From positions 211,594 to 275,593 of the forward strand of contig JAWAID010000002.1 in NCBI GenBank assembly GCA_038888615.1: 64,000 nt of DNA. The letters are read 5' to 3'. Numbering within the stretch: the stretch's first letter is position 1; each line of letters begins with the position of its first letter. The translations under genes and the position numbers were made by a program. Origin of the DNA: Candidatus Korarchaeum sp. (lineage in GTDB: Archaea > Korarchaeota > Korarchaeia > Korarchaeales > Korarchaeaceae). The notes below the pieces were generated by a model. The model did no database searches. It was not told the DNA's origin and worked only from the letters and a program-made list of their open reading frames with translations. Shown here one piece after another: positions 1-64,000 of the stretch.

Positions 1-58
1 AATCCAGGAAATCCCTTAAATCCTTGATCGTGTCACTCCGCCATGAGCCCCGGTGAGC

Positions 59-766
59 TCAGATATGCCCCCCTATCATCCTCAGGAGGATGGACTTGAC
101 CCTCTCCAACCTGTCTTCGAGGGAGAGACCCCTCAGCACTGCCTCCTCCGCGATCCTGGATGGCTTCGGTGTCATTATCAAGCACCTATCGGCTATAGCC
201 AGCAGTTCCTCCAGCTGGTGCGATACTATGATCGTCGAAGAACCCAGCTCCCTCAAAAGCTCGTTGAACGTGGATTTGATGACTGACATGGTCCGAAAGT
301 CAAGTCCCGTGAAGGGTTCGTCCATGAGCACTATCTCAGGTTCCAGCGCTAGGGCCCTAGCTATGGAAGCCTTCCTCCTGGTACCACCGCTGACCTTGAG
401 CGGGTAAGATCCCAGATCCGACCTATTGAGTCCCAGTTTCTCGGAGTACTTTAGGGCCCTCTCCAGAGCAGCATCCCCCCTGATCCCCGAGTACTTCAAC
501 CCCAAGCAGATGTTCTCCAACAGGGTCTTCCACGGGAGGAGTCTGTCCTCCTGGAATACCAGAGCTACCTTACCCTCCCTTCGCACTTCCCCATGATCGG
601 CCCTTTCCAGGCCCGCGAGTATCCTGAGGAGCGTCGTCTTACCACAAGCATTCGGGCCGACCACCCCTAGGACCTCATCTCTCCCCAAGGTGAGGCTTAC
701 ACCGTTCAGAACAGGTTCACTGAAGCTCTTCCTTATGTCAAGAGCCTCCAACATCACCTCGACCAT
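59..766 (-). CDS. ABC transporter ATP-binding protein, nitrate/sulfonate/taurine (NitT/TauT) type
   Basis: Walker A GPNACGKTT, signature-like VSGGTRRK, Walker B VLMDEPF. Its start overlaps the stop of the upstream permease. Confidence 0.9.
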   Translation of the reverse strand: MVEVMLEALDIRKSFSEPVLNGVSLTLGRDEVLGVVGPNACGKTTLLRILAGLERADHGEVRREGKVALVFQEDRLLPWKTLLENICLGLKYSGIRGDAALERALKYSEKLGLNRSDLGSYPLKVSGGTRRKASIARALALEPEIVLMDEPFTGLDFRTMSVIKSTFNELLRELGSSTIIVSHQLEELLAIADRCLIMTPKPSRIAEEAVLRGLSLEDRLERVKSILLRMIGGHI

Positions 767-1473
767 CTCATCGACCTCTTCTCAATGGATCTCAGTATCA
801 CGTAATCTACCGTGATCACCAGGATTATGAGGAGGAGCGACCATGCCAGAACACCCCTGATGTCCGCCAGATTGTAGGACCTCATTATCATATACCCTAT
901 ACCTCCGCTAGAACCGAAAGCTTCCGCAACGACGCTTATCCTCAAACCCAATCCTACTGCGATTCTAGAGCTCGAGATAAGTGCGGGCAGCGAGCTAGGT
1001 ATTATGATATCGAAGTACTCGTCAATAGGGCTTCCCCCTAGCGATCTAACCACCTCCAGGAGCTGCCTATCGACGGAGTCCAGGGCAGTGGTGACTGTGG
1101 AGAGCAGCTGGGGAAAGGTGACCGCGGCCACCACCAGGATGGGGGATAAGGGGCTCAGGACCCCTACGGTCGATACTAGGACGAGGGACCATATCAGAGC
1201 CGAGGTGCTGTTGAAGACCGAGCATATACCACCCGTGAACCCCCTGACCAGGTGGGACCTATGGGAGACCACGCCCAACGCTAAGGACGATATCAGAGCG
1301 AGGGAGAAGCCTGAGGTACTGTTGAAGAGTGTCAGGAGGACATGGGACAATAATCTCTTAGGCTCGAGGCCCGATATGTAAGTCAAAACATCCCAGGGTG
1401 ACGGGAGCGTACGCTGGATCGAGAGCAGGATCCAGGATGAGAGCAGGAGAACTAGGGATAGGATCTCACCCAA
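754..1473 (-). CDS. ABC transporter permease (NitT/TauT type)
   Basis: Multi-TM hydrophobic protein lying between the binding protein and the ATPase in the same operon, with overlapping stop/start. Confidence 0.85.
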   Translation of the reverse strand: MGEILSLVLLLSSWILLSIQRTLPSPWDVLTYISGLEPKRLLSHVLLTLFNSTSGFSLALISSLALGVVSHRSHLVRGFTGGICSVFNSTSALIWSLVLVSTVGVLSPLSPILVVAAVTFPQLLSTVTTALDSVDRQLLEVVRSLGGSPIDEYFDIIIPSSLPALISSSRIAVGLGLRISVVAEAFGSSGGIGYMIMRSYNLADIRGVLAWSLLLIILVITVDYVILRSIEKRSMRWSR

Positions 1474-1506
1474 TCTGAACGAGGACCCTTTGAGGGATGG
1501 AATGGA

Positions 1507-2424
1507 TCAACCCTCCCAGAAGGCCCTCATCCTGAGCAACTCGATGGAACTCTCATCCCCCTCAATGTAGCCTCCCATAAGAGCGAGCCTCCAGGAGACC
1601 ACTATCCCATCCTCGTAGTCCCTCAAATCCCCTCTGAGCACCTTCACCCTGCTCAAAAGGACATTGACCTCCTCATCACTGAGACCGTAAAGCCTCTTGA
1701 GGACCTGAGAGGCATCTCGGTCCCATCTAGCGGCAGCATCTTTCCTGAGGTTCATCAGCTCACGGAGCTCCGGTCTCGATAGGACCTCCTCCCTGGCTAC
1801 CCAGACGAGCATCACAGCATCCCTTCCGACGTATTTCCTCGATAGGTCGCTGAAGTCCACATGCTCATGACCCTTGGCGATCAATCTGGACACCAGGGGC
1901 TCCCAGCAGAGAATGGCATCGATGTCCCCCCTTTCGAAGGCTTGAGCTAATTGGAGCGGAGGAGCATCCACAACCCTAATGTCATCTAAACTCAAACCTG
2001 CAAGCTTAATGTAGGATAAGAACATAGCATATGTCCCACTAGCTGTCGTAGCCCCCAGTTTCTTCCCCCTTAACTCATTCAACTCCTTAACCCCTATTAT
2101 CGCTTGATTTTGAAGCATATCAGCGGCTATTACCTTTAAACTTTCATCCTTAAGGGCGAATTTAGCGTACATCTCTGATGTTATTACGGCGACATCGACT
2201 TCCCCTTTACCTAATGCCTGCGCCAGATCGAGGGATTTATCGAACCTCATCACGTCGATCCAATCGACCTTCCCCTCCATGAGATCCAGTGTGCTTATCC
2301 CTCCCTGGATCGTGCCCACTAATATCTTCCTGCTTCCGTATCTCTTAGGAAGCAGTGTGAATGCTAAAGAGGCGATTAAAACGATCAAGATCAGGGATAG
2401 CAGGAGGGCGACTGCCCTTCTCAA
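1507..2424 (-). CDS. ABC transporter substrate-binding protein (NMT1/SsuA-like), N-terminal membrane anchor
   Basis: N-terminal hydrophobic anchor LLLSLILIVLIASLAF. First gene of a 3-gene ABC operon. Periplasmic-binding-protein-like composition. Confidence 0.7.
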   Translation of the reverse strand: MRRAVALLLSLILIVLIASLAFTLLPKRYGSRKILVGTIQGGISTLDLMEGKVDWIDVMRFDKSLDLAQALGKGEVDVAVITSEMYAKFALKDESLKVIAADMLQNQAIIGVKELNELRGKKLGATTASGTYAMFLSYIKLAGLSLDDIRVVDAPPLQLAQAFERGDIDAILCWEPLVSRLIAKGHEHVDFSDLSRKYVGRDAVMLVWVAREEVLSRPELRELMNLRKDAAARWDRDASQVLKRLYGLSDEEVNVLLSRVKVLRGDLRDYEDGIVVSWRLALMGGYIEGDESSIELLRMRAFWEG

Positions 2425-2689
2425 ATGACCACCCGTTCACACAGCACCACTCATGTAAATAAATTTCCCTATTACGAGATTTTGAGTCTACCGCTCTCTC
2501 GGAAAAAAGCTCAAAAAATTTATGTAAATCGCACATTAATATTATACTACTTACTGAAAAATCGAATTAAATGGGGTATTTACACATATGGAGGGGATCA
2601 TTTCGATAGTCCCAGCGTTAACGCATCGTTTATCGGGCTCCTCTAAGCCTACCTCCCCGATAGCCTCCGAAGCAGAGCATGACAAGGCG

Positions 2690-3478
2690 TCAGTGGGGGA
2701 AGGGCTGAGTCACGAATACCACAGCGTATATCACGCCCAGCGAGCACGAGAACGCCATCAGTAGCTTATCCCTCCTGAGTAGCCTGAGCTCCCTGTACCA
2801 GGTGTGACAATCCTCCTCCCCGAACCCCCTCAGCTCCATCGAGTCCGCTATGTCGTAAATGGATAGCGCAGCTGATATGGTCACCGGTACCACTAACGGG
2901 ACTATCGAGAGGACCCTGGCCAGGGGGTTTCTCCCTCCCCTCGGCCTGAACCCTCTCGCCATCTGAGCTTCAAGGGTCTTGCCCATCTCAGCTATGAACT
3001 CGGGCACGTACCTAAGGGCAAGCTGTATGACGTAAGCAGCTCTGTACGGGAGACCCATCTGCCCCAGAGCTGGAGCGTAGAGGTTAGGGGGAGTCGTGAA
3101 CACGAGGGTCACGGTAACTAAAGCTAACGAGAGGAGCTTCATTACGGGCATTATGGCCCTCCTTATCGCATCAGGGGATGTCAAGCTCTCCAGGATGGGA
3201 CCTTCGCTGTACAGAAGCACTATCGTCAGGTAGTTGAGCAGTGAGAGCACTAATATCATGACTAGGATGAGCTTCCAAGTCGCCTTAGTCTTACTCCAGG
3301 GCAGCTTAGCCAGGTGGTAGAAGATGAGGGAGATCAGGAGCAGAGGTAAAACTGAAATTATGTGAAAAGATAGAGAAAGACTCAGAATCATAAAAAAGAT
3401 GAAAGTGAGCTTCGCTCTAGGATCGAACTTGTGAACCAAGCTATCGCCTTCTATGTACCTGATGAACCTGATGGGCAT
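2690..3478 (-). CDS. ECF transporter transmembrane (T) component, EcfT/CbiQ family
   Basis: Multi-TM protein with the cytoplasmic ...TLEAQMARGF... Ala-Arg-Gly coupling motif. It sits 1 nt downstream of the S-like component and the duplicated ATPase. Confidence 0.75.
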   Translation of the reverse strand: MPIRFIRYIEGDSLVHKFDPRAKLTFIFFMILSLSLSFHIISVLPLLLISLIFYHLAKLPWSKTKATWKLILVMILVLSLLNYLTIVLLYSEGPILESLTSPDAIRRAIMPVMKLLSLALVTVTLVFTTPPNLYAPALGQMGLPYRAAYVIQLALRYVPEFIAEMGKTLEAQMARGFRPRGGRNPLARVLSIVPLVVPVTISAALSIYDIADSMELRGFGEEDCHTWYRELRLLRRDKLLMAFSCSLGVIYAVVFVTQPFPH

Positions 3479-3479
3479 A

Positions 3480-4067
3480 TCAGACTCTCCTCGCCCTCCC
3501 TCTGGCTGCTGAGGCGTAGGCAGCTACGAGTATAGGTGTTATTATGGCCCCGTTCACAGCATCGGTGACTGCCGCTGGGATGAAGAGCGCGTAAGTGGCT
3601 TCCTCTATGGTCGATATACCGTAACCGAACAGGTAGTCCGTGTAGGCGGCGAACCCCATCCCGATTACGGAGGCCAGTACGGCCAGCACTACGCAGGCAA
3701 AGTAACCTCTTCTCCTGAAGATGTCCTCCTTAGAGATGAAGTAAGATGCTAAGCCCGGGATAAGCCCTAGTAATCCGTTTCCAACGTCCCAGTTCCACCA
3801 GAAACCTCCCCAGCTTATGGCATCGCTTATCACGTTCCCCAGGAAGCCGGATACGAAGCCCACCACTGGGCCGAACGCGTAACCGAAGAACATGGGTATG
3901 GCTACGCTGGGCCTCAGAGTGACTAGCTGCGTCCCAGGGAGCTGAAGCACGTTGAAGAAAACATTAAACGCTGCGTAAAGAGCGGTCCCTATGGCCATGG
4001 CAACTACGCTAGTGGTCGAGAGGACTCTCCTCTCGCTCATGGGTTCACCGTTCCGCTGGGCGGCCAT
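3480..4067 (-). CDS. ECF transporter substrate-specific (S) component-like membrane protein
   Basis: 195-aa, roughly 5-6 TM Trp/Gly-rich membrane protein located between the EcfA-A' fusion and EcfT. Confidence 0.55.
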   Translation of the reverse strand: MAAQRNGEPMSERRVLSTTSVVAMAIGTALYAAFNVFFNVLQLPGTQLVTLRPSVAIPMFFGYAFGPVVGFVSGFLGNVISDAISWGGFWWNWDVGNGLLGLIPGLASYFISKEDIFRRRGYFACVVLAVLASVIGMGFAAYTDYLFGYGISTIEEATYALFIPAAVTDAVNGAIITPILVAAYASAARGRARRV

Positions 4068-4089
4068 TCATTATATAGCTTTCGTGGGT

Positions 4090-5907
4090 TCATGAGCAGA
4101 GCTTCAAGACCTCCTTCAGACTGAGGACAGCCCTACCACCAGTCAGCTCCCTACCGATCCTGAGCAGGTCAGTCTCCCTTATCCTCCCAGCCCTCAGGTA
4201 CTCCTCCCTAGCTAACACCTCCCTGGTGGGACCGTCGGCTACGATTCGACCGTCCGATAGTATCACCGTCCTATCCGTGTACTCCACGGCCAGGTCAGTG
4301 TCGTGCGTTATCAGTATTATCGTCTTAACGGTTCCCATGAGTCCCCTTATGAACTCCATGAACGCTGTGTAGCTCGCGTAATCCTGCCCAGCAGTCGGCT
4401 CATCCAGTATGAGCACCCTGGGCCTCATCGTCAGGATGGAGGCCACTGAGATCCTCTTCTTCTCACCGTAGCTCGAAGCGAATGGGGAGTAGGGGAGGAG
4501 ATGGTCGATCCCGCAGTTAAGAGCGGCTTCAAGGACGCGTTCTCTCAAATCTTTGAGACTTACGCCCAGATTCCTAGGACCGTAGGAGAGCTCCTCCTCA
4601 ACCGTCCTGGCGAAGAGCATGCTGAGTGGATCTTGGAAGACCAACCCAACGTAATTAGCTAGTTCGTAAACCTCCTTCTCACGCGTGTCCATCCCGTAGA
4701 CTAGGACCCTCCCCCTGTTGGGTTTCAGTATCCCCAGGATGAGCTTAGCTAAAGTGCTCTTCCCAGCTCCGTTGTTCCCCAGTAGAGCGATCCTCTCCCC
4801 CTCCCTCACCTCCAGGTTCAGGTCCCTGAGGACCTGCCTTCCGTCGTATTCGAAGCTCAGGTCATCTATCTTGATAGCGATCACATCGCTCTCGTGACTC
4901 TTGCGAACCTCCTCGACATTTATCTTCCTGTATTCACTGATGAGAATCCTGGGAGGGATTTTCACTATGCCCAGGAGATCCCTAAGCTCCTCCTCCCTCC
5001 TTATCTCCCTCACCAATCTCCCCTCATCCATGAAGAGTATCCTATCGACCCCGACCTCCAGCACCTCCTCGGTCCTATGCTCGGCTATCACCAGGGTCTT
5101 CCCCCTCCCCTTGAGCATCCTGATCTGCTCCTGAACGAGCCTAACTCCCTCACCATCCAGGTTAGCTAAGGGCTCATCCATCAGCACCAGCTTCGGGTCC
5201 ATCGCCAGTATGCCCGCTATAGCCACCCTCTGTTTCTCCCCTCCACTCAGCTCATTCACGTCCCTCTCCCTCAGATGAAGGGCGTTCACGCTAGCTAGTG
5301 AGCTCTCCACCCTCCTCTCAATATCCTCCCTGGTGAAGCAGAGGTTACACGGCCCGAAGGCGACGTCGTCCTCCACCTTAGGGAGCACCAGCTGCTTGCC
5401 CACCTCCTGCATCACGGTGCCCACCATCCTGGAGAGCTTCGAGAGACTGGCCCCCTTCACCGTGATACCGAAGACCCTGACCTCCCCCTCGTAGGTCCCC
5501 TCGTACCTGTTCGGGATGAGGCCGTTCATAGCTTTTATCAGGGTGGACTTCCCACAGCCGCTCCTCCCCAGGAGGAGTACGGTTTCCCCTTCCTCTATCC
5601 TGAGCGAGATCCTCTCGAGAGCGGGCTTCTCCTTGTTCGCGTATGTGAAGGTGAGATCCCTTATCTCCACAGCCACACTGGGAGATACCGATCGTATTTT
5701 AAAAGCCTTCGATATCGCTCCGGAGGACCTATGAAGTTCTAAGGCGGCTTTCTTCCGTGAATTCGCGAAGGTTTCCGGGTTAGCCAGAGGGATCTCCCCT
5801 CTATCTCGAGCTTCCCAGCCGAAACCTACGGCCCCGAGGTCGGGTGTACCGTCGCACTGAGTCGGGGAATGTCGCAGGTTAACTGGATGCGGCTTCACTC
5901 TCTCCAA
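4090..5907 (-). CDS. Fused duplicated ECF/cobalt-type ABC ATPase (EcfA-EcfA')
   Basis: Two ABC cassettes: GRSGCGKST / LSGGEKQRVAIA / LVLMDEP and GNNGAGKST / SYGEKKRISVA / VLILDEPT. About 78 aa precede the first cassette, so the start is uncertain. Confidence 0.9.
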   Translation of the reverse strand: MERVKPHPVNLRHSPTQCDGTPDLGAVGFGWEARDRGEIPLANPETFANSRKKAALELHRSSGAISKAFKIRSVSPSVAVEIRDLTFTYANKEKPALERISLRIEEGETVLLLGRSGCGKSTLIKAMNGLIPNRYEGTYEGEVRVFGITVKGASLSKLSRMVGTVMQEVGKQLVLPKVEDDVAFGPCNLCFTREDIERRVESSLASVNALHLRERDVNELSGGEKQRVAIAGILAMDPKLVLMDEPLANLDGEGVRLVQEQIRMLKGRGKTLVIAEHRTEEVLEVGVDRILFMDEGRLVREIRREEELRDLLGIVKIPPRILISEYRKINVEEVRKSHESDVIAIKIDDLSFEYDGRQVLRDLNLEVREGERIALLGNNGAGKSTLAKLILGILKPNRGRVLVYGMDTREKEVYELANYVGLVFQDPLSMLFARTVEEELSYGPRNLGVSLKDLRERVLEAALNCGIDHLLPYSPFASSYGEKKRISVASILTMRPRVLILDEPTAGQDYASYTAFMEFIRGLMGTVKTIILITHDTDLAVEYTDRTVILSDGRIVADGPTREVLAREEYLRAGRIRETDLLRIGRELTGGRAVLSLKEVLKLCS

Positions 5908-5930
5908 TGGCGGATCCTCCGCTTGACAAC

Positions 5931-5940
5931 GTTTAAATTA
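5931..5940. promoter_or_regulatory. Shared TATA-like box between divergent genes
   Basis: gtttaaatta is the only A/T box in the 58-bp spacer and lies about 29-30 nt from both start codons (5907 minus, 5966 plus). Confidence 0.5.
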
Positions 5941-5965
5941 CCGAGTCGGTTCCCCAACTGAACGG

Positions 5966-6364
5966 GTGAGCTTACTGAGGGGTGTGAAACTTCCCACGGA
6001 GTGGATGGAGAGGGCTGATCTGTTCCTCAAGGAAGCTGAGAGGCACCTAGCCGAGGAACACTTCTGGCTCACGTGCTTCGAGTCCCACCAAGCAGCTGAG
6101 TTCTACCTGAAGTCCTTGCTAGTGGCGATAACCGGATTTCACCCCTATACGCAAGACCTATCCGAGCTACTGGAATCCCTCATCGCCGCCGGGTTCGATG
6201 CGGGTGAGGAGGTCAAGGTGGCCTCGGAGATCCTGACCCCGCACTACACACTATCCCGTTATCCGGGGAAGCGCGCTATAAGCTACAGTAAGGAGAGGGC
6301 TGAGAGGTGCCTGAGGTCAGCTAAGTTGATAGTGAGCTGGGTGAGGGAGGTTGCGGATCCCTGA
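5966..6364 (+). CDS. HEPN domain protein (toxin-like partner of an MNT nucleotidyltransferase)
   Basis: All-helical, about 130 aa, with ...HQAAEFYLKSLL... and ...SRYPGKR... in the HEPN motif position. 14-nt overlap with the downstream MNT. GTG start; alternative ATG at 6005. Confidence 0.8.
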   Translation: MSLLRGVKLPTEWMERADLFLKEAERHLAEEHFWLTCFESHQAAEFYLKSLLVAITGFHPYTQDLSELLESLIAAGFDAGEEVKVASEILTPHYTLSRYPGKRAISYSKERAERCLRSAKLIVSWVREVADP

Positions 6365-6692
6365 GATCAAGTCGCGTTTGCTCAGGGAGATACCTAAGAG
6401 AGCGGTTGAGTGGCAGGAGGCTTTCGAGCTCTACGTCGATGAGGTCTGCAGGAGCGGGCTCGTAAAGGGGCTTTACCTCATCGGTTCCAGGGCCAGAGGG
6501 GAGCACTCCTCCTCGAGTGACTTCGACCTGGTGGCCGTGGTGGGCAGGGAGGAGGACCCGCTGGAGGTAGCCGAGGTCCTCATGTCCATGAGGAGGAAGG
6601 GCTTCCCGCTCGACCTTCTGGTCCTGAGGGAGGACGAACTGGAGGATCCCATCCACAGGGAGATGCTCGAGGGCAAGAGGAAGTTGTGCTGA
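6351..6692 (+). CDS. Minimal nucleotidyltransferase (MNT), antitoxin-like
   Basis: GSRARGEHSSSSDFDLVAV, i.e. the GS-x9-11-DxD pol-beta NTase motif. TTG start with no internal ATG. Confidence 0.8.
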   Translation: MRIPEIKSRLLREIPKRAVEWQEAFELYVDEVCRSGLVKGLYLIGSRARGEHSSSSDFDLVAVVGREEDPLEVAEVLMSMRRKGFPLDLLVLREDELEDPIHREMLEGKRKLC

Positions 6693-6696
6693 CTCC

Positions 6697-7134
6697 CTAG
6701 GACCTTTCTGGAACGATGCCCTCGGGCGGGATTATCAGAGACACGTCGGTCCTCCTCATCCCCCTCCTCACAAGATCCTCATACGCCTCCTCAATCAGAG
6801 AGAACCTCTCGTCCCTGTGGAGAACTAGACCCTCACTGATGGCATCTACCAAGGTCGGATTTCCCTTCCTAAGTAGGAGCAAAGCTTCCTCAAGCGTGTA
6901 AGGGTGCGGTTCCACAGCTATCCTCAGGTCTCCCAGAAGCTCGATGAGGGCACCTATTCGGTCCAGGTACCCCTCCCCGAAGTCCGCTATCACCAGGATA
7001 TCGTAGTCGCTCCAGGGCATGTGGTCTCCTCTGGCTCTCGATCCGAAGAGTATCACGGCTACCGTATCATAGCGCTCCCTGATCCTCCTGACTACCTCCC
7101 TCAGCTCCTCAGGGACCGACGATCCCTCTGGCAT
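6697..7134 (-). CDS. Minimal nucleotidyltransferase (MNT), second copy
   Basis: GSRARGDHMPWSDYDILVI NTase motif. Overlaps the upstream HEPN gene by 26 nt. Confidence 0.85.
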   Translation of the reverse strand: MPEGSSVPEELREVVRRIRERYDTVAVILFGSRARGDHMPWSDYDILVIADFGEGYLDRIGALIELLGDLRIAVEPHPYTLEEALLLLRKGNPTLVDAISEGLVLHRDERFSLIEEAYEDLVRRGMRRTDVSLIIPPEGIVPERS

Positions 7135-7507
7135 AACTCACCACCGACTCAGCGCACTTGATCGCTCTGGAGGAGGTCTCCTCATCGTAAGCCTCATGCG
7201 GGGTGCCTGAGGGGTGGGCGTTCGGGTATCTGGATGGGATGTAATGCCTATCCAGCTCCCTAGCGCACCTCATGAGTCCCTCATCCGGCTCAAGCCCCCT
7301 GCTCCTGAAGTACCTCTGAAGGAGCTCCCTGACGCTGTGGCCCCAGGGGGCTTCGTTCGCGTGATAGAGAAGCGCTTTACACGCTTTCTCAGCCGCCTGA
7401 TGGGCGTAGAAAGAGGAGGCGTTGAACCTCCCCTCCCTGTGCAGGATCCTCGCTGTATCAAGGTCCCACGTGGCCTCCTCCATCCACCTCAGCGCTTCTC
7501 CCCTCAT
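7109..7507 (-). CDS. HEPN domain protein, second copy, with intact Rx4H motif
   Basis: ...HQAAEKACKALL... and SRYPNAH (R-x4-H). Confidence 0.85.
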   Translation of the reverse strand: MRGEALRWMEEATWDLDTARILHREGRFNASSFYAHQAAEKACKALLYHANEAPWGHSVRELLQRYFRSRGLEPDEGLMRCARELDRHYIPSRYPNAHPSGTPHEAYDEETSSRAIKCAESVVSYARGIVGP

Positions 7508-8031
7508 ACGCGCATGATGGGGGGCCGCACATAAATACCCTAGCTAGGTTCAAGCGGGCTCGAGTACCAGAGCACTTGGGAAGCTCTCAGAGTCCCTAAA
7601 GTCAGCTTCCTCTACCTCCTCATGGATCACCTCGAGCTCCACCATGAAGCGGTACCTGGCGATCGCATTAAACCCCAATCAGCCCTAACTTCACGTTCAC
7701 TGAGTTTCCTAAGTCATTAGCGGACATCAGGACCTTCAGAGCTGACGATGTTGGGGAATCGTCATCCTCCTAGCTTGTCTCATGAGCTCGGTGACCCTCG
7801 GCTCCACCCAACCGACCGAGCGGGAAGCTTAAAGGTCCCTAAGATCCCAAAGCCCCCTCCATGAAGTAAAAACTCTCTCTCCATCTAATCGAGGATGACT
7901 CCCGCTGGGTGACCCTCATCGGGTAGTCGAAGCCCCTATCATCGTGGAGCCCGATCGGCTGCTGAGGTGCTCTCGATCGAGAGTTCGAGAAGGATTAAGT
8001 TGGGGTCCTAGGGATCGGGGGAGGTGGTACC

Positions 8032-8793
8032 TTGGCTAGGTGGCTTCACGAGATGAGGTGGCCCGATGTCCAGGACTACCTGAGGGAGGACGATAGGGTG
8101 ATGGTGCCCCTGGGGAGCACGGAGCAACACGGGAGACACGCTCCACTGGGAACGGATTCCCTGCTGGCTATCGCCTTAGCTGAGGAAGCAAGCGAGAGGA
8201 CCGGTGTGGTGATAGCCCCTCCCCTGTGGTACGGCTGGAGCCCTCACCACATGGTAGCTCCTGGAACGGTGAGCGTGAGACCGGAGGTCCTGATAGAGGT
8301 GCTTTTCGATATCGTGAGGTCCCTATCAAGGCACGGATTCAGGAACTTCGTCCTGATAAACGGCCATAGGTTAGCCAACTTGCCCTGGATCCAGATAGCG
8401 GCTGAGAGGGCTCAGAGGGAGCTTAAGGTCAATGCTCTCATATTCGATCCCCTCTACATGAGTATAGACCTGAGGAGGAGTGTGGAGTTCGGACCCTTCG
8501 GCCATGGGGATGACATGGAGACTTCGCACCTGCTTTACAAGTTCCCGAAGCTGGTTAAGATCGATGAGGCGAGGGATTACGTTCCGGATAGGGTGGTGTA
8601 CGCGGACCCCCTGAGTCCCAGGGATTCCCTCTGCTACGTCCCGAGCACGGAGGAGCAGATGAGAGCGATCAGGGAGTTAACGGGAGACACCGTGATAGGA
8701 ACCCCAACGAGGGCTGATCCGAAGAAGGGAAGGATCTATCATGAACACTTGGTTGAAAGGCTCGTTCAGCTGCTCCAGAGCCTGAAACGCTAA
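8032..8793 (+). CDS. Creatininase-family amidohydrolase (creatinine amidohydrolase / ArfB-like deformylase family)
   Basis: GSTEQHGRHAPLGTDS and a later GHGDDMETS metal-binding-type motif. TTG start in the track; ATG at 8050 is possible. Confidence 0.8.
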   Translation: MARWLHEMRWPDVQDYLREDDRVMVPLGSTEQHGRHAPLGTDSLLAIALAEEASERTGVVIAPPLWYGWSPHHMVAPGTVSVRPEVLIEVLFDIVRSLSRHGFRNFVLINGHRLANLPWIQIAAERAQRELKVNALIFDPLYMSIDLRRSVEFGPFGHGDDMETSHLLYKFPKLVKIDEARDYVPDRVVYADPLSPRDSLCYVPSTEEQMRAIRELTGDTVIGTPTRADPKKGRIYHEHLVERLVQLLQSLKR

Positions 8794-8849
8794 TTCCTAA
8801 TTTACTGGGGATGGACCGAAAAGGGGATTAAGGGGCCGCGACTCAATCG

Positions 8850-9641
8850 GTGATGGCAGTGGAGAGACTCTCGACGGGCGTTAAGGAACTCGATTCTCTA
8901 CTCCAGGGCGGTATACCCAGGGGTTTCCTAGTGGCCGTAGCCGGCGAGCCCGGTACCGGCAAGACCGTGCTCTGCCTCCACTTCATCTGGCAGGGCGTCA
9001 TCGAGGGGGATAAAGCCATCTACGTCACGACCGAGGAGTCGAGGGATTCCTTAGTGAGGCAGGCCGAGGTACTCGGAATGGGGATGGGTGAGGCCTTGGA
9101 GGAGGGTAAGGTCATAGTGATAGACGCCCTGCTGGGGACGGATAGGTGGAGCCTGCGCTCGCTCAACCCCGAGGACATGGTAGAGAAGGTCCTCGAGGCC
9201 AAGAAGGAAATGGGTTACGGGAGGGCTAGGCTTGCCATAGACAGCATGAGCGCCTTCTGGCTCGACAAACCGGCGATGGCCAGGAAGTACTCCTACTTCA
9301 TAAAGAAGGTGCTCAGCAAGTGGGACTTCACAGTGCTAGCTACAACGCAGTACGCTATCACGACCTCAGAGGCCTTCGGGTTCGGGTTGGAGCACATAGC
9401 TGACGGGATAATAAGGTTCAGGAGGGTCGTGAGAGGAGGTAGGCTGAGGAGGTTTGTCCTAGTTGAGAAGATGAGGCAGACCTCTCATGATCTCAGGATG
9501 TACGAGGTGATCATAGGGGAGGGGAGGGGTATGAGCTTGGTCGGCCCCGTCGAGTACAGGGCTGAGGATTTCGCCCTACCGACCAGCGTCACCAGGAGGA
9601 TCCTGGAAGCTAGGAGAAGGGTTGAGGAGGGGATAGAGTAA
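8850..9641 (+). CDS. KaiC/RadA-like RecA-superfamily ATPase (single domain)
   Basis: Walker A GEPGTGKT. Walker B-like VIVIDAL. KaiC-like ...IYVTTEES... segment. GTG-ATG start at 8850/8853. Confidence 0.8.
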   Translation: MMAVERLSTGVKELDSLLQGGIPRGFLVAVAGEPGTGKTVLCLHFIWQGVIEGDKAIYVTTEESRDSLVRQAEVLGMGMGEALEEGKVIVIDALLGTDRWSLRSLNPEDMVEKVLEAKKEMGYGRARLAIDSMSAFWLDKPAMARKYSYFIKKVLSKWDFTVLATTQYAITTSEAFGFGLEHIADGIIRFRRVVRGGRLRRFVLVEKMRQTSHDLRMYEVIIGEGRGMSLVGPVEYRAEDFALPTSVTRRILEARRRVEEGIE

Positions 9642-9643
9642 GC

Positions 9644-10483
9644 ATGAACTCGGATTTCGCCACCGAACTTGTTAAGGAACATTACTCCAAAGAGGAAGTG
9701 AAGCTAGAGGTCATAGAGTTCTCAAGGAGGAGATGGATAGCTTTAGCTGGAAACAGATGGGTGAGGTACCTCTCAGGGGTTCCCATAACCACCGATGTGC
9801 TCTCGCTACCCGATACGCTGATATCGACGGGAACTAGGGCCCTCTACGCCACGGCGTCCCTCTACAATGAGCTCAGCCGTAAGGAGGACGTTTTCGATGA
9901 GACCAAGGTCAAGGCGGTAACCCCGTTCTTAGACATAGATAATGAGCCAGAGGATTGGAAGCTGACCGTGGAGGCAGCTAGGATCCTAGTGGATGCCCTC
10001 GACTCCCTAGGGATAAGGAGGTCGCGCTACGTCCTCTGGTCCGGTAGAGGGGTCCACGTGAGGGTTAACGAGTTATCGATGAGTGAGGAGTTCAGGGGTC
10101 TCGATTCAGCTTGGGCCCTGGCTGAGCTGGTCAGGCTGAAGGTCGAGGAGAGGATCTCCGACCTGAGGATCAAGGCGAGGAGCTTGAGGGTTGAGAACCA
10201 GCTGAAGCCCAGGGCCCTCTTCACGGTCCCGCTCAGCCTCCACAGGAAGTTAGACAGGGTGGCCGTTTGCGTGAACCCCGACGATCTGGACGATTTCGAT
10301 ATCTCCTGGGCTGAGCCTCTGGACTTCAAGCACTGGAGGGATTGGAGGAAGTATGAAACTGGGGAGTCCGATCAAGCTGTGCTAGAGGCCTTGAGCAGAC
10401 TAGGTGGCTATTATCGGAGGGGGAGAAGTAGGAAGGAGCTCCCAGTTGATGAGATGATAAGGAGGTGGGAACACTCACTATAG
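9644..10483 (+). CDS. Archaeo-eukaryotic primase (AEP) superfamily protein, PriS-like small catalytic core
   Basis: Motif I FLDIDN, motif II WSGRGVHVRV, motif III-like ...FTVPLSLH. Starts 2 nt after the KaiC-like stop. Confidence 0.7.
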   Translation: MNSDFATELVKEHYSKEEVKLEVIEFSRRRWIALAGNRWVRYLSGVPITTDVLSLPDTLISTGTRALYATASLYNELSRKEDVFDETKVKAVTPFLDIDNEPEDWKLTVEAARILVDALDSLGIRRSRYVLWSGRGVHVRVNELSMSEEFRGLDSAWALAELVRLKVEERISDLRIKARSLRVENQLKPRALFTVPLSLHRKLDRVAVCVNPDDLDDFDISWAEPLDFKHWRDWRKYETGESDQAVLEALSRLGGYYRRGRSRKELPVDEMIRRWEHSL

Positions 10484-10776
10484 GGGGGATTCATAGATAA
10501 TCATCCCCTCACCTCTGGAGGCTCGGGGGCAACGGTAGGGTACATTGCGTCTTCTCGGCTCCCAGGCAGGTATCTACCGCATCCATTCGGCTCTTAGTAC
10601 GTATCGGATGCCTAGGATATGGGGGAGACATTCTTACCTCATGAACTAACGATGCGCACCTGTTAAAGATATCGGGACTGCAGCTCATCCCGAGCACTCA
10701 GAGTTAGCCTTTCAGTGAATTCCATTACGATTATCATCGTATCGAGTTTATCAACATTGGTATCACGCAAGTGGGG

Positions 10777-11952
10777 ATGGGAGAAAAATCCGTACTCGGA
10801 CTTCTACTGCTCCTGAGCCTGCAGAGCCTCTCAGCTCATAACATCATCCATCAGGAGTTCCCGTCCCAGATGCAAGCGAGCCCCGCCGATATCTGGTCGG
10901 AGAAGGGAGGGGAGGGCCCTAACGTCACTTGCGGCTACGTTAAGGTAGGGGAGAACCTGACCCTCTTCTTCAAGGTCAGCTCGCCTATGTACGCGAGGAT
11001 AGTCATCGTGAAGCCAGACGGTAGTGAAGTAGAGGTAATGAAAATCTCCCAACTGTTTCCTGACGTTGTTTACAAGTTCTATCAAGTTTTCATAGATCCC
11101 GGGATGAGGGTAGTCAAGTTGGTAGGTGGGACCAGCGGTAGGGTGCTGGATTACTGCACGGTCCACGTAGTGACCTACTTCGCCGGAGGGGATGTGTGGA
11201 CTGACGCCGGTGGTAGGGGGTATGGGGTGGATGGAGGTTACTTCACCGCTAGTACTCCCTTCGGTGTCTGGTTGAGGCTCAACGTGTCATCCGAAGCGAG
11301 GCTGGTCCTTCAGGATCCCAGGGGTAGGGAGAACACCGTCTTCTCGGGTAATCTTGAGGGGGGGAAGAGCAAGAGGATCGTTCTAGAGCTCGGTGAGCTA
11401 GGCAATTACACGCTGAAGTTGATGCAGGGTAATCTCCTGCTGGATTACTGCGTTGTCTCGATCATAAAGCCCGTTGAGAGATACCCTCCATCCATAAGGA
11501 TCTCCTCGATCAGCTTGAACGGTAGCAGGGTCTCAATAGAGGGGGAAGCCACTCCCGGAACCCCTGATGAGGAGCTTAGGGTCATTTGGGATTGGGGAGA
11601 TGGATCCAGAGAAGAGGGGCCCTTCCCAAAGAGCCACGTTTATGAGAAGAGCGGGGTATACACGATAAGGATAGTGGCGATGCAATCGGACGGTTTATCA
11701 GCTAACTTCACTTACGTAATACTGGTGCCTCCCGCGGAGGAAGCGGGGATCGCCACCGCGCGATCTGCCGAGAACAGGACCTTGGAAAACAGGACGCAAC
11801 AGGAAACTTCAAAGGAGCAGGAAAGGGGGCAAGTGGGGAATGAGGTATTGGCCTTCATCCTGGGAGCTTTAGTAACTGCCTTAATGTTCTTAGTGGTATC
11901 CAGGTTGATCAGGAGATCGGAGGGGGTCAACCCAGTGACTCGATCACACTGA
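10777..11952 (+). CDS. Secreted/surface PKD-domain protein with C-terminal TM anchor
   Basis: Signal-like N-terminus. PKD signature VIWDWGDGS...H.Y...G.Y. Many N-x-S/T sequons. C-terminal TM LAFILGALVTALMFLVV followed by basic residues. ATG at 10777; the ORF track starts at GTG 10771. Confidence 0.75.
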   Translation: MGEKSVLGLLLLLSLQSLSAHNIIHQEFPSQMQASPADIWSEKGGEGPNVTCGYVKVGENLTLFFKVSSPMYARIVIVKPDGSEVEVMKISQLFPDVVYKFYQVFIDPGMRVVKLVGGTSGRVLDYCTVHVVTYFAGGDVWTDAGGRGYGVDGGYFTASTPFGVWLRLNVSSEARLVLQDPRGRENTVFSGNLEGGKSKRIVLELGELGNYTLKLMQGNLLLDYCVVSIIKPVERYPPSIRISSISLNGSRVSIEGEATPGTPDEELRVIWDWGDGSREEGPFPKSHVYEKSGVYTIRIVAMQSDGLSANFTYVILVPPAEEAGIATARSAENRTLENRTQQETSKEQERGQVGNEVLAFILGALVTALMFLVVSRLIRRSEGVNPVTRSH

Positions 11953-12580
11953 ACCTCCTCCGGATCGAATTGAAGAGGAGGCTGACTGAGGCGCACAGGA
12001 CCAGGTAGAATAGGGCTAGTATCGAGAATATCTCCAGAGGCCTGAAGTTTATTGAGTTGAAGCTCTTCGAGATGCTGTACATCTCCTGAACGCCGATGGC
12101 GAAAGCTAGGGATGAGTACTGCACCATGTAAACCACCTCATTCGACACGCTCGGGATGGCCCTCCTCAGGGCTTGCGGCAGCACTATGTAGAGGATCTCC
12201 TGGGCTCTGGTCATCCCTAGGGCCCTAGCAGCTAAGCTCTGCCCCTCATCTATCGATAATATAGCCCCCCTGACGTACTGAGAGATGTAAGCGCCGCTGC
12301 ACAACACTAAGGAGAGGATGGCTGATTCGGTCGGACCCAAGTAAACTCCCAGCTCCGGGAGGCCGAAGAATATGAGTAGCATCGTGACCAGCAGAGGGAA
12401 ACCGGTGAAAGTAGCTGTGAAGATCCTGGAGATCGTACTGAGGATCCTTCCTCCATAAACACTCAACACGGCTACGAACACGCCGAGCGCGATCCCGCAG
12501 GGGGCTGAGATCATCAGGAGCTCGAGCGTCCTCATGAGACCCGAGGAGAGGGCGACCAGAAAGTCCAGGAGGAACTCCAT
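11927..12580 (-). CDS. Polar amino-acid ABC transporter permease
   Basis: HisM/GlnP-like multi-TM protein in an operon with a GlnQ-like ATPase. Confidence 0.85.
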   Translation of the reverse strand: MEFLLDFLVALSSGLMRTLELLMISAPCGIALGVFVAVLSVYGGRILSTISRIFTATFTGFPLLVTMLLIFFGLPELGVYLGPTESAILSLVLCSGAYISQYVRGAILSIDEGQSLAARALGMTRAQEILYIVLPQALRRAIPSVSNEVVYMVQYSSLAFAIGVQEMYSISKSFNSINFRPLEIFSILALFYLVLCASVSLLFNSIRRRFSVIESLG

Positions 12581-13311
12581 CAGATCACCTCACGCTTACC
12601 GAAGAGCCTTCTAGCCTCGGGGCTCCTGGGGTTCTGGACGATCTCCCTAGGAGGACCTTCCTCAACCACCCTCCCCCCGTTCATCACGGCTAGGCTATTA
12701 GCGACCTCAAGGGCGAAGCTCAGCTCATGAGTCACGACTAAGCTCGTCACTCCCTTCCTAGAGAGCTCCTTCATGACCTCCAACACTTCGGTGGAGAGCT
12801 GGGGATCGAGGGCCGATGTGGGTTCGTCGTAGAGCATTATCAGAGGGTCCATGGCCAGGGCCCTAGCGATAGCGACTCTCTGCTTTTGCCCTCCCGAGAG
12901 CTGAGCTGGGTACCTGTCCCAGAGCTCCTCATCTATTCGGACGGACCTCAGGACGTTCTTAGCTCTCTGGAGGGCTTCCCTTTCACCCATCCTCTTGACC
13001 TTAGTCAGCCCTATAGTCACGTTCTTCAGCACGGTGAGGTGGTTGAACAGGTTGAACTCCTGGAAGACGAAACCGATCTTCTGTCTCACCTTCACCACAT
13101 CGACTCCAGGGGAGGTTACCTCCTCATTACCCACGAATATCCTCCCGTCATCGGGTCTCACGAGCAGGTTTATGCACTTGAGGAGCGTGCTCTTCCCAGC
13201 GCCGCTGGGACCCATCAGTACCTTAGTCTCCCCCTCCTCGAGCTCTAGGTACACTCCCTTGAGCACCTGAACCCCGTTGTAACTCTTCCTGAGGTCCTCT
13301 ATCCTCAGCAA
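12580..13311 (-). CDS. Polar amino-acid ABC transporter ATP-binding protein (GlnQ/HisP-like)
   Basis: GPSGAGKSTLL, LSGGQKQRVAIARAL, MLYDEPTSALD. Confidence 0.93.
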   Translation of the reverse strand: MLRIEDLRKSYNGVQVLKGVYLELEEGETKVLMGPSGAGKSTLLKCINLLVRPDDGRIFVGNEEVTSPGVDVVKVRQKIGFVFQEFNLFNHLTVLKNVTIGLTKVKRMGEREALQRAKNVLRSVRIDEELWDRYPAQLSGGQKQRVAIARALAMDPLIMLYDEPTSALDPQLSTEVLEVMKELSRKGVTSLVVTHELSFALEVANSLAVMNGGRVVEEGPPREIVQNPRSPEARRLFGKREVI

Positions 13312-14015
13312 TTACTCACCCCCACCGTACCCGGGATCCTGAACCTCCTGTGAACCAGCTCAGCTATACCCACGCCGACCTGCGTCAGGACCAGGTAGAG
13401 GATACCGGCTATTAGGAAGGGAAACAAGGCTAGTCCCGTAGCCGTCGATACGTACTTAGCCCTGGTCAGTATCTCCATAACGCCTAGGGCGAAGCAGATG
13501 GAGGAGTCCTTAAGCATCACAGCGTACTCATTCGACCAGGAGGGCAGGGCTATCCTGAGGGCCTGAGGTATCAGCACGTTGATCAGGGCTTGGGAGTCAC
13601 TCATCCCTATGGATCTAGCTGCCAGCAACTGCCCGCTCTCGATGGAGAGGAAGGCGCTCCTGAATATCTGGGATTGATAGGCACTGCTCCTCAAACCTAG
13701 GGCTAATACGCTCGCTAGGAAGGGACTGGCCTTGATCCCGAGGGAGGGGAGGACCCCCCAGTAGAGGAGGGAGAGGAGGACCAGAAGAGGCGTACCCCTG
13801 AAGAACCAGACGTAAGCCCCGATCACCCTAGCTACTCGCTTGGAGCCGAAGGTATCGATCACCGAGAGCGGCAGTCCTATTGAGAAGCCCATCGCTAACC
13901 CGAAGCATACCAGGGCCAGTGTCCAAGGTACGCCGTTTATCAAAAAGGGGATGTAATCGAGGAGTTTCCACTGCATCCTCAATCGAGCCCCCACTTCCTC
14001 AGTAACTCGTTCCAC
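13305..14015 (-). CDS. Polar amino-acid ABC transporter permease
   Basis: Second HisM/GlnP-like permease, overlapping both neighbouring genes. Confidence 0.85.
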   Translation of the reverse strand: MERVTEEVGARLRMQWKLLDYIPFLINGVPWTLALVCFGLAMGFSIGLPLSVIDTFGSKRVARVIGAYVWFFRGTPLLVLLSLLYWGVLPSLGIKASPFLASVLALGLRSSAYQSQIFRSAFLSIESGQLLAARSIGMSDSQALINVLIPQALRIALPSWSNEYAVMLKDSSICFALGVMEILTRAKYVSTATGLALFPFLIAGILYLVLTQVGVGIAELVHRRFRIPGTVGVSNC

Positions 14016-14830
14016 ACGGGGCTGTCCATCAGCTCCTCCAGGGCCTCGTTTATCCTATCCCTTAACCACTTGTCCTGAGGCCTAGTGGCTATGGCGTAGA
14101 CGTTCGGGGCCCCGAGCTCCCCGGCCACCCTGACCTTAGCTTCCACCTGAGGGTTCCTCTTCAAGTAAGGCCCGAGGAAGGCCGAGTCCGTTATGAAGGC
14201 CGATGCCCTACCGTCAAGCAGCGCCTGAAGCGCTGCCACGTAGGAATCCAGCCCCAGTTTCTTGAAATTATAGCCCGCCTTCAGTAGCCTATCCGCCCAT
14301 TCATCAGCTGTCGAACCTATCTGGACAGCTACGTACTCTCCTGAGTTCAGGATCTCATCTAAGCTCCTTCCGTCCTCCCTCAGGACCACCAGTTGGTGCA
14401 CGTAGGAGTAGTAGGGTACCGAGAACCATATCTTCTGAGACCTGGGCGCGTTGAACGTCATCCCTGAGGCTATCACGTCTATATCCCCGTTCTCCAGAGC
14501 CGTCACTATGGTCGACCAGTCCCAGGGCTTGTAGACGATCTTCCAACCGTACTTCCTCGCTATTAAGTTCATGACATCGACGTCGAAGCCCACTGGGGTG
14601 CCATTAGGCTGCATTAAGGTAAAGGGAGGATAGTTTGCATCGAACCCGTAAACTATCACGACCTCTTTCCCTTCCTCAGGTGGATAAGCGAACTTCCCGG
14701 GCTTGTATAGGCATCCATCTTGCGATCTAGCTTGTGAGCCAGTTAGGGCGTATCCTAGCGCTAATCCGATCACCAGGCCCAGCAGGAGCACCCCTAGGTA
14801 TCTACCCACCATTGTCCCACCATCCCACAT
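13979..14830 (-). CDS. Amino-acid ABC transporter substrate-binding protein (family 3)
   Basis: N-terminal TM anchor, then a typical ...YPPF......G.PVGFDVD... family-3 SBP segment. ATG 14830 is preferred over the track start 14875 because of the position of the upstream A/T box. Confidence 0.85.
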   Translation of the reverse strand: MWDGGTMVGRYLGVLLLGLVIGLALGYALTGSQARSQDGCLYKPGKFAYPPEEGKEVVIVYGFDANYPPFTLMQPNGTPVGFDVDVMNLIARKYGWKIVYKPWDWSTIVTALENGDIDVIASGMTFNAPRSQKIWFSVPYYSYVHQLVVLREDGRSLDEILNSGEYVAVQIGSTADEWADRLLKAGYNFKKLGLDSYVAALQALLDGRASAFITDSAFLGPYLKRNPQVEAKVRVAGELGAPNVYAIATRPQDKWLRDRINEALEELMDSPVWNELLRKWGLD

Positions 14831-14853
14831 AGGTGGGATTTCAGTGATGCTCT

Positions 14854-14864
14854 CATTTAAAAGC
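14854..14864. promoter_or_regulatory. Shared TATA-like box between divergent genes
   Basis: catttaaaagc lies about 29 nt from ATG 14830 (minus) and about 29 nt from ATG 14888 (plus). Confidence 0.5.
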
Positions 14865-14887
14865 TTTTCACCCACATAAGTGGGAGC

Positions 14888-15301
14888 ATGTCCGAGGAGG
14901 TGTACGACTTCACCACGATGGACTCGAAGAGCAGGGTAACGATTCCCGCGAAAATAAGGAAATTACTTGGATTAAGTGAGGGAATGAAATTTATAATAAT
15001 TGCTAATACACTCAGAAAAGAGATAAAAATAATCCCAATAGTCGAGCTTCGAGCAAACGTCTACAGGCTCAGGATAGTGATGCTGGACAGGCCGGGGGTC
15101 CTCGCTAGAGCAGCCAGCTTGCTAGCCGATGAGAACGTCGATCTGCTCATGACGGAATCCAGGACCATAAGGAGGGGTGAGCTCGCCGAGTGGGTCGTAA
15201 TGGCGGATCTATCCAACTGCAAGCTCGATGTGTCGGAGCTCGTGAAGAGGATCAGGGGGCTGGAGTTCGTCAGGGGGGTGGAGGTAGCGAGGCTGGATTA
15301 A
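14888..15301 (+). CDS. AbrB/SpoVT-type DNA-binding domain fused to an ACT ligand-binding domain (putative regulator)
   Basis: N-terminus SRVTIPAKIRKLLGLSEGMKF (AbrB swapped-hairpin motif). C-terminus RIVMLDRPGVLARAASLLADENVDLL (ACT-like). Confidence 0.7.
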   Translation: MSEEVYDFTTMDSKSRVTIPAKIRKLLGLSEGMKFIIIANTLRKEIKIIPIVELRANVYRLRIVMLDRPGVLARAASLLADENVDLLMTESRTIRRGELAEWVVMADLSNCKLDVSELVKRIRGLEFVRGVEVARLD

Positions 15302-15365
15302 CGCATAGCTAACCAAAGCGAGGCTGGGCGACGCAAGGTTCTTAAGAAAAGGGTAGCTTGCGTTC

Positions 15366-16739
15366 ATGATGAGGGATAGCTACGACGTGATCGTAGTCGG
15401 GACAGGCATAATCGGGTTGATGATCACTTACAAGCTCTCCCACTACGACCTGAGGGTCCTAGCTATAGACAGGAATCCGGAGCCGGGATGGGGGGTCTCC
15501 AGAGCCCACGCGGCCGTGGTGCACGTGGTTCAGCTCCCCTTCAGGTCCCTCAAGAGCAAGCTAGCGAGGTCAGGGAACCCCGAGTTGCTCAGGATATGCG
15601 ACGAACTCGGGGTTAGATACAGGAGGACGAGCACGTTGATCCTGGCCACGGAGCCCCACCACCTCCTGGTCCTACCCCTCATCTACCTCTACCTCAGGCT
15701 GAACCTCAGGGGTTTCAGCGTGAGGCTCAGAGGGAGGGGTCCCCTGCTCAGGGAGGAGCCGGCTCTCTCCAACAGGGTGCTAGGGGGAATAGAGGTAGGG
15801 GGTTACGCCGTGGTCGATAACTTCGATCTGCTCTACGCACTCTACGAGTTCTCGAAATCGAACGGTGTAGAATTCTCCTTAGGGGAGGAAGTAAGGGGCG
15901 TGGAGCAGCTCGATGGCTCGGTGAGGGTCATCACGGACAGGGGAGCTTATGAAGCGAGCTACTTAGTGAACGCAGCAGGTCTCTGGGCAGATGAGGTGCT
16001 CAAGCTCACGGGAGGGAATATCAAGTTCGAACTAGGGAAGGGAGTTCTCCTAGTGTTCGATAGAGCGATCTCGAGTAGGTTACTGGCCCCTCTCTACCTC
16101 AAGCCGGATCCGAAGACGAAGGGAGGGGCCATAATGTTCACTCACGATAACAGAGGGCTATGGGGACCTAACCTAAGGTTCACCGAGAGGAAGGACGATA
16201 CCTCAGCTGACGAGCAGGACCTGAGGACACTCACGGAGAAGTTCTCGAGACTCATAAAAACTGACGCAGGAATCCCTATAAAGGCGTACGCTGGAATAAG
16301 ACCAATCCCTCCCGGGGACGATTTCATCATCGAGAGGAGGGGAAGGGTCATCCACGTACTCGGAACCGAGTCCCCGGGCTTCACGGCATCACCCTCCCTG
16401 GCTGAGCTCGTGCTGAGGATGCTGGGGGACTCAGGCCTCAGACTGAACGAGAAGCCCGTCTCGAGGAGGGAGCCCTTCAGGAGAGCGAGGGACGACCCCA
16501 AGAGGGCTAGGGGGCATGTTATATGCGCCTGCAACTTAGTGACCGAGGAGGAGATAAGGGAGGCGGTGAGAAGGGGTGCTAAGACCTTGAAAGGGATTTT
16601 CTATAGGACCGGAGCATGCATGGGAACTTGCCAGGGGTCCAGATGCTTAGCTGATGTCCTGGAAGTGGCAGCTGACGAGATGGGGGTAGACGCTAGGCAC
16701 CTGCAGCTGGGGGGTGATGGGAGCTGGGTCGTTTCGTGA
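15366..16739 (+). CDS. FAD-dependent glycerol-3-phosphate dehydrogenase-like oxidoreductase with C-terminal BFD-like [2Fe-2S] domain
   Basis: N-terminal VIVVGTGIIGL dinucleotide fold. C-terminal CACNLVTEEEIREAV...GACMGTCQGSRC. Confidence 0.75.
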   Translation: MMRDSYDVIVVGTGIIGLMITYKLSHYDLRVLAIDRNPEPGWGVSRAHAAVVHVVQLPFRSLKSKLARSGNPELLRICDELGVRYRRTSTLILATEPHHLLVLPLIYLYLRLNLRGFSVRLRGRGPLLREEPALSNRVLGGIEVGGYAVVDNFDLLYALYEFSKSNGVEFSLGEEVRGVEQLDGSVRVITDRGAYEASYLVNAAGLWADEVLKLTGGNIKFELGKGVLLVFDRAISSRLLAPLYLKPDPKTKGGAIMFTHDNRGLWGPNLRFTERKDDTSADEQDLRTLTEKFSRLIKTDAGIPIKAYAGIRPIPPGDDFIIERRGRVIHVLGTESPGFTASPSLAELVLRMLGDSGLRLNEKPVSRREPFRRARDDPKRARGHVICACNLVTEEEIREAVRRGAKTLKGIFYRTGACMGTCQGSRCLADVLEVAADEMGVDARHLQLGGDGSWVVS

Positions 16740-17665
16740 TAGTGGGAGCCGGTCTCTCCGGCCTGGCAGCGGCCAAGTTCCTAAGAGGGGTTCTAGTGGA
16801 GAGAGGAGAGGTAGGTGGGTTCTTCCTCAGGGACGAGTACCCCGTGAACGGAGTGAGGGGTTGCGACTTGGTTAGAGAGTTCATGGAGTCTAACGTGATC
16901 AAGGGGACCGTGTTCGAAGCCGATGAAGGCGGCGCTTGGGTTCTATCGGAGGAGGGGTCCAGGTACCTGAGGGGCACCGTCATAGGGGCCAACGGGTTCA
17001 GGGAGAGGACCCTACTGGAGCTCGGGGTGTTCGGATCCAGACCCTCGGGCGTCTTCCCCCTCTACTCAGCTTGGGAGCTCGTCAACAGGGGATACAGGAT
17101 AGGGGAGAGGGTGGTGATCTACGGCTTCAACCACTACTCGCTCTCCCTAGCCAGCAAGCTCAAGGCCGAGGTCACCTTCATCTTGGGCTCAGGCTCCATC
17201 GCGCACGAGGAGGCTGAGGCCCTGGATAGGGGGTTCGGGGTGATGATAGGCGCTCTGAAGCGCATAGAAGGAAAGGGTAGGTTGGAGGCCCTCAGGACCA
17301 GCGAGGGCGATCTTAAATCCGACGCTCTCGTCTTAGCTGAGCTCTCCCCTTGGAATCCCTTGAACCTCAGCTACACGGTGGGTAATGCTGCTATGATAAC
17401 GGAGGACCCCTCCAAGGTCGTGGAGGGAGCCAAGCTGTTGGCGAGCTCCATCCTCTCCGGAGGCAGGAGGGTCGAGGTGATATCCGATGCCCCCCACTTT
17501 CCCCGGGAGGTGAGCGAGGAGGTAGGTAGGGTTATCGTAGGCGTCAAGAGGGGGACCAAGCTGAGAGTGGGGGGCGTGGAGATGATTGCTGAGGAGTCCT
17601 ACCCTCTGATCGAGATCCCCAAGGGGGATAGGATCAGGATAGAGGTGATGGGATGTACGGAGTGA
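16736..17665 (+). CDS. FAD/NAD(P)-binding oxidoreductase subunit (partner of the GlpA-like enzyme)
   Basis: IVGAGLSGLAAA GxGxxG at the N-terminus. GTGA start/stop overlap with the upstream gene. Confidence 0.6.
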   Translation: MIVGAGLSGLAAAKFLRGVLVERGEVGGFFLRDEYPVNGVRGCDLVREFMESNVIKGTVFEADEGGAWVLSEEGSRYLRGTVIGANGFRERTLLELGVFGSRPSGVFPLYSAWELVNRGYRIGERVVIYGFNHYSLSLASKLKAEVTFILGSGSIAHEEAEALDRGFGVMIGALKRIEGKGRLEALRTSEGDLKSDALVLAELSPWNPLNLSYTVGNAAMITEDPSKVVEGAKLLASSILSGGRRVEVISDAPHFPREVSEEVGRVIVGVKRGTKLRVGGVEMIAEESYPLIEIPKGDRIRIEVMGCTE

Positions 17666-19092
17666 TAGACGTGGGCACCACGGGGATAAAGCTATCCGTG
17701 TACGATGAGGAGCTCAGGAGACTTCATCGGGAGAAGGTCACGGTGGGCTTCGAGCACCTAGAGGGGGGCTTCATAGAGCAGAACAGTAAGAGGATCTTAG
17801 AGGTGGTTAAAGGGCTGATTAGAAGGGCTAGGGATTTTGGAGTCAGGAAGCTAGGGATATGCACCTACAGAGCATCCGTCCTAGCTTGGAAGGATAACGG
17901 AGAACCACTTACCAACGTGATAACCTGGATAGATGGGAGAGGCCTCGATGTGACTTCCAAGTTCTCCAGGAGGGTGAGATCAATGATGAAGCTCAGCAGA
18001 TCCCTGAGGGCCGTGTTGAGTCCCGATTCCCCGGCCGTTCTCCTGAAGTGGATATACGATAGGTTGGGGATAGGTGAGGAAGTCAAGAACGGTAGAGCGT
18101 TCGCTTGGACCTTGGACTCCTTCCTCCTCTACAACCTGACCGGCAGGTTCGTATCCGACCCCACCAACGCAACTTTAACGGGCCTGATACATCCTAGGGA
18201 CATGAGGGAGATAGGGATCGTCTTCGATTTACTTAAGCTCCCTAGGGTGACTCCCGATATTGGAGATAACGCTCAGGAATTCGGAAGAGTTGAGGGCGCG
18301 GACCTGAGCGTATCCATAGCTGATCAGCAATCGGCCGCCGTCGGCATGGGGGTACTGGAGAGCGGAAGAGTTGAGGGCACCCACGGGACCGGTAGCTTCT
18401 TAGAAGTAGCTACTTCAGGATTCCTGATGCCTAAGGGAGGGCTGATACCCATCGTAATCTTGAGCTTGGATGGTAGGAGGACTTACGGCTTAGAGGGGTT
18501 CGTGAGGTCGACCGGTTCAACGGTCGACTGGTTCAGGGAGGTGGGCCTCTTCGGGAGCTATGAGGAGATGGAGAGTTTGGCGGGAGAGGGAGGAAGAGGC
18601 CCTTTGCTGGTTCCCTCGCTCGGGGGGTTGAGGGTACCGAGGGCTCAGCAGTTGAGGGGGCTGATCGTGGGCCTGAGCCTATCCGCGGGGAGGGCTGACA
18701 TGATCTCGAGCATAGTTTGGGGTGTCTCCCTCCACCTTGCCCTCATACTCGAGCTCATGAGGTCGCACGTGGGGGACCTCAAGGAACCCCTGCTGGCGGC
18801 CGGTGGCTACTCCAGATCCAGGGTCTTCCTGAGGAGGCTAGCCGACCTCAGCGGCATGAGGGTAGCTAGGCCTACCGATGTAGAGGCCAGTTCCCTGGGC
18901 GTCGCTAAGCTCCTAGCGTACTTCGATGGTAAGCTGAGGCTCGAGGACCTCAGGGAACCTCCCGATTTGGAGGAGGAGTTCGAGCCCGGTATGGAGGGAG
19001 AGCTCAGGAGGAAGCTGCTTCAGGATTACTCGAAGCTGGTGGAGGTGCTGATGAGATGGGAGGAGAACCCCTTCCTGAGGGGAGCTTTCTGA
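17653..19092 (+). CDS. FGGY-family carbohydrate kinase (glycerol kinase-like)
   Basis: N-terminal VIDVGTTGIKL actin-fold phosphate-1 motif, about 480 aa, in a glycerol-cluster context. Confidence 0.7.
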   Translation: MYGVIDVGTTGIKLSVYDEELRRLHREKVTVGFEHLEGGFIEQNSKRILEVVKGLIRRARDFGVRKLGICTYRASVLAWKDNGEPLTNVITWIDGRGLDVTSKFSRRVRSMMKLSRSLRAVLSPDSPAVLLKWIYDRLGIGEEVKNGRAFAWTLDSFLLYNLTGRFVSDPTNATLTGLIHPRDMREIGIVFDLLKLPRVTPDIGDNAQEFGRVEGADLSVSIADQQSAAVGMGVLESGRVEGTHGTGSFLEVATSGFLMPKGGLIPIVILSLDGRRTYGLEGFVRSTGSTVDWFREVGLFGSYEEMESLAGEGGRGPLLVPSLGGLRVPRAQQLRGLIVGLSLSAGRADMISSIVWGVSLHLALILELMRSHVGDLKEPLLAAGGYSRSRVFLRRLADLSGMRVARPTDVEASSLGVAKLLAYFDGKLRLEDLREPPDLEEEFEPGMEGELRRKLLQDYSKLVEVLMRWEENPFLRGAF

Positions 19093-20453
19093 GGAGGGTC
19101 GAGGGGATCGTGGGTGACAGGATCTCCTCCGATCCGGATGTGCTGAGGATCTACAGGAGGGACTACTGGCCTCTCGCTCTCCTGAGGGAAGTGAGAGGTG
19201 AGGAGCTGCCCTCACCGATGGCCGTTGTCTGGCCTGAGGATGCCGATGAAGTAGCGGAGTTGATTAAGCTCTGCAACGAGTTCAACGTGCCCTTCGTCCC
19301 TTACGCCGGGGGCTCGGGTGTGACGGGAGGGACCATCTGCGATGGGTGCCTGGTGATAGACGTCAAGAGGATGAACAAGGTGCTTCTGTTGTCCCAGGAG
19401 GATTCTTACGTGATAGTAGAGTCGGGGATTCTCCTGAGGAAGCTTGAGGAGTTTCTGAATGAGAGAGGGCTCACCCTAAGGCACTTCCCCCAATCCTATC
19501 CCGAGGCGGCCGTAGGCGGGCTGATAGCCACCCTGAGCATCGGGCAGTACAGCACGAAGTACGGCGGCATAGAGGATCTGGTGATGGATATAGAGGTGGT
19601 GGCTCCGGATGGTGGCCTGATACCGATGAGGAGGAACATAGTGCCCAGGGCGTCCACCGGGCCCAACCTGAAGCTCCTCCTACTGGGAAGCGAGGGTCAA
19701 CTGGGCATCATAACGAAAGCAGCTCTCAAGGTCTTCCCAATACCTCCTCACGAGTTCAAGCGATCCTACGCCTTCAAGAGCTTCAAGGATTCCTTAAGAG
19801 CTATGAGGGAGATCATTCTATCTAATCTCACTCCAGCGGTCGCTAGAGCTTACGATGAGGAAGAGTCAACCGTTAGGTTCAACGATGGCAGGAACCTGCT
19901 CCTGCTGATCTTCGAGGAGCACTCCCAACACATGCTCAGGGCCAAGGTCGATGAGGCCGAGGGTGTGATCTCGAGGTACGGGGGGGAGAGCTTGGGGGAG
20001 GAGCAGGTCGAGAGGTGGCTTGGGAAGAGGTTCGATGTGATAAGTGAGTTGAGGAAGCTGGTGGTCCCAGCTGATCTCTGGTTCGATACCATTGAGACAG
20101 CGGCCACTTGGAGTAGGCTCGAGGCCCTCTACTCTAGCTTCAAGAGGAGGTTGAAGAGCATGAAGGGGGTGCACGCTGTCCTAGCTCACGCTTCTCACTT
20201 CTACACCACTGGAGCTTGTATCTACTTCACCCTGATCTATGACGCTGAAGAATCGCTCTACTGGAGCATCTGGAGGGAAGCAATGAGGGTTATCCTCGAG
20301 AACGGGGGAACGATAAGCCATCACCATGGAATAGGTTTGCTGAGGAAGGAGTGGCTCGAGGACGAACTAGGCCCTTCACTGCACTACTCCAGGAGGGTGA
20401 AGTCCGCCCTGGATCCGAGGGGCTTGAGCAATCCTGGGAAGTCCTTGGGGTGA
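19056..20453 (+). CDS. FAD-linked oxidase (GlcD / D-lactate dehydrogenase / alkyl-DHAP-synthase superfamily)
   Basis: PCMH-type FAD-binding segment ...VVWPEDADEVAELIKLC..VPFVPYAGGSGVTGG. The track start overlaps the kinase by 37 nt, so the start is uncertain. Confidence 0.75.
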   Translation: MGGEPLPEGSFLRRVEGIVGDRISSDPDVLRIYRRDYWPLALLREVRGEELPSPMAVVWPEDADEVAELIKLCNEFNVPFVPYAGGSGVTGGTICDGCLVIDVKRMNKVLLLSQEDSYVIVESGILLRKLEEFLNERGLTLRHFPQSYPEAAVGGLIATLSIGQYSTKYGGIEDLVMDIEVVAPDGGLIPMRRNIVPRASTGPNLKLLLLGSEGQLGIITKAALKVFPIPPHEFKRSYAFKSFKDSLRAMREIILSNLTPAVARAYDEEESTVRFNDGRNLLLLIFEEHSQHMLRAKVDEAEGVISRYGGESLGEEQVERWLGKRFDVISELRKLVVPADLWFDTIETAATWSRLEALYSSFKRRLKSMKGVHAVLAHASHFYTTGACIYFTLIYDAEESLYWSIWREAMRVILENGGTISHHHGIGLLRKEWLEDELGPSLHYSRRVKSALDPRGLSNPGKSLG

Positions 20454-20457
20454 TCCC

Positions 20458-21255
20458 TTGGTCAGCCTGAAGCTGGTTAAGGCGGTGAAGGTGACTCCCT
20501 TCCTCCTAGCCAGGTTCATGCTCGTACCCTTCAGGGAAGCGGGGAAACCCTGCCTCTACTGCCCCGGAATATGCATCGCCTCTTGCCCCACCTTCACGAG
20601 GAGCGGTAACATGGCGTTGAGTCCCCTAGGCTACTCCAGGATCCCCGACTTAGGTAGGAAGGAGTGCCTGAAGTGTTGGAGGTGCGTCTCGGAGTGCCCC
20701 CTGGGTTATGAGCTCCCAGAGAAGTTCTCCGAGGAGGTAGAGCTGAAGCTAGAGGTCCTGAGGAAGGGGTCCCCTATGCTGCTCTCCGTGGAAGGGTTAG
20801 ATGTGGATTACGGCACTACCATGGCTGAGAGGCTCGGTACTGGCTTATGCGTGGTCAAGGGACTTCTGAGGAGGTACGATGATGGTTGTGGGATAAGCAG
20901 GAGGTCCCTCTCTAGGGTCAGGAGGGAGATGAGAAAGCTTGATAAATTGATATCATTGTCTCCGGAGGCCTCACATTCCTTGAAAGTCCCCTTCTTCCTG
21001 GAAGAGGTGCAAGATCTCCCCGTACGACTTAACTACAGAGGCCCAGTTCACATACCTTGCCTACTCATGGATAGGAGCGAAGAAGTGGTGAAGGGACTCA
21101 TCTCGATCGGAGTCAGCCCGACAGAGGTGCTGAAGGATCCATGCATAAAGTTAGATGCTCCAAAGGCGTTGACGCTCTGTCCAAGAGCCTCTTCCTTAGG
21201 TTCGCTCTGCTTTTATGACCTAATGGAGTTCATAGATCGCACTTCACGAGCCTAA
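20458..21255 (+). CDS. Fe-S subunit (GlpC/GlcF-like, two Cys clusters)
   Basis: CLYCPGICIASCP and CLKCWRCVSECP ferredoxin-type motifs. Immediately follows the FAD-linked oxidase. Confidence 0.6.
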   Translation: MVSLKLVKAVKVTPFLLARFMLVPFREAGKPCLYCPGICIASCPTFTRSGNMALSPLGYSRIPDLGRKECLKCWRCVSECPLGYELPEKFSEEVELKLEVLRKGSPMLLSVEGLDVDYGTTMAERLGTGLCVVKGLLRRYDDGCGISRRSLSRVRREMRKLDKLISLSPEASHSLKVPFFLEEVQDLPVRLNYRGPVHIPCLLMDRSEEVVKGLISIGVSPTEVLKDPCIKLDAPKALTLCPRASSLGSLCFYDLMEFIDRTSRA

Positions 21256-21939
21256 GGGTGATTTGATACCGTTGAGCTCTAGATCGCATCTCCCGTTTAG
21301 GGAGATTATCGCTATCTCACTTGTCCTGAGCTCCCTAAGGTTGACCTTAACGTTACCGCAGATTAAACTCGCGTTACCCTTCCATGAAGCGGCGTAGAGG
21401 TCATTGAATATCTTGCGAACGCGGAACCCGTTCTGTAGCGTGATCCAATCGTCAATAATCCCCCTCGTGTAGACCACCTGAGGGGGGATCAGCTCCCCCC
21501 TTAGGCACTCAGCGGGCTTGAGCGACAGGTTCAGCACCCTCACCTCAGCATCCCTAGGTAGCTTAACTATCAGAGCTACTGTTTGGATGTAAAGCGTGTA
21601 GTTCCTCTTGAAAGCTGTTACATTGGTTTCGAGAATTCTCTGGCTACCCTGCCACACTTCAAAGGGCAGATTCTCCTCGAACTCATCGTCCGTCGGGAAG
21701 TACGCTAAGTACCTGACCAGGGAGTAGCAGGAACCCCCTCGGCAGGATATCAGGGCCGACTCCAGGTAGCGGTAGCTCGAGTTGGCTGAGCACCACCTAA
21801 CTGAGATCTCACTTGGATCGGGCCAAACAATCTTCAGCTCCTTAACTGAAGCCCTCTCACTAATCCTATATAGATAGAAAGATGAGAAGAGTACTAAGAG
21901 TAACGCGAAAGCTATGGTGAGGGCCCTCCAATCTCTCAT
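21244..21939 (-). CDS. Hypothetical membrane-anchored extracellular protein
   Basis: N-terminal TM LTIAFALLLVLFSSFYLY and several N-x-S/T sequons. No recognisable domain. Confidence 0.5.
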   Translation of the reverse strand: MRDWRALTIAFALLLVLFSSFYLYRISERASVKELKIVWPDPSEISVRWCSANSSYRYLESALISCRGGSCYSLVRYLAYFPTDDEFEENLPFEVWQGSQRILETNVTAFKRNYTLYIQTVALIVKLPRDAEVRVLNLSLKPAECLRGELIPPQVVYTRGIIDDWITLQNGFRVRKIFNDLYAASWKGNASLICGNVKVNLRELRTSEIAIISLNGRCDLELNGIKSPLGS

Positions 21940-21994
21940 CGGGGTTCGAGCTCAACAGACATATAAAAACGGTGACCGAAAGACTTAAAACGGA

Positions 21995-23209
21995 TTGGGG
22001 TCGGGAGGCGTATGCAAGGTGGTTCACTTTGGCAATGGTGAGAACTCCGTTGAGGAGTTCAAGGTGACTCCCTGGGAAGTAGAAGGCGTTGTGGACTACG
22101 ATAAGCTCATAGTTGAGTTCGGGACTAAACCACTGACCGACGAGCTGATAGAGAGGACCAGAGTGCTAACTAGGAGCGAGCTCCCAATATTCCTCACTAG
22201 GAAGTTCTTCTTCTCGCACAGGGATTACGATTTAGTCCTCAAGGATCACGAGGAGGGGAGGGGCTTCTTCCTATACACCGGCAGGGGTCCCTCAGGCCCC
22301 ATGCACATAGGTCACATAATACCGTTCTACATGACCTCCTGGTTCCAGGAGAAGTTCGGCGTCAACCTCTACATACAGGTGACCGATGACGAGAAGTTCA
22401 TAATACACCCGGAGTTCGAGTTCGAGGACACGAAGAGGTGGGCCATGCAGAACATCCTCGACATAGCAGCAGTGGGCTTCGACCCGGATAGGACCTTCAT
22501 ATTCCAGAACAGCGAGTACACGAAGATATACGAGATCGCGATACCTATAGCGAAGAAGATAACCTTCTCAACGGCCAGGGCTGTCTTCGGTTTCAATGAG
22601 AGCAGCAAAATAGGGATAATATTCTACCCAGCGATACAGGCCGCTCCGACCTTCTTCGAGAGGAGGAGGTGCCTGATACCGGCCGCGATAGACCAGGACC
22701 CCTACTGGAGGATACAGAGGGACATAGCTGAGAGCCTGGGTTACTTCAAGACTGCAGCGATACACGGTAAGTTCGTCCCTCCCCTCACCGGCATGTCCGG
22801 GAAGATGAGCGCGAGCATGCCGGAGACGGCCGTTTACCTGACCGACGATCCTGAGACCGTTAGAGCTAAGGTTTGGAAGTACGCCCTAACGGGAGGCCAA
22901 CCTACCGTTCAGGAGCAGAGGGAGAAGGGAGGGAATCCGGATGTCTGCGTTGTCTTCAAGTGGCTCGAGATATTCTTCGAGCCCGATGATAAGAAGCTTA
23001 GGGAGAGGTATGAGGACTGCAGGTCAGGGACTCTGCTGTGCGGTGAGTGTAAGGAGTACCTAGCCTCTAAGGTATCGCGGTTCCTGGAGGAGCATTCCTA
23101 CAGGAGGAGGAAAGCCGAACCCTTAGTTGAGAGGATGAAGTACACGGGGAAGCTGGCGAGCGAGATGTGGGAGTTGCACGTACCTAAGGTCCTCAGGAGA
23201 ATGAAGTAA
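21995..23209 (+). CDS. trpS: Tryptophanyl-tRNA synthetase, archaeal/eukaryotic type
   Basis: HIGH motif GPMHIGH, KMSKS variant KMSAS, and N-terminal ...FKVTPWEVEG..DYDKL. The true start is possibly GTG 22019, about 30 nt after the A/T box at 21983-21991. Confidence 0.92.
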   Translation: MGSGGVCKVVHFGNGENSVEEFKVTPWEVEGVVDYDKLIVEFGTKPLTDELIERTRVLTRSELPIFLTRKFFFSHRDYDLVLKDHEEGRGFFLYTGRGPSGPMHIGHIIPFYMTSWFQEKFGVNLYIQVTDDEKFIIHPEFEFEDTKRWAMQNILDIAAVGFDPDRTFIFQNSEYTKIYEIAIPIAKKITFSTARAVFGFNESSKIGIIFYPAIQAAPTFFERRRCLIPAAIDQDPYWRIQRDIAESLGYFKTAAIHGKFVPPLTGMSGKMSASMPETAVYLTDDPETVRAKVWKYALTGGQPTVQEQREKGGNPDVCVVFKWLEIFFEPDDKKLRERYEDCRSGTLLCGECKEYLASKVSRFLEEHSYRRRKAEPLVERMKYTGKLASEMWELHVPKVLRRMK

Positions 23210-23290
23210 GATGATTCAGCTTCCTACCTCTAACTGAGATGCATTCTGGGGACTCTGAGGAGGGAAACATGTGCTAAAAAAGTATTGGGG

Positions 23291-24967
23291 TCAGGCTGGA
23301 GCTCCTGTATGAGCTCCAGCTTTTATCCTCTTGTAGGCCCTGTATCCCTCGTTAACCATGAATAGAGCCAGTATTATCAGTACTATGTTTATCGAGGCAG
23401 CTATTCCAAGCCCTACCTTCGTCGGATCCCTCATATAGCCAATTACTCCGGAGTACGAGAGGTAGATGAGCGCAGCTAAGGTAGTGATTATCATGAAGGC
23501 CATTGGGATGCCCGTGAATATAGTTTTCTTCCTCTCCCTCAGAAGCCAGAGCGTTATTATCATGAGGGCTAAACCTGCCATCAGCTGGTTAGCACCACCG
23601 AAGGTTCCCCAGAGGTAAGCGAAAGCGGCTCCTGTCTTAGGGCTGGTAACTATGTAGACGATGAGCATTACGATAAAGGCGCTTAAGTACTTGTTCTTGA
23701 ACACCCCTCCTGCTCTAGGACCAGCTAGCTCGGAGAGAACGAGACGCGTTATCCTTAACCCTATGTGCATTATGGTAATGGCTAATATTATCAACATGAC
23801 GGTGGTGTATACCTTAGCGAAATCCATCGGTACACCTATCGTATTGAGTAGCATGGAACCTCCCGTAACGAAGTTCGTTGCAGTTTTACCCGCCTTTATG
23901 TTCCCTATAGCGACGTCGGGAGCGAGTATAGCAGCGGTAGTTAGGGAGACGAGGGCCATTATACCCTCGGCTATCATCGCGCCGCCACCGACGAAGTGCC
24001 CATCAACCTCATTATCCAACTGCTTCGATGTGATGGAGGATCCTATGAGACTGTGCCACCCTGATATAGCTCCACAAGCGATCGTGACGAATAGCATGGG
24101 CCAGAGGGGACCACTGAAAGTAACGTTTGGGTCGTAGAACGTAGTTACAGGAGGCGCTGAGTATTGGATGCCTGAAAACATTCCTATTATTATCCCTATT
24201 ATGCCGAAGTAAACTAGGTAGAACGATAGGTAGTTTATCGGTTGTATGAATACCCATATCGGCAGGACAGCTCCTAGGAAGCAGAACAGCAGGACCATCC
24301 ACATCCAGAAGTCTATCGTCCATATCCCGAGATCTACCTTCACAGGTATTAAGTTCCCTAAGTAAACCCCGATGTACATCAATACTATCGCGATGACCGT
24401 GGTGTAAACTATGTTCACCTTCAGCTTGTAGGTAGCGTAGCCAGCTAGGACCCCTACGATCGTTGTCACGATGATAGGTATCGGTGACTGCGGTATTGTG
24501 TTGAGCAATCCGCTCACTACGTTCGTGAACGAGGAGAGTATCAAAACTACGTACCAGAGGATGTACCATAACAGTATCGTCCTAGCTCTAGGTGATATGA
24601 GCTCGTACGTTATAGGTCCGAACGAGGATCCTTCGGACCTCACGGAGACCATCAGACTACCGTAATCGTGGATCCATCCGATGAATATTGTTCCTAAAAG
24701 TATCCAGAGGAACGCTGGAAGCCATCCCCACTGTATCGCTAAGATCGGACCGAGCACGGGACCTAATGCAGCTATACTCTTCCACTGGAAACCGAAGAGG
24801 ACGTACCTGTTGGAGGGGAAGAACTCTATCCCGTCCATGTACACATGAGCAGGGGTAGCTCTCTTCGGGTCACTCTCCATGACGTTCTTGTCAAACCACT
24901 TCACGTAATACCTGTACGCGAGCCCGTATAGGATAATACCCAGAAGGACGATGGCTACCGCGTACAT
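23291..24967 (-). CDS. cstA: Carbon starvation protein CstA (peptide/pyruvate transporter family)
   Basis: About 560 aa with more than 14 TM segments. CstA-like ...GPVLGPILAIQWGWLPAFLWILLGTIFIGWIHDY.... ATG 24967; the track start is TTG 24976. Confidence 0.88.
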   Translation of the reverse strand: MYAVAIVLLGIILYGLAYRYYVKWFDKNVMESDPKRATPAHVYMDGIEFFPSNRYVLFGFQWKSIAALGPVLGPILAIQWGWLPAFLWILLGTIFIGWIHDYGSLMVSVRSEGSSFGPITYELISPRARTILLWYILWYVVLILSSFTNVVSGLLNTIPQSPIPIIVTTIVGVLAGYATYKLKVNIVYTTVIAIVLMYIGVYLGNLIPVKVDLGIWTIDFWMWMVLLFCFLGAVLPIWVFIQPINYLSFYLVYFGIIGIIIGMFSGIQYSAPPVTTFYDPNVTFSGPLWPMLFVTIACGAISGWHSLIGSSITSKQLDNEVDGHFVGGGAMIAEGIMALVSLTTAAILAPDVAIGNIKAGKTATNFVTGGSMLLNTIGVPMDFAKVYTTVMLIILAITIMHIGLRITRLVLSELAGPRAGGVFKNKYLSAFIVMLIVYIVTSPKTGAAFAYLWGTFGGANQLMAGLALMIITLWLLRERKKTIFTGIPMAFMIITTLAALIYLSYSGVIGYMRDPTKVGLGIAASINIVLIILALFMVNEGYRAYKRIKAGAHTGAPA

Positions 24968-25338
24968 CGAGCGCAACAGGATGAGAAGCTTATAAACTTT
25001 GCTAGCCCCTCTACAATAATAATTTTAAACCTAGGTGAGTCCTACCATTATTTATTAATTTAAGTGACAAATTACGGAAAATTATATCGGGAATACACGC
25101 CTAAGTTCGTTTTAAGAACCCAGATCCCGGCACGGCGAATACTTTCGTTTCCATTAACACTTGTATATGTAAAATATCCTTTGAGAAGTTAAGTAAATTA
25201 AGTAAAGGTCGCATAAATTTATATAAATAATAGATACTAAAACCAATTATAGCTGATAAATATTAAATTTATTAGGCCTATTTATTCAAAAAATAAACAT
25301 CTACTCTTAATAATCGATCGTCCTCCGGCAGTGGGAGT

Positions 25339-25587
25339 ATGATCTCCAGGATCATCAACGTGGTTAAGGGTTTCATCTACGGTGCCACGACATACGATTA
25401 CGTTATTGAGCTAAGGAGTAAAGAATTTCAATACGAATGTCTACTGCAGGCCATTGTCCTTGGTGATAGGTACGGAATCCCATCATCTCACTATTACAGA
25501 CTAAAATTACTTCCATATTGGGTTACAAAATTAAAACATTTTGATAGAGAAATCTTAAGAGAGAAGGATATTCTCGAAAAAATATGA
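25339..25587 (+). CDS. Small hypothetical protein, paralogue A (82 aa)
   Basis: Aligns over its whole length, with one 1-aa gap, to the ORF at 25762..26055 (K..IYG...LGD..G.P..YY.L+LLPY.V..K....LRE+D). Confidence 0.6.
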   Translation: MISRIINVVKGFIYGATTYDYVIELRSKEFQYECLLQAIVLGDRYGIPSSHYYRLKLLPYWVTKLKHFDREILREKDILEKI

Positions 25588-25761
25588 TGGAAATCTTTGG
25601 GATCACTCTCTCCTTTTATGAGTAATAACCGTATAAATCTGTTACCTTTTCGTGAGCTCCAAATCCTTATTTACCAAGCAAGCCTAAAAACTTATATTTT
25701 ACTGGGAGGCTAGGGAGATGGTGTTATTCGGTAGGATTAGGTTACGAGGAGAGGTGATGCT

Positions 25762-26055
25762 ATGCGATTGAGGAGGAATAAAGATAAGGAAGAGAGAAAA
25801 GGAAGTGAGGTAGTTAAGGCTGCAAAAAGCTTGATATACGGTATGGCAGCGCATGGGATGGTATCCTACGCATTAAAAACGAAAATGCATTTGGAGAACC
25901 TATTCATGTTGATAACGCTAGGCGATATGCTGGGCCTACCTGTCCTCCCCCCATACTACACCTTAAGACTCCTCCCCTACGCTGTACCTCACGTGAAAAC
26001 TTGGAAGAGGACCTTACTCAGGGAGAGAGATGTTACGGACTTGATAGTAGGGTGA
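25762..26055 (+). CDS. Small hypothetical protein, paralogue B (97 aa)
   Basis: Paralogue of 25339..25587. Strong SD GGAGAGGTGAT before the ATG. Its stop lies 4 nt before the ArsA-like gene. Confidence 0.7.
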   Translation: MRLRRNKDKEERKGSEVVKAAKSLIYGMAAHGMVSYALKTKMHLENLFMLITLGDMLGLPVLPPYYTLRLLPYAVPHVKTWKRTLLRERDVTDLIVG

Positions 26056-26059
26056 TTTC

Positions 26060-27031
26060 ATGAAATTGAGAGAGTACTTTGAGGAGCACCCTAACCTAAA
26101 GTACATAATATTTGGGGGGAAAGGCGGGCTGGGGAAGACGACTCTATCCGCAACAACCTCTTACTGGTTGTCCAGGAGGGGTAAAAGGGTAGTGGTTTTC
26201 TCAACGGATCCGCAAGCGAGTCTTACAGACATCTTCGAGAGGGACATATTCGGGAAGGGGGAGGTAGAGATAGCCCCTAACCTCTACGCCCTCGAGATAG
26301 ATGCCGATAGACGTATAGCGGAATATCAAGAGGAGATTAGGAGGAAGATAATCGAGAGGTATGGAGAGGTACCTCCTGAGATAAATGATTACATCGAATC
26401 CGCTGCAGCTGAACCGGCGATGGCAGAATCAGCTACTTTCGATGCTATGGTTGAGCTCATGACGAGCGGAAGGTACGATATGTACATCTTCGATATGATG
26501 CCGCACGGTCACGCGATAAGGTTCTTGGGGATGGGTCAGCTCCTAGATGCTTGGATAGATAAGGTAGTGGAAACTAGGAAGAAAGCAGCCGAGTATGGTG
26601 ATGTAGCAGCTGTGATGAGTGGTAAGGGATCACTAGCCCAGGAGGATGAGATTCTGAATGAGTTAGAGTTCATAAGATCGAGATTAGATTTCGTAAGTAA
26701 TGTCATGAGGGATACGGAGCATACAGCCTTCTTCTACGTCTTAATACCTGAGGAAATGGCTATTCTAGACACTCAGAAAGCGATAAAAATGTTTGGAGAG
26801 TTCGGGATACCTATAAGTGGGGTTATAGTGAACCAAGTTTATCCCCCGGAGCTGCTCGTAGAGGAGTCAACTCCTGAGTTCCTAAAGAACAGGATAAGGA
26901 TGCAACAGGAGCACATGAAGAGGATAAAGGAGCTCTTCAGTGATAAGATATTAGCAGTAGTGCCTATGCTCGATAGAGAGCCGAAGGGGCTCGATATGCT
27001 GAAGAAATTAGCTGAGATGGTTTACGGGTGA
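26060..27031 (+). CDS. ArsA/Get3-family P-loop ATPase, copy 1
   Basis: Deviant Walker A GGKGGLGKTT, switch I STDPQASL, switch II DMMPHGHAIRFL. SD GGGTGAT before the ATG. Confidence 0.88.
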   Translation: MKLREYFEEHPNLKYIIFGGKGGLGKTTLSATTSYWLSRRGKRVVVFSTDPQASLTDIFERDIFGKGEVEIAPNLYALEIDADRRIAEYQEEIRRKIIERYGEVPPEINDYIESAAAEPAMAESATFDAMVELMTSGRYDMYIFDMMPHGHAIRFLGMGQLLDAWIDKVVETRKKAAEYGDVAAVMSGKGSLAQEDEILNELEFIRSRLDFVSNVMRDTEHTAFFYVLIPEEMAILDTQKAIKMFGEFGIPISGVIVNQVYPPELLVEESTPEFLKNRIRMQQEHMKRIKELFSDKILAVVPMLDREPKGLDMLKKLAEMVYG

Positions 27032-27035
27032 TATT

Positions 27036-28064
27036 ATGTCCTCCGGTGCGGTATCATTCAGTATTAGGTTCTCAGATTACGTCAGGTCGAGCCCCTCCCT
27101 GAGGTACCTGTTCTTCGGGGGAAAGGGTGGCGTCGGTAAGACTGTGATAGCAGCTGGTACTGCGTTATACTTCGCGAAGCAGGGGAGGAGAACGGTAATC
27201 TCCTCAACGAACCCTGTACATAGTCTATCGAGTGTATTCCAGAGGGATATTTGGGGAAAGGGCGTTCAGAAGATAAGTGAGAACCTCTACGCCGTGGAGT
27301 TCGATATAGAGAGGACTGTGGAGAGGTATAGAGCTGATATGAGGGAGAAGCTCATGGCATTCATAAAATCCGCTGATATACCTGTCGATCCGGAGCCCTT
27401 CTTAGATGCTGCTACTACGAACCCTGCTTTCGAAGAAGCAGCTATGTTCGATGAGATGGTCGAACTGATCCTGAAGGATGAGTTCGATGTCTACGTTTTC
27501 GATACAGCACCTGTAGCGCATACCTACAGGTTACTGGGTCTCTCAAAGGTCTACGACCTCTGGTTGAGGAGGTTGATAAAGAGCAGGGAGGAGGCTCTCT
27601 CAATGAAGGTGAAGCTCTCCTTTAGGAAGGAGAAGATAATAGAGGAAATAAAGAAGGATCCGATCTTACAGAGTGCTTTAGAGACTAGAAGGAAGACTGA
27701 GGAAGCTAAGAGAATACTAACTGACTCAGCGAAGACAGCTTTCTTCTTCGTAACCTTACCCCTAGCTCTTCCTATAGCTGTTATCGAGAGATTCATAACT
27801 TGGGTAAGGGCATTTGAGATACCGGTCGGTGGGGTTATAGTGAACGAGGTGATCCCGAGATCCCTGGGGAAGGTTCCGAATCCCTCACCTTACGTCGTCA
27901 ACAAACTCAAGGAACAAGATGGATACCTCGAGATGATCCACAGAAAGTTCCCTGACCTCGTGAGGGCCTACGTACCTCTCTACGAGAGAGAGGTCGTGGG
28001 ACTTGAGATGCTGAACAGGGTAGCAGAGGCCTTGGAGAGCGGAGGGATAGAGCTGATCCAGTGA
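27036..28064 (+). CDS. ArsA/Get3-family P-loop ATPase, copy 2 (switch I Asp replaced by Asn)
   Basis: GGKGGVGKT, switch I STNPVHSL (AAC codon at 27210-27212), switch II DTAPVAHTYRLL. SD GGGTGAT before the ATG. Confidence 0.88.
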   Translation: MSSGAVSFSIRFSDYVRSSPSLRYLFFGGKGGVGKTVIAAGTALYFAKQGRRTVISSTNPVHSLSSVFQRDIWGKGVQKISENLYAVEFDIERTVERYRADMREKLMAFIKSADIPVDPEPFLDAATTNPAFEEAAMFDEMVELILKDEFDVYVFDTAPVAHTYRLLGLSKVYDLWLRRLIKSREEALSMKVKLSFRKEKIIEEIKKDPILQSALETRRKTEEAKRILTDSAKTAFFFVTLPLALPIAVIERFITWVRAFEIPVGGVIVNEVIPRSLGKVPNPSPYVVNKLKEQDGYLEMIHRKFPDLVRAYVPLYEREVVGLEMLNRVAEALESGGIELIQ

Positions 28065-28065
28065 G

Positions 28066-28689
28066 TTAAAGGTTCGATAAACTCTCCCCTACTTTGAGTA
28101 GTAGATCAAACATGTTCCTTATTGAACCTTCGCTCTTTATGTTCCCCACTACCTTAACCCACTTGAAGTCCCTCCCTATCCTGAGGTACTCGAGACAATC
28201 CAATGATTCCTTTAGCTCGTGCCTTATGCTTTCTATAAACCTCCTAGCCTCGCTCACCTGATCTGTGAACACAGTCATCTTGAACTCATCCAAGTAGATA
28301 TCCTTGAGAGCTTCACAAGTGCCCTCCAGCTGTTTCCTGCTCCTCACTATTTGAACGTCGAGGTTGGGCATTCTAACGAGCTCCCCCCAGAGGGAGATTC
28401 GGTCCTTATCCCCGAACAATGGAGATATTAAATAGAACATTGGGTTCTCTCTCCACGTCAGAGAGACACTTACATCTATTCTAGTGAAAACATCGTGTCT
28501 TTTAGGTATGCAGAGGGCTTTAAACCCCCTCCCATATCTAATGAAACCTACGTATTCGGAGAAAGGGGAGGACTGCTCCCTAATTACCTCAGCATATCTC
28601 CTAAAAATCTTATTACTTCTCCAGAGGCCAATTGTAAATAATATTGCAAAAATCACTACGACTAATAGCAGAGCGAGAGTTTCGCTCAT
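28066..28689 (-). CDS. Hypothetical N-terminally anchored membrane protein
   Basis: TM LALLLVVVIFAILFTIGLW followed by a soluble domain of about 170 aa. Convergent with ArsA copy 2, with stops 1 nt apart. A/T box about 30 nt upstream. Confidence 0.55.
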   Translation of the reverse strand: MSETLALLLVVVIFAILFTIGLWRSNKIFRRYAEVIREQSSPFSEYVGFIRYGRGFKALCIPKRHDVFTRIDVSVSLTWRENPMFYLISPLFGDKDRISLWGELVRMPNLDVQIVRSRKQLEGTCEALKDIYLDEFKMTVFTDQVSEARRFIESIRHELKESLDCLEYLRIGRDFKWVKVVGNIKSEGSIRNMFDLLLKVGESLSNL

Positions 28690-28918
28690 AATGTGATTAA
28701 GTACGAGCAGGGATATAAAAAGTCCCCACCTCTCTCAGGGGAGGTTGTTCTTATCTTAATCTTTCTAAACTGGGCGACCCGAAGGTGCGTTGTGCGCGTT
28801 TCGACCCTCGATGCGTGGTCAACCCTAACTGAACTTGAACGCCTTCTACATAGTCTCTGAGGAGCTCTCATAGTTAGAACGAGTACTATATCGTTAAGGA
28901 GGTGTTGAGGAGGGTGAG

Positions 28919-29440
28919 ATGGACGAGGAGAGGGCGATCGAGAGCTCCACAAGGATAGCGATAAGTAAAACGAGATCTCAGTTCAGCTACAATGAGGTAT
29001 ACTCCGCGTTCTCGAGAGCAGTGAATAGGATCTCAGGGAATGAGCTAGTTCTCGAAGGGGTTAGGGAGTCCTCCAAGCTCTTAAGAGTGAAGGGTATCGG
29101 CTCGCTACAGTAGCGATCTTCTAGCCGGGTTACTTGAGCAGAGTATCTCGGATAAAACCAATCTCCCCAGCTACTTCGACGTTCGAGTGTACACCGATGA
29201 AGTCCATTGTCTAAAACCCAACCCCAAGATCTTCAGGATGGCTTTGGACCCACTGGGCTACTCTCCAGTTAGTTCTGTGCACGGGTGGTGGCATCGGGGA
29301 GGCTGCTGGGGCGGGTAGCTGCCGGTATGGTCGCTGTGCTGATGGACTGGAGGAGAGGCTCTAGGATCACTGATAAGGGGATCAGGATAGCCGTTGTAAG
29401 TCATATAAGGGATGTCTTGGGTGTTGTCGAGGAGCTTTAA
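28919..29440 (+). pseudogene. HAD-superfamily hydrolase, decayed (stop plus at least 2 frameshifts)
   Basis: Three consecutive frame pieces. Frame 2: ...LEGVRESSKLLRVKGIGSLQ*. Frame 0: ...YFDVRVYTDEVHCLKPNPKIFRMALDPLGYSPVSSVH.... Frame 2: AAGMVAVLMDW...*. These are the typical HAD middle and C-terminal motifs in order. No intact DxDGT N-terminus was seen. Confidence 0.75.
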
Positions 29441-29964
29441 GCTACCTTAGAGCTCAGGTAGAAGAGCAGTAGCGTTAGCGATTTCATGTCCCTGGGACAG
29501 CTGAGGTCGGAGAGGTAGTCTTCGGGTCTCATGAGGACTACCCCCAGGATCTCCCCTCCCTCGGGCCGAGGCTCCCCTCTTCTCAGGCCCCTAGCAATGA
29601 ACATGTGAATCAGCTCATCGCTATACCCTGGGGAGACGTAAGCGGAGCATATCTTCTCAATGGACTCAGCTGAGTATCCCGTCTCCTCCTCAAGTTCCCT
29701 CAGAGCAGTCTTCTCAGGATCCTCCCCCTCCTCGACCCTACCTGCTGGTAGCTCAACGACCCACCTCCCTAGGGGAGCGCGATACTGCCTCACGAAGACG
29801 GCCCTTCCGTCATCCAGCAGGGGGAGTACAACCACCGACTCTCCGAATGAGACGAGGTCCTTATGAACCCTCCTTCCCTCTACGATCAGAGTCCTCCTGT
29901 ATAGCTTGACTCTCCTCCCTGAGCAGAGGAGCTCATCAGCATCTATCAATGGTTCCATTGGCAC
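29437..29964 (-). CDS. NUDIX hydrolase (ADP-ribose pyrophosphatase-like)
   Basis: Nudix box GRVEEGEDPEKTALRELEEETGY. Confidence 0.9.
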   Translation of the reverse strand: MPMEPLIDADELLCSGRRVKLYRRTLIVEGRRVHKDLVSFGESVVVLPLLDDGRAVFVRQYRAPLGRWVVELPAGRVEEGEDPEKTALRELEEETGYSAESIEKICSAYVSPGYSDELIHMFIARGLRRGEPRPEGGEILGVVLMRPEDYLSDLSCPRDMKSLTLLLFYLSSKVA

Positions 29965-30013
29965 CCATTAAGCCTCACCGGCTTAGATAAAAAGCCCGGT
30001 TATGGGAGCCCGC

Positions 30014-31474
30014 CTACCCTCCCGACTGCCCCTTTACGAAGTGCTGAGTCGCATCGATATCGCAAGCGAAGCAACTACCGCAATGCGTGTTGCAGTAGTT
30101 ACGAGGTGGGGAACAGCAAGAGAGGACCCATCGGTAATTTGAGAACATGTAGTAACCTGCTGGTGGGTTCGTTGTCTTATACCTCACATAATACTTGCTC
30201 CACTCACGTGTCGCGTTCTTGTTCATCTCCCAGATCATATCATGAGACCAGCTGTAGCCCTCGATTGAGGCTCTATAGAAGAACTTCACCTGTATCGAGT
30301 TCACCTGAGAGCCCGGTACTCCGCACCCCCCTGACCTAGCTGAGTTCCAATAGTAGTTCAAGTTCGTGGTGTAAGTACTGGTGCAGAACTCACCCAGGAA
30401 GTGGTGCATATCGGGTTCGCCCGATGAGTAGCAACCTACCCATACCCTACCCGCTTGCTGCCAGTTGCTTATGTAGTACCATTTGTTGTCCTGCGGGGGA
30501 TCGAAGGGAGGGTTACATGATGTTATAACGTAAGTCTCGTTCTTGGAGAGAAGGTAGAGCATCTGGTAAGCTCCATAGTACTCCAAGTGAATGAAGGAAA
30601 GACGGCCTATGTCATCATCCATCCTATCCAAGACCCTCGATACCATCTCATCCGTGCTCATGTTCTTATCGAGCCAGGACACAAGCTCATCTAAGTAGCC
30701 CCCTCTCTCCCTCCTCGCCACCTCTATCTCCCACTTCACATCCTCACTGAAGTCCCCTCTTACCGCTCTCTCAACTAGAAGCTCGAGATAGTTCCTCATC
30801 TTATTGAGGTCCTCCAAGTAATATTCGGCCTCTAACCGAGCTGAGAGGAGATTCTCCTCGATATTGTGCTCCGAGTATTTTATGCGGAGGTTCCATGGGC
30901 TCTTACCTATGAGCTTATCGCGAAGCACTGTGAGCATACCGTATCTGTAGGCGCCAGTGAGTAGCCACTCTATCTCCTTATCGTATCTCTCCAGGGATAG
31001 CTTCAACATCTCATCCGTGCTCATGTTCTTATCGAGCCAGGACACGAGCTCATCTAAGTAGCCCCCTCTCTCCCTCCTCGCCACCTCTATCTCCCACTTC
31101 ATATCCTCACTGAAGTCCCCTCTTACCGCTCTCTCAACTAGAAACTCTATGTAGTACCTATGGGCGAAGTCCGCGGGTTCACTGTGCTCCACAACGGCAT
31201 AGGAATAAAAGGCCAAATCCGATATGTTCAGGGAGGTGTATACGGTCGTCTTTCCCACTCTATAGGTAATGTTGGTACTCAGCTTGAACCTACCGATCAT
31301 ATCCTCCTCAACCCTAGAGAAGGGGATGCAGATGAGCTCAGCATCGCTCTCAAGTCCCTTCCCCCTAGGCCCTTTACTGCTCTCCTCGGCAAGCCAGCTA
31401 TCTCTAGTGAGCAATAGGGGGGAGCTCAACAGTATAGCCAGGACGAGCAATAGCGGGAGGTAAACCTTCGGCAT
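30014..31474 (-). CDS. Secreted hypothetical protein with internal 121-aa period and Cys-rich C-terminal domain
   Basis: Signal peptide MPKVYLPLLLVLAILLSS. A 47-aa block (L/F)LVERAVRGDFSED(V/M)KWEIEVARRERGGYLDELVSWLDKNMSTDEM occurs twice. C-terminus ...SCCSPPRNYCNTHCGSCFACD.... Confidence 0.7.
   Translation of the reverse strand: MPKVYLPLLLVLAILLSSPLLLTRDSWLAEESSKGPRGKGLESDAELICIPFSRVEEDMIGRFKLSTNITYRVGKTTVYTSLNISDLAFYSYAVVEHSEPADFAHRYYIEFLVERAVRGDFSEDMKWEIEVARRERGGYLDELVSWLDKNMSTDEMLKLSLERYDKEIEWLLTGAYRYGMLTVLRDKLIGKSPWNLRIKYSEHNIEENLLSARLEAEYYLEDLNKMRNYLELLVERAVRGDFSEDVKWEIEVARRERGGYLDELVSWLDKNMSTDEMVSRVLDRMDDDIGRLSFIHLEYYGAYQMLYLLSKNETYVITSCNPPFDPPQDNKWYYISNWQQAGRVWVGCYSSGEPDMHHFLGEFCTSTYTTNLNYYWNSARSGGCGVPGSQVNSIQVKFFYRASIEGYSWSHDMIWEMNKNATREWSKYYVRYKTTNPPAGYYMFSNYRWVLSCCSPPRNYCNTHCGSCFACDIDATQHFVKGQSGG
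30644..30784. repeat. Direct repeat copy 1 (about 141 bp, intragenic)
   Basis: Identical to 31007-31147 except for 3 mismatches counted by eye. Offset 363 bp (121 codons). Confidence 0.9.
31007..31147. repeat. Direct repeat copy 2 (about 141 bp, intragenic)
   Basis: See copy 1. Confidence 0.9.
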
Positions 31475-31514
31475 ACGATCTTTAGGGAGGATGATCTTAT
31501 AGGCCTTTCACTCG

Positions 31515-31787
31515 TTAAGAACCCCCTCCCAGCGGAGGGAAGAGTGAGAACTCATCCCCGTCCTTAAGGGGATCTTCGAAATTAGGCCATTCCCCCCTTC
31601 TGACCAATATATAACTCCTAGTACCGATCTTCCTGTTTAACAGCTTCCCCTTGAAGCCATCGAACCTCTCCTCGATTGCCCTCAGAAGATCGGACACCAT
31701 CGACCCCTCCGGAAGCTCCAGTGACAACTCATCAGTACCAGAGAGCTCCCTGTAGAAGGCGTAGAACCTCACCCTCACCCTGGGCAT
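31515..31787 (-). CDS. MoaD/ThiS-family beta-grasp (ubiquitin-like) small protein
   Basis: 90 aa. ...GDEFSLFPPLGGGS C-terminus: a MoaD-like FPP-x-GG followed by an extra tail. Confidence 0.6.
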   Translation of the reverse strand: MPRVRVRFYAFYRELSGTDELSLELPEGSMVSDLLRAIEERFDGFKGKLLNRKIGTRSYILVRRGEWPNFEDPLKDGDEFSLFPPLGGGS

Positions 31788-31819
31788 CGCGAAGCTACCT
31801 CTCGCTACTTAAAAAGGAT

Positions 31820-32245
31820 TCACTCCCTCAGATCGGTTACCTCAGCTCTCTGATGCTCTAGGATAGCCTTAGGGGAGATCTTAATGAGCCTTCTCCTAGA
31901 GCCTCCTCCCCCGTATACTACATCCCTCTCCAGAACCCTCTCATCGATTAGCGTTCTTAACGGTACTCCGATCGGGGGGACCTCCCCTACCTCAAATCCG
32001 GTGAGCTCCCTGACCTCCTCCCGGGTAGCCAACCTCCCTCCCAGCTTCACGAGGTCGAGCCTCGAGTTACCGCTCAGGACAGCTAGCAGAGGTCCCTCAG
32101 GGGTTATCACTACTAGAGTCTTTATTATCTGGTCCTCGGGAACCCCCATCTCCTCAGCAGCTTGCTTCACGGTCGAAACTTCCCTTTCGGTCTCAATGAC
32201 CTCCCCTCCCAGCTTTCTCACTAACTCCTCGATGGAGCGGGGCAC
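31820..32245 (-). CDS. YbaK/ProX-like aminoacyl-tRNA trans-editing deacylase domain protein
   Basis: About 140 aa. ...IKTLVV........AVL.G..RLDL.KL... and ...PPIG.P....D..V..........GGG... pattern typical of the YbaK family. Confidence 0.6.
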   Translation of the reverse strand: MPRSIEELVRKLGGEVIETEREVSTVKQAAEEMGVPEDQIIKTLVVITPEGPLLAVLSGNSRLDLVKLGGRLATREEVRELTGFEVGEVPPIGVPLRTLIDERVLERDVVYGGGGSRRRLIKISPKAILEHQRAEVTDLRE

Positions 32246-32246
32246 A

Positions 32247-32996
32247 TCAGGCCCCTCCCAGGGACCTTATCTCGCGGGCCCTCAGCTTAACTGAGTAGAG
32301 GTATCCACCTAGGATATCAGAGGGTTTGAAGTAATCTAACTCATCGTTGAATCCTCCCTCTAACTCCAGGCTCCCCTTCCCTGAGAGAATCCTCGCATAA
32401 TTAGCTTCGGGGATGAACTCGATGAGCTCATCCACCCCCATGGGCTTGAAGTATCTCCTGAGGAGCCAGCTCCCGAAATCGTCAAGAGGAATCCTCTCCA
32501 CTTTTGTTTTAGGTTCAACTGTTATCCTGAACAGGTTATATCCGGCTCTGTAAGCCAGGCCACCGTACCTCCTGGGTTCGAAGAGCTCGTGAAATCTAGT
32601 CATCTCTATCTTGGCTATTTTCTTCGGGAAACCAAAGATGAGCCCCCTAACTAAGGACAAGTCGTTATCCACGTACATGAAGGGACAGTAAGCGTAACTC
32701 CTTCCATCTAGCTCCACTTTAACGAATACCGCGGCCTCCTTGTACTGAAGCAGGTCCGGAGCTAAGTAGTTCATCTCCTCCGAGCTATCGCTGTAGGATA
32801 TTATCTCAGCTACGTAGAACCAGAGGTCCCCTGAGGACTTCAGCCTCTGAGGAAGAACGCTGGCGATCCTCTCACCGTATCCTTTAGCGTGAACGGCGAT
32901 TACGTCCATCACGTAGGTCCAGGGACCATCGGGCACGAGGGCTGACCTTCCACTAGGGGTGATGGGTCCCGTCCAAGGCATATCAAAGTTACTCAA
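32247..32996 (-). CDS. Acetoacetate decarboxylase (ADC) family protein
   Basis: About 250 aa. The N-terminal ...P.SRSALVPDGPW.Y....I.V. segment and overall beta-rich pattern recall the ADC family. Assigned from memory of the family only. Confidence 0.55.
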   Translation of the reverse strand: MSNFDMPWTGPITPSGRSALVPDGPWTYVMDVIAVHAKGYGERIASVLPQRLKSSGDLWFYVAEIISYSDSSEEMNYLAPDLLQYKEAAVFVKVELDGRSYAYCPFMYVDNDLSLVRGLIFGFPKKIAKIEMTRFHELFEPRRYGGLAYRAGYNLFRITVEPKTKVERIPLDDFGSWLLRRYFKPMGVDELIEFIPEANYARILSGKGSLELEGGFNDELDYFKPSDILGGYLYSVKLRAREIRSLGGA

Positions 32997-33020
32997 TGAT
33001 CAAATAAAAGCATGGCGAGC

Positions 33021-33929
33021 TCACTCCCTTACATAAGCCCTTCCAAGCTCCCTCGGGGCCCTTCCCTTCCTGAAGAGGAGGCTAACGGATAGTAAGACGG
33101 CTAAGTAAGGTATCGTCCTGAAGATGTAAGTGAGCGACGTCAGGTTCAATCCCGGGTTCATCAACTGCATCTTCACGGGCAGGTATAGGGAGACGGCATC
33201 GAAGAAACCGAATATCACGCTGCCAGCTATGGCGTGCAGGGGATTCCATCCACTCAGAGCGACTATAGCGAGGGCTATGAACCCCCTGCCTGCGGATATG
33301 TACCTGGTGAACTGCCCTATCCATCCCACGACTATGTAAGCCCCTCCCAACCCCGTGAGGGTAGCTCCCAGGAGGGTAGCGAGGAACCTCGCCCTAACCA
33401 CGTTCACGCCCATGGCCTCAGCTGACCTAGGATCCTCGCCGCAAGCCCTCAACCTCAGGCCCGCCGGTGTCTTGAATAACCAGTACCAGCAAGCTAGGGC
33501 TAAGGCCAGGGCCACCGGAAGCAGTGGGGATAAGTAGGCTTGGCCCCCGGTGAGAGGTACCTTGCTCACCATGGGCGAGGCTCCGTGATGCCCCCAGGTG
33601 TTTATTAACCCCAAGATGCTGATCCCATAGGCTAGCGTGTTGAAGCCCACACCAGCTATTATCTGGTCTCCCCTCAGGTGAACGCTTATCAACCCATGCA
33701 GGGAGCCGGCTAATAAGCCGACCAGTGCTCCGGACATCAGCCCCAAGTACGGGTTCCCCGTGTTGAAGGTGACGAGTGAGGAGACGAAGGCTGAGAGCAC
33801 CAGAATCCCCTCGAGCCCTATATTGACGACACCGCTCCTCTCAGTCATTATCTCGCCGACACTAGCTAATAGGATAGGTACAGCCGCTACCAGCGTTTGG
33901 GATAACAGGTTCAATAGGTCCTCCATCAC
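33021..33929 (-). CDS. ABC transporter permease (BMP/nucleoside-simple sugar type)
   Basis: Multi-TM protein in an operon with a BMP lipoprotein and a duplicated ATPase. Confidence 0.85.
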   Translation of the reverse strand: MMEDLLNLLSQTLVAAVPILLASVGEIMTERSGVVNIGLEGILVLSAFVSSLVTFNTGNPYLGLMSGALVGLLAGSLHGLISVHLRGDQIIAGVGFNTLAYGISILGLINTWGHHGASPMVSKVPLTGGQAYLSPLLPVALALALACWYWLFKTPAGLRLRACGEDPRSAEAMGVNVVRARFLATLLGATLTGLGGAYIVVGWIGQFTRYISAGRGFIALAIVALSGWNPLHAIAGSVIFGFFDAVSLYLPVKMQLMNPGLNLTSLTYIFRTIPYLAVLLSVSLLFRKGRAPRELGRAYVRE

Positions 33930-34933
33930 GACGCGACCCTCCTCGACACGATGACCCTCGCTAAGTGGGGGATCGAGAGCACTATGACTATGATCCCTAT
34001 GAACACGTCAGCTAATTCGGTCGGAACCCCCGCCCTGAGTTCAGCGGCCTCCCCTCCGATTATCAGCAGGGAGAGGAACATGGAGGAGAGCACTATGCCA
34101 ACCGGGTTGTTCCTCCCCAGGAGCCCGGCCCCTATGCCGGCGAACCCCATCCCGTAGAGCCCGGACATGGTGGAGTCTATCGCGTGAGTATGACCTAATA
34201 TCAGCAAGCTCCCGCCTAAGCCGCTCATCGCTCCGCCTAAAGCCATAGAGATCACGATGACTCTCTCCGGATTGAAGCCAGCGTACCTAGCCGACTTAGG
34301 CGAGCTGCCAACGACCCTCATCTCGTAACCCAAGCTGGAGTGAAATATCACGAAGTACATAGCGATAGATGTCAGCACAGCTATAGGGAAGATCAGGGGT
34401 ACTGAGACGGGCCCAAGGTCGAGGTTCCCTATCCTAGCTGCCTTAGGCACTGAGACGGACTGGTAGGGCATCATCGGGTCGTAGAGGTGCATGGTCACCG
34501 AGTAAGCTAGGAGGAAGTAGATGATCCAGTTGAGCATTATCGAAGTTACAACCTCATTCACACCCCTCCTCACCCTTATCAACGCGATCACTAACCCTAA
34601 GAGGCCACCTGACGCGCAGCCAGTTGCGAGAGCTAGGGGGCTGCTCCCCAGGAGGTAAGAGACCATCAGTGAGAGGAGAGCCCCCAAGTAGAACTGACCC
34701 TCCCCACCTATGTTGAAGACTCCGGTTAGCGAGGGTATCGAGAACGCGAGGGCCGTGAGGATCAGGGGAGTGCTCCTGATCATGAGGTAATGCGGGTTCC
34801 TCAGAGCATCGGATAGCACTATCGTGAAGACCCTCGAGGCATCGTACCCCATGACGAGGAGCATCAAGTAGCCTGAGAGGAAGCTCAGAAGAACTGAAAT
34901 GGAGATCTCGATGATTAAGCTTGATCTAGGCAC
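33926..34933 (-). CDS. ABC transporter permease (BMP/nucleoside-simple sugar type)
   Basis: Multi-TM protein that overlaps both neighbouring genes. Confidence 0.85.
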   Translation of the reverse strand: MPRSSLIIEISISVLLSFLSGYLMLLVMGYDASRVFTIVLSDALRNPHYLMIRSTPLILTALAFSIPSLTGVFNIGGEGQFYLGALLSLMVSYLLGSSPLALATGCASGGLLGLVIALIRVRRGVNEVVTSIMLNWIIYFLLAYSVTMHLYDPMMPYQSVSVPKAARIGNLDLGPVSVPLIFPIAVLTSIAMYFVIFHSSLGYEMRVVGSSPKSARYAGFNPERVIVISMALGGAMSGLGGSLLILGHTHAIDSTMSGLYGMGFAGIGAGLLGRNNPVGIVLSSMFLSLLIIGGEAAELRAGVPTELADVFIGIIVIVLSIPHLARVIVSRRVAS

Positions 34934-36449
34934 TCACACCACCCATGAGCAACCCTAACCTCTCAACAGTGAACTCCTCGCTCCTCCCCATCCCTATGAA
35001 CCTACCCTCGTACATGACGGCTATCCTATCGCTCAGCTCGAAGACCTCATCGAGGTCGGTGGATACGAGGATTATGGCCCTCCCCTCATCCCTGAACCTG
35101 AGCAGGGTGCCCCTTATGAACTCAGTAGCGGCTACATCTAAGCCCTGAGTTGGCTCACAGACCACTAAGACATCGGGCTCCTTCAGGATCTCCCTGCCCA
35201 CTAGTAGCCTCTGCTGATTCCCCCCGCTCAGGTACTTGACTTGCGTCCTAATGGAGCTCGCGATCACGTTGAACTTATTGACGATGCCATTGGCCCTCTC
35301 AGTAGCCAGGGACCAGTTCACCCTCCCACCAACCCCAAGGAAGGAGCCTAGGGTTGTCAGGATCGAGTTCTCAACCAGGCTCATGTCCATTATGAGGCCC
35401 ACAGCCCTAGAATCAGGTACGTACGATATCCCCCTCTTATACCTCACTCTAGCAGGTAGATCCGTGATATCCTCACCCTTAAGGATTATCCTCCCACTAT
35501 CGACATTCCTCACCCCGGCTAAGGCCTCAGCTAGCTCCAGTTGACCGTTCCCCTGAACACCGGTTATACCCAGTATCTCCCCCCCTCTTAACTCGAAGGA
35601 GACACCTTTAACCGCATGAAGCCCCCTCTCATCCCTCACCCATAGGTCCTCAACCCTCAGCACCTCCTCCCTGGAGGAGGAGGGGCTCCTCTGAGTTGGT
35701 AGGATGCTCCTCCCCACCATCATGAGCGCGAGGTCCCCCTCGCTAACGCTCCGAGTGCTGAAGGTCCCCACCCTCTCTCCCCTCCTCAGCACGGTCACCC
35801 TATCAGTTAGCTCCTTGACTTCCCTGAGCTTATGCGTTATGAAGACTATCGAAATTCCCTCCTTCTTCAGTTCCCTCAGCATCTTGAATAGCTCCTTGCT
35901 CTCGATCGGCGTCAGAACCGAAGTTGGCTCATCGAGTATTATCAGCTTCGGCCTGGAGAGGAGCACCTTCACCACCTCCACCCTCTGCTGGACCCCCACG
36001 GGGAGCTCCTCGACGAGCGCATCCAAGGGGACCCTGAAGCCGAGCTTCTCCATGACGGACTCAGCTCCCCTCCTCACTTCCTCCGAGCTCACGCCCTTCA
36101 TTAGGGAGCTGAGGTAGAGTTGGAGGTTCTCGATCACGGTGAGAGTGGGGACCAGGGAGAACCTCTGGTAAACCATGTTTATCCCGCTCCTCATGGCATC
36201 CCAAGGTCCCCTGAAGCTCACCCTTCTTCCCTGAAGCAGCACATCACCACTCGTCTGCTTTATCTCCCCGTAGAGTATCCTCATCAGAGTGGTCTTCCCG
36301 GCCCCGTTCTCCCCCAGGAGACCGTGGATCTCCCCCTCAGCTACCTCGAAGTCCACACCCCTGAGGGCAACGGCGCCATCTGGATAGACCTTCCTTATCC
36401 CCCTCATCTCCACTAGACCCTGAGCCCCCCGAGGGTCCATCCGAATCAC
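34926..36449 (-). CDS. ABC transporter ATP-binding protein, duplicated cassettes (sugar/nucleoside type)
   Basis: GENGAGKTTLM ... LILDEPTS, with LSGGNQQRL in the second cassette. Confidence 0.9.
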   Translation of the reverse strand: MIRMDPRGAQGLVEMRGIRKVYPDGAVALRGVDFEVAEGEIHGLLGENGAGKTTLMRILYGEIKQTSGDVLLQGRRVSFRGPWDAMRSGINMVYQRFSLVPTLTVIENLQLYLSSLMKGVSSEEVRRGAESVMEKLGFRVPLDALVEELPVGVQQRVEVVKVLLSRPKLIILDEPTSVLTPIESKELFKMLRELKKEGISIVFITHKLREVKELTDRVTVLRRGERVGTFSTRSVSEGDLALMMVGRSILPTQRSPSSSREEVLRVEDLWVRDERGLHAVKGVSFELRGGEILGITGVQGNGQLELAEALAGVRNVDSGRIILKGEDITDLPARVRYKRGISYVPDSRAVGLIMDMSLVENSILTTLGSFLGVGGRVNWSLATERANGIVNKFNVIASSIRTQVKYLSGGNQQRLLVGREILKEPDVLVVCEPTQGLDVAATEFIRGTLLRFRDEGRAIILVSTDLDEVFELSDRIAVMYEGRFIGMGRSEEFTVERLGLLMGGVSA

Positions 36450-36525
36450 CTCAGCGCTTGAAGGAGCTGAGAAGGTGCCCCCATAGGGCTAACTTAAGGG
36501 GGGAATATAAAAAGTTGGGAGGAGC

Positions 36526-37752
36526 CTAGCTCCTCTCAAGAGCGGCATCCAGGTTCCCAGCTAGGAGCTCTCTAACTATGTAGTCGTACTCCTCGTGAGT
36601 TGCTGGCATCTTGAACTTTATCTCCCCATTAACTATCCTCTGCCTCAGCTCATCGGCTATCCTCTGAGCATCAGCTGATATGTAAGCCTTCCTCTGGGAC
36701 TCGACTATCCTCACCACGTCATCGGGCGTCATGTCCTTCAGCTGCTTGGTCTCAGCAGCTAGGGTGGCGAACTCCCTCACACCTTCGAGATCCCAAACAC
36801 CGACTCCTCCCTCCTTCAGCCCAAGAGTCACTATACCGCCCTTCCAAGTTCCCCTCACCACCATCTCTATAGCCGTGTAGACAGCTACATCAACCCTCTT
36901 AGAGCCGCTCAACGGGATGTTCATAGGAGAGATCCACTCCTGACTAGCGTCCTGCCCTATGGCCAGGGCTGCGATCTTACCCTGCCTCTCGTTCCACTCC
37001 TTAACCGCGTTGAACATCCCGACATGAGTGAGCCCTGCGAGCCCGTAGAGGACCTTCACGTCCTGCTGAAGCAAGGTCATCGCTGCATTATAGCCTGCCT
37101 GCGTATCCGTGAACGTTCCGGTGTACTGCCAGATGAAATCGATCCTGTCACCGGTCTTCTTCTCGTAGTACTTGACGCCGTAAAGGTATCCTATGTGGAA
37201 CTTCCAAAGCGGGGGTATGTCCATTCCGGCCACCGCCCCCACCTTATTCCCTCCCAGGGACTTAGCCATGCTAGAAGCGAGCACTCCCACCATAGCGGCG
37301 CATTCCTGCTCCCTGAAAAGCAAGTCGACCTCATTAGCCCTCTGAACTCGGGTCGATGCATCTATCAACGCGAACTTCTGGTTTGGGAACTTATCAGCCG
37401 TCTTATTCAGAGCATCGGTCCAGAGGAAACCAACTAAGACCAGGAGGTCGTAATCACCCCTCTTGCTGAGGTCCTCGAGAACAGGGACCATATCAGCTAG
37501 CGATTTAGGAGTTAGAGTCTCTATCTGGACTCCCAGCTCCTTCTCAGCTCTACTAGCACCTAAATAGGCCATATCATTGAAACTGAGGTCCCCTCTCCCA
37601 CCCATATCGAATAGTATGGCCACCTTGACCTTCTTAGCCGTTTCAGTAGGCTTAGGGGGAGCCATCAGGAAGTAAGCGGCAGCTAGAACTACTAAGATGA
37701 TCAGGACGAGAATAGCGACACTAATTTTACTCAATCCGTATCTCCTCACCAT
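36526..37752 (-). CDS. BMP-family (basic membrane protein / PnrA-like) ABC substrate-binding protein
   Basis: N-terminal TM anchor, then ...KVAILFDMGGRGDLSFND.AY.G typical of the BMP family. ATG 37752 is preferred over the track start 37818. Confidence 0.85.
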   Translation of the reverse strand: MVRRYGLSKISVAILVLIILVVLAAAYFLMAPPKPTETAKKVKVAILFDMGGRGDLSFNDMAYLGASRAEKELGVQIETLTPKSLADMVPVLEDLSKRGDYDLLVLVGFLWTDALNKTADKFPNQKFALIDASTRVQRANEVDLLFREQECAAMVGVLASSMAKSLGGNKVGAVAGMDIPPLWKFHIGYLYGVKYYEKKTGDRIDFIWQYTGTFTDTQAGYNAAMTLLQQDVKVLYGLAGLTHVGMFNAVKEWNERQGKIAALAIGQDASQEWISPMNIPLSGSKRVDVAVYTAIEMVVRGTWKGGIVTLGLKEGGVGVWDLEGVREFATLAAETKQLKDMTPDDVVRIVESQRKAYISADAQRIADELRQRIVNGEIKFKMPATHEEYDYIVRELLAGNLDAALERS

Positions 37753-37779
37753 GGGGGTCCCCAGCGGATCCGCCATGCG

Positions 37780-37789
37780 TATATTTAAA
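37780..37789. promoter_or_regulatory. Shared TATA-like box between divergent genes
   Basis: tatatttaaa lies about 32-33 nt from ATG 37752 (minus) and ATG 37817 (plus). Confidence 0.5.
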
Positions 37790-37816
37790 GCGTTTCGCGT
37801 GATCAGCAGTTCCGTC

Positions 37817-38830
37817 ATGAGGGCGCTCGTACTACGCTCTCCAGGTGACCTGAGGTTAGAGGAGCTCGATACCCCTAAGCCTGGCGAAGGTTGGCTGAGA
37901 CTAGCCGTGAGGAGGGTGGGTATTTGCGGTACCGATAAGGCCCTCTACTCGGGTAGCTACGGGGCTCGGAAGCTGCCCATAGTGCTGGGGCACGAGATCT
38001 CTGGCGAGGTAGTTGAACTGGGTGAAGGCGTCAGCGAATCCCTCATGGGGAGTAGGGTGACTACGGAGATAAACGTGAGCTGTAACGATTGCTGGTTCTG
38101 TAGATCCGGAATTAAGGAGCACTGCTTGAGGAGGGAGGTCATAGGGATCAGTTTGGATGGGGGGATGGCTGAGTATCTGCTCACCAGGGAAGACCTGGTC
38201 CACAGGATAGATGGGTTGAGCTGGCAGCAGGGGGCATTCGTTGAGCCCCTAGCGGCTGTCCTCAAGCCCTTCATCATGAGGCCTCCGGAGCCCCTATCGA
38301 ACATCGCCGTAGTTGGCGTGGGTACGGTGGGGTTGCTCTCCATACAGGTAGCTAAGATCTACGAGCCCGAGAGGCTGGTGGCCATTTACAGGAGTGAGGG
38401 CAGGAAGGTCGAGTTAGCCGAGCGGTATGGGGCTGAGCCGATGAGGTTAGAGGAAGCCATCGAGCTTAAGAGGGAAGTCAACGGGGGAGCCGGATTCGAT
38501 CTCGTCATAGAAGCCACTGGAAGCCCCAATGGTCTTGATGCAGCTCTGAGCCTCATCAGGGCTAGGGGCACCATCTTCGCTAAGTCAACTCATGGGGAAA
38601 GCGTTTGCTTCGATTACACGCGAGCTGTAGTGAGCGAGGTCTCGATAATCGGTAGCAGGTGCGGGCCATTCAGACAAGCTATAGAGCTCCTGAGGAGGGG
38701 CAGAGTATCGGTTGATGAGTTGGTGACCTCAGTTTACCCCTTGGAGGAGGGGGCGGAAGCCCTCAGGAGTTCCTTCGAGAGGGATCAGATAAAGGTGCAG
38801 ATAGAGGTCAGTAAAGGAAGCTGTACCTAA
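37817..38830 (+). CDS. Zinc-dependent alcohol/threonine/sorbitol dehydrogenase family (MDR)
   Basis: MRALVL..., catalytic CGTD...GHEISGEV, structural-Zn cluster CNDCWFCRSGIKEHC, Rossmann VVGVGTVGL. The ORF-track start 37697 runs through the neighbouring gene and the promoter. Confidence 0.9.
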   Translation: MRALVLRSPGDLRLEELDTPKPGEGWLRLAVRRVGICGTDKALYSGSYGARKLPIVLGHEISGEVVELGEGVSESLMGSRVTTEINVSCNDCWFCRSGIKEHCLRREVIGISLDGGMAEYLLTREDLVHRIDGLSWQQGAFVEPLAAVLKPFIMRPPEPLSNIAVVGVGTVGLLSIQVAKIYEPERLVAIYRSEGRKVELAERYGAEPMRLEEAIELKREVNGGAGFDLVIEATGSPNGLDAALSLIRARGTIFAKSTHGESVCFDYTRAVVSEVSIIGSRCGPFRQAIELLRRGRVSVDELVTSVYPLEEGAEALRSSFERDQIKVQIEVSKGSCT

Positions 38831-39557
38831 CACCCCTGATGGAGCTCTCGAGGACCCTCTTAATGCTCCTGTAGTAGGAATCGGTATCGAGGTCCTCACT
38901 TGAAGGGACCCTGGGCTCGGCTAATCCAGGCTTCCTCCTGAACTTATCGAAGTAAATAAGATCGGAGTAGTCCTTCACCTCATTTACGAGCTCTATTATC
39001 TCATCAGGGGGAGTTCCAGGGATTATGGGTCCTATGAAGGTGAAGGTAGTGATCCCCTCGCTCTTAAGGTCCATAAGGGCATCTATCCTCGAGCTTATGC
39101 TCGGGGCATGAGGCTCCAGCTTCCTCCTAAGACTCTCATCAAGCGTTATTATCGTGAGCCCGACTTCAGCTTGGGAAAAACTGCTTATGATGTCGAGGTC
39201 CCTTAGGATCAAGGTGGACTTCGTCTGCACTATTACGGGCCAGTCCCTAGCTAGCAGTACTTCGAGCAACCTCCTAGTGAGCTGATAGGAGCTCTCGATG
39301 GGTTGATAGGCATCCGTGAGGGAGGATATGTAAACGATGCCCTTTCTCCTCCTAGCTAACTCCCTCCTCAGCAGATCAACTGCGTTAACCTTAACGTAAA
39401 CGTAACTCCCCCACTCCCCTGAGTACCCCATCCTCCTAGCGTAGTGGGAAGCGTAGCAGTAGACGCAACCGTGAGAGCACCCCACGTAGGGGTTCACGCA
39501 GTAGTCACCTATAGCGCTCCTGTTGAGCAGGCTCTTAGCTACGATCTCCGATATCAC
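38808..39557 (-). CDS. Radical SAM protein (SPL/'DNA repair photolyase'-like small family)
   Basis: CSHGCVYC (Cx3Cx2C) close to the N-terminus; 249 aa. Confidence 0.75.
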   Translation of the reverse strand: MISEIVAKSLLNRSAIGDYCVNPYVGCSHGCVYCYASHYARRMGYSGEWGSYVYVKVNAVDLLRRELARRRKGIVYISSLTDAYQPIESSYQLTRRLLEVLLARDWPVIVQTKSTLILRDLDIISSFSQAEVGLTIITLDESLRRKLEPHAPSISSRIDALMDLKSEGITTFTFIGPIIPGTPPDEIIELVNEVKDYSDLIYFDKFRRKPGLAEPRVPSSEDLDTDSYYRSIKRVLESSIRGVRYSFLY

Positions 39558-39592
39558 AAAGCTTTAATCCCGAAGTGAAATAAAAACTCAGG

Positions 39593-40765
39593 ATGAAGAA
39601 GCTTAAGATCCTCTCCGATGACTACAGGGTGGTTGACGTAGTGAGCCTGGAACTCCTATCGGAGCTGCGCATCCCGAAAGTCCACGACTCCCCTGAAATA
39701 GCGGGCTCCTCTCCGCCCGAGATCTTCGTAGGAAGGTTCGGATACCCCAAGGTCTACGCGGGCCCCTTAGTACCTCCCATTCAGGGCGACACTAGGCACC
39801 TCGCGACGCCCGAGGAGTGGTTCGGAAGGGGATTGAGCGAGCTCATCGACATGAGGCTCCAGCTCATCAGGGGTAAGAGGGAGGTCAGGGTAGATAGGGT
39901 GGAAGATAGATACGCTTCTGAGCTAAGGGAGGCCCTCCTCTCGGAGGGATCGGTTGATACCGAGGTGAAGCTCAGGGGTAGACTGAGGGGGTGCGTTCTA
40001 TCCGAGGATCTACAGCCATTCGGACCCTCTGCCCTCATAGAGGAGCTCAGAATGGAGCCGGGAAGGGCTGACCCTAGGCTGGAGAGAGCTTACTACGATA
40101 GGGACGCTACGGCTACGGAAGCAGTTATCGAACTGTATAAAGCGGGACTGCGGGTCTCCAGGATACAGCAAGCCCTCAGCGCAGGTCTACTAGGCAGGAG
40201 GAGGAAGTTCGTCCCTACGAGGTGGGCTATCACAGCCGTGGATGACCTCGTATCGAGGCACATACTGAATGAGGTGAGGGGGCAAGGTGAACTGGGTGAG
40301 TACAGGGTTTACAGAGGGGAGTACCTCAACAACAGGTGGGTCGTGGTGATGATGCCCGGGGAGTGGAGCTACGAGTCGATAGAAGCCTGGTTCCCCGGTG
40401 TCATCTCGGGAGCCCTGGGTATAGCTGGGGACTACGAGCCCTTCTGGGGGAGGAGTGAGTACGCCAGCATGGGAGGTTGTTACTACGCTGGGAGGCTAGC
40501 GGTAGCTGAGAAGCTGAGGGAGATAGGGAAGCAAGCTTCAGTGTTAATACTCAGGGAGGTCTACCCTGGTTACGTGCCCCTGGGTGTCTGGAACGTGAGG
40601 GAGACCCTGAGGAACATCCTGATGGGAAAGCCAGAGACCTTCTCGAGTTTGGAGGAGAGCTTAGAACACGTGAAGAAGTGGCTCTCCCTCCCTATGGGGG
40701 TCTGGTTCAGCAACTCGAGGCTACTTAGGAAGGGGTGTCAAGTCGGTCTCGAGAGGTTCCTCTAA
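39593..40765 (+). CDS. Nre-family archaeal DNA repair protein with C-terminal PIP box
   Basis: Nre-like ...PPEIFVGRFGYPKVYAGPL... and ...RKFVPTRWAITAVDD.... C-terminal QVGLERFL (40739-40762) fits Qxx(L/I/M)xx(F/Y)(F/Y/L). Confidence 0.75.
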   Translation: MKKLKILSDDYRVVDVVSLELLSELRIPKVHDSPEIAGSSPPEIFVGRFGYPKVYAGPLVPPIQGDTRHLATPEEWFGRGLSELIDMRLQLIRGKREVRVDRVEDRYASELREALLSEGSVDTEVKLRGRLRGCVLSEDLQPFGPSALIEELRMEPGRADPRLERAYYDRDATATEAVIELYKAGLRVSRIQQALSAGLLGRRRKFVPTRWAITAVDDLVSRHILNEVRGQGELGEYRVYRGEYLNNRWVVVMMPGEWSYESIEAWFPGVISGALGIAGDYEPFWGRSEYASMGGCYYAGRLAVAEKLREIGKQASVLILREVYPGYVPLGVWNVRETLRNILMGKPETFSSLEESLEHVKKWLSLPMGVWFSNSRLLRKGCQVGLERFL

Positions 40766-40834
40766 GGTAAGCGCTGGGGACGTGAGTTTGCGGTAAATAT
40801 TAAATAGGGGGTTCCTTACCTAGCAGGGGGAAAA

Positions 40835-40993
40835 ATGGAGGAGTGCGCCATATGCGGTAGAAAGGAGGTCAGTCTTCTTTGGGCTTTTCACAAGGAGATA
40901 GGAGGAATCTGGGTTTGTGCTGAGTGCTGGAAGAAGCTCTACGAGGATAATATGCTAGTTTACGGGTCAAGCGAATCTGGATGCGCCTGCTAA
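40835..40993 (+). CDS. Small zinc-ribbon protein (52 aa), absent from the ORF track
   Basis: MEECAICGRKEV...WVCAECWKKLY...SGCAC: two CxxC pairs. A/T box aaatattaaata lies about 30 nt upstream of the ATG. Open frame verified codon by codon. Confidence 0.55.
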   Translation: MEECAICGRKEVSLLWAFHKEIGGIWVCAECWKKLYEDNMLVYGSSESGCAC

Positions 40994-41802
40994 AGGTACT
41001 TCCCCTCGCTTCCTCTAGGATTATCCCTCAGAGCGTTCTCAACCTCCTTTTTGAAGTTTTCCCCATCTAGGAAGAAGCTACTTATCGGAATCCCGTTGAC
41101 TACGCAAGGAGGTACCTCCCCCCTCCTCCTGACCTCCTCAGGTTCCTTAAAGGTGTTTATCATCCTGATGCAGAGATCCGGTGCAACTTCCCTTATCAAA
41201 CTCTCCATGCAGCCTGCGAAGTACATGCAGAACGGGCACGATGGATCGTAAAATATCAACGCTCTTCCCTTATCCTCAGGAAGTGGGGTGTACTTCCTAT
41301 CAATCGGGCTGTACCTGAAACCCTCCTTCAACGGATAGTAAAGTAGGAAGGGGTCATCCTCACGAACCCTCTTGAATCCCATCCTCAGGTAAAACTCGTT
41401 CTGTGGATAGTACCCCGGGACTTGAAAGGGCCACGTGACCAATGCTGATGGGGAGTAGAGATCGAAAAGCCCTTTCCTCAAGTCACCGATTAAGTCTTTC
41501 ATTAGGGCTCTCCCGACTCCCTTCCTCTGGTCCAGCTTATCGGGGACGAATATGCACTTTATCTCGACAATTCCCTCCGAGGGATCAGGGAGATATTGTA
41601 TCAGACCAGCGGGTTTTGATCCCAGATACGCTATCTTAGCTACACTCCCAAACCTATTGATAGATTCTATCACCCAGTCACTCTTAAGATGAGCTCCCTC
41701 GATGAAATATTTATCATTTCTCCTCTCTAACGGAATACAGAGCTCTAATAGGGTGTCAATGCTCTCAGCCCTCACGTCCTCTACCCTAAGGGTTTGCGTC
41801 AT
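40990..41802 (-). CDS. GNAT acetyltransferase domain fused to a thioredoxin/glutaredoxin-like CPFC domain
   Basis: GNAT motif A QRKGVGRALM. C-terminal IFYDPSCPFCMYF...PPCVVNG (Trx-fold CxxC plus cis-Pro-like). Confidence 0.65.
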   Translation of the reverse strand: MTQTLRVEDVRAESIDTLLELCIPLERRNDKYFIEGAHLKSDWVIESINRFGSVAKIAYLGSKPAGLIQYLPDPSEGIVEIKCIFVPDKLDQRKGVGRALMKDLIGDLRKGLFDLYSPSALVTWPFQVPGYYPQNEFYLRMGFKRVREDDPFLLYYPLKEGFRYSPIDRKYTPLPEDKGRALIFYDPSCPFCMYFAGCMESLIREVAPDLCIRMINTFKEPEEVRRRGEVPPCVVNGIPISSFFLDGENFKKEVENALRDNPRGSEGKYL

Positions 41803-41905
41803 TAAATCGGGAGGTCACGTTCTTCAATAAAAAGTCATCCCTCGCAATCTTTGCTTTTCATGCAGAATCCGTTGATTTTGTTAAAAAATTGATGCTATAG
41901 TTACC

Positions 41906-43087
41906 TCAAGCGCGCTTCCCGCCGGAGAGCCCCACCGCTCCCACTACCATCGGCAGCAGGGAGAGAGACGCTATCAGGAACAAGTAAGGCCCTAAGACAG
42001 TGTAGAGGAGCCCTCCTAAAGCCGACATAGGGCCGGCGAGAGCTCCCTCGAGCAGCCCGCTTATAGCGTTCACCTTCCCCCTCACTTCCTCACCCGTCAG
42101 ATCCACTAGCATCGCTTGAGCCGGTGGAGAGGATGAGAACATCGCGTTCACCATCATCGCTACAGTGAAATAGAGGGGATCTCCCCTTGGGGCTAGGGCT
42201 ATCATGAGGAGCCCGGCCAACCCCGAGCCGTAGCCCAGTGCCATCATGAGGTTCCTACCGATCCTATCTGAGAGAGCCCCGGAGACTACCAGCGAGATCG
42301 TGGAGAGGAAAGCGACCAAAGTTGACAACCATCCCCAGAACTCGAGGGATAGATCGAGGTACTTCACGGCGTAAACCTGGACGTAGGGGTAGGCCATGTT
42401 GTAAACTCCAGCGACTGAGGAGGTTATCATGATGAGCTTACCCAGATCACCTCTAAACGCTCTTAAAGTATCCTTGTAATCGATGAGCGCCTGGGAGAAG
42501 CTGGGCTTTATCTTAACACTACGGGTCTCTATGAGGAAGATCCTTAAGATACCGGATATGAGAGTGGATATCATGACTAATGTGAAGATCGCTCTCATGC
42601 CTCTCTCCAGGCCTAGGGCTGACACTGCTAACGTAGCTAGGGGAGGCCCAGCTAAGTTGAGGAGCTGCGATGGGGCGCTCATGATGGAGATGCTGGAGCC
42701 CCTCCTCCCCTCAGGCAGTATGTCACCCACCAGCGCCATCAAGGCCGGTTGGTACATCAGTGCCAGCGAGTTTATCACGCTCCCAATCAGGAGGAACCTC
42801 CAATCAGGTGCTATTATGAAGAGCAAGTACGAGAGAGCGAAGAGCATCGTCATGGGTACGATGACCCTCTTCCTCCCAACGGCATCGGCCAAGTAGCCCC
42901 CTGCTAGTCTCGATAGGGCTAATGTCGTCAGGGAAGCGAGGTTTATCAGACCCAAATCGACGACCGTTCCACCTAGTTCGAGGACGAAGAGGGAGAAATA
43001 GACATTTACGGCCGAGGAGAAGGGACTCATTATGGCCCATGTCAAAGTCAGTATTATGAAGTTACGTCTTCTGGCTTCCTCGCTCAC
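41906..43087 (-). CDS. MFS transporter
   Basis: About 12 TM segments, with an MFS loop motif ...GGYLADAVGRKRV.... Confidence 0.85.
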   Translation of the reverse strand: MSEEARRRNFIILTLTWAIMSPFSSAVNVYFSLFVLELGGTVVDLGLINLASLTTLALSRLAGGYLADAVGRKRVIVPMTMLFALSYLLFIIAPDWRFLLIGSVINSLALMYQPALMALVGDILPEGRRGSSISIMSAPSQLLNLAGPPLATLAVSALGLERGMRAIFTLVMISTLISGILRIFLIETRSVKIKPSFSQALIDYKDTLRAFRGDLGKLIMITSSVAGVYNMAYPYVQVYAVKYLDLSLEFWGWLSTLVAFLSTISLVVSGALSDRIGRNLMMALGYGSGLAGLLMIALAPRGDPLYFTVAMMVNAMFSSSPPAQAMLVDLTGEEVRGKVNAISGLLEGALAGPMSALGGLLYTVLGPYLFLIASLSLLPMVVGAVGLSGGKRA

Positions 43088-43123
43088 GAGGAAGCTCGAA
43101 ATGAATCGTTTAAAAAGTTTACC

Positions 43124-44587
43124 TTAACTCCACCAAGTCGATATGAGCTTGCTGAATGGGTGCTCGGGCCATCCGCACCTCCCCGAAGCTCCATCTTGAT
43201 CGTAGACGACGAGCCCTCCGATCAAGGTGAGGGAGCTCCTAACTCCCGATAGATCGAACCTGTTCAGCCCCCAAGGGTTCTGATCCAGTAAAATTAAATC
43301 GGCTCTAGCTCCAGGTGCCAGGTCATGCGTGTATATGCTCAAAGCTTGCTCCAAGCTCATCGGATCAATACCGAGCTCCCCTCCCGTCACGGCAGCCTCT
43401 ATGCTCATCCAGGGGTTCGCGGGCTCGACGGGGGAGTCGCTGCTCCCGGAGACCCTGAGCCCCCTCTCGACCATCTCCCTAAACCTGTAAGCATGCTTGA
43501 CCCTGTCCCCGAGTCTGCTGGTCAGCCACCAGTCGGTGACCGCGAAGTGGGGCTGCACGGCCACCATCTCGGGCCTAGCCCTAGATAGCCTCTCCATGAG
43601 ATCCGGGGGAGTGAGGGAAGCGTGCTCAATCCTCAAGTTGGTTGCACCGCTTTCGAGAGCCTTCACGACCTCCTCGAGGGCTCTATCCCCTATGGCATGC
43701 ACGGCCAATCTCTTCTCCCTGGATCTCAAGCTGGCAGCTAACGAGGCGATCTCCCTCCAGCTCCTCAGAAGCGATCCCCTGTTTCCGGGCTGATCCTCGT
43801 AATCCTCCCTCAGAGCGGCTGTCCTAGCCCCGAAGCTGCCGTCAGCGTAAACCTTTATCCCATCCACCGAGAGCAAATCGCCGTTGAGCTCCGCATCTAG
43901 GCCCTCGGAGAGGTAGACCCTCACCCTCAGGGGAAGCGCACCCCTCCCCAGCAAGCCCCTGAGGATCGCCAGCTCCTCGGGCGATGCATCCATGCTATGG
44001 ACCTCAGTTATCCCGTAAGCCAATAGGGTCATAACGGCCTTTAACATGAGATGATCAGCTCCCCTCGTGATCCGCACTACTCTCCTCATCGCTTCGTATA
44101 GCTCCTCCTCGAAGAGGAGGTCCTTCCTGATCCCCAGCTCCCTCATAGCCCTCGAGTTGAGCACACCGGCGTGTAAGCAAACTCTGGTGAGGATCACCGG
44201 GTTCTCGGGGGAGACCTCATCCAAATCGCTGGCCCTAGGGCACCTCCTGTCCCTAAGGGCCTCCTGGTCCCACCCGTGCCCTACGATCCACTCACCCGGC
44301 TTGGATGTCCTCACCTTAGACCTAACAGCCTCTCTGAGCTCCTCTAAACTCCTAATTCCCCTGAGATCGAGCCTCCGCATCGAGAGAGCGTAGCTGAGAA
44401 GGTGCATGTGTGAGTCAACTACGCCTGGGATGAGGACGCGACCCTCAGCGTCCAGGAACCTAGCATTTCCTCTGTGCTTCTCACAGGTACTTGAGGATCC
44501 CACCTCCAGGACCCTATCGTCCCTTACGATTACGCAGCTCCTCTCGTAGCTCCCCATAACCCTGGCGTTCTCTATGGCCAGGAGCAA
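43124..44587 (-). CDS. Amidohydrolase-family metal-dependent hydrolase (Amidohydro_3/YtcJ-like)
   Basis: PGVVDSHMHLL HxH motif, ...AVHAIGD..., ...GSSDSPV.... Confidence 0.8.
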   Translation of the reverse strand: MLLAIENARVMGSYERSCVIVRDDRVLEVGSSSTCEKHRGNARFLDAEGRVLIPGVVDSHMHLLSYALSMRRLDLRGIRSLEELREAVRSKVRTSKPGEWIVGHGWDQEALRDRRCPRASDLDEVSPENPVILTRVCLHAGVLNSRAMRELGIRKDLLFEEELYEAMRRVVRITRGADHLMLKAVMTLLAYGITEVHSMDASPEELAILRGLLGRGALPLRVRVYLSEGLDAELNGDLLSVDGIKVYADGSFGARTAALREDYEDQPGNRGSLLRSWREIASLAASLRSREKRLAVHAIGDRALEEVVKALESGATNLRIEHASLTPPDLMERLSRARPEMVAVQPHFAVTDWWLTSRLGDRVKHAYRFREMVERGLRVSGSSDSPVEPANPWMSIEAAVTGGELGIDPMSLEQALSIYTHDLAPGARADLILLDQNPWGLNRFDLSGVRSSLTLIGGLVVYDQDGASGRCGWPEHPFSKLISTWWS

Positions 44588-44621
44588 GCGATCACCTCGA
44601 GGCCCATCGAGGTGGAGCTTA

Positions 44622-45470
44622 TTAACCGATTCCGGTCGGTGGGCCGTGAAGAGGTTGAACAGTAACAGAAGTATTCAATTCCTTCCTTATCTCCTCAGCT
44701 CTCCTCACAGCAGCTTCTACAGCATCCATCAGGGCAGCCCTCATCCTGTACTTCTCGAGCACATGCATGGCAGCGATGGTCACGCCTCCAGGCGTTACCA
44801 CCATGTCCTTAAGCACCGCGGGATGCTCCCCCATCTCCAGCACCATCCTGGAGGCCCCCAGTAGGGATCTGGCGGCGAGCCTTAGGGCTAGCTCCTTCGG
44901 GAGGCCCGCTTTGACCCCCGCATCGGCCAGGGCCTCCATGAATAGGAAGGCGTAAGCGGGACCGCTACCACTGAGCCCCGTTATCATGTCCATCAGCTCC
45001 TCCTCAACCACGATGCAATCGCCGACTGCCCCGAAGATCCTCTTAGCCACCTCTAAGTCGTGCTCCGTTGCGCTCCTGCCCTTAGCTATTGCTGTAGCGG
45101 ACTCGCCGACCATTATCGCTAGGTTGGGCATGGCCCTGATTATCCTCGCTCGGGGGAGCAGGCTCTCCAGGAGCTCAGTGGTCAGGGCTGCAGCCACCGA
45201 GATCACCAGCTTACCTTCCACAGCCTCCCTTATCTCCTCAGCCAATCCCCTAACCTGCTTCGGCTTGACGGCTATCACCACGATCTCGCTTCTGCGAGCG
45301 GCCTCGAAGCTCGGTAGTATCTCTATGCCCATAGCTTCGATGTCCTTGTGCCTCTCCGGGTTGGCTGTTGAGGCCAAAACGCGGTAGCCCATCCTCGACA
45401 GACCCAGGACCAGGGAGGTACCTACCTTACCTAGCCCCATCACGGCAACATCAAGCAGGAAGGGAGCCAC
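44622..45470 (-). CDS. proC: Pyrroline-5-carboxylate reductase
   Basis: N-terminal Rossmann VAVMGLGKVG. C-terminal VVTPGGVTIAAMHVLEK...R......AV.AA..R..E signature. Confidence 0.85.
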   Translation of the reverse strand: MAPFLLDVAVMGLGKVGTSLVLGLSRMGYRVLASTANPERHKDIEAMGIEILPSFEAARRSEIVVIAVKPKQVRGLAEEIREAVEGKLVISVAAALTTELLESLLPRARIIRAMPNLAIMVGESATAIAKGRSATEHDLEVAKRIFGAVGDCIVVEEELMDMITGLSGSGPAYAFLFMEALADAGVKAGLPKELALRLAARSLLGASRMVLEMGEHPAVLKDMVVTPGGVTIAAMHVLEKYRMRAALMDAVEAAVRRAEEIRKELNTSVTVQPLHGPPTGIG

Positions 45471-45527
45471 CCATGCGCATCCCAGCCGACCTACGCTGAT
45501 ACTCTTTAAAACTTTCGTGTTCGTGAC

Positions 45528-47306
45528 TCAGAAGTCCATGGAGTTCACTATCTCATCAGGAAGACCTGGACAGTTCATCCTGAGCCAAGCTTTACTCTCC
45601 TCTATCTCAGCCCTCAGTAGCTCCTCGAACTCGCTCATACTGTAGTAATTGGTCGGGCTGAGCTCCTTAAGCCTCCTTCCGTCCAGGCCCGCTACGCTCT
45701 TAGGAACCAGCACCCTCTCCCCCCAGAACGGGTGTGGCTCGTACTCGACAGCCCCCCTTGAGGACTGGAGGATGAAGAGCTCGTCCTCCTCTATCGTCGG
45801 CTTCGAGCCACCCTTAACCCTGAAACCCCCTGCATCTTCCATCAGGGGCTCCGGGACCACGAGCCTCCTACCTCCGACCTCCCTCTCGACCCACCTGTAC
45901 TCAGCTCCAACCCTGCCCGTGGTCACGAAGACGTAAACCTCGATTGGATCTCTCTCCCTCCTCTTCCTCAGCATCTCATAGAACCTGATGACGTGCATGG
46001 AGTCAGGGACCCCTATTGTGAACTCCGAGAACCTAGGAACGTACCTAATTTTACCCACTAGCTCCTTAGCCTGCGCTGGGTGACCTATAGTCTTACCGTC
46101 GGCCAGGAACTTGGCGGCGACGGCCGGATCTTCGACCCTCATCCAAGCGTAGGACGTGAAGTAACTCGGCGAGAGGAATATGGCCGTCGTCAACGGTCCG
46201 CTTGAGGCTATATCGCCATCGAAGAACCCCGTGTCCTCTAAGTATAGCACGGTCCTCGAGTTCCTATTCGGTCTCCCGAAGTAGCTGAAGAGCTCGCCAG
46301 CGAACGAGGGGAAGCCTCCCTCATCGAACTCCGTGTTCTCATGAAGAGCCCTAGGGCTCGTTGCTCCTCTCCACATGGCCACCTGATCGGGAGTCAGATC
46401 CTCGGTCTTCGTCCAAGAACCTCGCTCAGATCCATAGACCCTGTCCTCGCATATCGCAATGATATCATCGTTCCTTATCACCTGATCCCTCACCAGCTCC
46501 AGGGGATCCACCCCGAACCTCTCCAGGAACGTCCTTGAGTTCTCCTCGTTCCAAGCGTAGAAACTGTGAGTGGACTTACCGCTTCCGGTGAGCCCCCATA
46601 TGGCCATAACGACCCTTCTCCAGCTTCCATCGATCTTCTTAACCGTGAACTCCCTGAGGGCCGCATGTTCTCCGGTGCATCCCTTTCCGTAGACGTAGTC
46701 GATCCAGTGGCAGAGAACCCCCTTCTTCACCTCTCCCTGATAGGATGAGACCGTTATTATCGTCAACCGTTCGTTGGGGAACCTGATCACCATCATCATC
46801 CTGTTGGTCCCCGGTATCATTGGGTTCCCCAGGTAATGGGGGATGACGAAGAGCTCGGCGTCAGGTTCGGCATCACTCGGTGCTGGGAAAACCAGCTGAG
46901 ACCACCTGTAAGCTATGTCAGGGAACTGAGGGTCAACGTAAACCCTCGCATGCATCTGAACCTTAGTACCGGGCTTACCGACGTAGCCATCCACCTTTAT
47001 CAGGGGACCCTGTGCTAGGATGTGCTCCAGGACCCTCAGCATCAGTAGCTTGTGCTCGTACTTGAGCTCGCCCTCATCGTTCACAACCACCGTGTTAGCG
47101 GCGGATCTGCTCCATATGTTGGATGCCCAACCCCAAGATCCGTTAGCGTACCGGGTTCCGTAGAGTTTGGCTCTCTCCAATAGGTCCTCGGGGTTGTCCA
47201 GAATGGGCATGATCCCGGCTTTTCTCTTAGCTTCTAAGATCCTCTGGAAAGCTTCCCTGAAGCTCCTAGGGTTAAGATCATCCGGAGGAGGTATCAGCCC
47301 TCTCAT
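45528..47306 (-). CDS. Phosphoenolpyruvate carboxykinase (ATP)-like protein, divergent
   Basis: Kinase-1a-like GLTGSGKSTHS and a following ...RNDDIIAI... segment in the position of the PEPCK GDDE motif. 592 aa. Confidence 0.55.
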   Translation of the reverse strand: MRGLIPPPDDLNPRSFREAFQRILEAKRKAGIMPILDNPEDLLERAKLYGTRYANGSWGWASNIWSRSAANTVVVNDEGELKYEHKLLMLRVLEHILAQGPLIKVDGYVGKPGTKVQMHARVYVDPQFPDIAYRWSQLVFPAPSDAEPDAELFVIPHYLGNPMIPGTNRMMMVIRFPNERLTIITVSSYQGEVKKGVLCHWIDYVYGKGCTGEHAALREFTVKKIDGSWRRVVMAIWGLTGSGKSTHSFYAWNEENSRTFLERFGVDPLELVRDQVIRNDDIIAICEDRVYGSERGSWTKTEDLTPDQVAMWRGATSPRALHENTEFDEGGFPSFAGELFSYFGRPNRNSRTVLYLEDTGFFDGDIASSGPLTTAIFLSPSYFTSYAWMRVEDPAVAAKFLADGKTIGHPAQAKELVGKIRYVPRFSEFTIGVPDSMHVIRFYEMLRKRRERDPIEVYVFVTTGRVGAEYRWVEREVGGRRLVVPEPLMEDAGGFRVKGGSKPTIEEDELFILQSSRGAVEYEPHPFWGERVLVPKSVAGLDGRRLKELSPTNYYSMSEFEELLRAEIEESKAWLRMNCPGLPDEIVNSMDF

Positions 47307-47350
47307 CTGGCTCCCAATGCGGTTATGTGGAGAGTATATAAGGAAGGACT

Positions 47351-48439
47351 CTAACCCCCAATAACCTCCCTAATCGCCCTGAAGAGCTCCCTAACTTCCG
47401 CCTTCTTGAGGACACCGTAACTTATTCTGAAGAAATCCTTCCCTCCCCTGAAGACGGCAGCAGGTACTATTCCGACTACGGGATCCCATTCGAGAAGTTT
47501 CAGAGCTAACTCGTTCGAGTCTCTCACTTCCGGGTGCCTAGCGTAGAGGTAGAAGGCTCCTCTAGGCTCAGGAAAGATGAGGCCCGATTCCCTAGCTCCC
47601 CTGACTACCTCCTCCCTGAGCTCAGCGTAATGGCTCCTGACCCTGGCGAAGTAGTTATCGCTAGCGGCCTCTATCATCCTGGTTATCAGTAACTGGGATA
47701 CCTCTGAGACACCCGCCGTCATCAAGTAGAGCAGCTTACCGACTACCTCTGGCTTCTCAGCTCCCCAGTAGATGTAGCCCACCCTCATCCCCGGGAGCGC
47801 GAAGGTCTTGCTGAAGGTATCCGCTATCACATCGCCTACCACCTCGACGCGCTCACCGAAGTATATCTGGGAGTAGGCTGCATCGTTTATCAGCAATACG
47901 CCTCTCCTGCTTAACTCGGCCCAGAGGTCCCTCAGTTCCGAGTTAGGGGCCACGTATCCCGTGGGGTTATTTGGGTAGTTTATCAGCACCGCTGAGACGT
48001 CATAGAGCTTTCCCAGGACCTCGCCCACCAGATCCTCTGAGAGGGGATCGTACGTGGCCACGGTGTAGCCGAACTCGACGGCGTGATCGAAGTACTGGGG
48101 GAAACCCGGAGCCGGGACCAGTAGCCTACCCTTCCTCAACTTAAGGGCAGCTAGAGCAGAGATCAATAAGGATTGAGCCCCTCCATTTGTCAGGAATATC
48201 CTTTCCTCGCTCAAATCCCTTCCCAGGAATCTAGCAGCGAAATCGCTGACGCTCTCCCTAGTTCGCTCGATCCCCACGAACGGCAAGTACCTCCTCCCCA
48301 CCTCCCCCAGATCCCTCAGCGCCCCCGAGACGGGGATGGGGGGTTCATGGGAAGGCTCGCCTATGTGAGCCCCTATAACCCTCCTCCCCTCCCTCTCCCT
48401 CCTCCTGCAGGAATCGAAGACGTCCCTTATGGTGAGCAT
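47351..48439 (-). CDS. Class I/II PLP-dependent aminotransferase (aspartate aminotransferase-like)
   Basis: NYPNNPTG and the PLP-lysine motif SKTFALPGMRVGY. Confidence 0.9.
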   Translation of the reverse strand: MLTIRDVFDSCRRREREGRRVIGAHIGEPSHEPPIPVSGALRDLGEVGRRYLPFVGIERTRESVSDFAARFLGRDLSEERIFLTNGGAQSLLISALAALKLRKGRLLVPAPGFPQYFDHAVEFGYTVATYDPLSEDLVGEVLGKLYDVSAVLINYPNNPTGYVAPNSELRDLWAELSRRGVLLINDAAYSQIYFGERVEVVGDVIADTFSKTFALPGMRVGYIYWGAEKPEVVGKLLYLMTAGVSEVSQLLITRMIEAASDNYFARVRSHYAELREEVVRGARESGLIFPEPRGAFYLYARHPEVRDSNELALKLLEWDPVVGIVPAAVFRGGKDFFRISYGVLKKAEVRELFRAIREVIGG

Positions 48440-48878
48440 GTGGGACCGAGGGGGGTGGACCTTATAAGTTTCCTAAGCGGGGAAGGTCGCGCCTTCCTCA
48501 AAGCTTCTGGAACTCTGTCCTGCGTAATCCCTAACCCTCTCATCCATCTACTCGCGAAAGAAGCTTCCAATGATATCATCACGCGCTCGGGGGTCTCAAC
48601 ACTCTCGAACCAAAAGCCGCATCCCGGAAATGGGCTCAGATGTCCCTTCAAGCACCTGTAGGGGCGCCCTCACCGCTGTGCGACTCCTCACTCGAGGTTT
48701 GGGGCAAGTAACCCCAACATCGGAGCTAGAGGATGTCCATTCCACTCCTCACACATACCTGGCCCGATCTAGCCTCTCCAAATCTCATGGACACCTTACT
48801 AACGGTGTTTCGCCGGTCGATGTCCCCAAGTTGTGCAGGATCCTATACGAGTGGTCGCGGTATTCGTGGGGAATAGAC

Positions 48879-49331
48879 CTATCCCTGAATCGCTTCAAGT
48901 CCATCCCTCAGGATCTCCAGGACCCTCCCCAAAACGGCCGACAGGGACCTCTCGACCTCCTCGCTCAGCCCCTCCTTCAGATCCAAGCTCTTCGGCTGAA
49001 CGCCCACGACGAAGACCTCCTTCGGATGGCCGGTGATCTCCTTGATGAGCCTCAAGAAGTGAATTGGGGAGAGGGAGTGCGTGGAGGACCTGATCTCGAT
49101 GGGATCGAGCTCCTCCAACCTAGCAGAGATCAGACTGCCTGGCTCCCCCCCGAAGTCAACGGCATCCACGAGTACGAGCCTGTCCACGCATAGGGAATCC
49201 AGGAGCTCAGGCATATCCGGCCCAGAGAGGATCGCATCGACGCCCCTGGCCCTCAGCTCCTCCCAGACCCTCACCCCCAGGCCGTCATCCGACCTCATGG
49301 CGTTGCCCACGCATATGACCAGGGTTCTCAA
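48879..49331 (-). CDS. [NiFe]-hydrogenase maturation endopeptidase (HycI/HoxW family)
   Basis: VICVGNAMRSDDGLGVRV. ATGA overlap with the large subunit gene. Confidence 0.88.
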   Translation of the reverse strand: MRTLVICVGNAMRSDDGLGVRVWEELRARGVDAILSGPDMPELLDSLCVDRLVLVDAVDFGGEPGSLISARLEELDPIEIRSSTHSLSPIHFLRLIKEITGHPKEVFVVGVQPKSLDLKEGLSEEVERSLSAVLGRVLEILRDGLEAIQG

Positions 49332-50617
49332 GGCTCCCTCCTCAGCCTGATCAGGTGGACGGAGCAGGATATGCAGGGATCGTAGGCCCTGACCAGCATC
49401 TCCAGCCTCAACTTGAGCTCCTCATCCCCCAATCCCCTCAGGTTCCTGGCGGCTATCCTCAGGTAGTGGTCCATGTTAGCAGCGTTCTGGGCTGTTGGAG
49501 TGACTATGTTAGCGAAAACGACCTCACCTTTATCGTTTAGCTTGTAGTGATGGTAAAGCAGTCCCCTGGGTGCTTCGACAACGGCCACTCCCTCTCCCGC
49601 TCTCGGAGAGACCTCGACCATGAGCTCATCCCTAATGCCCTCATCTAGGAGGCCGTTTATGAGATCCACGGCCCTCTCGACGCTGTATAGGAGCTCTACA
49701 GCTTGAGCCAAGTTATTTGAGAAGGGATTCGATGGATCTATCTTATCCTCCAGTTTCCCATAGGCCTCCCTGGCCTCCCCGTATAGCCTGTGTCTATTGA
49801 GCAGGAGCCTAGCGAGTGCACCGGTCATGAAGCTCCTTCCCTTATAGCTTGAGTGCTTCGCCGATGAGTGCCCCACGGTCACCTCGTTCGTGAGCTCCAT
49901 GTACCTCTCGACCGGGTATCTTTCCCCGTCCGAAGTGAGCAGGTGATCCCCTGAGTAGCCGTAGGCATCGCCCGGGTCTACGGCAATATACTGGTTACTC
50001 TCCCTAGCAAATTCAGGCATGGGAAGCGAGGAGAAGACCCTAATGGCCTCTCTAGCACCTTCGATCGATTCCTCTAACTGCTTAGCTAATCTCTCGAGTT
50101 CCTCTCTCCTGGGGACCCTTGTGTACCCTCCCGGCTTCGTCACGACGCCGTGAACGGTCCTGCCCGTCACCACCTCCTTTATCGCGTTACCAGCCCTCTT
50201 GACCTTCAGGCCCAGCTTCACCGTCTCGGAGTACTTATCCAGCATGCTCATCGCGTCCTTATAGCCCATGAAGTCCGGAAGGGCTAGGAAGAAGAGATGA
50301 AGGGCGTGGCTGTGTATCACATCGGAGATCAGCTGGAGCTCCCTGAGCACCTCCACCTGCCTGTCCACCCTTATCCCCATCGCCCTCTCTATGGCCCTCG
50401 AGCTGGCCACCTGATAGGGATCTGGGCAAATGGAGCATATCCTAGCGACTATATCAGGAACCTCATAGTACCTCCTTCCTATTAGCAGGCGCTCGAAGAA
50501 CCTTGGCCCCTCATATATCCTGAGAATGGCTTTCTTGACCTCATCACCATCTAAAACAACCTCTATGTTACCATGACCCTCCACCCTGGCCAGATGCTCC
50601 ACTCGTATCTCCCTCAT
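49328..50617 (-). CDS. hydA: Sulfhydrogenase (group 3b [NiFe]-hydrogenase) large subunit alpha
   Basis: N-terminal RVEGHG and C-terminal DPCISCSVH Ni-binding motifs, with a short C-terminal extension after the His. Confidence 0.93.
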   Translation of the reverse strand: MREIRVEHLARVEGHGNIEVVLDGDEVKKAILRIYEGPRFFERLLIGRRYYEVPDIVARICSICPDPYQVASSRAIERAMGIRVDRQVEVLRELQLISDVIHSHALHLFFLALPDFMGYKDAMSMLDKYSETVKLGLKVKRAGNAIKEVVTGRTVHGVVTKPGGYTRVPRREELERLAKQLEESIEGAREAIRVFSSLPMPEFARESNQYIAVDPGDAYGYSGDHLLTSDGERYPVERYMELTNEVTVGHSSAKHSSYKGRSFMTGALARLLLNRHRLYGEAREAYGKLEDKIDPSNPFSNNLAQAVELLYSVERAVDLINGLLDEGIRDELMVEVSPRAGEGVAVVEAPRGLLYHHYKLNDKGEVVFANIVTPTAQNAANMDHYLRIAARNLRGLGDEELKLRLEMLVRAYDPCISCSVHLIRLRREP

Positions 50618-50621
50618 GGGA

Positions 50622-51392
50622 TCACCTCCCGGCCACCAACTTAGCTACTTCCCCATACCTAGCCCCGAACATGCTCATCAGATCGATCAGAGTCTTTCTG
50701 TCGTAACCCCTCTTGAGCAGCGTCTCAAGCTCCCCGCTTACGTTAGCCTCGTCCCTCAGGGGACCCCTGCAGCCTATGCAGGCCGTATCGTAGGAGGGGC
50801 ACCTAGCGTCGCATCCGGCCACCGTTATGGGACCGAGGCACGGGAGCCCCCTCTCCACGATGAGGCAAGGGATCTCCCTGAGCTTGCACTCCACACAGAC
50901 GGGGTAGTCCGGAAGCACGGGCCTGACCCCTCTCACCAGATCCACTAGAAGTTCAGTGAACTCCCTTCCCTCTATTGGGCATCCCTGGAGCTCGTAGTCA
51001 ACCTGAACGACCTCAGACAAACCTTTATGTTCGCCTAAGAACCCATATAGATTTTCATCTGTACCATAGACGGATCTCATGAGGTCCTTCCAATCCGTAC
51101 CAGTTGTGGATGCCTGAATTCCTCCCCAGACCGCGCAGTTACCCAATGCGACGAGCGTCCCGCTCTTCCTCCTTATCTCCTCCAGGTACTCGAGGTCCTT
51201 CTTCGTGCTGACCGATCCCTCGACGAAGGCTACATCTACGCTGACAGGCAGCTCCACGCTGCTAGCCAGCTTGAACTCAACTACCTCTACTAAGCTCAGT
51301 AGATCCAGTAGGGAGTCCTCCATGCCCAGTATCGTCAGGTACTCCCCCTGGCATCCCGTCAGGGAGTAGAAACCCACCTTGGGCTTGACCAT
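50622..51392 (-). CDS. hydD: Sulfhydrogenase small subunit delta
   Basis: About 256 aa. The N-terminal ...YSLTGCQGE... and later Cys clusters (CPIEG, CVECK, CLGP..AGCDARCPS...CIGCRGP) are typical of a group 3 small subunit. Confidence 0.88.
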   Translation of the reverse strand: MVKPKVGFYSLTGCQGEYLTILGMEDSLLDLLSLVEVVEFKLASSVELPVSVDVAFVEGSVSTKKDLEYLEEIRRKSGTLVALGNCAVWGGIQASTTGTDWKDLMRSVYGTDENLYGFLGEHKGLSEVVQVDYELQGCPIEGREFTELLVDLVRGVRPVLPDYPVCVECKLREIPCLIVERGLPCLGPITVAGCDARCPSYDTACIGCRGPLRDEANVSGELETLLKRGYDRKTLIDLMSMFGARYGEVAKLVAGR

Positions 51393-52273
51393 CAGATCGC
51401 CCCCCTTATCGAGAGGATGTCGAAGTAGGAGAAAACCGGGCCGTCCTTACAGACGTAAGTTATTGAGGTAGCTCCTCCGATTATGCAGTGCCCGCACTTG
51501 CCGACACCGCACCTCATCCTCCTCTCCAGGGTGACGTAGACTCTTCTCGGGGAGAACCCCCTCCTATCGAGCTCCCTCATCACGAACCTATACATCACCG
51601 GAGGACCGCATACAACGGCGTAGGTGTTCTTAGGATCCAAGTACCTATCCACTAGCTCGAATAGGGCAGTGACCACACCCTTCCTCAAGCGATCAGGATG
51701 CCTCCTCATCAGATCCTCGTAGAACGGGTCGTCCTTCTCGAAGGATATGAATGACTCGAATCCGGAGTCGCGCTCGAACGGTTCGAGAACCTCCTCCTTG
51801 AAGAGGGTCTCTTCGTAGCTCTTGACCCCGTAAAGCAGATTGACGTTCCCGTACTTCTCCCTCCTATCCAGCACGTACTGAAGAACGCCCCTGAGAGGGG
51901 CCATCCCCAGACCGCCCGCTACCAGGAGGACATCGCTGCCCTCCATATCCTCCATGGGGAACCAGTTACCGAAGGGCCCCCTTATTCCTACGACGTCTCC
52001 CTCCTTGAGCCCGTGGAGGGCATTAGTCACCCTACCAACCCTCCTGACCAGCAGCTCGAGCGGGCCCGGCCTCGTCTGCGATCTGCATATCGATATCGTG
52101 GTCTCGCCGACACCGTAGACGCTGAGCTGAACGAACTGCCCGGGCATGTACCTGAAACTCCTCTCGAACTCATCGTTGAGGAACCTCAAGCGGAAGAGCT
52201 TCTCTATGGGTGTCATCTGCCGTACATCAGCTATTTCAGCTGGCTTAGGAACGAACTCCTGAGCGTAGATCAT
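51392..52273 (-). CDS. hydG: Sulfhydrogenase gamma subunit (FAD/NAD(P)H-binding, 2Fe-2S)
   Basis: FNR-like fold (RPGP...R.VG..T, LVAGGLGMAP) and C-terminal CGVGKCGHC. ATG 52273 forms an ATGA overlap with the hydB stop; the track start 52342 lies inside hydB. Confidence 0.88.
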   Translation of the reverse strand: MIYAQEFVPKPAEIADVRQMTPIEKLFRLRFLNDEFERSFRYMPGQFVQLSVYGVGETTISICRSQTRPGPLELLVRRVGRVTNALHGLKEGDVVGIRGPFGNWFPMEDMEGSDVLLVAGGLGMAPLRGVLQYVLDRREKYGNVNLLYGVKSYEETLFKEEVLEPFERDSGFESFISFEKDDPFYEDLMRRHPDRLRKGVVTALFELVDRYLDPKNTYAVVCGPPVMYRFVMRELDRRGFSPRRVYVTLERRMRCGVGKCGHCIIGGATSITYVCKDGPVFSYFDILSIRGAI

Positions 52274-53292
52274 CTCACCACCCCCCAGATCGCGTTGATC
52301 ACCTCCACATGATCTATGTCGGCGGGACAGAACACGGTGCACCTACCGCATCCGACGCAGTAGGGCAGTCCAGTGGCTCTGTTTATCCCACTCTTACAGT
52401 TGTACCTGTGAACGAACCTATCCAGCCTGGTTGGCCTGAAGTTGAGACCTCCCGCCACGAGGGCGTGACTCCTAAGGAAGCAGGAGTCCCACCTCCTCTC
52501 CCTGAAACCCTCCTTCAGTGAGACGTTGAGGCTCTCCGAAACTTCGTAGCACCTGCAGGTCGGGCAGACCAGGTTACAGGAGCCGCAGGCGAGGCACCTA
52601 TTGACGAACTCCTTCCAGGATTCGCTATCGTGAAGGGAGTCAACGACGTCCGGCAGGTGGGATGCCAAGAGCTCCTTCTTGAACATGCGTGCTCTTCTCC
52701 TCTCGAACTCGGCTAACCTCACGAAGTCCTCCCTCTCCGGCTTCCTCAGGAAGTCAGCCCCCTCGAGGGCCTCCTCTCCCCTCCCGGTGGCCACTCTGAT
52801 CAGGTAGGAGTCTCCTACTTCATGCAGGAATAGGTCGAAGCCATCATGAGCATAGTCAGTGCCCATGGACCTGCAGAAGCACTCCTCATCGGGTAGACAA
52901 CTTACCCCCACTAAGAGGGCATTGCGCCTCCTCTCCGAGTAGTAGGGATCGGGGTACTCGTCGATGTATATGGAATCCGTTATCTTGATCGCGTTTATAT
53001 CGCAGGCATGCAATCCAAACAGCACAAGTCTCCTGGGCCCCTCTCCAACTAGCTCATAACCCCTCTCCCTACTGACCCTCAGGATCCTCTCCCTTGGTCT
53101 CGTGAAGTACTTCTTCGGAGGGATCATCGTCCGCGTGTAATCCAGGGACATCTCATCGACGGAGCTTACCTCCCTGAACGCGTAAAATCTACCCATCCTA
53201 ACTGGCCCGTGAATTTCACCGAATCTCCTTAATGCGCCAAAAAGCTTAGGAAGGTCCTCCTTCACAATTTTGAGGTAGAGCAGCTCTACCAC
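52270..53292 (-). CDS. hydB: Sulfhydrogenase beta subunit (Fe-S)
   Basis: CLACGSCNLVCPTCRC and CVGCGRCTVFCP. The ORF extends to TTG 53352 through A/T-rich sequence. GTG 53292 is preferred: it lies about 27 nt after the A/T box at 53312-53326. Confidence 0.85.
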   Translation of the reverse strand: MVELLYLKIVKEDLPKLFGALRRFGEIHGPVRMGRFYAFREVSSVDEMSLDYTRTMIPPKKYFTRPRERILRVSRERGYELVGEGPRRLVLFGLHACDINAIKITDSIYIDEYPDPYYSERRRNALLVGVSCLPDEECFCRSMGTDYAHDGFDLFLHEVGDSYLIRVATGRGEEALEGADFLRKPEREDFVRLAEFERRRARMFKKELLASHLPDVVDSLHDSESWKEFVNRCLACGSCNLVCPTCRCYEVSESLNVSLKEGFRERRWDSCFLRSHALVAGGLNFRPTRLDRFVHRYNCKSGINRATGLPYCVGCGRCTVFCPADIDHVEVINAIWGVVR

Positions 53293-53492
53293 CCTCCCGC
53301 GAAGACCGGTCCCTAAATAATAAAAATACACTTCTTCTGTTCGAAATTTCAATAACTATAGATCCTGTCTAACTTAATTATTTTTGCTAAAATATCGCTA
53401 TCTTCACTAAAAATACATTAATTATACATAAATTGGAAATATATTTGCTAAAAATTTATAAATAAAATTATTTGATACTCACTGTGGCGCTC

Positions 53493-53535
53493 GGGATGGT
53501 ACGGATCACCCGTCTCTCCGGCGGAATACCATCCC
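53493..53535. other. GC-rich stem-loop island inside an A/T-rich spacer
   Basis: GGGATGGTA (53493-53501) pairs perfectly with TACCATCCC (53527-53535). Inner CGGA/TCCG pairing also present. Confidence 0.5.
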
Positions 53536-53649
53536 GTTGATCTGAAATCTATCCAAAAAATGCCACCATTTCTTTCATCGAAGATCGATAATTCAGAGAA
53601 ATACTAAATATTATCCAATTAAACGGCGTAAAGTTTTACGCACAATCGG

Positions 53650-54501
53650 CTACCTATGGATGAGGACGGCGTCCCCCTCATTGAGCCCCAGGTCCCGGGC
53701 GACGACGGGACACTTCACCATCAGCAGGTGGAATATCCCTTTCAGCTCACCCAGCACCTCATAATTCCCCTGGCCCTTAGATATCACCAAATCGTGTTCC
53801 TCTATCCACTTCAAGACCTCATCGGAACCCCTATCCGGCCCCGTCCCGGGCTCCCCGTTGCTGACAGTCCTCAACTCGACGTTGGTTAGCTCAGAGAAGC
53901 TCACGTAGTTGAAGTCCTCCGGAGTGGCATCATTTATCATAGGCCCCCCCTTAACTACGAAGGTCACCCTCAGGTTCCTGACGGAGAGCATGGTCTCAAC
54001 CAAGAGCTTATCGAAGACTATCTCACCAGCGTTATCCGAGAAGTAAAGCACCGAAGAGGAACTACGCAGCTTCCGTCTGAAGGGCTCATAGTGGTCTACC
54101 CTCAGCTCAGAGTTGATCAGCTTACTCAGAGTACCCCTCAGATCGTAGGAAGTGTAGGGGCCGAAGTCCATCACGTTCCCAGCTATCGATACCTTTATAG
54201 CTGTCTTAAGAGGATCCTCGCTCCTCCTTATGATCTCCTTGCATTCCTTATAGAGCTTTAGGGCCTCATCATTGCTCCTCCTCTTAACCTCAGCGTAGGG
54301 ATCGCGGCCCGCGTACTTCCTTATTATCGCCTGAACACGGTAATCGATCTCAGGAGGGCTTACATCCCAATCAGCCGATATCAGGTACCTCATGACCTCC
54401 CTCTGAGCTTCCTCTATGACTCTATCTTCCAAGGAGACCATCCTCAGGGCATTGACCGTCTGCCTGAGGAAGCAAGCTATACAATCCGGTTTCAACCTCA
54501 A
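53650..54501 (-). CDS. DUF89 / ARMT1-like damage-control phosphatase family protein
   Basis: N-terminal ...KPDCIACFLRQ... and C-terminal ...SKGQGNYE.L....... pattern typical of DUF89. Confidence 0.75.
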   Translation of the reverse strand: MRLKPDCIACFLRQTVNALRMVSLEDRVIEEAQREVMRYLISADWDVSPPEIDYRVQAIIRKYAGRDPYAEVKRRSNDEALKLYKECKEIIRRSEDPLKTAIKVSIAGNVMDFGPYTSYDLRGTLSKLINSELRVDHYEPFRRKLRSSSSVLYFSDNAGEIVFDKLLVETMLSVRNLRVTFVVKGGPMINDATPEDFNYVSFSELTNVELRTVSNGEPGTGPDRGSDEVLKWIEEHDLVISKGQGNYEVLGELKGIFHLLMVKCPVVARDLGLNEGDAVLIHR

Positions 54502-54909
54502 GGGGCTCCCTCACCCCCAGTTCCCGAGATATTTAAATTTCTCTCGATGAACATGGACCGCCGGACCGCCCCAGGGTACTGATGAAACTCCCAAATACTC
54601 ACCAGAAATTTCTCATTAAAGTAAATTAAAAATCCAAAAGTAGTGAAATTGCTAGCAAAACTATCGGTAACCTGGAATTAGGGAAAACTACACCACACCC
54701 CCTGTGTGAAATTTCCAAAAAATTCAGAATAAAATAATAATTTTTTTCAAATAGTTGTATTTATTTTTGTCATCTTTCCTAAACACGTTCATTAAATTTT
54801 TATTCCTAAGTGAGCTTATGATAAGATAATTATTTAATAGTACCGTATCTCTAATTAAAAAATTTACTATAAACTTAATAAAGAATAATGTCCACCGCCC
54901 CAGACCTTT

Positions 54910-56535
54910 ATGGGAGAGGAGATCCTACCTAGGGAAGTCTTCGCCAGAAGAGCGAGCGGTCTGGTCAGGGAGGCCAGCTTTTTAGATGCATTTGGGTTTG
55001 GATTCCTCAACCAAGGGCCCGCTATAGCTATATGGATGCTCCTAAGCTGGGGGGTCTTCCTGTTCCCATCCGGCGACATTCTCGGTTCTGTGCTCCTCAG
55101 CGTCCTCTTCACCCTGCCCGGTGTGGCGCTGGTCTGGGGTATTCTAGGAGCTTCCATGCCAAGAAGCGGTGGCAGTTACATATACAATACTAGAATAATA
55201 CACCCGGCAGTTGGAATGGCTGTCAGCATTGGTGACTACTTCATCTGGTGGCTCTGGATCGTCATCCTAGCCCCTTGGGTCGCTGATCCGGGCTTGACCA
55301 CTCTATTCGGCATGCTGGACATGACAGAGGCCGCTGAGTTCGTAAGGTCACCCGAGGGTATGTTCATAATAGCTACCACGGTAAACGTGTTAGGATACCT
55401 CTTCACGTTCTACGGGCTCAGGTGGTACCTAATACATCAGAAGACCGTGCTAACGCTCTCGCTCATATCCCTAGGCGTGGTGGCGTTGATCCTGGCGGTG
55501 CACACCCAAGAGGAGTTCGTGACGGCTTGGAATACCATGGCAGCTCGATACGGATCCCTAGATTATCAGGGGATGATAGAAGCAGCTAGAAGCGCTGCCC
55601 CCGAGGTCTTCAATCCAGTTATGCCTCTGCTCTTCGGAACCCTGGGTCTGATGGTTGTGAACTCGTGGTGGGCTCACTACGGCTGGGCAGTCAATATGAT
55701 AGCAGGGGAGGTGAAGAGACCCCAGAGGAACATAATGGCGGCTCAGTATGGAGCAATAATAATTCCGGCGATACTAGCCACCTTATTCTCCGTGATATAC
55801 ACCAGGATATTGGATCCCGATTTCATGAAGGCTCTAGCCGTAGCTGATAACGCTGGGCTTGATGGCTACAACATGCCCTTTCCAGCTAATTACGTGGGGA
55901 TCACCAGAATCTTCATAGATACCAGCAGTACCTTCGGTGCTCTGATAGCCGCCTTCGCGGCCCTCAGCCTGATCCTATGCGATTACATCTGGATTCCCAT
56001 GTCATACGTGGCTGGGAGCAGGATAGTCGTGGCCTGGGGTATGGACAGGATGGGACCGAAGTGGTTCTCCGAGGTGCACCCGAAGTGGGCCTCGCCCGTC
56101 AAGAACCTCACCTTCATGTTCCTCACGAGCGAGATAGGGATAGCCCTCTACTCCCTCTTCCCGGAGTGGTTCGCCGGTTTAGCAGTCACTGCGACGGAAT
56201 GCGTCTCGATATGGGGGGTGACAGCGATAGCAGCTGCGATATTCCCGTTCAGGAAGAGCGTTAGGTCGATATGGGAGACCTCACCCTACAAGAACTGGAG
56301 GCTGGGCCCCATACCGCTGGTCACGGTAGGTGGGGTGATAGACCTGGTATACATAGGTATATTGCTTTACTTCTTCTACACGAACCCGGGGCTTGAGGGG
56401 GTTACTGAGCTGGCGATAGCTTGGTTCACCGGCCTCTGGGTATTCGGGGTTCTCTGGTACTACTACTGGAGGAGGAAGTGGAAGAGGGAAGGCATAGATA
56501 TAGACCTGGCTTGGAAGGTGCTACCTCCTGAGTGA
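54910..56535 (+). CDS. APC-superfamily amino-acid/polyamine permease
   Basis: 541 aa with 12-14 TM segments and an APC-like N-terminal ...G.....MPRSGG.Y.Y... motif. Confidence 0.8.
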   Translation: MGEEILPREVFARRASGLVREASFLDAFGFGFLNQGPAIAIWMLLSWGVFLFPSGDILGSVLLSVLFTLPGVALVWGILGASMPRSGGSYIYNTRIIHPAVGMAVSIGDYFIWWLWIVILAPWVADPGLTTLFGMLDMTEAAEFVRSPEGMFIIATTVNVLGYLFTFYGLRWYLIHQKTVLTLSLISLGVVALILAVHTQEEFVTAWNTMAARYGSLDYQGMIEAARSAAPEVFNPVMPLLFGTLGLMVVNSWWAHYGWAVNMIAGEVKRPQRNIMAAQYGAIIIPAILATLFSVIYTRILDPDFMKALAVADNAGLDGYNMPFPANYVGITRIFIDTSSTFGALIAAFAALSLILCDYIWIPMSYVAGSRIVVAWGMDRMGPKWFSEVHPKWASPVKNLTFMFLTSEIGIALYSLFPEWFAGLAVTATECVSIWGVTAIAAAIFPFRKSVRSIWETSPYKNWRLGPIPLVTVGGVIDLVYIGILLYFFYTNPGLEGVTELAIAWFTGLWVFGVLWYYYWRRKWKREGIDIDLAWKVLPPE

Positions 56536-56575
56536 ACCTCGAAGCTCCCTTCTTTTTAGAAAAGGGTTCTGAGCT

Positions 56576-56599
56576 AAGTATGGATACGTATCCATACTT
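56576..56599. repeat. Perfect 24-nt palindrome
   Basis: AAGTATGGATAC|GTATCCATACTT, about 40 nt downstream of the permease stop and just after a T5 run (56553-56557). Confidence 0.9.
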
Positions 56600-56832
56600 G
56601 GCCCTCGTTCCCCTCGGGGTTCATCGGGTCACCAAGCTTTGCCCCTTCCGGTGGGCCCATGACTCCCCACATCCTAAGGCTCCCAGTTCCCGCCCCTGCC
56701 TGTCAGCACCTGCGACAGCTGAACGCTCCTCTTGGGTCATGGTATACCCGCATCCGGAGCTTCGCGCTTAGATATCGATACCTACTAAAATGAACATATC
56801 TATTTCGAAACTGTTGAAGAGAAAGGAGCAGA

Positions 56833-58116
56833 TCATACCCTTTTGACTATCAATACGTTATCCTTCCTGCCCACCACCTCCACGGAATCCCCTCTCCTTA
56901 TCTCCTCCTCCGAGGTCGCTTTCCAGAGCTCACCCGATACCCTCACGTAACCGGTTCCCCCGGGAGGGATGTCGTCCACGGCGACTCCCCTGCCGGTGGG
57001 GATCCAACTGATGGGTCCCCTCCTCAGTATGGAAGCTATTGCCTTGACGAAAACGAGCGATATTATCAGGCCGACACCACCGACCGAGATAACCAACCTG
57101 AGCAGGGTATCGATCATCCAACTCGAGGGGACTAGGGTCGGTCTCCAGGGGCTCCCTACCATGAGGAGTATAGCCAGTATGAGCAAACCCGTCGATGAGA
57201 GGGCCCCCAGTCCATGGAGCCCCTTCTTGATCTCGGCTATGAAGAGGGAAGCAGCTATAGCCAGCAGTATCAAGCTCACTAGGTCCACGCTCACGCCCAT
57301 CCCTATCACGGCCAGCAGTATGAGCACTATACCAGCTAGCTCAGCCCCCCATCCCGGTGATGAGATGCCCACTATGAGCATCATGAACCCTATACTGAAG
57401 AGTATGCTTGAGAGGAGCGGATCAGATAGGTACTTCATTATCTCAATCCTGGGGTTCGTCTGAAGGTACTCTACCGAAGCCGGGTAAACCTCGAGCTTGA
57501 GGGTGAGGTCCCCCCTCCTGACCACCTTACCGTTAGCTCTCCGGAGCAGTGAGTCTAAGGAAGGTTCAACGGATTCTACCAGACCCACCTTCAAAGCTTC
57601 CTCAGCCATCAGGTTGACGTTAGATCTGACGAGGAGTTCCGCCGCTGTCTCATTTCTTCCATGCATAGCAGCGTAGCTCCTCATCTTAGCTGAGTAAGCG
57701 TTCAGGTACTTGGACTCGTTGAGCGGGGTATAGCCCACCACGGGCTGGGCGGAGCCTATGGTTGAGTAAGGCGACATAACAGCGTAATCAGTGGCCAGCA
57801 GTATGTAGGTCCCAGCTGAGAGGGCTTGACCCCCCTGCGGGTAGACGTAGCCTATGACGGGGACCTTGGACGATAACAGCACCTCTACTATACTGAAGGT
57901 AGCATCGGCTTGACCTCCGAACGTGTTTATCTGGAGGACCAAAGCGCTGTAACCGCTCTCAGCGGTAGCCACAGCTAGCTTGATCTGCTCCACGGTAGCT
58001 GGGGATATATAGCCCGTCAAGTTGGTGACCAGGACCCTGTTTCCAGCGTCAGCCGTTAGCGCTGGGATCATCAAAGCGAAAAATAGTAGGGGGATGAGCA
58101 GTCTGGCTACCCTCAT
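56833..58116 (-). CDS. NfeD-family membrane-bound ClpP-class serine protease (stomatin-specific protease type)
   Basis: N-terminal signal/TM, ClpP-like ...GGQALSAGTYILL..., central multi-TM region and a C-terminal OB-like NfeD domain. 4-nt overlap with the stomatin gene. Confidence 0.85.
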   Translation of the reverse strand: MRVARLLIPLLFFALMIPALTADAGNRVLVTNLTGYISPATVEQIKLAVATAESGYSALVLQINTFGGQADATFSIVEVLLSSKVPVIGYVYPQGGQALSAGTYILLATDYAVMSPYSTIGSAQPVVGYTPLNESKYLNAYSAKMRSYAAMHGRNETAAELLVRSNVNLMAEEALKVGLVESVEPSLDSLLRRANGKVVRRGDLTLKLEVYPASVEYLQTNPRIEIMKYLSDPLLSSILFSIGFMMLIVGISSPGWGAELAGIVLILLAVIGMGVSVDLVSLILLAIAASLFIAEIKKGLHGLGALSSTGLLILAILLMVGSPWRPTLVPSSWMIDTLLRLVISVGGVGLIISLVFVKAIASILRRGPISWIPTGRGVAVDDIPPGGTGYVRVSGELWKATSEEEIRRGDSVEVVGRKDNVLIVKRV

Positions 58117-58910
58117 CTCCCCTCCTCCTTCTTGGAAGCAGCTACTGCGTAAGCTAGTGGAGCTAAAGCCCCTCCCTCGGTTATTATGACCATGTTCTTC
58201 TCCCTAGCTATCTCAACCCATGTCTGAAGTTCCCTGAGCCTCATCGCACTCGGGTTCTTAGCGTAGAACTCAGCAGCCTCAGCCATCTTCTGAGCTGCCA
58301 TGAGCTCACCTTCCGCCATTATAACCCTGGCTCTCCTCTCCCTCTCCGCTTCAGCTTGCTTCGCTATAGCCCTCAGCATCTCCTCAGGGAGTACCACATC
58401 CCTTATAGCCACCTGAGTCACCTTTATCCCCCAGCCCTCCGTTATCTCATCAACTATGGTCTGAATCCTCTTACCTAACTCGTCTCTCCTCGTTAAGAGC
58501 TCGTCCAGCTCAACCTGACCGACTACGTCCCTCAACGTGGTCTGGGCGATGAAGTTCGAAGCAGTTATGTAATCCTGGACCTTGACTACGGCATCTATCG
58601 GGTTGATCACCCTGTAGTACACCACGGCATCGACATCGACGGTGACGTTATCCCTGGTTATTATCCTCTGCCTTGGTATATCGAAGCTGAGCAACCTGAG
58701 ATCGACTATCCTGGGCCTGTCCACGAATGGAATCAGGAATATCAATCCGGGGCCTTTAGCTCCAAGGAGCCTACCCAACCTGAAGATAACCGCCCTCTCA
58801 TACTCCCTAACTACCCTCAGAGCAGCTCTGAGGAAAGATATTATTATCCAAGCTACTATTAACGCTATTATTATGTTTATGAAGGTAGCTATGATGATTT
58901 CCTCCTGCAT
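58113..58910 (-). CDS. SPFH/band-7 stomatin-like protein
   Basis: N-terminal TM, then ...VREYERAVIFRLGR....GPGL.FLIPF.D... and a C-terminal coiled coil AEAERERRA. ATG 58910. Confidence 0.92.
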   Translation of the reverse strand: MQEEIIIATFINIIIALIVAWIIISFLRAALRVVREYERAVIFRLGRLLGAKGPGLIFLIPFVDRPRIVDLRLLSFDIPRQRIITRDNVTVDVDAVVYYRVINPIDAVVKVQDYITASNFIAQTTLRDVVGQVELDELLTRRDELGKRIQTIVDEITEGWGIKVTQVAIRDVVLPEEMLRAIAKQAEAERERRARVIMAEGELMAAQKMAEAAEFYAKNPSAMRLRELQTWVEIAREKNMVIITEGGALAPLAYAVAASKKEEGR

Positions 58911-59076
58911 CAACACACCTCTCTATCCCATGTGATGTACCTCTAAATTTAATTGTTCCGTATCGGACATCGATGGTCGATGCGAGACCCTAAGTCCCCC
59001 CACTACGGTTCACCGCATCTTGAATTTCAATCAGTAAAAAATTTGTAAATCTGTTAGTAGGCTGAATATACTTGAT

Positions 59077-60498
59077 ATGAATAGGAAGCTTTTTAAAGAA
59101 CTGCCCATTCAATTGCATATGTCTCACATGCGCCTGGATAAGGTCCCGGCTTCCGAGCTGGAGCTGTTCAAGAGAAGGACTCCTAACTCATCCAGGATAT
59201 TCGATGAGGTTCAAGGCCTAGTGCCTTTCGGTGTTAACTCCAACTACAGGTACGCTGATCCCTACCCCATCTACATGAGGAGGGCAAAGGGGAGCAGGAT
59301 GTGGGACGTTGATGGCAACGAGTACATAGACTTCAACATGGCATTCGGTGCCTTAGGCATAGGGCACAGCCACCCCAGGCTGGTGGAGGCGATAAGGGAG
59401 AAGATCGAGGAGGGCACGATATTCGGCTTCGAGTTCGATGAGATGCTTGAGCTCGCGAAGATAATAAGGTCTAGGTTCAACGTGGACATGATGAAGTTCT
59501 CATCAACGGGGCTGGAAGCCACATTCCACGCCCTCAGGATAGCTAGGGCATTCACGGGAAGGAAGAAGGTCCTTAAGTTCGAGGGATGCTACCATGGAAG
59601 TCACGATTACCTGCTTGTGAGCGTTAAGCCATCGAAGTACAAGGCTGGGCATCCTGTAACTCCTAATTCCGTGCCAGGCTCCCAAGGTGTGCTTGAAGAG
59701 GTGGTCAAGAACACCCTGGTGGCTCAGTTCAACAGCCTCGAGAGCGTCGAGAAGGTGATGAGGGTTCACGGTAACGAGGTCGCCGCGATAATACTCGAGC
59801 CCATACCGATGAACATGGGCTTCGTGCTGCCGAAGCCGGGATTCTTGGAGGGACTGAGGAGCATATGCGATGAGTACAACTGCTTACTGATATTCGATGA
59901 GATAAAGACGGGTGGTAAGTTCTACTCCGGAGCCGCGGGTCACTTCAAGGTCAAGCCCGACCTGATGACCTTGGGCAAGGCGATAGCAGGGGGCTTCCCT
60001 CTTTCAGTGGTGGCTGGAAGGAGGGAGGTCATGCAGAGCATAGTTCCAGGGGTTGTGGCTCACGCTGGCACCTTCAACGCTAATCCTGTAGCTATAAGGG
60101 CCGGACTTGTGACCCTGAGGGACATACTCACTGAGAGCGAGTTGGCTAAGGCCAGCAGGTTGGGAGAGGAGCTGGCTAAGGGTTACTTGGACGTGATAAG
60201 GGACGAGGGCATAGAGGCCACCGTCCAGTACCTCGGAGTGAGCGGCTCCATGGTCTTCGCTAAGGACGAGGTGGTGGATTGGAGGAGCTTCCAGAAGGTG
60301 GACGTGGGCAAGTGGTGGCTCTTCATGATAGCGATGATGAACAGAGGGGTGATACCGAACTACGGCCCTGACGAGCAGTGGACCGTATCGACGCAGCACA
60401 CGAGGGAGGATGTTGAGGTAGCTATCGAGAGGTTCAAGGAGGTAGCTAAGATAATAAAGAAGGTCGAGCTCGAGTTACCACTAGTGGAAGCTGTCTGA
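59077..60498 (+). CDS. Class III PLP aminotransferase (glutamate-1-semialdehyde 2,1-aminomutase-like)
   Basis: ...FDEIKTG.. and ...LGKAIAGGFPLS.. (PLP lysine context). N-terminus uncertain (ATG 59077/59122/59131). Confidence 0.8.
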   Translation: MNRKLFKELPIQLHMSHMRLDKVPASELELFKRRTPNSSRIFDEVQGLVPFGVNSNYRYADPYPIYMRRAKGSRMWDVDGNEYIDFNMAFGALGIGHSHPRLVEAIREKIEEGTIFGFEFDEMLELAKIIRSRFNVDMMKFSSTGLEATFHALRIARAFTGRKKVLKFEGCYHGSHDYLLVSVKPSKYKAGHPVTPNSVPGSQGVLEEVVKNTLVAQFNSLESVEKVMRVHGNEVAAIILEPIPMNMGFVLPKPGFLEGLRSICDEYNCLLIFDEIKTGGKFYSGAAGHFKVKPDLMTLGKAIAGGFPLSVVAGRREVMQSIVPGVVAHAGTFNANPVAIRAGLVTLRDILTESELAKASRLGEELAKGYLDVIRDEGIEATVQYLGVSGSMVFAKDEVVDWRSFQKVDVGKWWLFMIAMMNRGVIPNYGPDEQWTVSTQHTREDVEVAIERFKEVAKIIKKVELELPLVEAV

Positions 60499-60504
60499 TT
60501 TTTT
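60499..60504 (+). terminator. Oligo-T tract directly after the stop codon
   Basis: TGA followed by TTTTTT. Archaeal terminators are oligo-T tracts. Confidence 0.45.
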
Positions 60505-61276
60505 AAGTGGGGGGAGGCTCCCTTCGGGCCTCTCCCCTCGTGAATCTGGGCTCCCCGGGCCACACGGGCACCTCAGCCCTCCTCTCACCCTCCGGTGTCG
60601 TGAGCACCATGTTAACCCTGGAACCGAAGGAGAGGTCCTCGCTGAGGAAGCTGAAGGTGTATGGGAAGAAGAAGGTGACATCCTGGACCGTAGTCGGGTC
60701 ATGGGGCAGCGTGGCCTCAGCTAAGAGTCTCCCTCCCTCGCTCCTCAATGTCCCATCCGAGAGATGGTACCTCACCTCCCTCCTCTCTCCCCTGTAAGAG
60801 AGCCACTCCTCGGCCTCAAGCTCGACCAGGGCTTTGCCCACTTCTACGGGTCTCTTTAGGAGAGCCCTAACCACCTCATCGGATCTGTAGTAGTCCTTAT
60901 CGAACTCCACCCAGGGTTCCTCTTTCCGAGTGGGCCTCTCAGGGAAGACCTTGAGCCTCACCTCTCTCCTGGGGTAGAAGAACCTCCCTCCCATCCTGGG
61001 CTTTCCGAAGAGGAGGCTCCACCTCACCCTGTTAGCCCTCCCGCTCACCGAGGGGGGCAGGCCCTTGGGGTAAGTTATCTCGAAGTGACCGGGCCTCAGG
61101 AAATAATGCTCGCTGTAGATCGTGAAGGTCTTGGCTACGGACCCAGCACCGGGGAAGAGGAGGGAGGAAAGTATGACGAAAAGTCTAGCGTTTATTGGGG
61201 ATTCCCCCCTAATCTCGCCCCTTATCGGTTCACCTAGCTTCAGGACGCTCCTCTCCAGGAGTATCGAGAGGCTCAT
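60503..61276 (-). CDS. Arrestin/Spo0M-like beta-sandwich protein (hypothetical)
   Basis: LSILLERSVLKLGEPIRGEIRG... and ...FEITYPKGLPPSVSGRANRVRWSL... resemble arrestin-N/Spo0M signatures. ATG 61276 forms an ATGA overlap with the upstream stop. Confidence 0.5.
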   Translation of the reverse strand: MSLSILLERSVLKLGEPIRGEIRGESPINARLFVILSSLLFPGAGSVAKTFTIYSEHYFLRPGHFEITYPKGLPPSVSGRANRVRWSLLFGKPRMGGRFFYPRREVRLKVFPERPTRKEEPWVEFDKDYYRSDEVVRALLKRPVEVGKALVELEAEEWLSYRGERREVRYHLSDGTLRSEGGRLLAEATLPHDPTTVQDVTFFFPYTFSFLSEDLSFGSRVNMVLTTPEGERRAEVPVWPGEPRFTRGEARREPPPT

Positions 61277-61902
61277 CGGACCTCGACCTCCGCCAGGTAG
61301 TAATCCCTCAACCAACCCGGCCTCTTCACCACCCTTATAGAAGCGTAATCGTCCTTGAACAGGTGCAACCTCATCTTCCTCGGGCTCACCCCCGACTCCC
61401 GCATCCTCTCGCGTAAGGAGTTTATAAGCTCTTGCGCTAATTCTTTTAGGAAATCATCCTTACCCCGTTGGTTCTTCATCTCACGCTCGTAGAACTCGAA
61501 TATCCTGATCAGGGCGTACCACCTGATCACGAGCGAGGCAAGCAGTATCGAACTCGAGGTCCAAAGGAGGAGCTCCGCAAACGGTGACCTGTAGAACAGG
61601 AGACCTATTGAGAGTAAAAAACCAAGGAGGGAAACTCTCAATAGGAATCTAACGATCATGTAAATTGAGGACCATAACCTGGCCTCCCTGCTCCTCATAG
61701 GTAGGTTTACGATGAAGTCCACAGTCTTCCTGTACTTCTTCTTAGTGCTAGCATCCAGTAGACTGGCTAAGGAGGGGGATAGCTCCTCCATGGCCCTCTC
61801 CACCTTCCTGAAGTCGACGTTCCTACCGACGCGGTACGAGTCAGTAGCTTCGATGAGGAACGCTATCTTCTCAAGCAGTGACCTCTCATCCCTTCTGACC
61901 AT
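61273..61902 (-). CDS. Hypothetical membrane protein (2-3 central TM segments)
   Basis: Central hydrophobic block ...IYMIVRFLLRVSLLGFLLSIGLLFY....LLLWTSSSILLASLVI... flanked by charged soluble regions. Translationally coupled to the arrestin-like gene. Confidence 0.55.
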   Translation of the reverse strand: MVRRDERSLLEKIAFLIEATDSYRVGRNVDFRKVERAMEELSPSLASLLDASTKKKYRKTVDFIVNLPMRSREARLWSSIYMIVRFLLRVSLLGFLLSIGLLFYRSPFAELLLWTSSSILLASLVIRWYALIRIFEFYEREMKNQRGKDDFLKELAQELINSLRERMRESGVSPRKMRLHLFKDDYASIRVVKRPGWLRDYYLAEVEVR

Positions 61903-62357
61903 AAGCGTACCCAAAGTCTTTTGAAAATGTTTTTTAAAAGAATTCGGCTCCTCTATGCCGATTGCAACGATACTGTGAGGTGATTTTTAATGTGGAGAAT
62001 TAGGTTTAGGGGAAAATCGAACCATGGATTGGCCGAGAACTGGCACGAAGCAGGAGTAGAGGACCGCCCCATCGACGAGAGGGCTCGATGAGTCCCCAGG
62101 ATCAATTATCGGTGAATATGTCCAAAGATAGAATATATATGTACTGTGCAGATATCTAGAAAATTAATTTACTATTATACCCATATTCATATAAAAAATT
62201 ATTTTAATATCGTGACTAAGATTTATGATATTAATAGCACCGTGACCCCCTCCCTATTCCTTAAATTATTTTTCTTTATCTTCGTTCTTGGAAATATTTC
62301 CTTACCTAAGGGGTAAAGCTTATTAGCTAGCGGATCGCCCCCTGTTCCGGTGTCGCA

Positions 62358-63317
62358 ATGACGTTGCGTATGTTCTTCGCAGCCGACACTCACGGGAATA
62401 CCGTGGTCTGGAGGAAGTGGTTGAACGCCGTCAATGTGTACAGAGCCAACGTGATAATATTAGCGGGGGACCTCACGGGTAAGGCCATAGTCCCGATATT
62501 CGATAAGGGGGACCACTACGAAGCCGAGATAGTTGGGAAGAAGTACGTCGCTAAGAATAAAGAGGAGTTGAAGGAGCTCATGGATAGGATAGAGAGCTTC
62601 TCCTATTACTACACTGTACTCACTCCTCAGGAGGTTCAGGAGATAGCAGCTGATCCTAAGAAGCAGGAGGAACTCTTCAAGAAGTTGATGATGGAGAGGA
62701 TGGCTAAGTGGCTCGACTTACTCATCGAAAAGGTAGACGTGAGGAGCGTGACCTCCATAGTCATGCCGGGCAATGACGATGAGCAGTACATAGATGAGAC
62801 GATAAGGAGCTATGAGGACAGGGGGGTGATATACCCACTGGATAAGACCGTGGAGCTGAGCTACGGTTATCAATTGGTAAGCCACGAGTACGTCAATCCC
62901 ACTCCCTGGAACACTCCTAGGGAAGCTCCTGAGGATAGGCTCGAGAAGATGCTCAGGGAGAAGATAGAGAAGTCAGGTATCAAGGACTTCTCCAAAGCCC
63001 TTTTCAACTTCCACTGCCCCCCAGTGGACACGAAACTCGACCTAGCGCCTAAGCTAGATAAGAACCTGAAGCCCGTCTACGTAGGCGGTAAGCCCGTCTT
63101 AGTACATGTGGGCTCTAAGGCAGTGAGGAAGGTGATAGAGCAGTATCAACCGTTGATGGGATTACACGGTCACATTCATGAGAGTTACGCCAGTGATAAA
63201 GTGGGAAAGACTATCGTGATCAACCCTGGCAGCGAGTACAGCGAGGGCATCCTTAGGGGCTTCGTCATAGAGCTAGAGCCCGATGGTCTCAAGAATTACT
63301 GGAAGATAGAGGGCTGA
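62358..63317 (+). CDS. Calcineurin-like metallophosphoesterase
   Basis: Motifs in order: AADTHGN (DxH), LAGDLTG (GD), MPGNDDE (GNH/D-E), GLHGHIHES (GHxH). Confidence 0.8.
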   Translation: MTLRMFFAADTHGNTVVWRKWLNAVNVYRANVIILAGDLTGKAIVPIFDKGDHYEAEIVGKKYVAKNKEELKELMDRIESFSYYYTVLTPQEVQEIAADPKKQEELFKKLMMERMAKWLDLLIEKVDVRSVTSIVMPGNDDEQYIDETIRSYEDRGVIYPLDKTVELSYGYQLVSHEYVNPTPWNTPREAPEDRLEKMLREKIEKSGIKDFSKALFNFHCPPVDTKLDLAPKLDKNLKPVYVGGKPVLVHVGSKAVRKVIEQYQPLMGLHGHIHESYASDKVGKTIVINPGSEYSEGILRGFVIELEPDGLKNYWKIEG

Positions 63318-63319
63318 GT

Positions 63320-64000
63320 ATGAGCTATGAGGGGATTCACTTCGTTGAGATAGACCCCGAGGAGTTCGTTGAGGAGTGCAAGGGCATAATAGATAAGTTA
63401 GAGGAGAGAGGCGTAATAGCGAGGATACTCGGCGCGATGGCTGTCTACATACACACGGAAGGTGATCAGAGAGCTAGAGAGATACACAGGACGAGGTTCG
63501 GTGCCGACGTACCTATGTTCACTGACTTGGACTTGATGGCATACAGGAAGCAAGCGAAAAAGCTCAAGGAGGTCTTCGAGAGGGAGCTCGGGTTCCTCCC
63601 GGATAGGATGGTCAACCTACTCTTCAGTGATAGGAGACTAATATATTATCACCCGGAGGGCAAGTTCCACGTCGATATCTTCTTCAACAAGCTGGAGTTC
63701 TGTCATGATGTATTCTTTGGGGAGGAGCCGGGAAAGGGGAGACTGGAACTCTCGAAGTACGTGATAACGGCGACTGACGTAGTGCTGGAGAAGCTCCAGA
63801 TACACGAGATAAATCCTAAGGACCTGGTCGATCTGATAGTCCTCCTCCTAACTCACGAACTAACCGGGGAGGAGGGACCCAAGAGGATAAATGCGAAGTA
63901 CATAGCTGAGGTGCTGGCTGATGACTGGGGATTTTGGTACGATGCCGTTGAGAACTTAAGGAAAGTGAAGCTTTACGCTGAGCAGATGGTGAGGGAGGGC
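63320..64000 (+). CDS. Hypothetical protein, possible nucleotidyltransferase fold, truncated by window end
   Basis: The ATG lies 2 nt after the upstream stop, and 227 open codons run to the window edge (checked by eye). ...ILGAMAVYIH...FTDLDLMAY... resembles an NTase G-x...DxD core. Confidence 0.55.
   Translation, partial: MSYEGIHFVEIDPEEFVEECKGIIDKLEERGVIARILGAMAVYIHTEGDQRAREIHRTRFGADVPMFTDLDLMAYRKQAKKLKEVFERELGFLPDRMVNLLFSDRRLIYYHPEGKFHVDIFFNKLEFCHDVFFGEEPGKGRLELSKYVITATDVVLEKLQIHEINPKDLVDLIVLLLTHELTGEEGPKRINAKYIAEVLADDWGFWYDAVENLRKVKLYAEQMVREG

Follow-up and report, generated by a model that had tools for sequence, protein, structure and literature searches.

Operons in which single-domain ArsA homologues are encoded together with cstA, cstX (~90 aa) and cstY (~210 aa) were reported by Castillo and Saier in 2010 (Int J Microbiol 2010:187373; PMC2963123). 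These authors proposed that the ATPase energizes CstA, and they found that CstA, CstX and the ArsA homologues co-evolve and that only N can take the place of the D in an 'SXD' motif. Furthermore, adjacent ArsA pairs were noted in a few genomes, as were two CstX paralogues, and the operons of the module were without an arsR-type regulator (PMC2963123); Thermococcus kodakarensis is among the carriers listed. The same paper also describes that attachment of ArsA to a secondary carrier yields an ATP-driven pump. In our literature searches, the 2010 paper was the only one that used 'CstX' in the relevant sense. No experimental study of the CstA/CstX/ATPase module was found, and neither was any literature on DUF7990 or any joining Get3, carbon starvation and ArsA.

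Here we analysed a 64-kb stretch of Candidatus Korarchaeum DNA (the window) that encodes two adjacent ArsA/Get3-class ATPases, A1 and A2. A preliminary description had presented the pair as part of a module not described before. This was wrong, as the window set, consisting of CstA, two small proteins (82 and 97 aa), the two ATPases (323 and 342 aa) and an N-terminally anchored protein (207 aa), fits the module of Castillo and Saier.

The CstA-centred locus

The A1 and A2 genes belong to a widespread six-gene module centred on CstA. The cstA gene (23291-24976, minus strand) encodes a multipass transporter of 561 aa with about 15 transmembrane-like segments (PF02554 CstA, E 2e-124) and is transcribed divergently from the CstX and ATPase genes. 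It lies 1 kb upstream of the ATPase pair and is its most informative neighbour; the preliminary description had overlooked it. The divergent AT-rich region between cstA and cstX1 (24977-25338) presumably contains the promoters, and the 24-26 kb bin has the lowest G+C of the window (0.43). On the plus strand follow cstX1 (25339-25587; 82 aa) and cstX2 (25762-26055; 97 aa), encoding small DUF7990 paralogues (E 9e-13), of which CstX1 is the more divergent copy and CstX2 has a strongly conserved core. Next come A1 (26060-27031, plus strand; 323 aa) and A2 (27036-28064, plus strand; 342 aa), separated by 4 nt from stop to start and with GGGTGAT at 26050 and 27026, each shortly 5′ of the respective ATG. 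The cstY gene (28066-28689, minus strand) is convergent with A2. The genes of the window lie in differing reading frames. Translation and comparison bore out the ORF coordinates, the gap and the GGGTGAT sites as first described, and likewise the paralogy of the two small upstream ORFs and the N-terminal anchor of the convergent downstream ORF, for which a transmembrane helix is predicted. The neighbours examined (~22.0-32.2 kb) include no ars genes. The 64-kb window has no ArsA-like ORF besides A1 and A2, and no homologue of F137 or F210, two accessory families of bacteria, was found in it; an Rfam scan of the whole window gave no matches.

The same set of genes recurs in 80 species-level loci that come from archaea and from many phyla of bacteria, and these were used for comparison. 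A CstA homologue was present within the locus in 43 of the 44 related loci with enough flanking sequence. At least one CstX was found in 62/63 loci and at least two in 50/63, which agrees with the earlier expectation that the pair would be conserved elsewhere with the small ORFs. The N-terminally anchored protein also co-occurs with the ATPases. In bacteria the genes run colinearly (CstA>X>X>A1>A2), and at 15 bacterial loci the module comes with a TM+TPR protein.

The CstX proteins are conserved to different extents. All 655 CstX2 homologues carry PF25952 in precomputed annotation and all are unnamed. The homologues at the CstX1 position are annotated with PF25952 as well, and CstX1 itself gave a weak NF041419 match. 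The conserved core of CstX2 reads GDxLGxPxLPPYYxLRLLPYxVPxIxTWKRxxLRExD, with identities of ~75 % within archaea and ~54 % between archaea and bacteria, and such very strong conservation fits a protein with several interfaces. NF041419 (cory-CC-star) was matched by 40/40 aligned CstX2 members, far under its cut-off (33 vs 80 bits), and we therefore regard CstX as a relative of cory-CC-star and not as an equivalog. The C-termini of the CstX proteins in the window are not Cys-Cys. An AF2 model of CstX2 predicts two helices with low confidence (pLDDT 60). The E. coli CstA partners YbdD/YjiX (DUF466) were also considered as relatives of CstX and rejected, as none of 40 members gave any Pfam match even at E 5.

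Family and motifs of A1 and A2

A1 and A2 are members of the ArsA/Get3/TRC40 ATPase family. Both match PF02374 (ArsA_ATPase; A1 E 1.8e-73, 247.9 bits; A2 E 1.7e-64, 218.4 bits; cut-off 24.3) and TIGR00345 (244 and 220 bits, respectively; cut-off 135). Database names such as 'arsenite-transporting ATPase' and the name of the Pfam family would suggest that they are true ArsA proteins, the ATPases of an arsenite/antimonite pump. However, the TIGR04291 scores of 114 and 104 bits are far below the cut-off of 650, both proteins are single-domain, and no ars genes lie among the neighbours examined (~22.0-32.2 kb). The metalloid site of ArsA consists of Cys113/172/422, and this triad is absent from A1 and A2 because neither protein has any cysteine. 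The assignment as true ArsA is thus effectively refuted. For the same reason both proteins lack the CxxC motif of Get3, as the preliminary description had noted, and a Pro-containing loop occupies its position in all A1 and A2 sequences aligned.

Among solved structures, the archaeal Get3 proteins 3zq6 (M. thermautotrophicus) and 3ug6 (M. jannaschii) match best, with E-values of 1e-70 for A1 and 3e-57 for A2. We compared both proteins with the family pattern (GKGGxGKT, S-T-D-P, D-T-A-P-x-G-H). Walker A is intact in A1 (GGKGGLGKT, 26114-26140) and in A2 (GGKGGVGKT, 27117-27143). In switch I, A1 has kept STDP (FSTDPQASL, with Asp50 encoded by GAT at 26207-26209) and A2 has STNP, the Asp being lost (SSTNPVHSL, with Asn59 encoded by AAC at 27210-27212). 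Switch II reads DMMPHGHAIRFL in A1 (26492-26527), including DMMPHGH, and DTAPVAHTYRLL in A2 (27501-27536), including DTAPVAH. These variants had been read correctly in the preliminary description, as translation confirmed. Asn59 of A2 aligns to the Asp of ISTDPAHSL in 3zq6, which corresponds to D57 of yeast Get3; the homology of Asn59 to the switch I Asp, proposed beforehand, therefore holds. In Get3, the D57N substitution leaves ATP bound or trapped without hydrolysis (PMC12506534), in agreement with the preliminary description. The A1 deviations DPQAS and DMMP affect neither the Asp residues of the two switches nor the His of GH. Judging from the alignment, only A2 appears to have lost a residue of established catalytic role. 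Of the complementary degeneration that had been proposed for the two copies, the asymmetry stands, with the Asn fixed in A2 and the Asp kept in A1; the reciprocity does not, as the loss is one-sided.

This asymmetry is conserved over long distances. STNPVHSL of A2 was found in 117/120 close homologues and in 84/86 loci across archaea and bacteria, and FS[TV]DPQASL, including the Asp, in all A1 sequences of both domains. In the tree, A1 and A2 are each monophyletic and each clade spans archaea and bacteria, with an identity of ~35 % between A1 and A2. In 63/64 loci A1 immediately precedes A2, and in some loci other than that of the window, e.g. L036, the called ORFs overlap by 4 nt. The idea that the two copies are ancient paralogues that stay together, for which a phylogeny had been suggested as a check, is supported: tree and gene order indicate that A1 and A2 are ancient paralogues and nearly always adjacent. 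In addition, the signature Lys is retained in A2 (85/86) and replaced in 5/71 A1 sequences (GGGGG or GGAGG), a pattern that would be expected if the lysine of A1 serves the dead site of A2, though the argument is based on five sequences from related lineages. Because of the fixed Asn of A2, the ancient paralogy, the adjacency and the co-occurring neighbours, the most economical reading is that A1 and A2 form an asymmetric obligate heterodimer with one catalytic site. A1 would be the catalytically competent subunit, and A2 is predicted to bind ATP without hydrolysing it.

Membership in TIGR00345 and PF02374 and the archaeal Get3 structures as best matches could also mean that the pair is the general Get3-type targeting factor of the organism for tail-anchored proteins. 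We consider this highly improbable. Such a factor would have the catalytic Asp in both subunits of a homodimer, and we found Asn59 fixed across the A2 clade, so that one subunit would be hydrolysis-dead. CxxC is missing. Moreover, near-obligatory linkage to one transporter and CstX is unexpected for a housekeeping factor, and the same module occurs in many bacteria. We know of no GET pathway in bacteria.

CstY and a possible role in membrane-protein biogenesis

The transmembrane helix of CstY starts at residue ~4, with no region ahead of it. An AF2 model of the protein (pLDDT 86.9, pTM 0.81) was compared with known structures by Foldseek, and the best matches were CCDC47 chains (7tm3_4, E 4e-8, TMq 0.77; 9i78_4, E 8e-8), followed by TtfA (6t84, E 7e-4). 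At the sequence level, PF07946 (CCDC47) was matched by 19/35 members of the CstY family (best E 3.3e-8), and CstY of the window itself had no match in Pfam. Against PDB sequences the CstY profile gave a non-significant E of 1.6 to 9i78_4, and among 1.8 billion representatives it recovered 42 prokaryotic proteins of ~200 aa and none of the length of eukaryotic CCDC47. A bacterial counterpart of CstY was detected as well (hhalign 98.8 %, E 1.3e-16). The model suggests that CstY has a CCDC47/TtfA-like alpha/beta fold, which keeps a role in membrane-protein biogenesis under consideration.

In CCDC47, a component of the PAT complex, and in mycobacterial TtfA, as is predicted for CstY, a membrane anchor is followed by a cytosolic alpha/beta domain of this fold. 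The sequence similarity between CstY and CCDC47 is weak but recurrent. With ~207 aa, CstY has no room for the C-terminal latch helices which CCDC47 has (PMC12572126). TtfA resembles CstY also in that it accompanies a transporter. The link suggests that membrane-anchored domains which assist multipass proteins form a family of ancient origin, and it bears on how the eukaryotic multipass translocon arose.

In line with this fold, the Get3-like heterodimer, CstY and CstX might chaperone, insert, assemble or quality-control CstA (or CstX itself) instead of powering transport. The preliminary description had favoured a dedicated chaperone or targeting module; there are several other readings, and another one has better support. 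Over their full length, including the helical client-binding subdomain, A1 and A2 resemble archaeal Get3 most closely. The modelled fold of CstY matches that of CCDC47, a part of the ER multipass translocon, and its family matches CCDC47 partly by sequence; the TM+TPR protein joins the module in bacteria. With a D-to-N subunit, the dimer would also tend to stay closed on its client for long, as in Get3 D57N. Against this, all A1 and A2 members lack the CxxC zinc clasp, and Met makes up 4-6 % of their helical subdomain compared to 11-12 % in the Mt/Mj archaeal Get3 proteins, about half; Met content alone differs, the bulk hydropathy being similar to that of Get3. The lid region has a 4-residue deletion relative to archaeal Get3. 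Other CstA proteins need no such system, and to our knowledge there is no precedent for a private ATP-consuming insertion system for a single transporter. Finally, the Foldseek match after CCDC47 is TtfA, which assists MmpL3, a working transporter, and therefore the fold of CstY alone does not imply biogenesis. On this evidence we regard a biogenesis or maintenance machine as somewhat unlikely. If it were one, the module would be a tractable model and possibly the evolutionary root of part of the multipass-translocon and GET machinery; that relatives of the eukaryotic ER biogenesis factors Get3/TRC40 and CCDC47 already cooperate on multipass CstA in archaea and bacteria seems to us doubtful.

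Proposed role of the pair and relation to described systems

The reading that we prefer, and for which we judge the balance to be even, is that the one-site A1/A2 heterodimer is the cytoplasmic ATPase of the CstA module and drives or gates the carrier with ATP. We infer that A1 and A2 would form an obligate asymmetric heterodimer, the split-gene equivalent of pseudo-dimeric ArsA, with the sole hydrolytic site on A1. With Asn in place of the switch I Asp, A2 would keep ATP bound and could not hydrolyse it. As a clamp that depends on nucleotide, A2 might close the dimer and contribute its signature lysine to the A1 site, which would thus be complete. Each ATPase subunit would have one CstX as partner, and the two CstX proteins would couple the ATP-driven opening and closing motion to CstA; CstY would be a membrane-anchored accessory protein. 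By analogy to ArsA-ArsB, the module may thereby let ATP drive or gate a scavenging carrier that is otherwise proton-coupled. In such a one-site enzyme, an A1 D50N substitution would abolish activity, A2 N59D would create a second active site, and the signature lysine would be essential in A2 and dispensable in A1.

Some observations speak against this model. Two reports describe E. coli CstA-family transporters that function without any ATPase (PMC7730263, PMC5847655). Furthermore, the likeness of CstY to CCDC47 and the closeness of the ATPases to archaeal Get3 point to biogenesis rather than transport. A further explanation is that the heterodimer senses nucleotides and gates or inhibits CstA by ATP/ADP, that is by energy or carbon status, with slow single-site hydrolysis acting as a timer and not as a motor. 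One dead and one live site are typical of switch-like SIMIBI NTPases, and linkage to the carbon-starvation transporter is tight. The absence of an arsR-type regulator from the operons of Castillo and Saier also fits such a regulator. However, two conserved CstX adaptors and CstY seem more than a simple switch needs, and we consider the regulator unlikely; regulation and energization are both compatible with the sequences.

Should the preferred model of an ATP-driving or ATP-gating pair be true, this would be a second, very widespread ArsA/Get3-class ATPase bolted onto a secondary carrier, after ArsAB, with an asymmetric nucleotide cycle built in. Heterodimeric ABC and ECF ATPases likewise combine one dead and one live site. 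The model would also explain how many uncultured archaea and bacteria energize or gate scavenging CstA when they starve. Thousands of 'arsenite-transporting ATPase' annotations are corrected by the present result.

Among the described systems, E. coli ArsA-ArsB resembles the predicted A1/A2 heterodimer in that its ATPase belongs to the ArsA class and has two nucleotide sites, not equivalent to each other, where the halves of the (pseudo)dimer meet. In contrast to ArsA, A1 and A2 are encoded by two genes and not as one fused ~580-aa protein, and the Cys triad is missing; one site is predicted to be genetically dead, and the proposed partner is CstA with small adaptors instead of ArsB. In sequence, A1 and A2 are nearer to archaeal Get3 than to ArsA. 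The alignment with archaeal Get3 covers the full length and spans P-loop, switch I, switch II and A-loop, but identity is only ~35 %, the pair is probably heteromeric with one D-to-N subunit, and the loop replacing the CxxC zinc clasp is 5 residues longer. A precedent for a heterodimer is BagA/BagB (Rv3679/Rv3680), Get3-like ATPases of adjacent genes that are both present in PDB entry 6bs3. A1 and A2 are very distant from 6bs3 (E-values ~1e-6 in the PDB), and we know of no linkage of BagAB to CstA. Scores of 34-52 bits on NF053622 and NF053621, for which the cut-offs are 400 and 521, led us to reject membership in BagA/BagB. The BagA/BagB genes have been implicated in stress protection (PMC10597346).

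The closest system is that of Castillo and Saier, whose ArsA clusters 14-18, and possibly 7, match the window module as judged from size, order and description. Shared are ~330-aa single-domain ATPases, cstA, a ~90-aa cstX, an archaeal ~210-aa cstY with a single TMS and the absence of ars genes. The universal A1/A2 pairing with a fixed dead site was not reported in 2010. In that study the ATPases appeared as single homologues, with pairs in only two organisms, whereas here the pair is the rule (63/64), and D-to-N, absent from the earlier report as a property of one paralogue, is fixed in A2 across both domains. Likewise, CstY was found there only in archaea, whereas here the family includes bacterial members and has a predicted CCDC47-like fold.

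The A1/A2 gene pair and its conserved neighbourhood

A1 (26060-27031, + strand, 323 aa) and A2 (27036-28064, + strand, 342 aa) are, judged from their sequences, unambiguous members of the ArsA/Get3 ATPase class, matching PF02374 (E 1.8e-73 and 1.7e-64, respectively) and TIGR00345 (244 and 220 bits; cut-off 135). Their closest solved structures are those of archaeal Get3 (3zq6 and 3ug6). Translation reproduced all motifs and coordinates of the preliminary description, namely GGKGGLGKT, FSTDPQASL (Asp50, 26207-26209) and DMMPHGHAIRFL in A1, and GGKGGVGKT, SSTNPVHSL (Asn59, AAC at 27210-27212) and DTAPVAHTYRLL in A2. The genes are indeed separated by 4 nt, and GGGTGAT is located ahead of both ATGs.

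The loci of A2 orthologues in three distant archaea shared the same neighbours: two small PF25952/DUF7990 genes, A1, A2, the CstA transporter and a ~210-aa protein. The window holds every member of this set, with CstA (23291-24976, − strand; PF02554, E 2e-124), the small ORFs CstX1 (25339-25587, + strand) and CstX2 (25762-26055, + strand) and the N-anchored 207-aa ORF CstY (28066-28689, − strand). One genome per species was scanned, which yielded 80 loci; genes were called with our own ORF calling and classified with phmmer, and denominators refer to loci with enough flank. Archaeal loci came from Bathyarchaeia, Nitrososphaeria, Methanoperedens and Heimdallarchaeota, and bacterial ones (~50 % identity) from Chloroflexota, Rokubacteria, Gemmatimonadota, Proteobacteria, Acidobacteria and others. 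A1 was located directly upstream of A2 in 63/64 loci and CstA was present in 43/44. The pair is conserved together with the small ORFs in other genomes, at least one being found in 62 of 63 loci and at least two in 50 of 63. Bacterial modules are colinear (CstA>X>X>A1>A2).

Among the loci with sufficient upstream sequence, L046 (4.6 kb upstream) is the only one whose A2 homologue (4674-5678) lacks A1, CstX and CstA as neighbours. Identical or near-identical module proteins (P0121, P0123, P0241 and P0002) were found under MAG labels that disagree (Sulfolobales archaeon, Micrarchaeia, Korarchaeum sp. and Nezhaarchaeales), and L023, labelled Dormiibacterota, has a module of archaeal type, which suggests binning or label errors. 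A Thermoproteota (TACK) archaeon is the most probable source of the window. In the window, the very AT-rich intergenic region of ~360 bp between the divergent cstA and cstX1 (24977-25338) has the lowest G+C of the whole stretch and no Rfam match, and presumably contains divergent promoters. A 486-aa ORF (30014-31474, − strand), whose N-terminus includes a hydrophobic segment and whose C-terminal region is rich in Cys, matched no Pfam family; it contains a ~45-aa internal direct repeat, LVERAVRGDFSED.KWEIEVARRERGGYLDELVSWLDKNMSTDEM, twice.

Asymmetry of the two nucleotide sites

In 3zq6, the residue aligned with Asn59 of A2 is the Asp of ISTDPAHSL, which places Asn59 in the column of the catalytic switch I Asp as proposed earlier. 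This Asp corresponds to yeast Get3 D57, and Get3 D57N binds ATP but does not hydrolyse it (PMC12506534). A2 retains the P-loop, the switch II Asp and the A-loop Asn, and therefore ATP binding is expected. The motif STNPVHSL is found in 117 of 120 close A2 homologues and at 84 of 86 loci, and the A1 Asp is invariant, as FS[TV]DPQASL, across the A1 sequences compared. In this ATPase class the signature lysine completes the site of the partner subunit. A2 keeps this lysine in 85/86 sequences, whereas it is replaced in 5/71 A1 sequences, a difference that, in few and related sequences, fits a dead A2 site. The A1 Walker A reads GGGGGVGKT, without the lysine, in L054 and L063 (both labelled Alphaproteobacteria) and in L071 (labelled Usitatibacter).

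The preliminary description had proposed reciprocal degeneration of the two copies. The DMMP and DPQAS deviations of A1 leave residues with established catalytic roles intact, and the degeneration is thus one-sided. In the phylogeny, A1 and A2 were each monophyletic, forming separate clades over both archaea and bacteria; they share ~35 % identity with each other and each also ~35 % with archaeal Get3. Neither contains a CxxC motif, because both proteins lack cysteines altogether, and in place of the clasp both have a longer Pro loop. Taken together, the comparison makes an asymmetric A1/A2 heterodimer a well-supported prediction. Heterodimers of adjacent Get3-like genes have a structural precedent in Rv3679 with Rv3680 (PDB 6bs3).

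Partner proteins and possible roles of the module

The CstX proteins form two positional paralogues, of which the copy adjoining A1 is very strongly conserved. All 40 aligned members matched NCBIfam cory-CC-star, each below its cut-off, and no link to the YbdD/YjiX family was detected. Their hydropathy is borderline for a TM segment and the AF2 model was poor. Downstream of A2, some Chloroflexota loci and the Heimdallarchaeota locus encode an additional CstX paralogue, the third or fourth of the locus (L039 9036-9293; L055 4859-5122; L028 9037-9309 and 12637-12927). The fixed A1/A2 asymmetry, the two CstX paralogues and the overall conservation and linkage point to a putative 1:1:1:1 complex of A1, A2, CstX1 and CstX2 that would have a single catalytic site. 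In our best reading, which we consider to have about an even chance of being correct, the A1/A2 heterodimer would drive or gate the CstA carrier through CstX in an ArsAB-like manner, with CstY as an anchored accessory. A regulatory nucleotide switch is another reading, which sequence alone does not distinguish from energization.

The structure model of CstY was confident (pLDDT 86.9), and its predicted fold is CCDC47-like. Foldseek hits were to CCDC47 chains in structures of the multipass and SND3 translocons of the ER (7tm3, E 4e-8, TMq 0.77; 9i78, E 8e-8, TMq 0.75; also 6w6l), the identity of chain 9i78_4 as CCDC47 being confirmed, followed by mycobacterial TtfA. Pfam CCDC47 was matched by 19/35 CstY-family members (best E 3.3e-8); our literature search yielded no mention of CCDC47 relatives in prokaryotes. 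This fold lends some weight to the main rival, in which the module would be a machine devoted to the biogenesis or maintenance of CstA. So do the similarity of A1 and A2 to Get3 and a protein of ~210 aa, with TM segments at its N-terminus and with TPR repeats, that adjoins the module in 15 bacterial loci (among them L048 9040-9672, + strand, and L033 5034-5684, + strand). We regard this rival as rather unlikely. The TM+TPR protein, absent from the window, directly follows A2 in most of these loci and lies upstream of CstA in a few. A thioredoxin-like protein of ~130 aa, in which an hC.hC (CxxC) motif is conserved and which matches Thioredoxin_3 weakly, stands immediately beside CstA in 24 loci (20 bacterial and 4 archaeal; for instance L068 2911-3324, + strand, L035 4023-4409, + strand, and L019 11581-12009, − strand), and has no homologue within the window.

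Two further candidates were rejected: a general TA-targeting factor, given the missing CxxC and the tight linkage of the pair to one transporter, and a true arsenic-pump ATPase, given that there is no Cys triad, that the TIGR04291 scores are far below the cut-off and that, as noted previously, no ars genes were found among the neighbours (roughly 22.0-32.2 kb).

Relation to described systems

Single-domain ArsA homologues of ~330 aa sharing operons with cstA and cstX (~90 aa), joined in archaea by cstY (~210 aa, single TMS), were reported from comparative genomics by Castillo & Saier 2010 (PMC2963123), and therefore the module cannot be called undescribed. What had been taken for a new chaperone pair is better framed as the ATPase core of a known, bioinformatically defined but uncharacterized CstA/CstX/CstY module, of which the window is another member. 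The same authors presented trees showing co-evolution, suggested that CstA is energized by the ATPase, CstX serving as the linker, observed adjacent ATPase pairs in two organisms and pointed out that only N can replace the D of the 'SXD' motif. No experimental follow-up was found in the literature. The fixed asymmetry with one predicted dead site and the CCDC47-like partner are so far unreported. Moreover, 22 bacterial loci (L040 2873-3529, − strand; L050 4647-5297, − strand; and 20 others) carry, next to the module, an N-anchored family of ~216 aa, whose gene frequently lies between cstA and cstX on the opposite strand. By hhalign this family is a homologue of archaeal CstY (98.8 %, E 1.3e-16). 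CstY thus extends beyond archaea: whereas cstY was archaeal in the 2010 study, the family described here is also bacterial.
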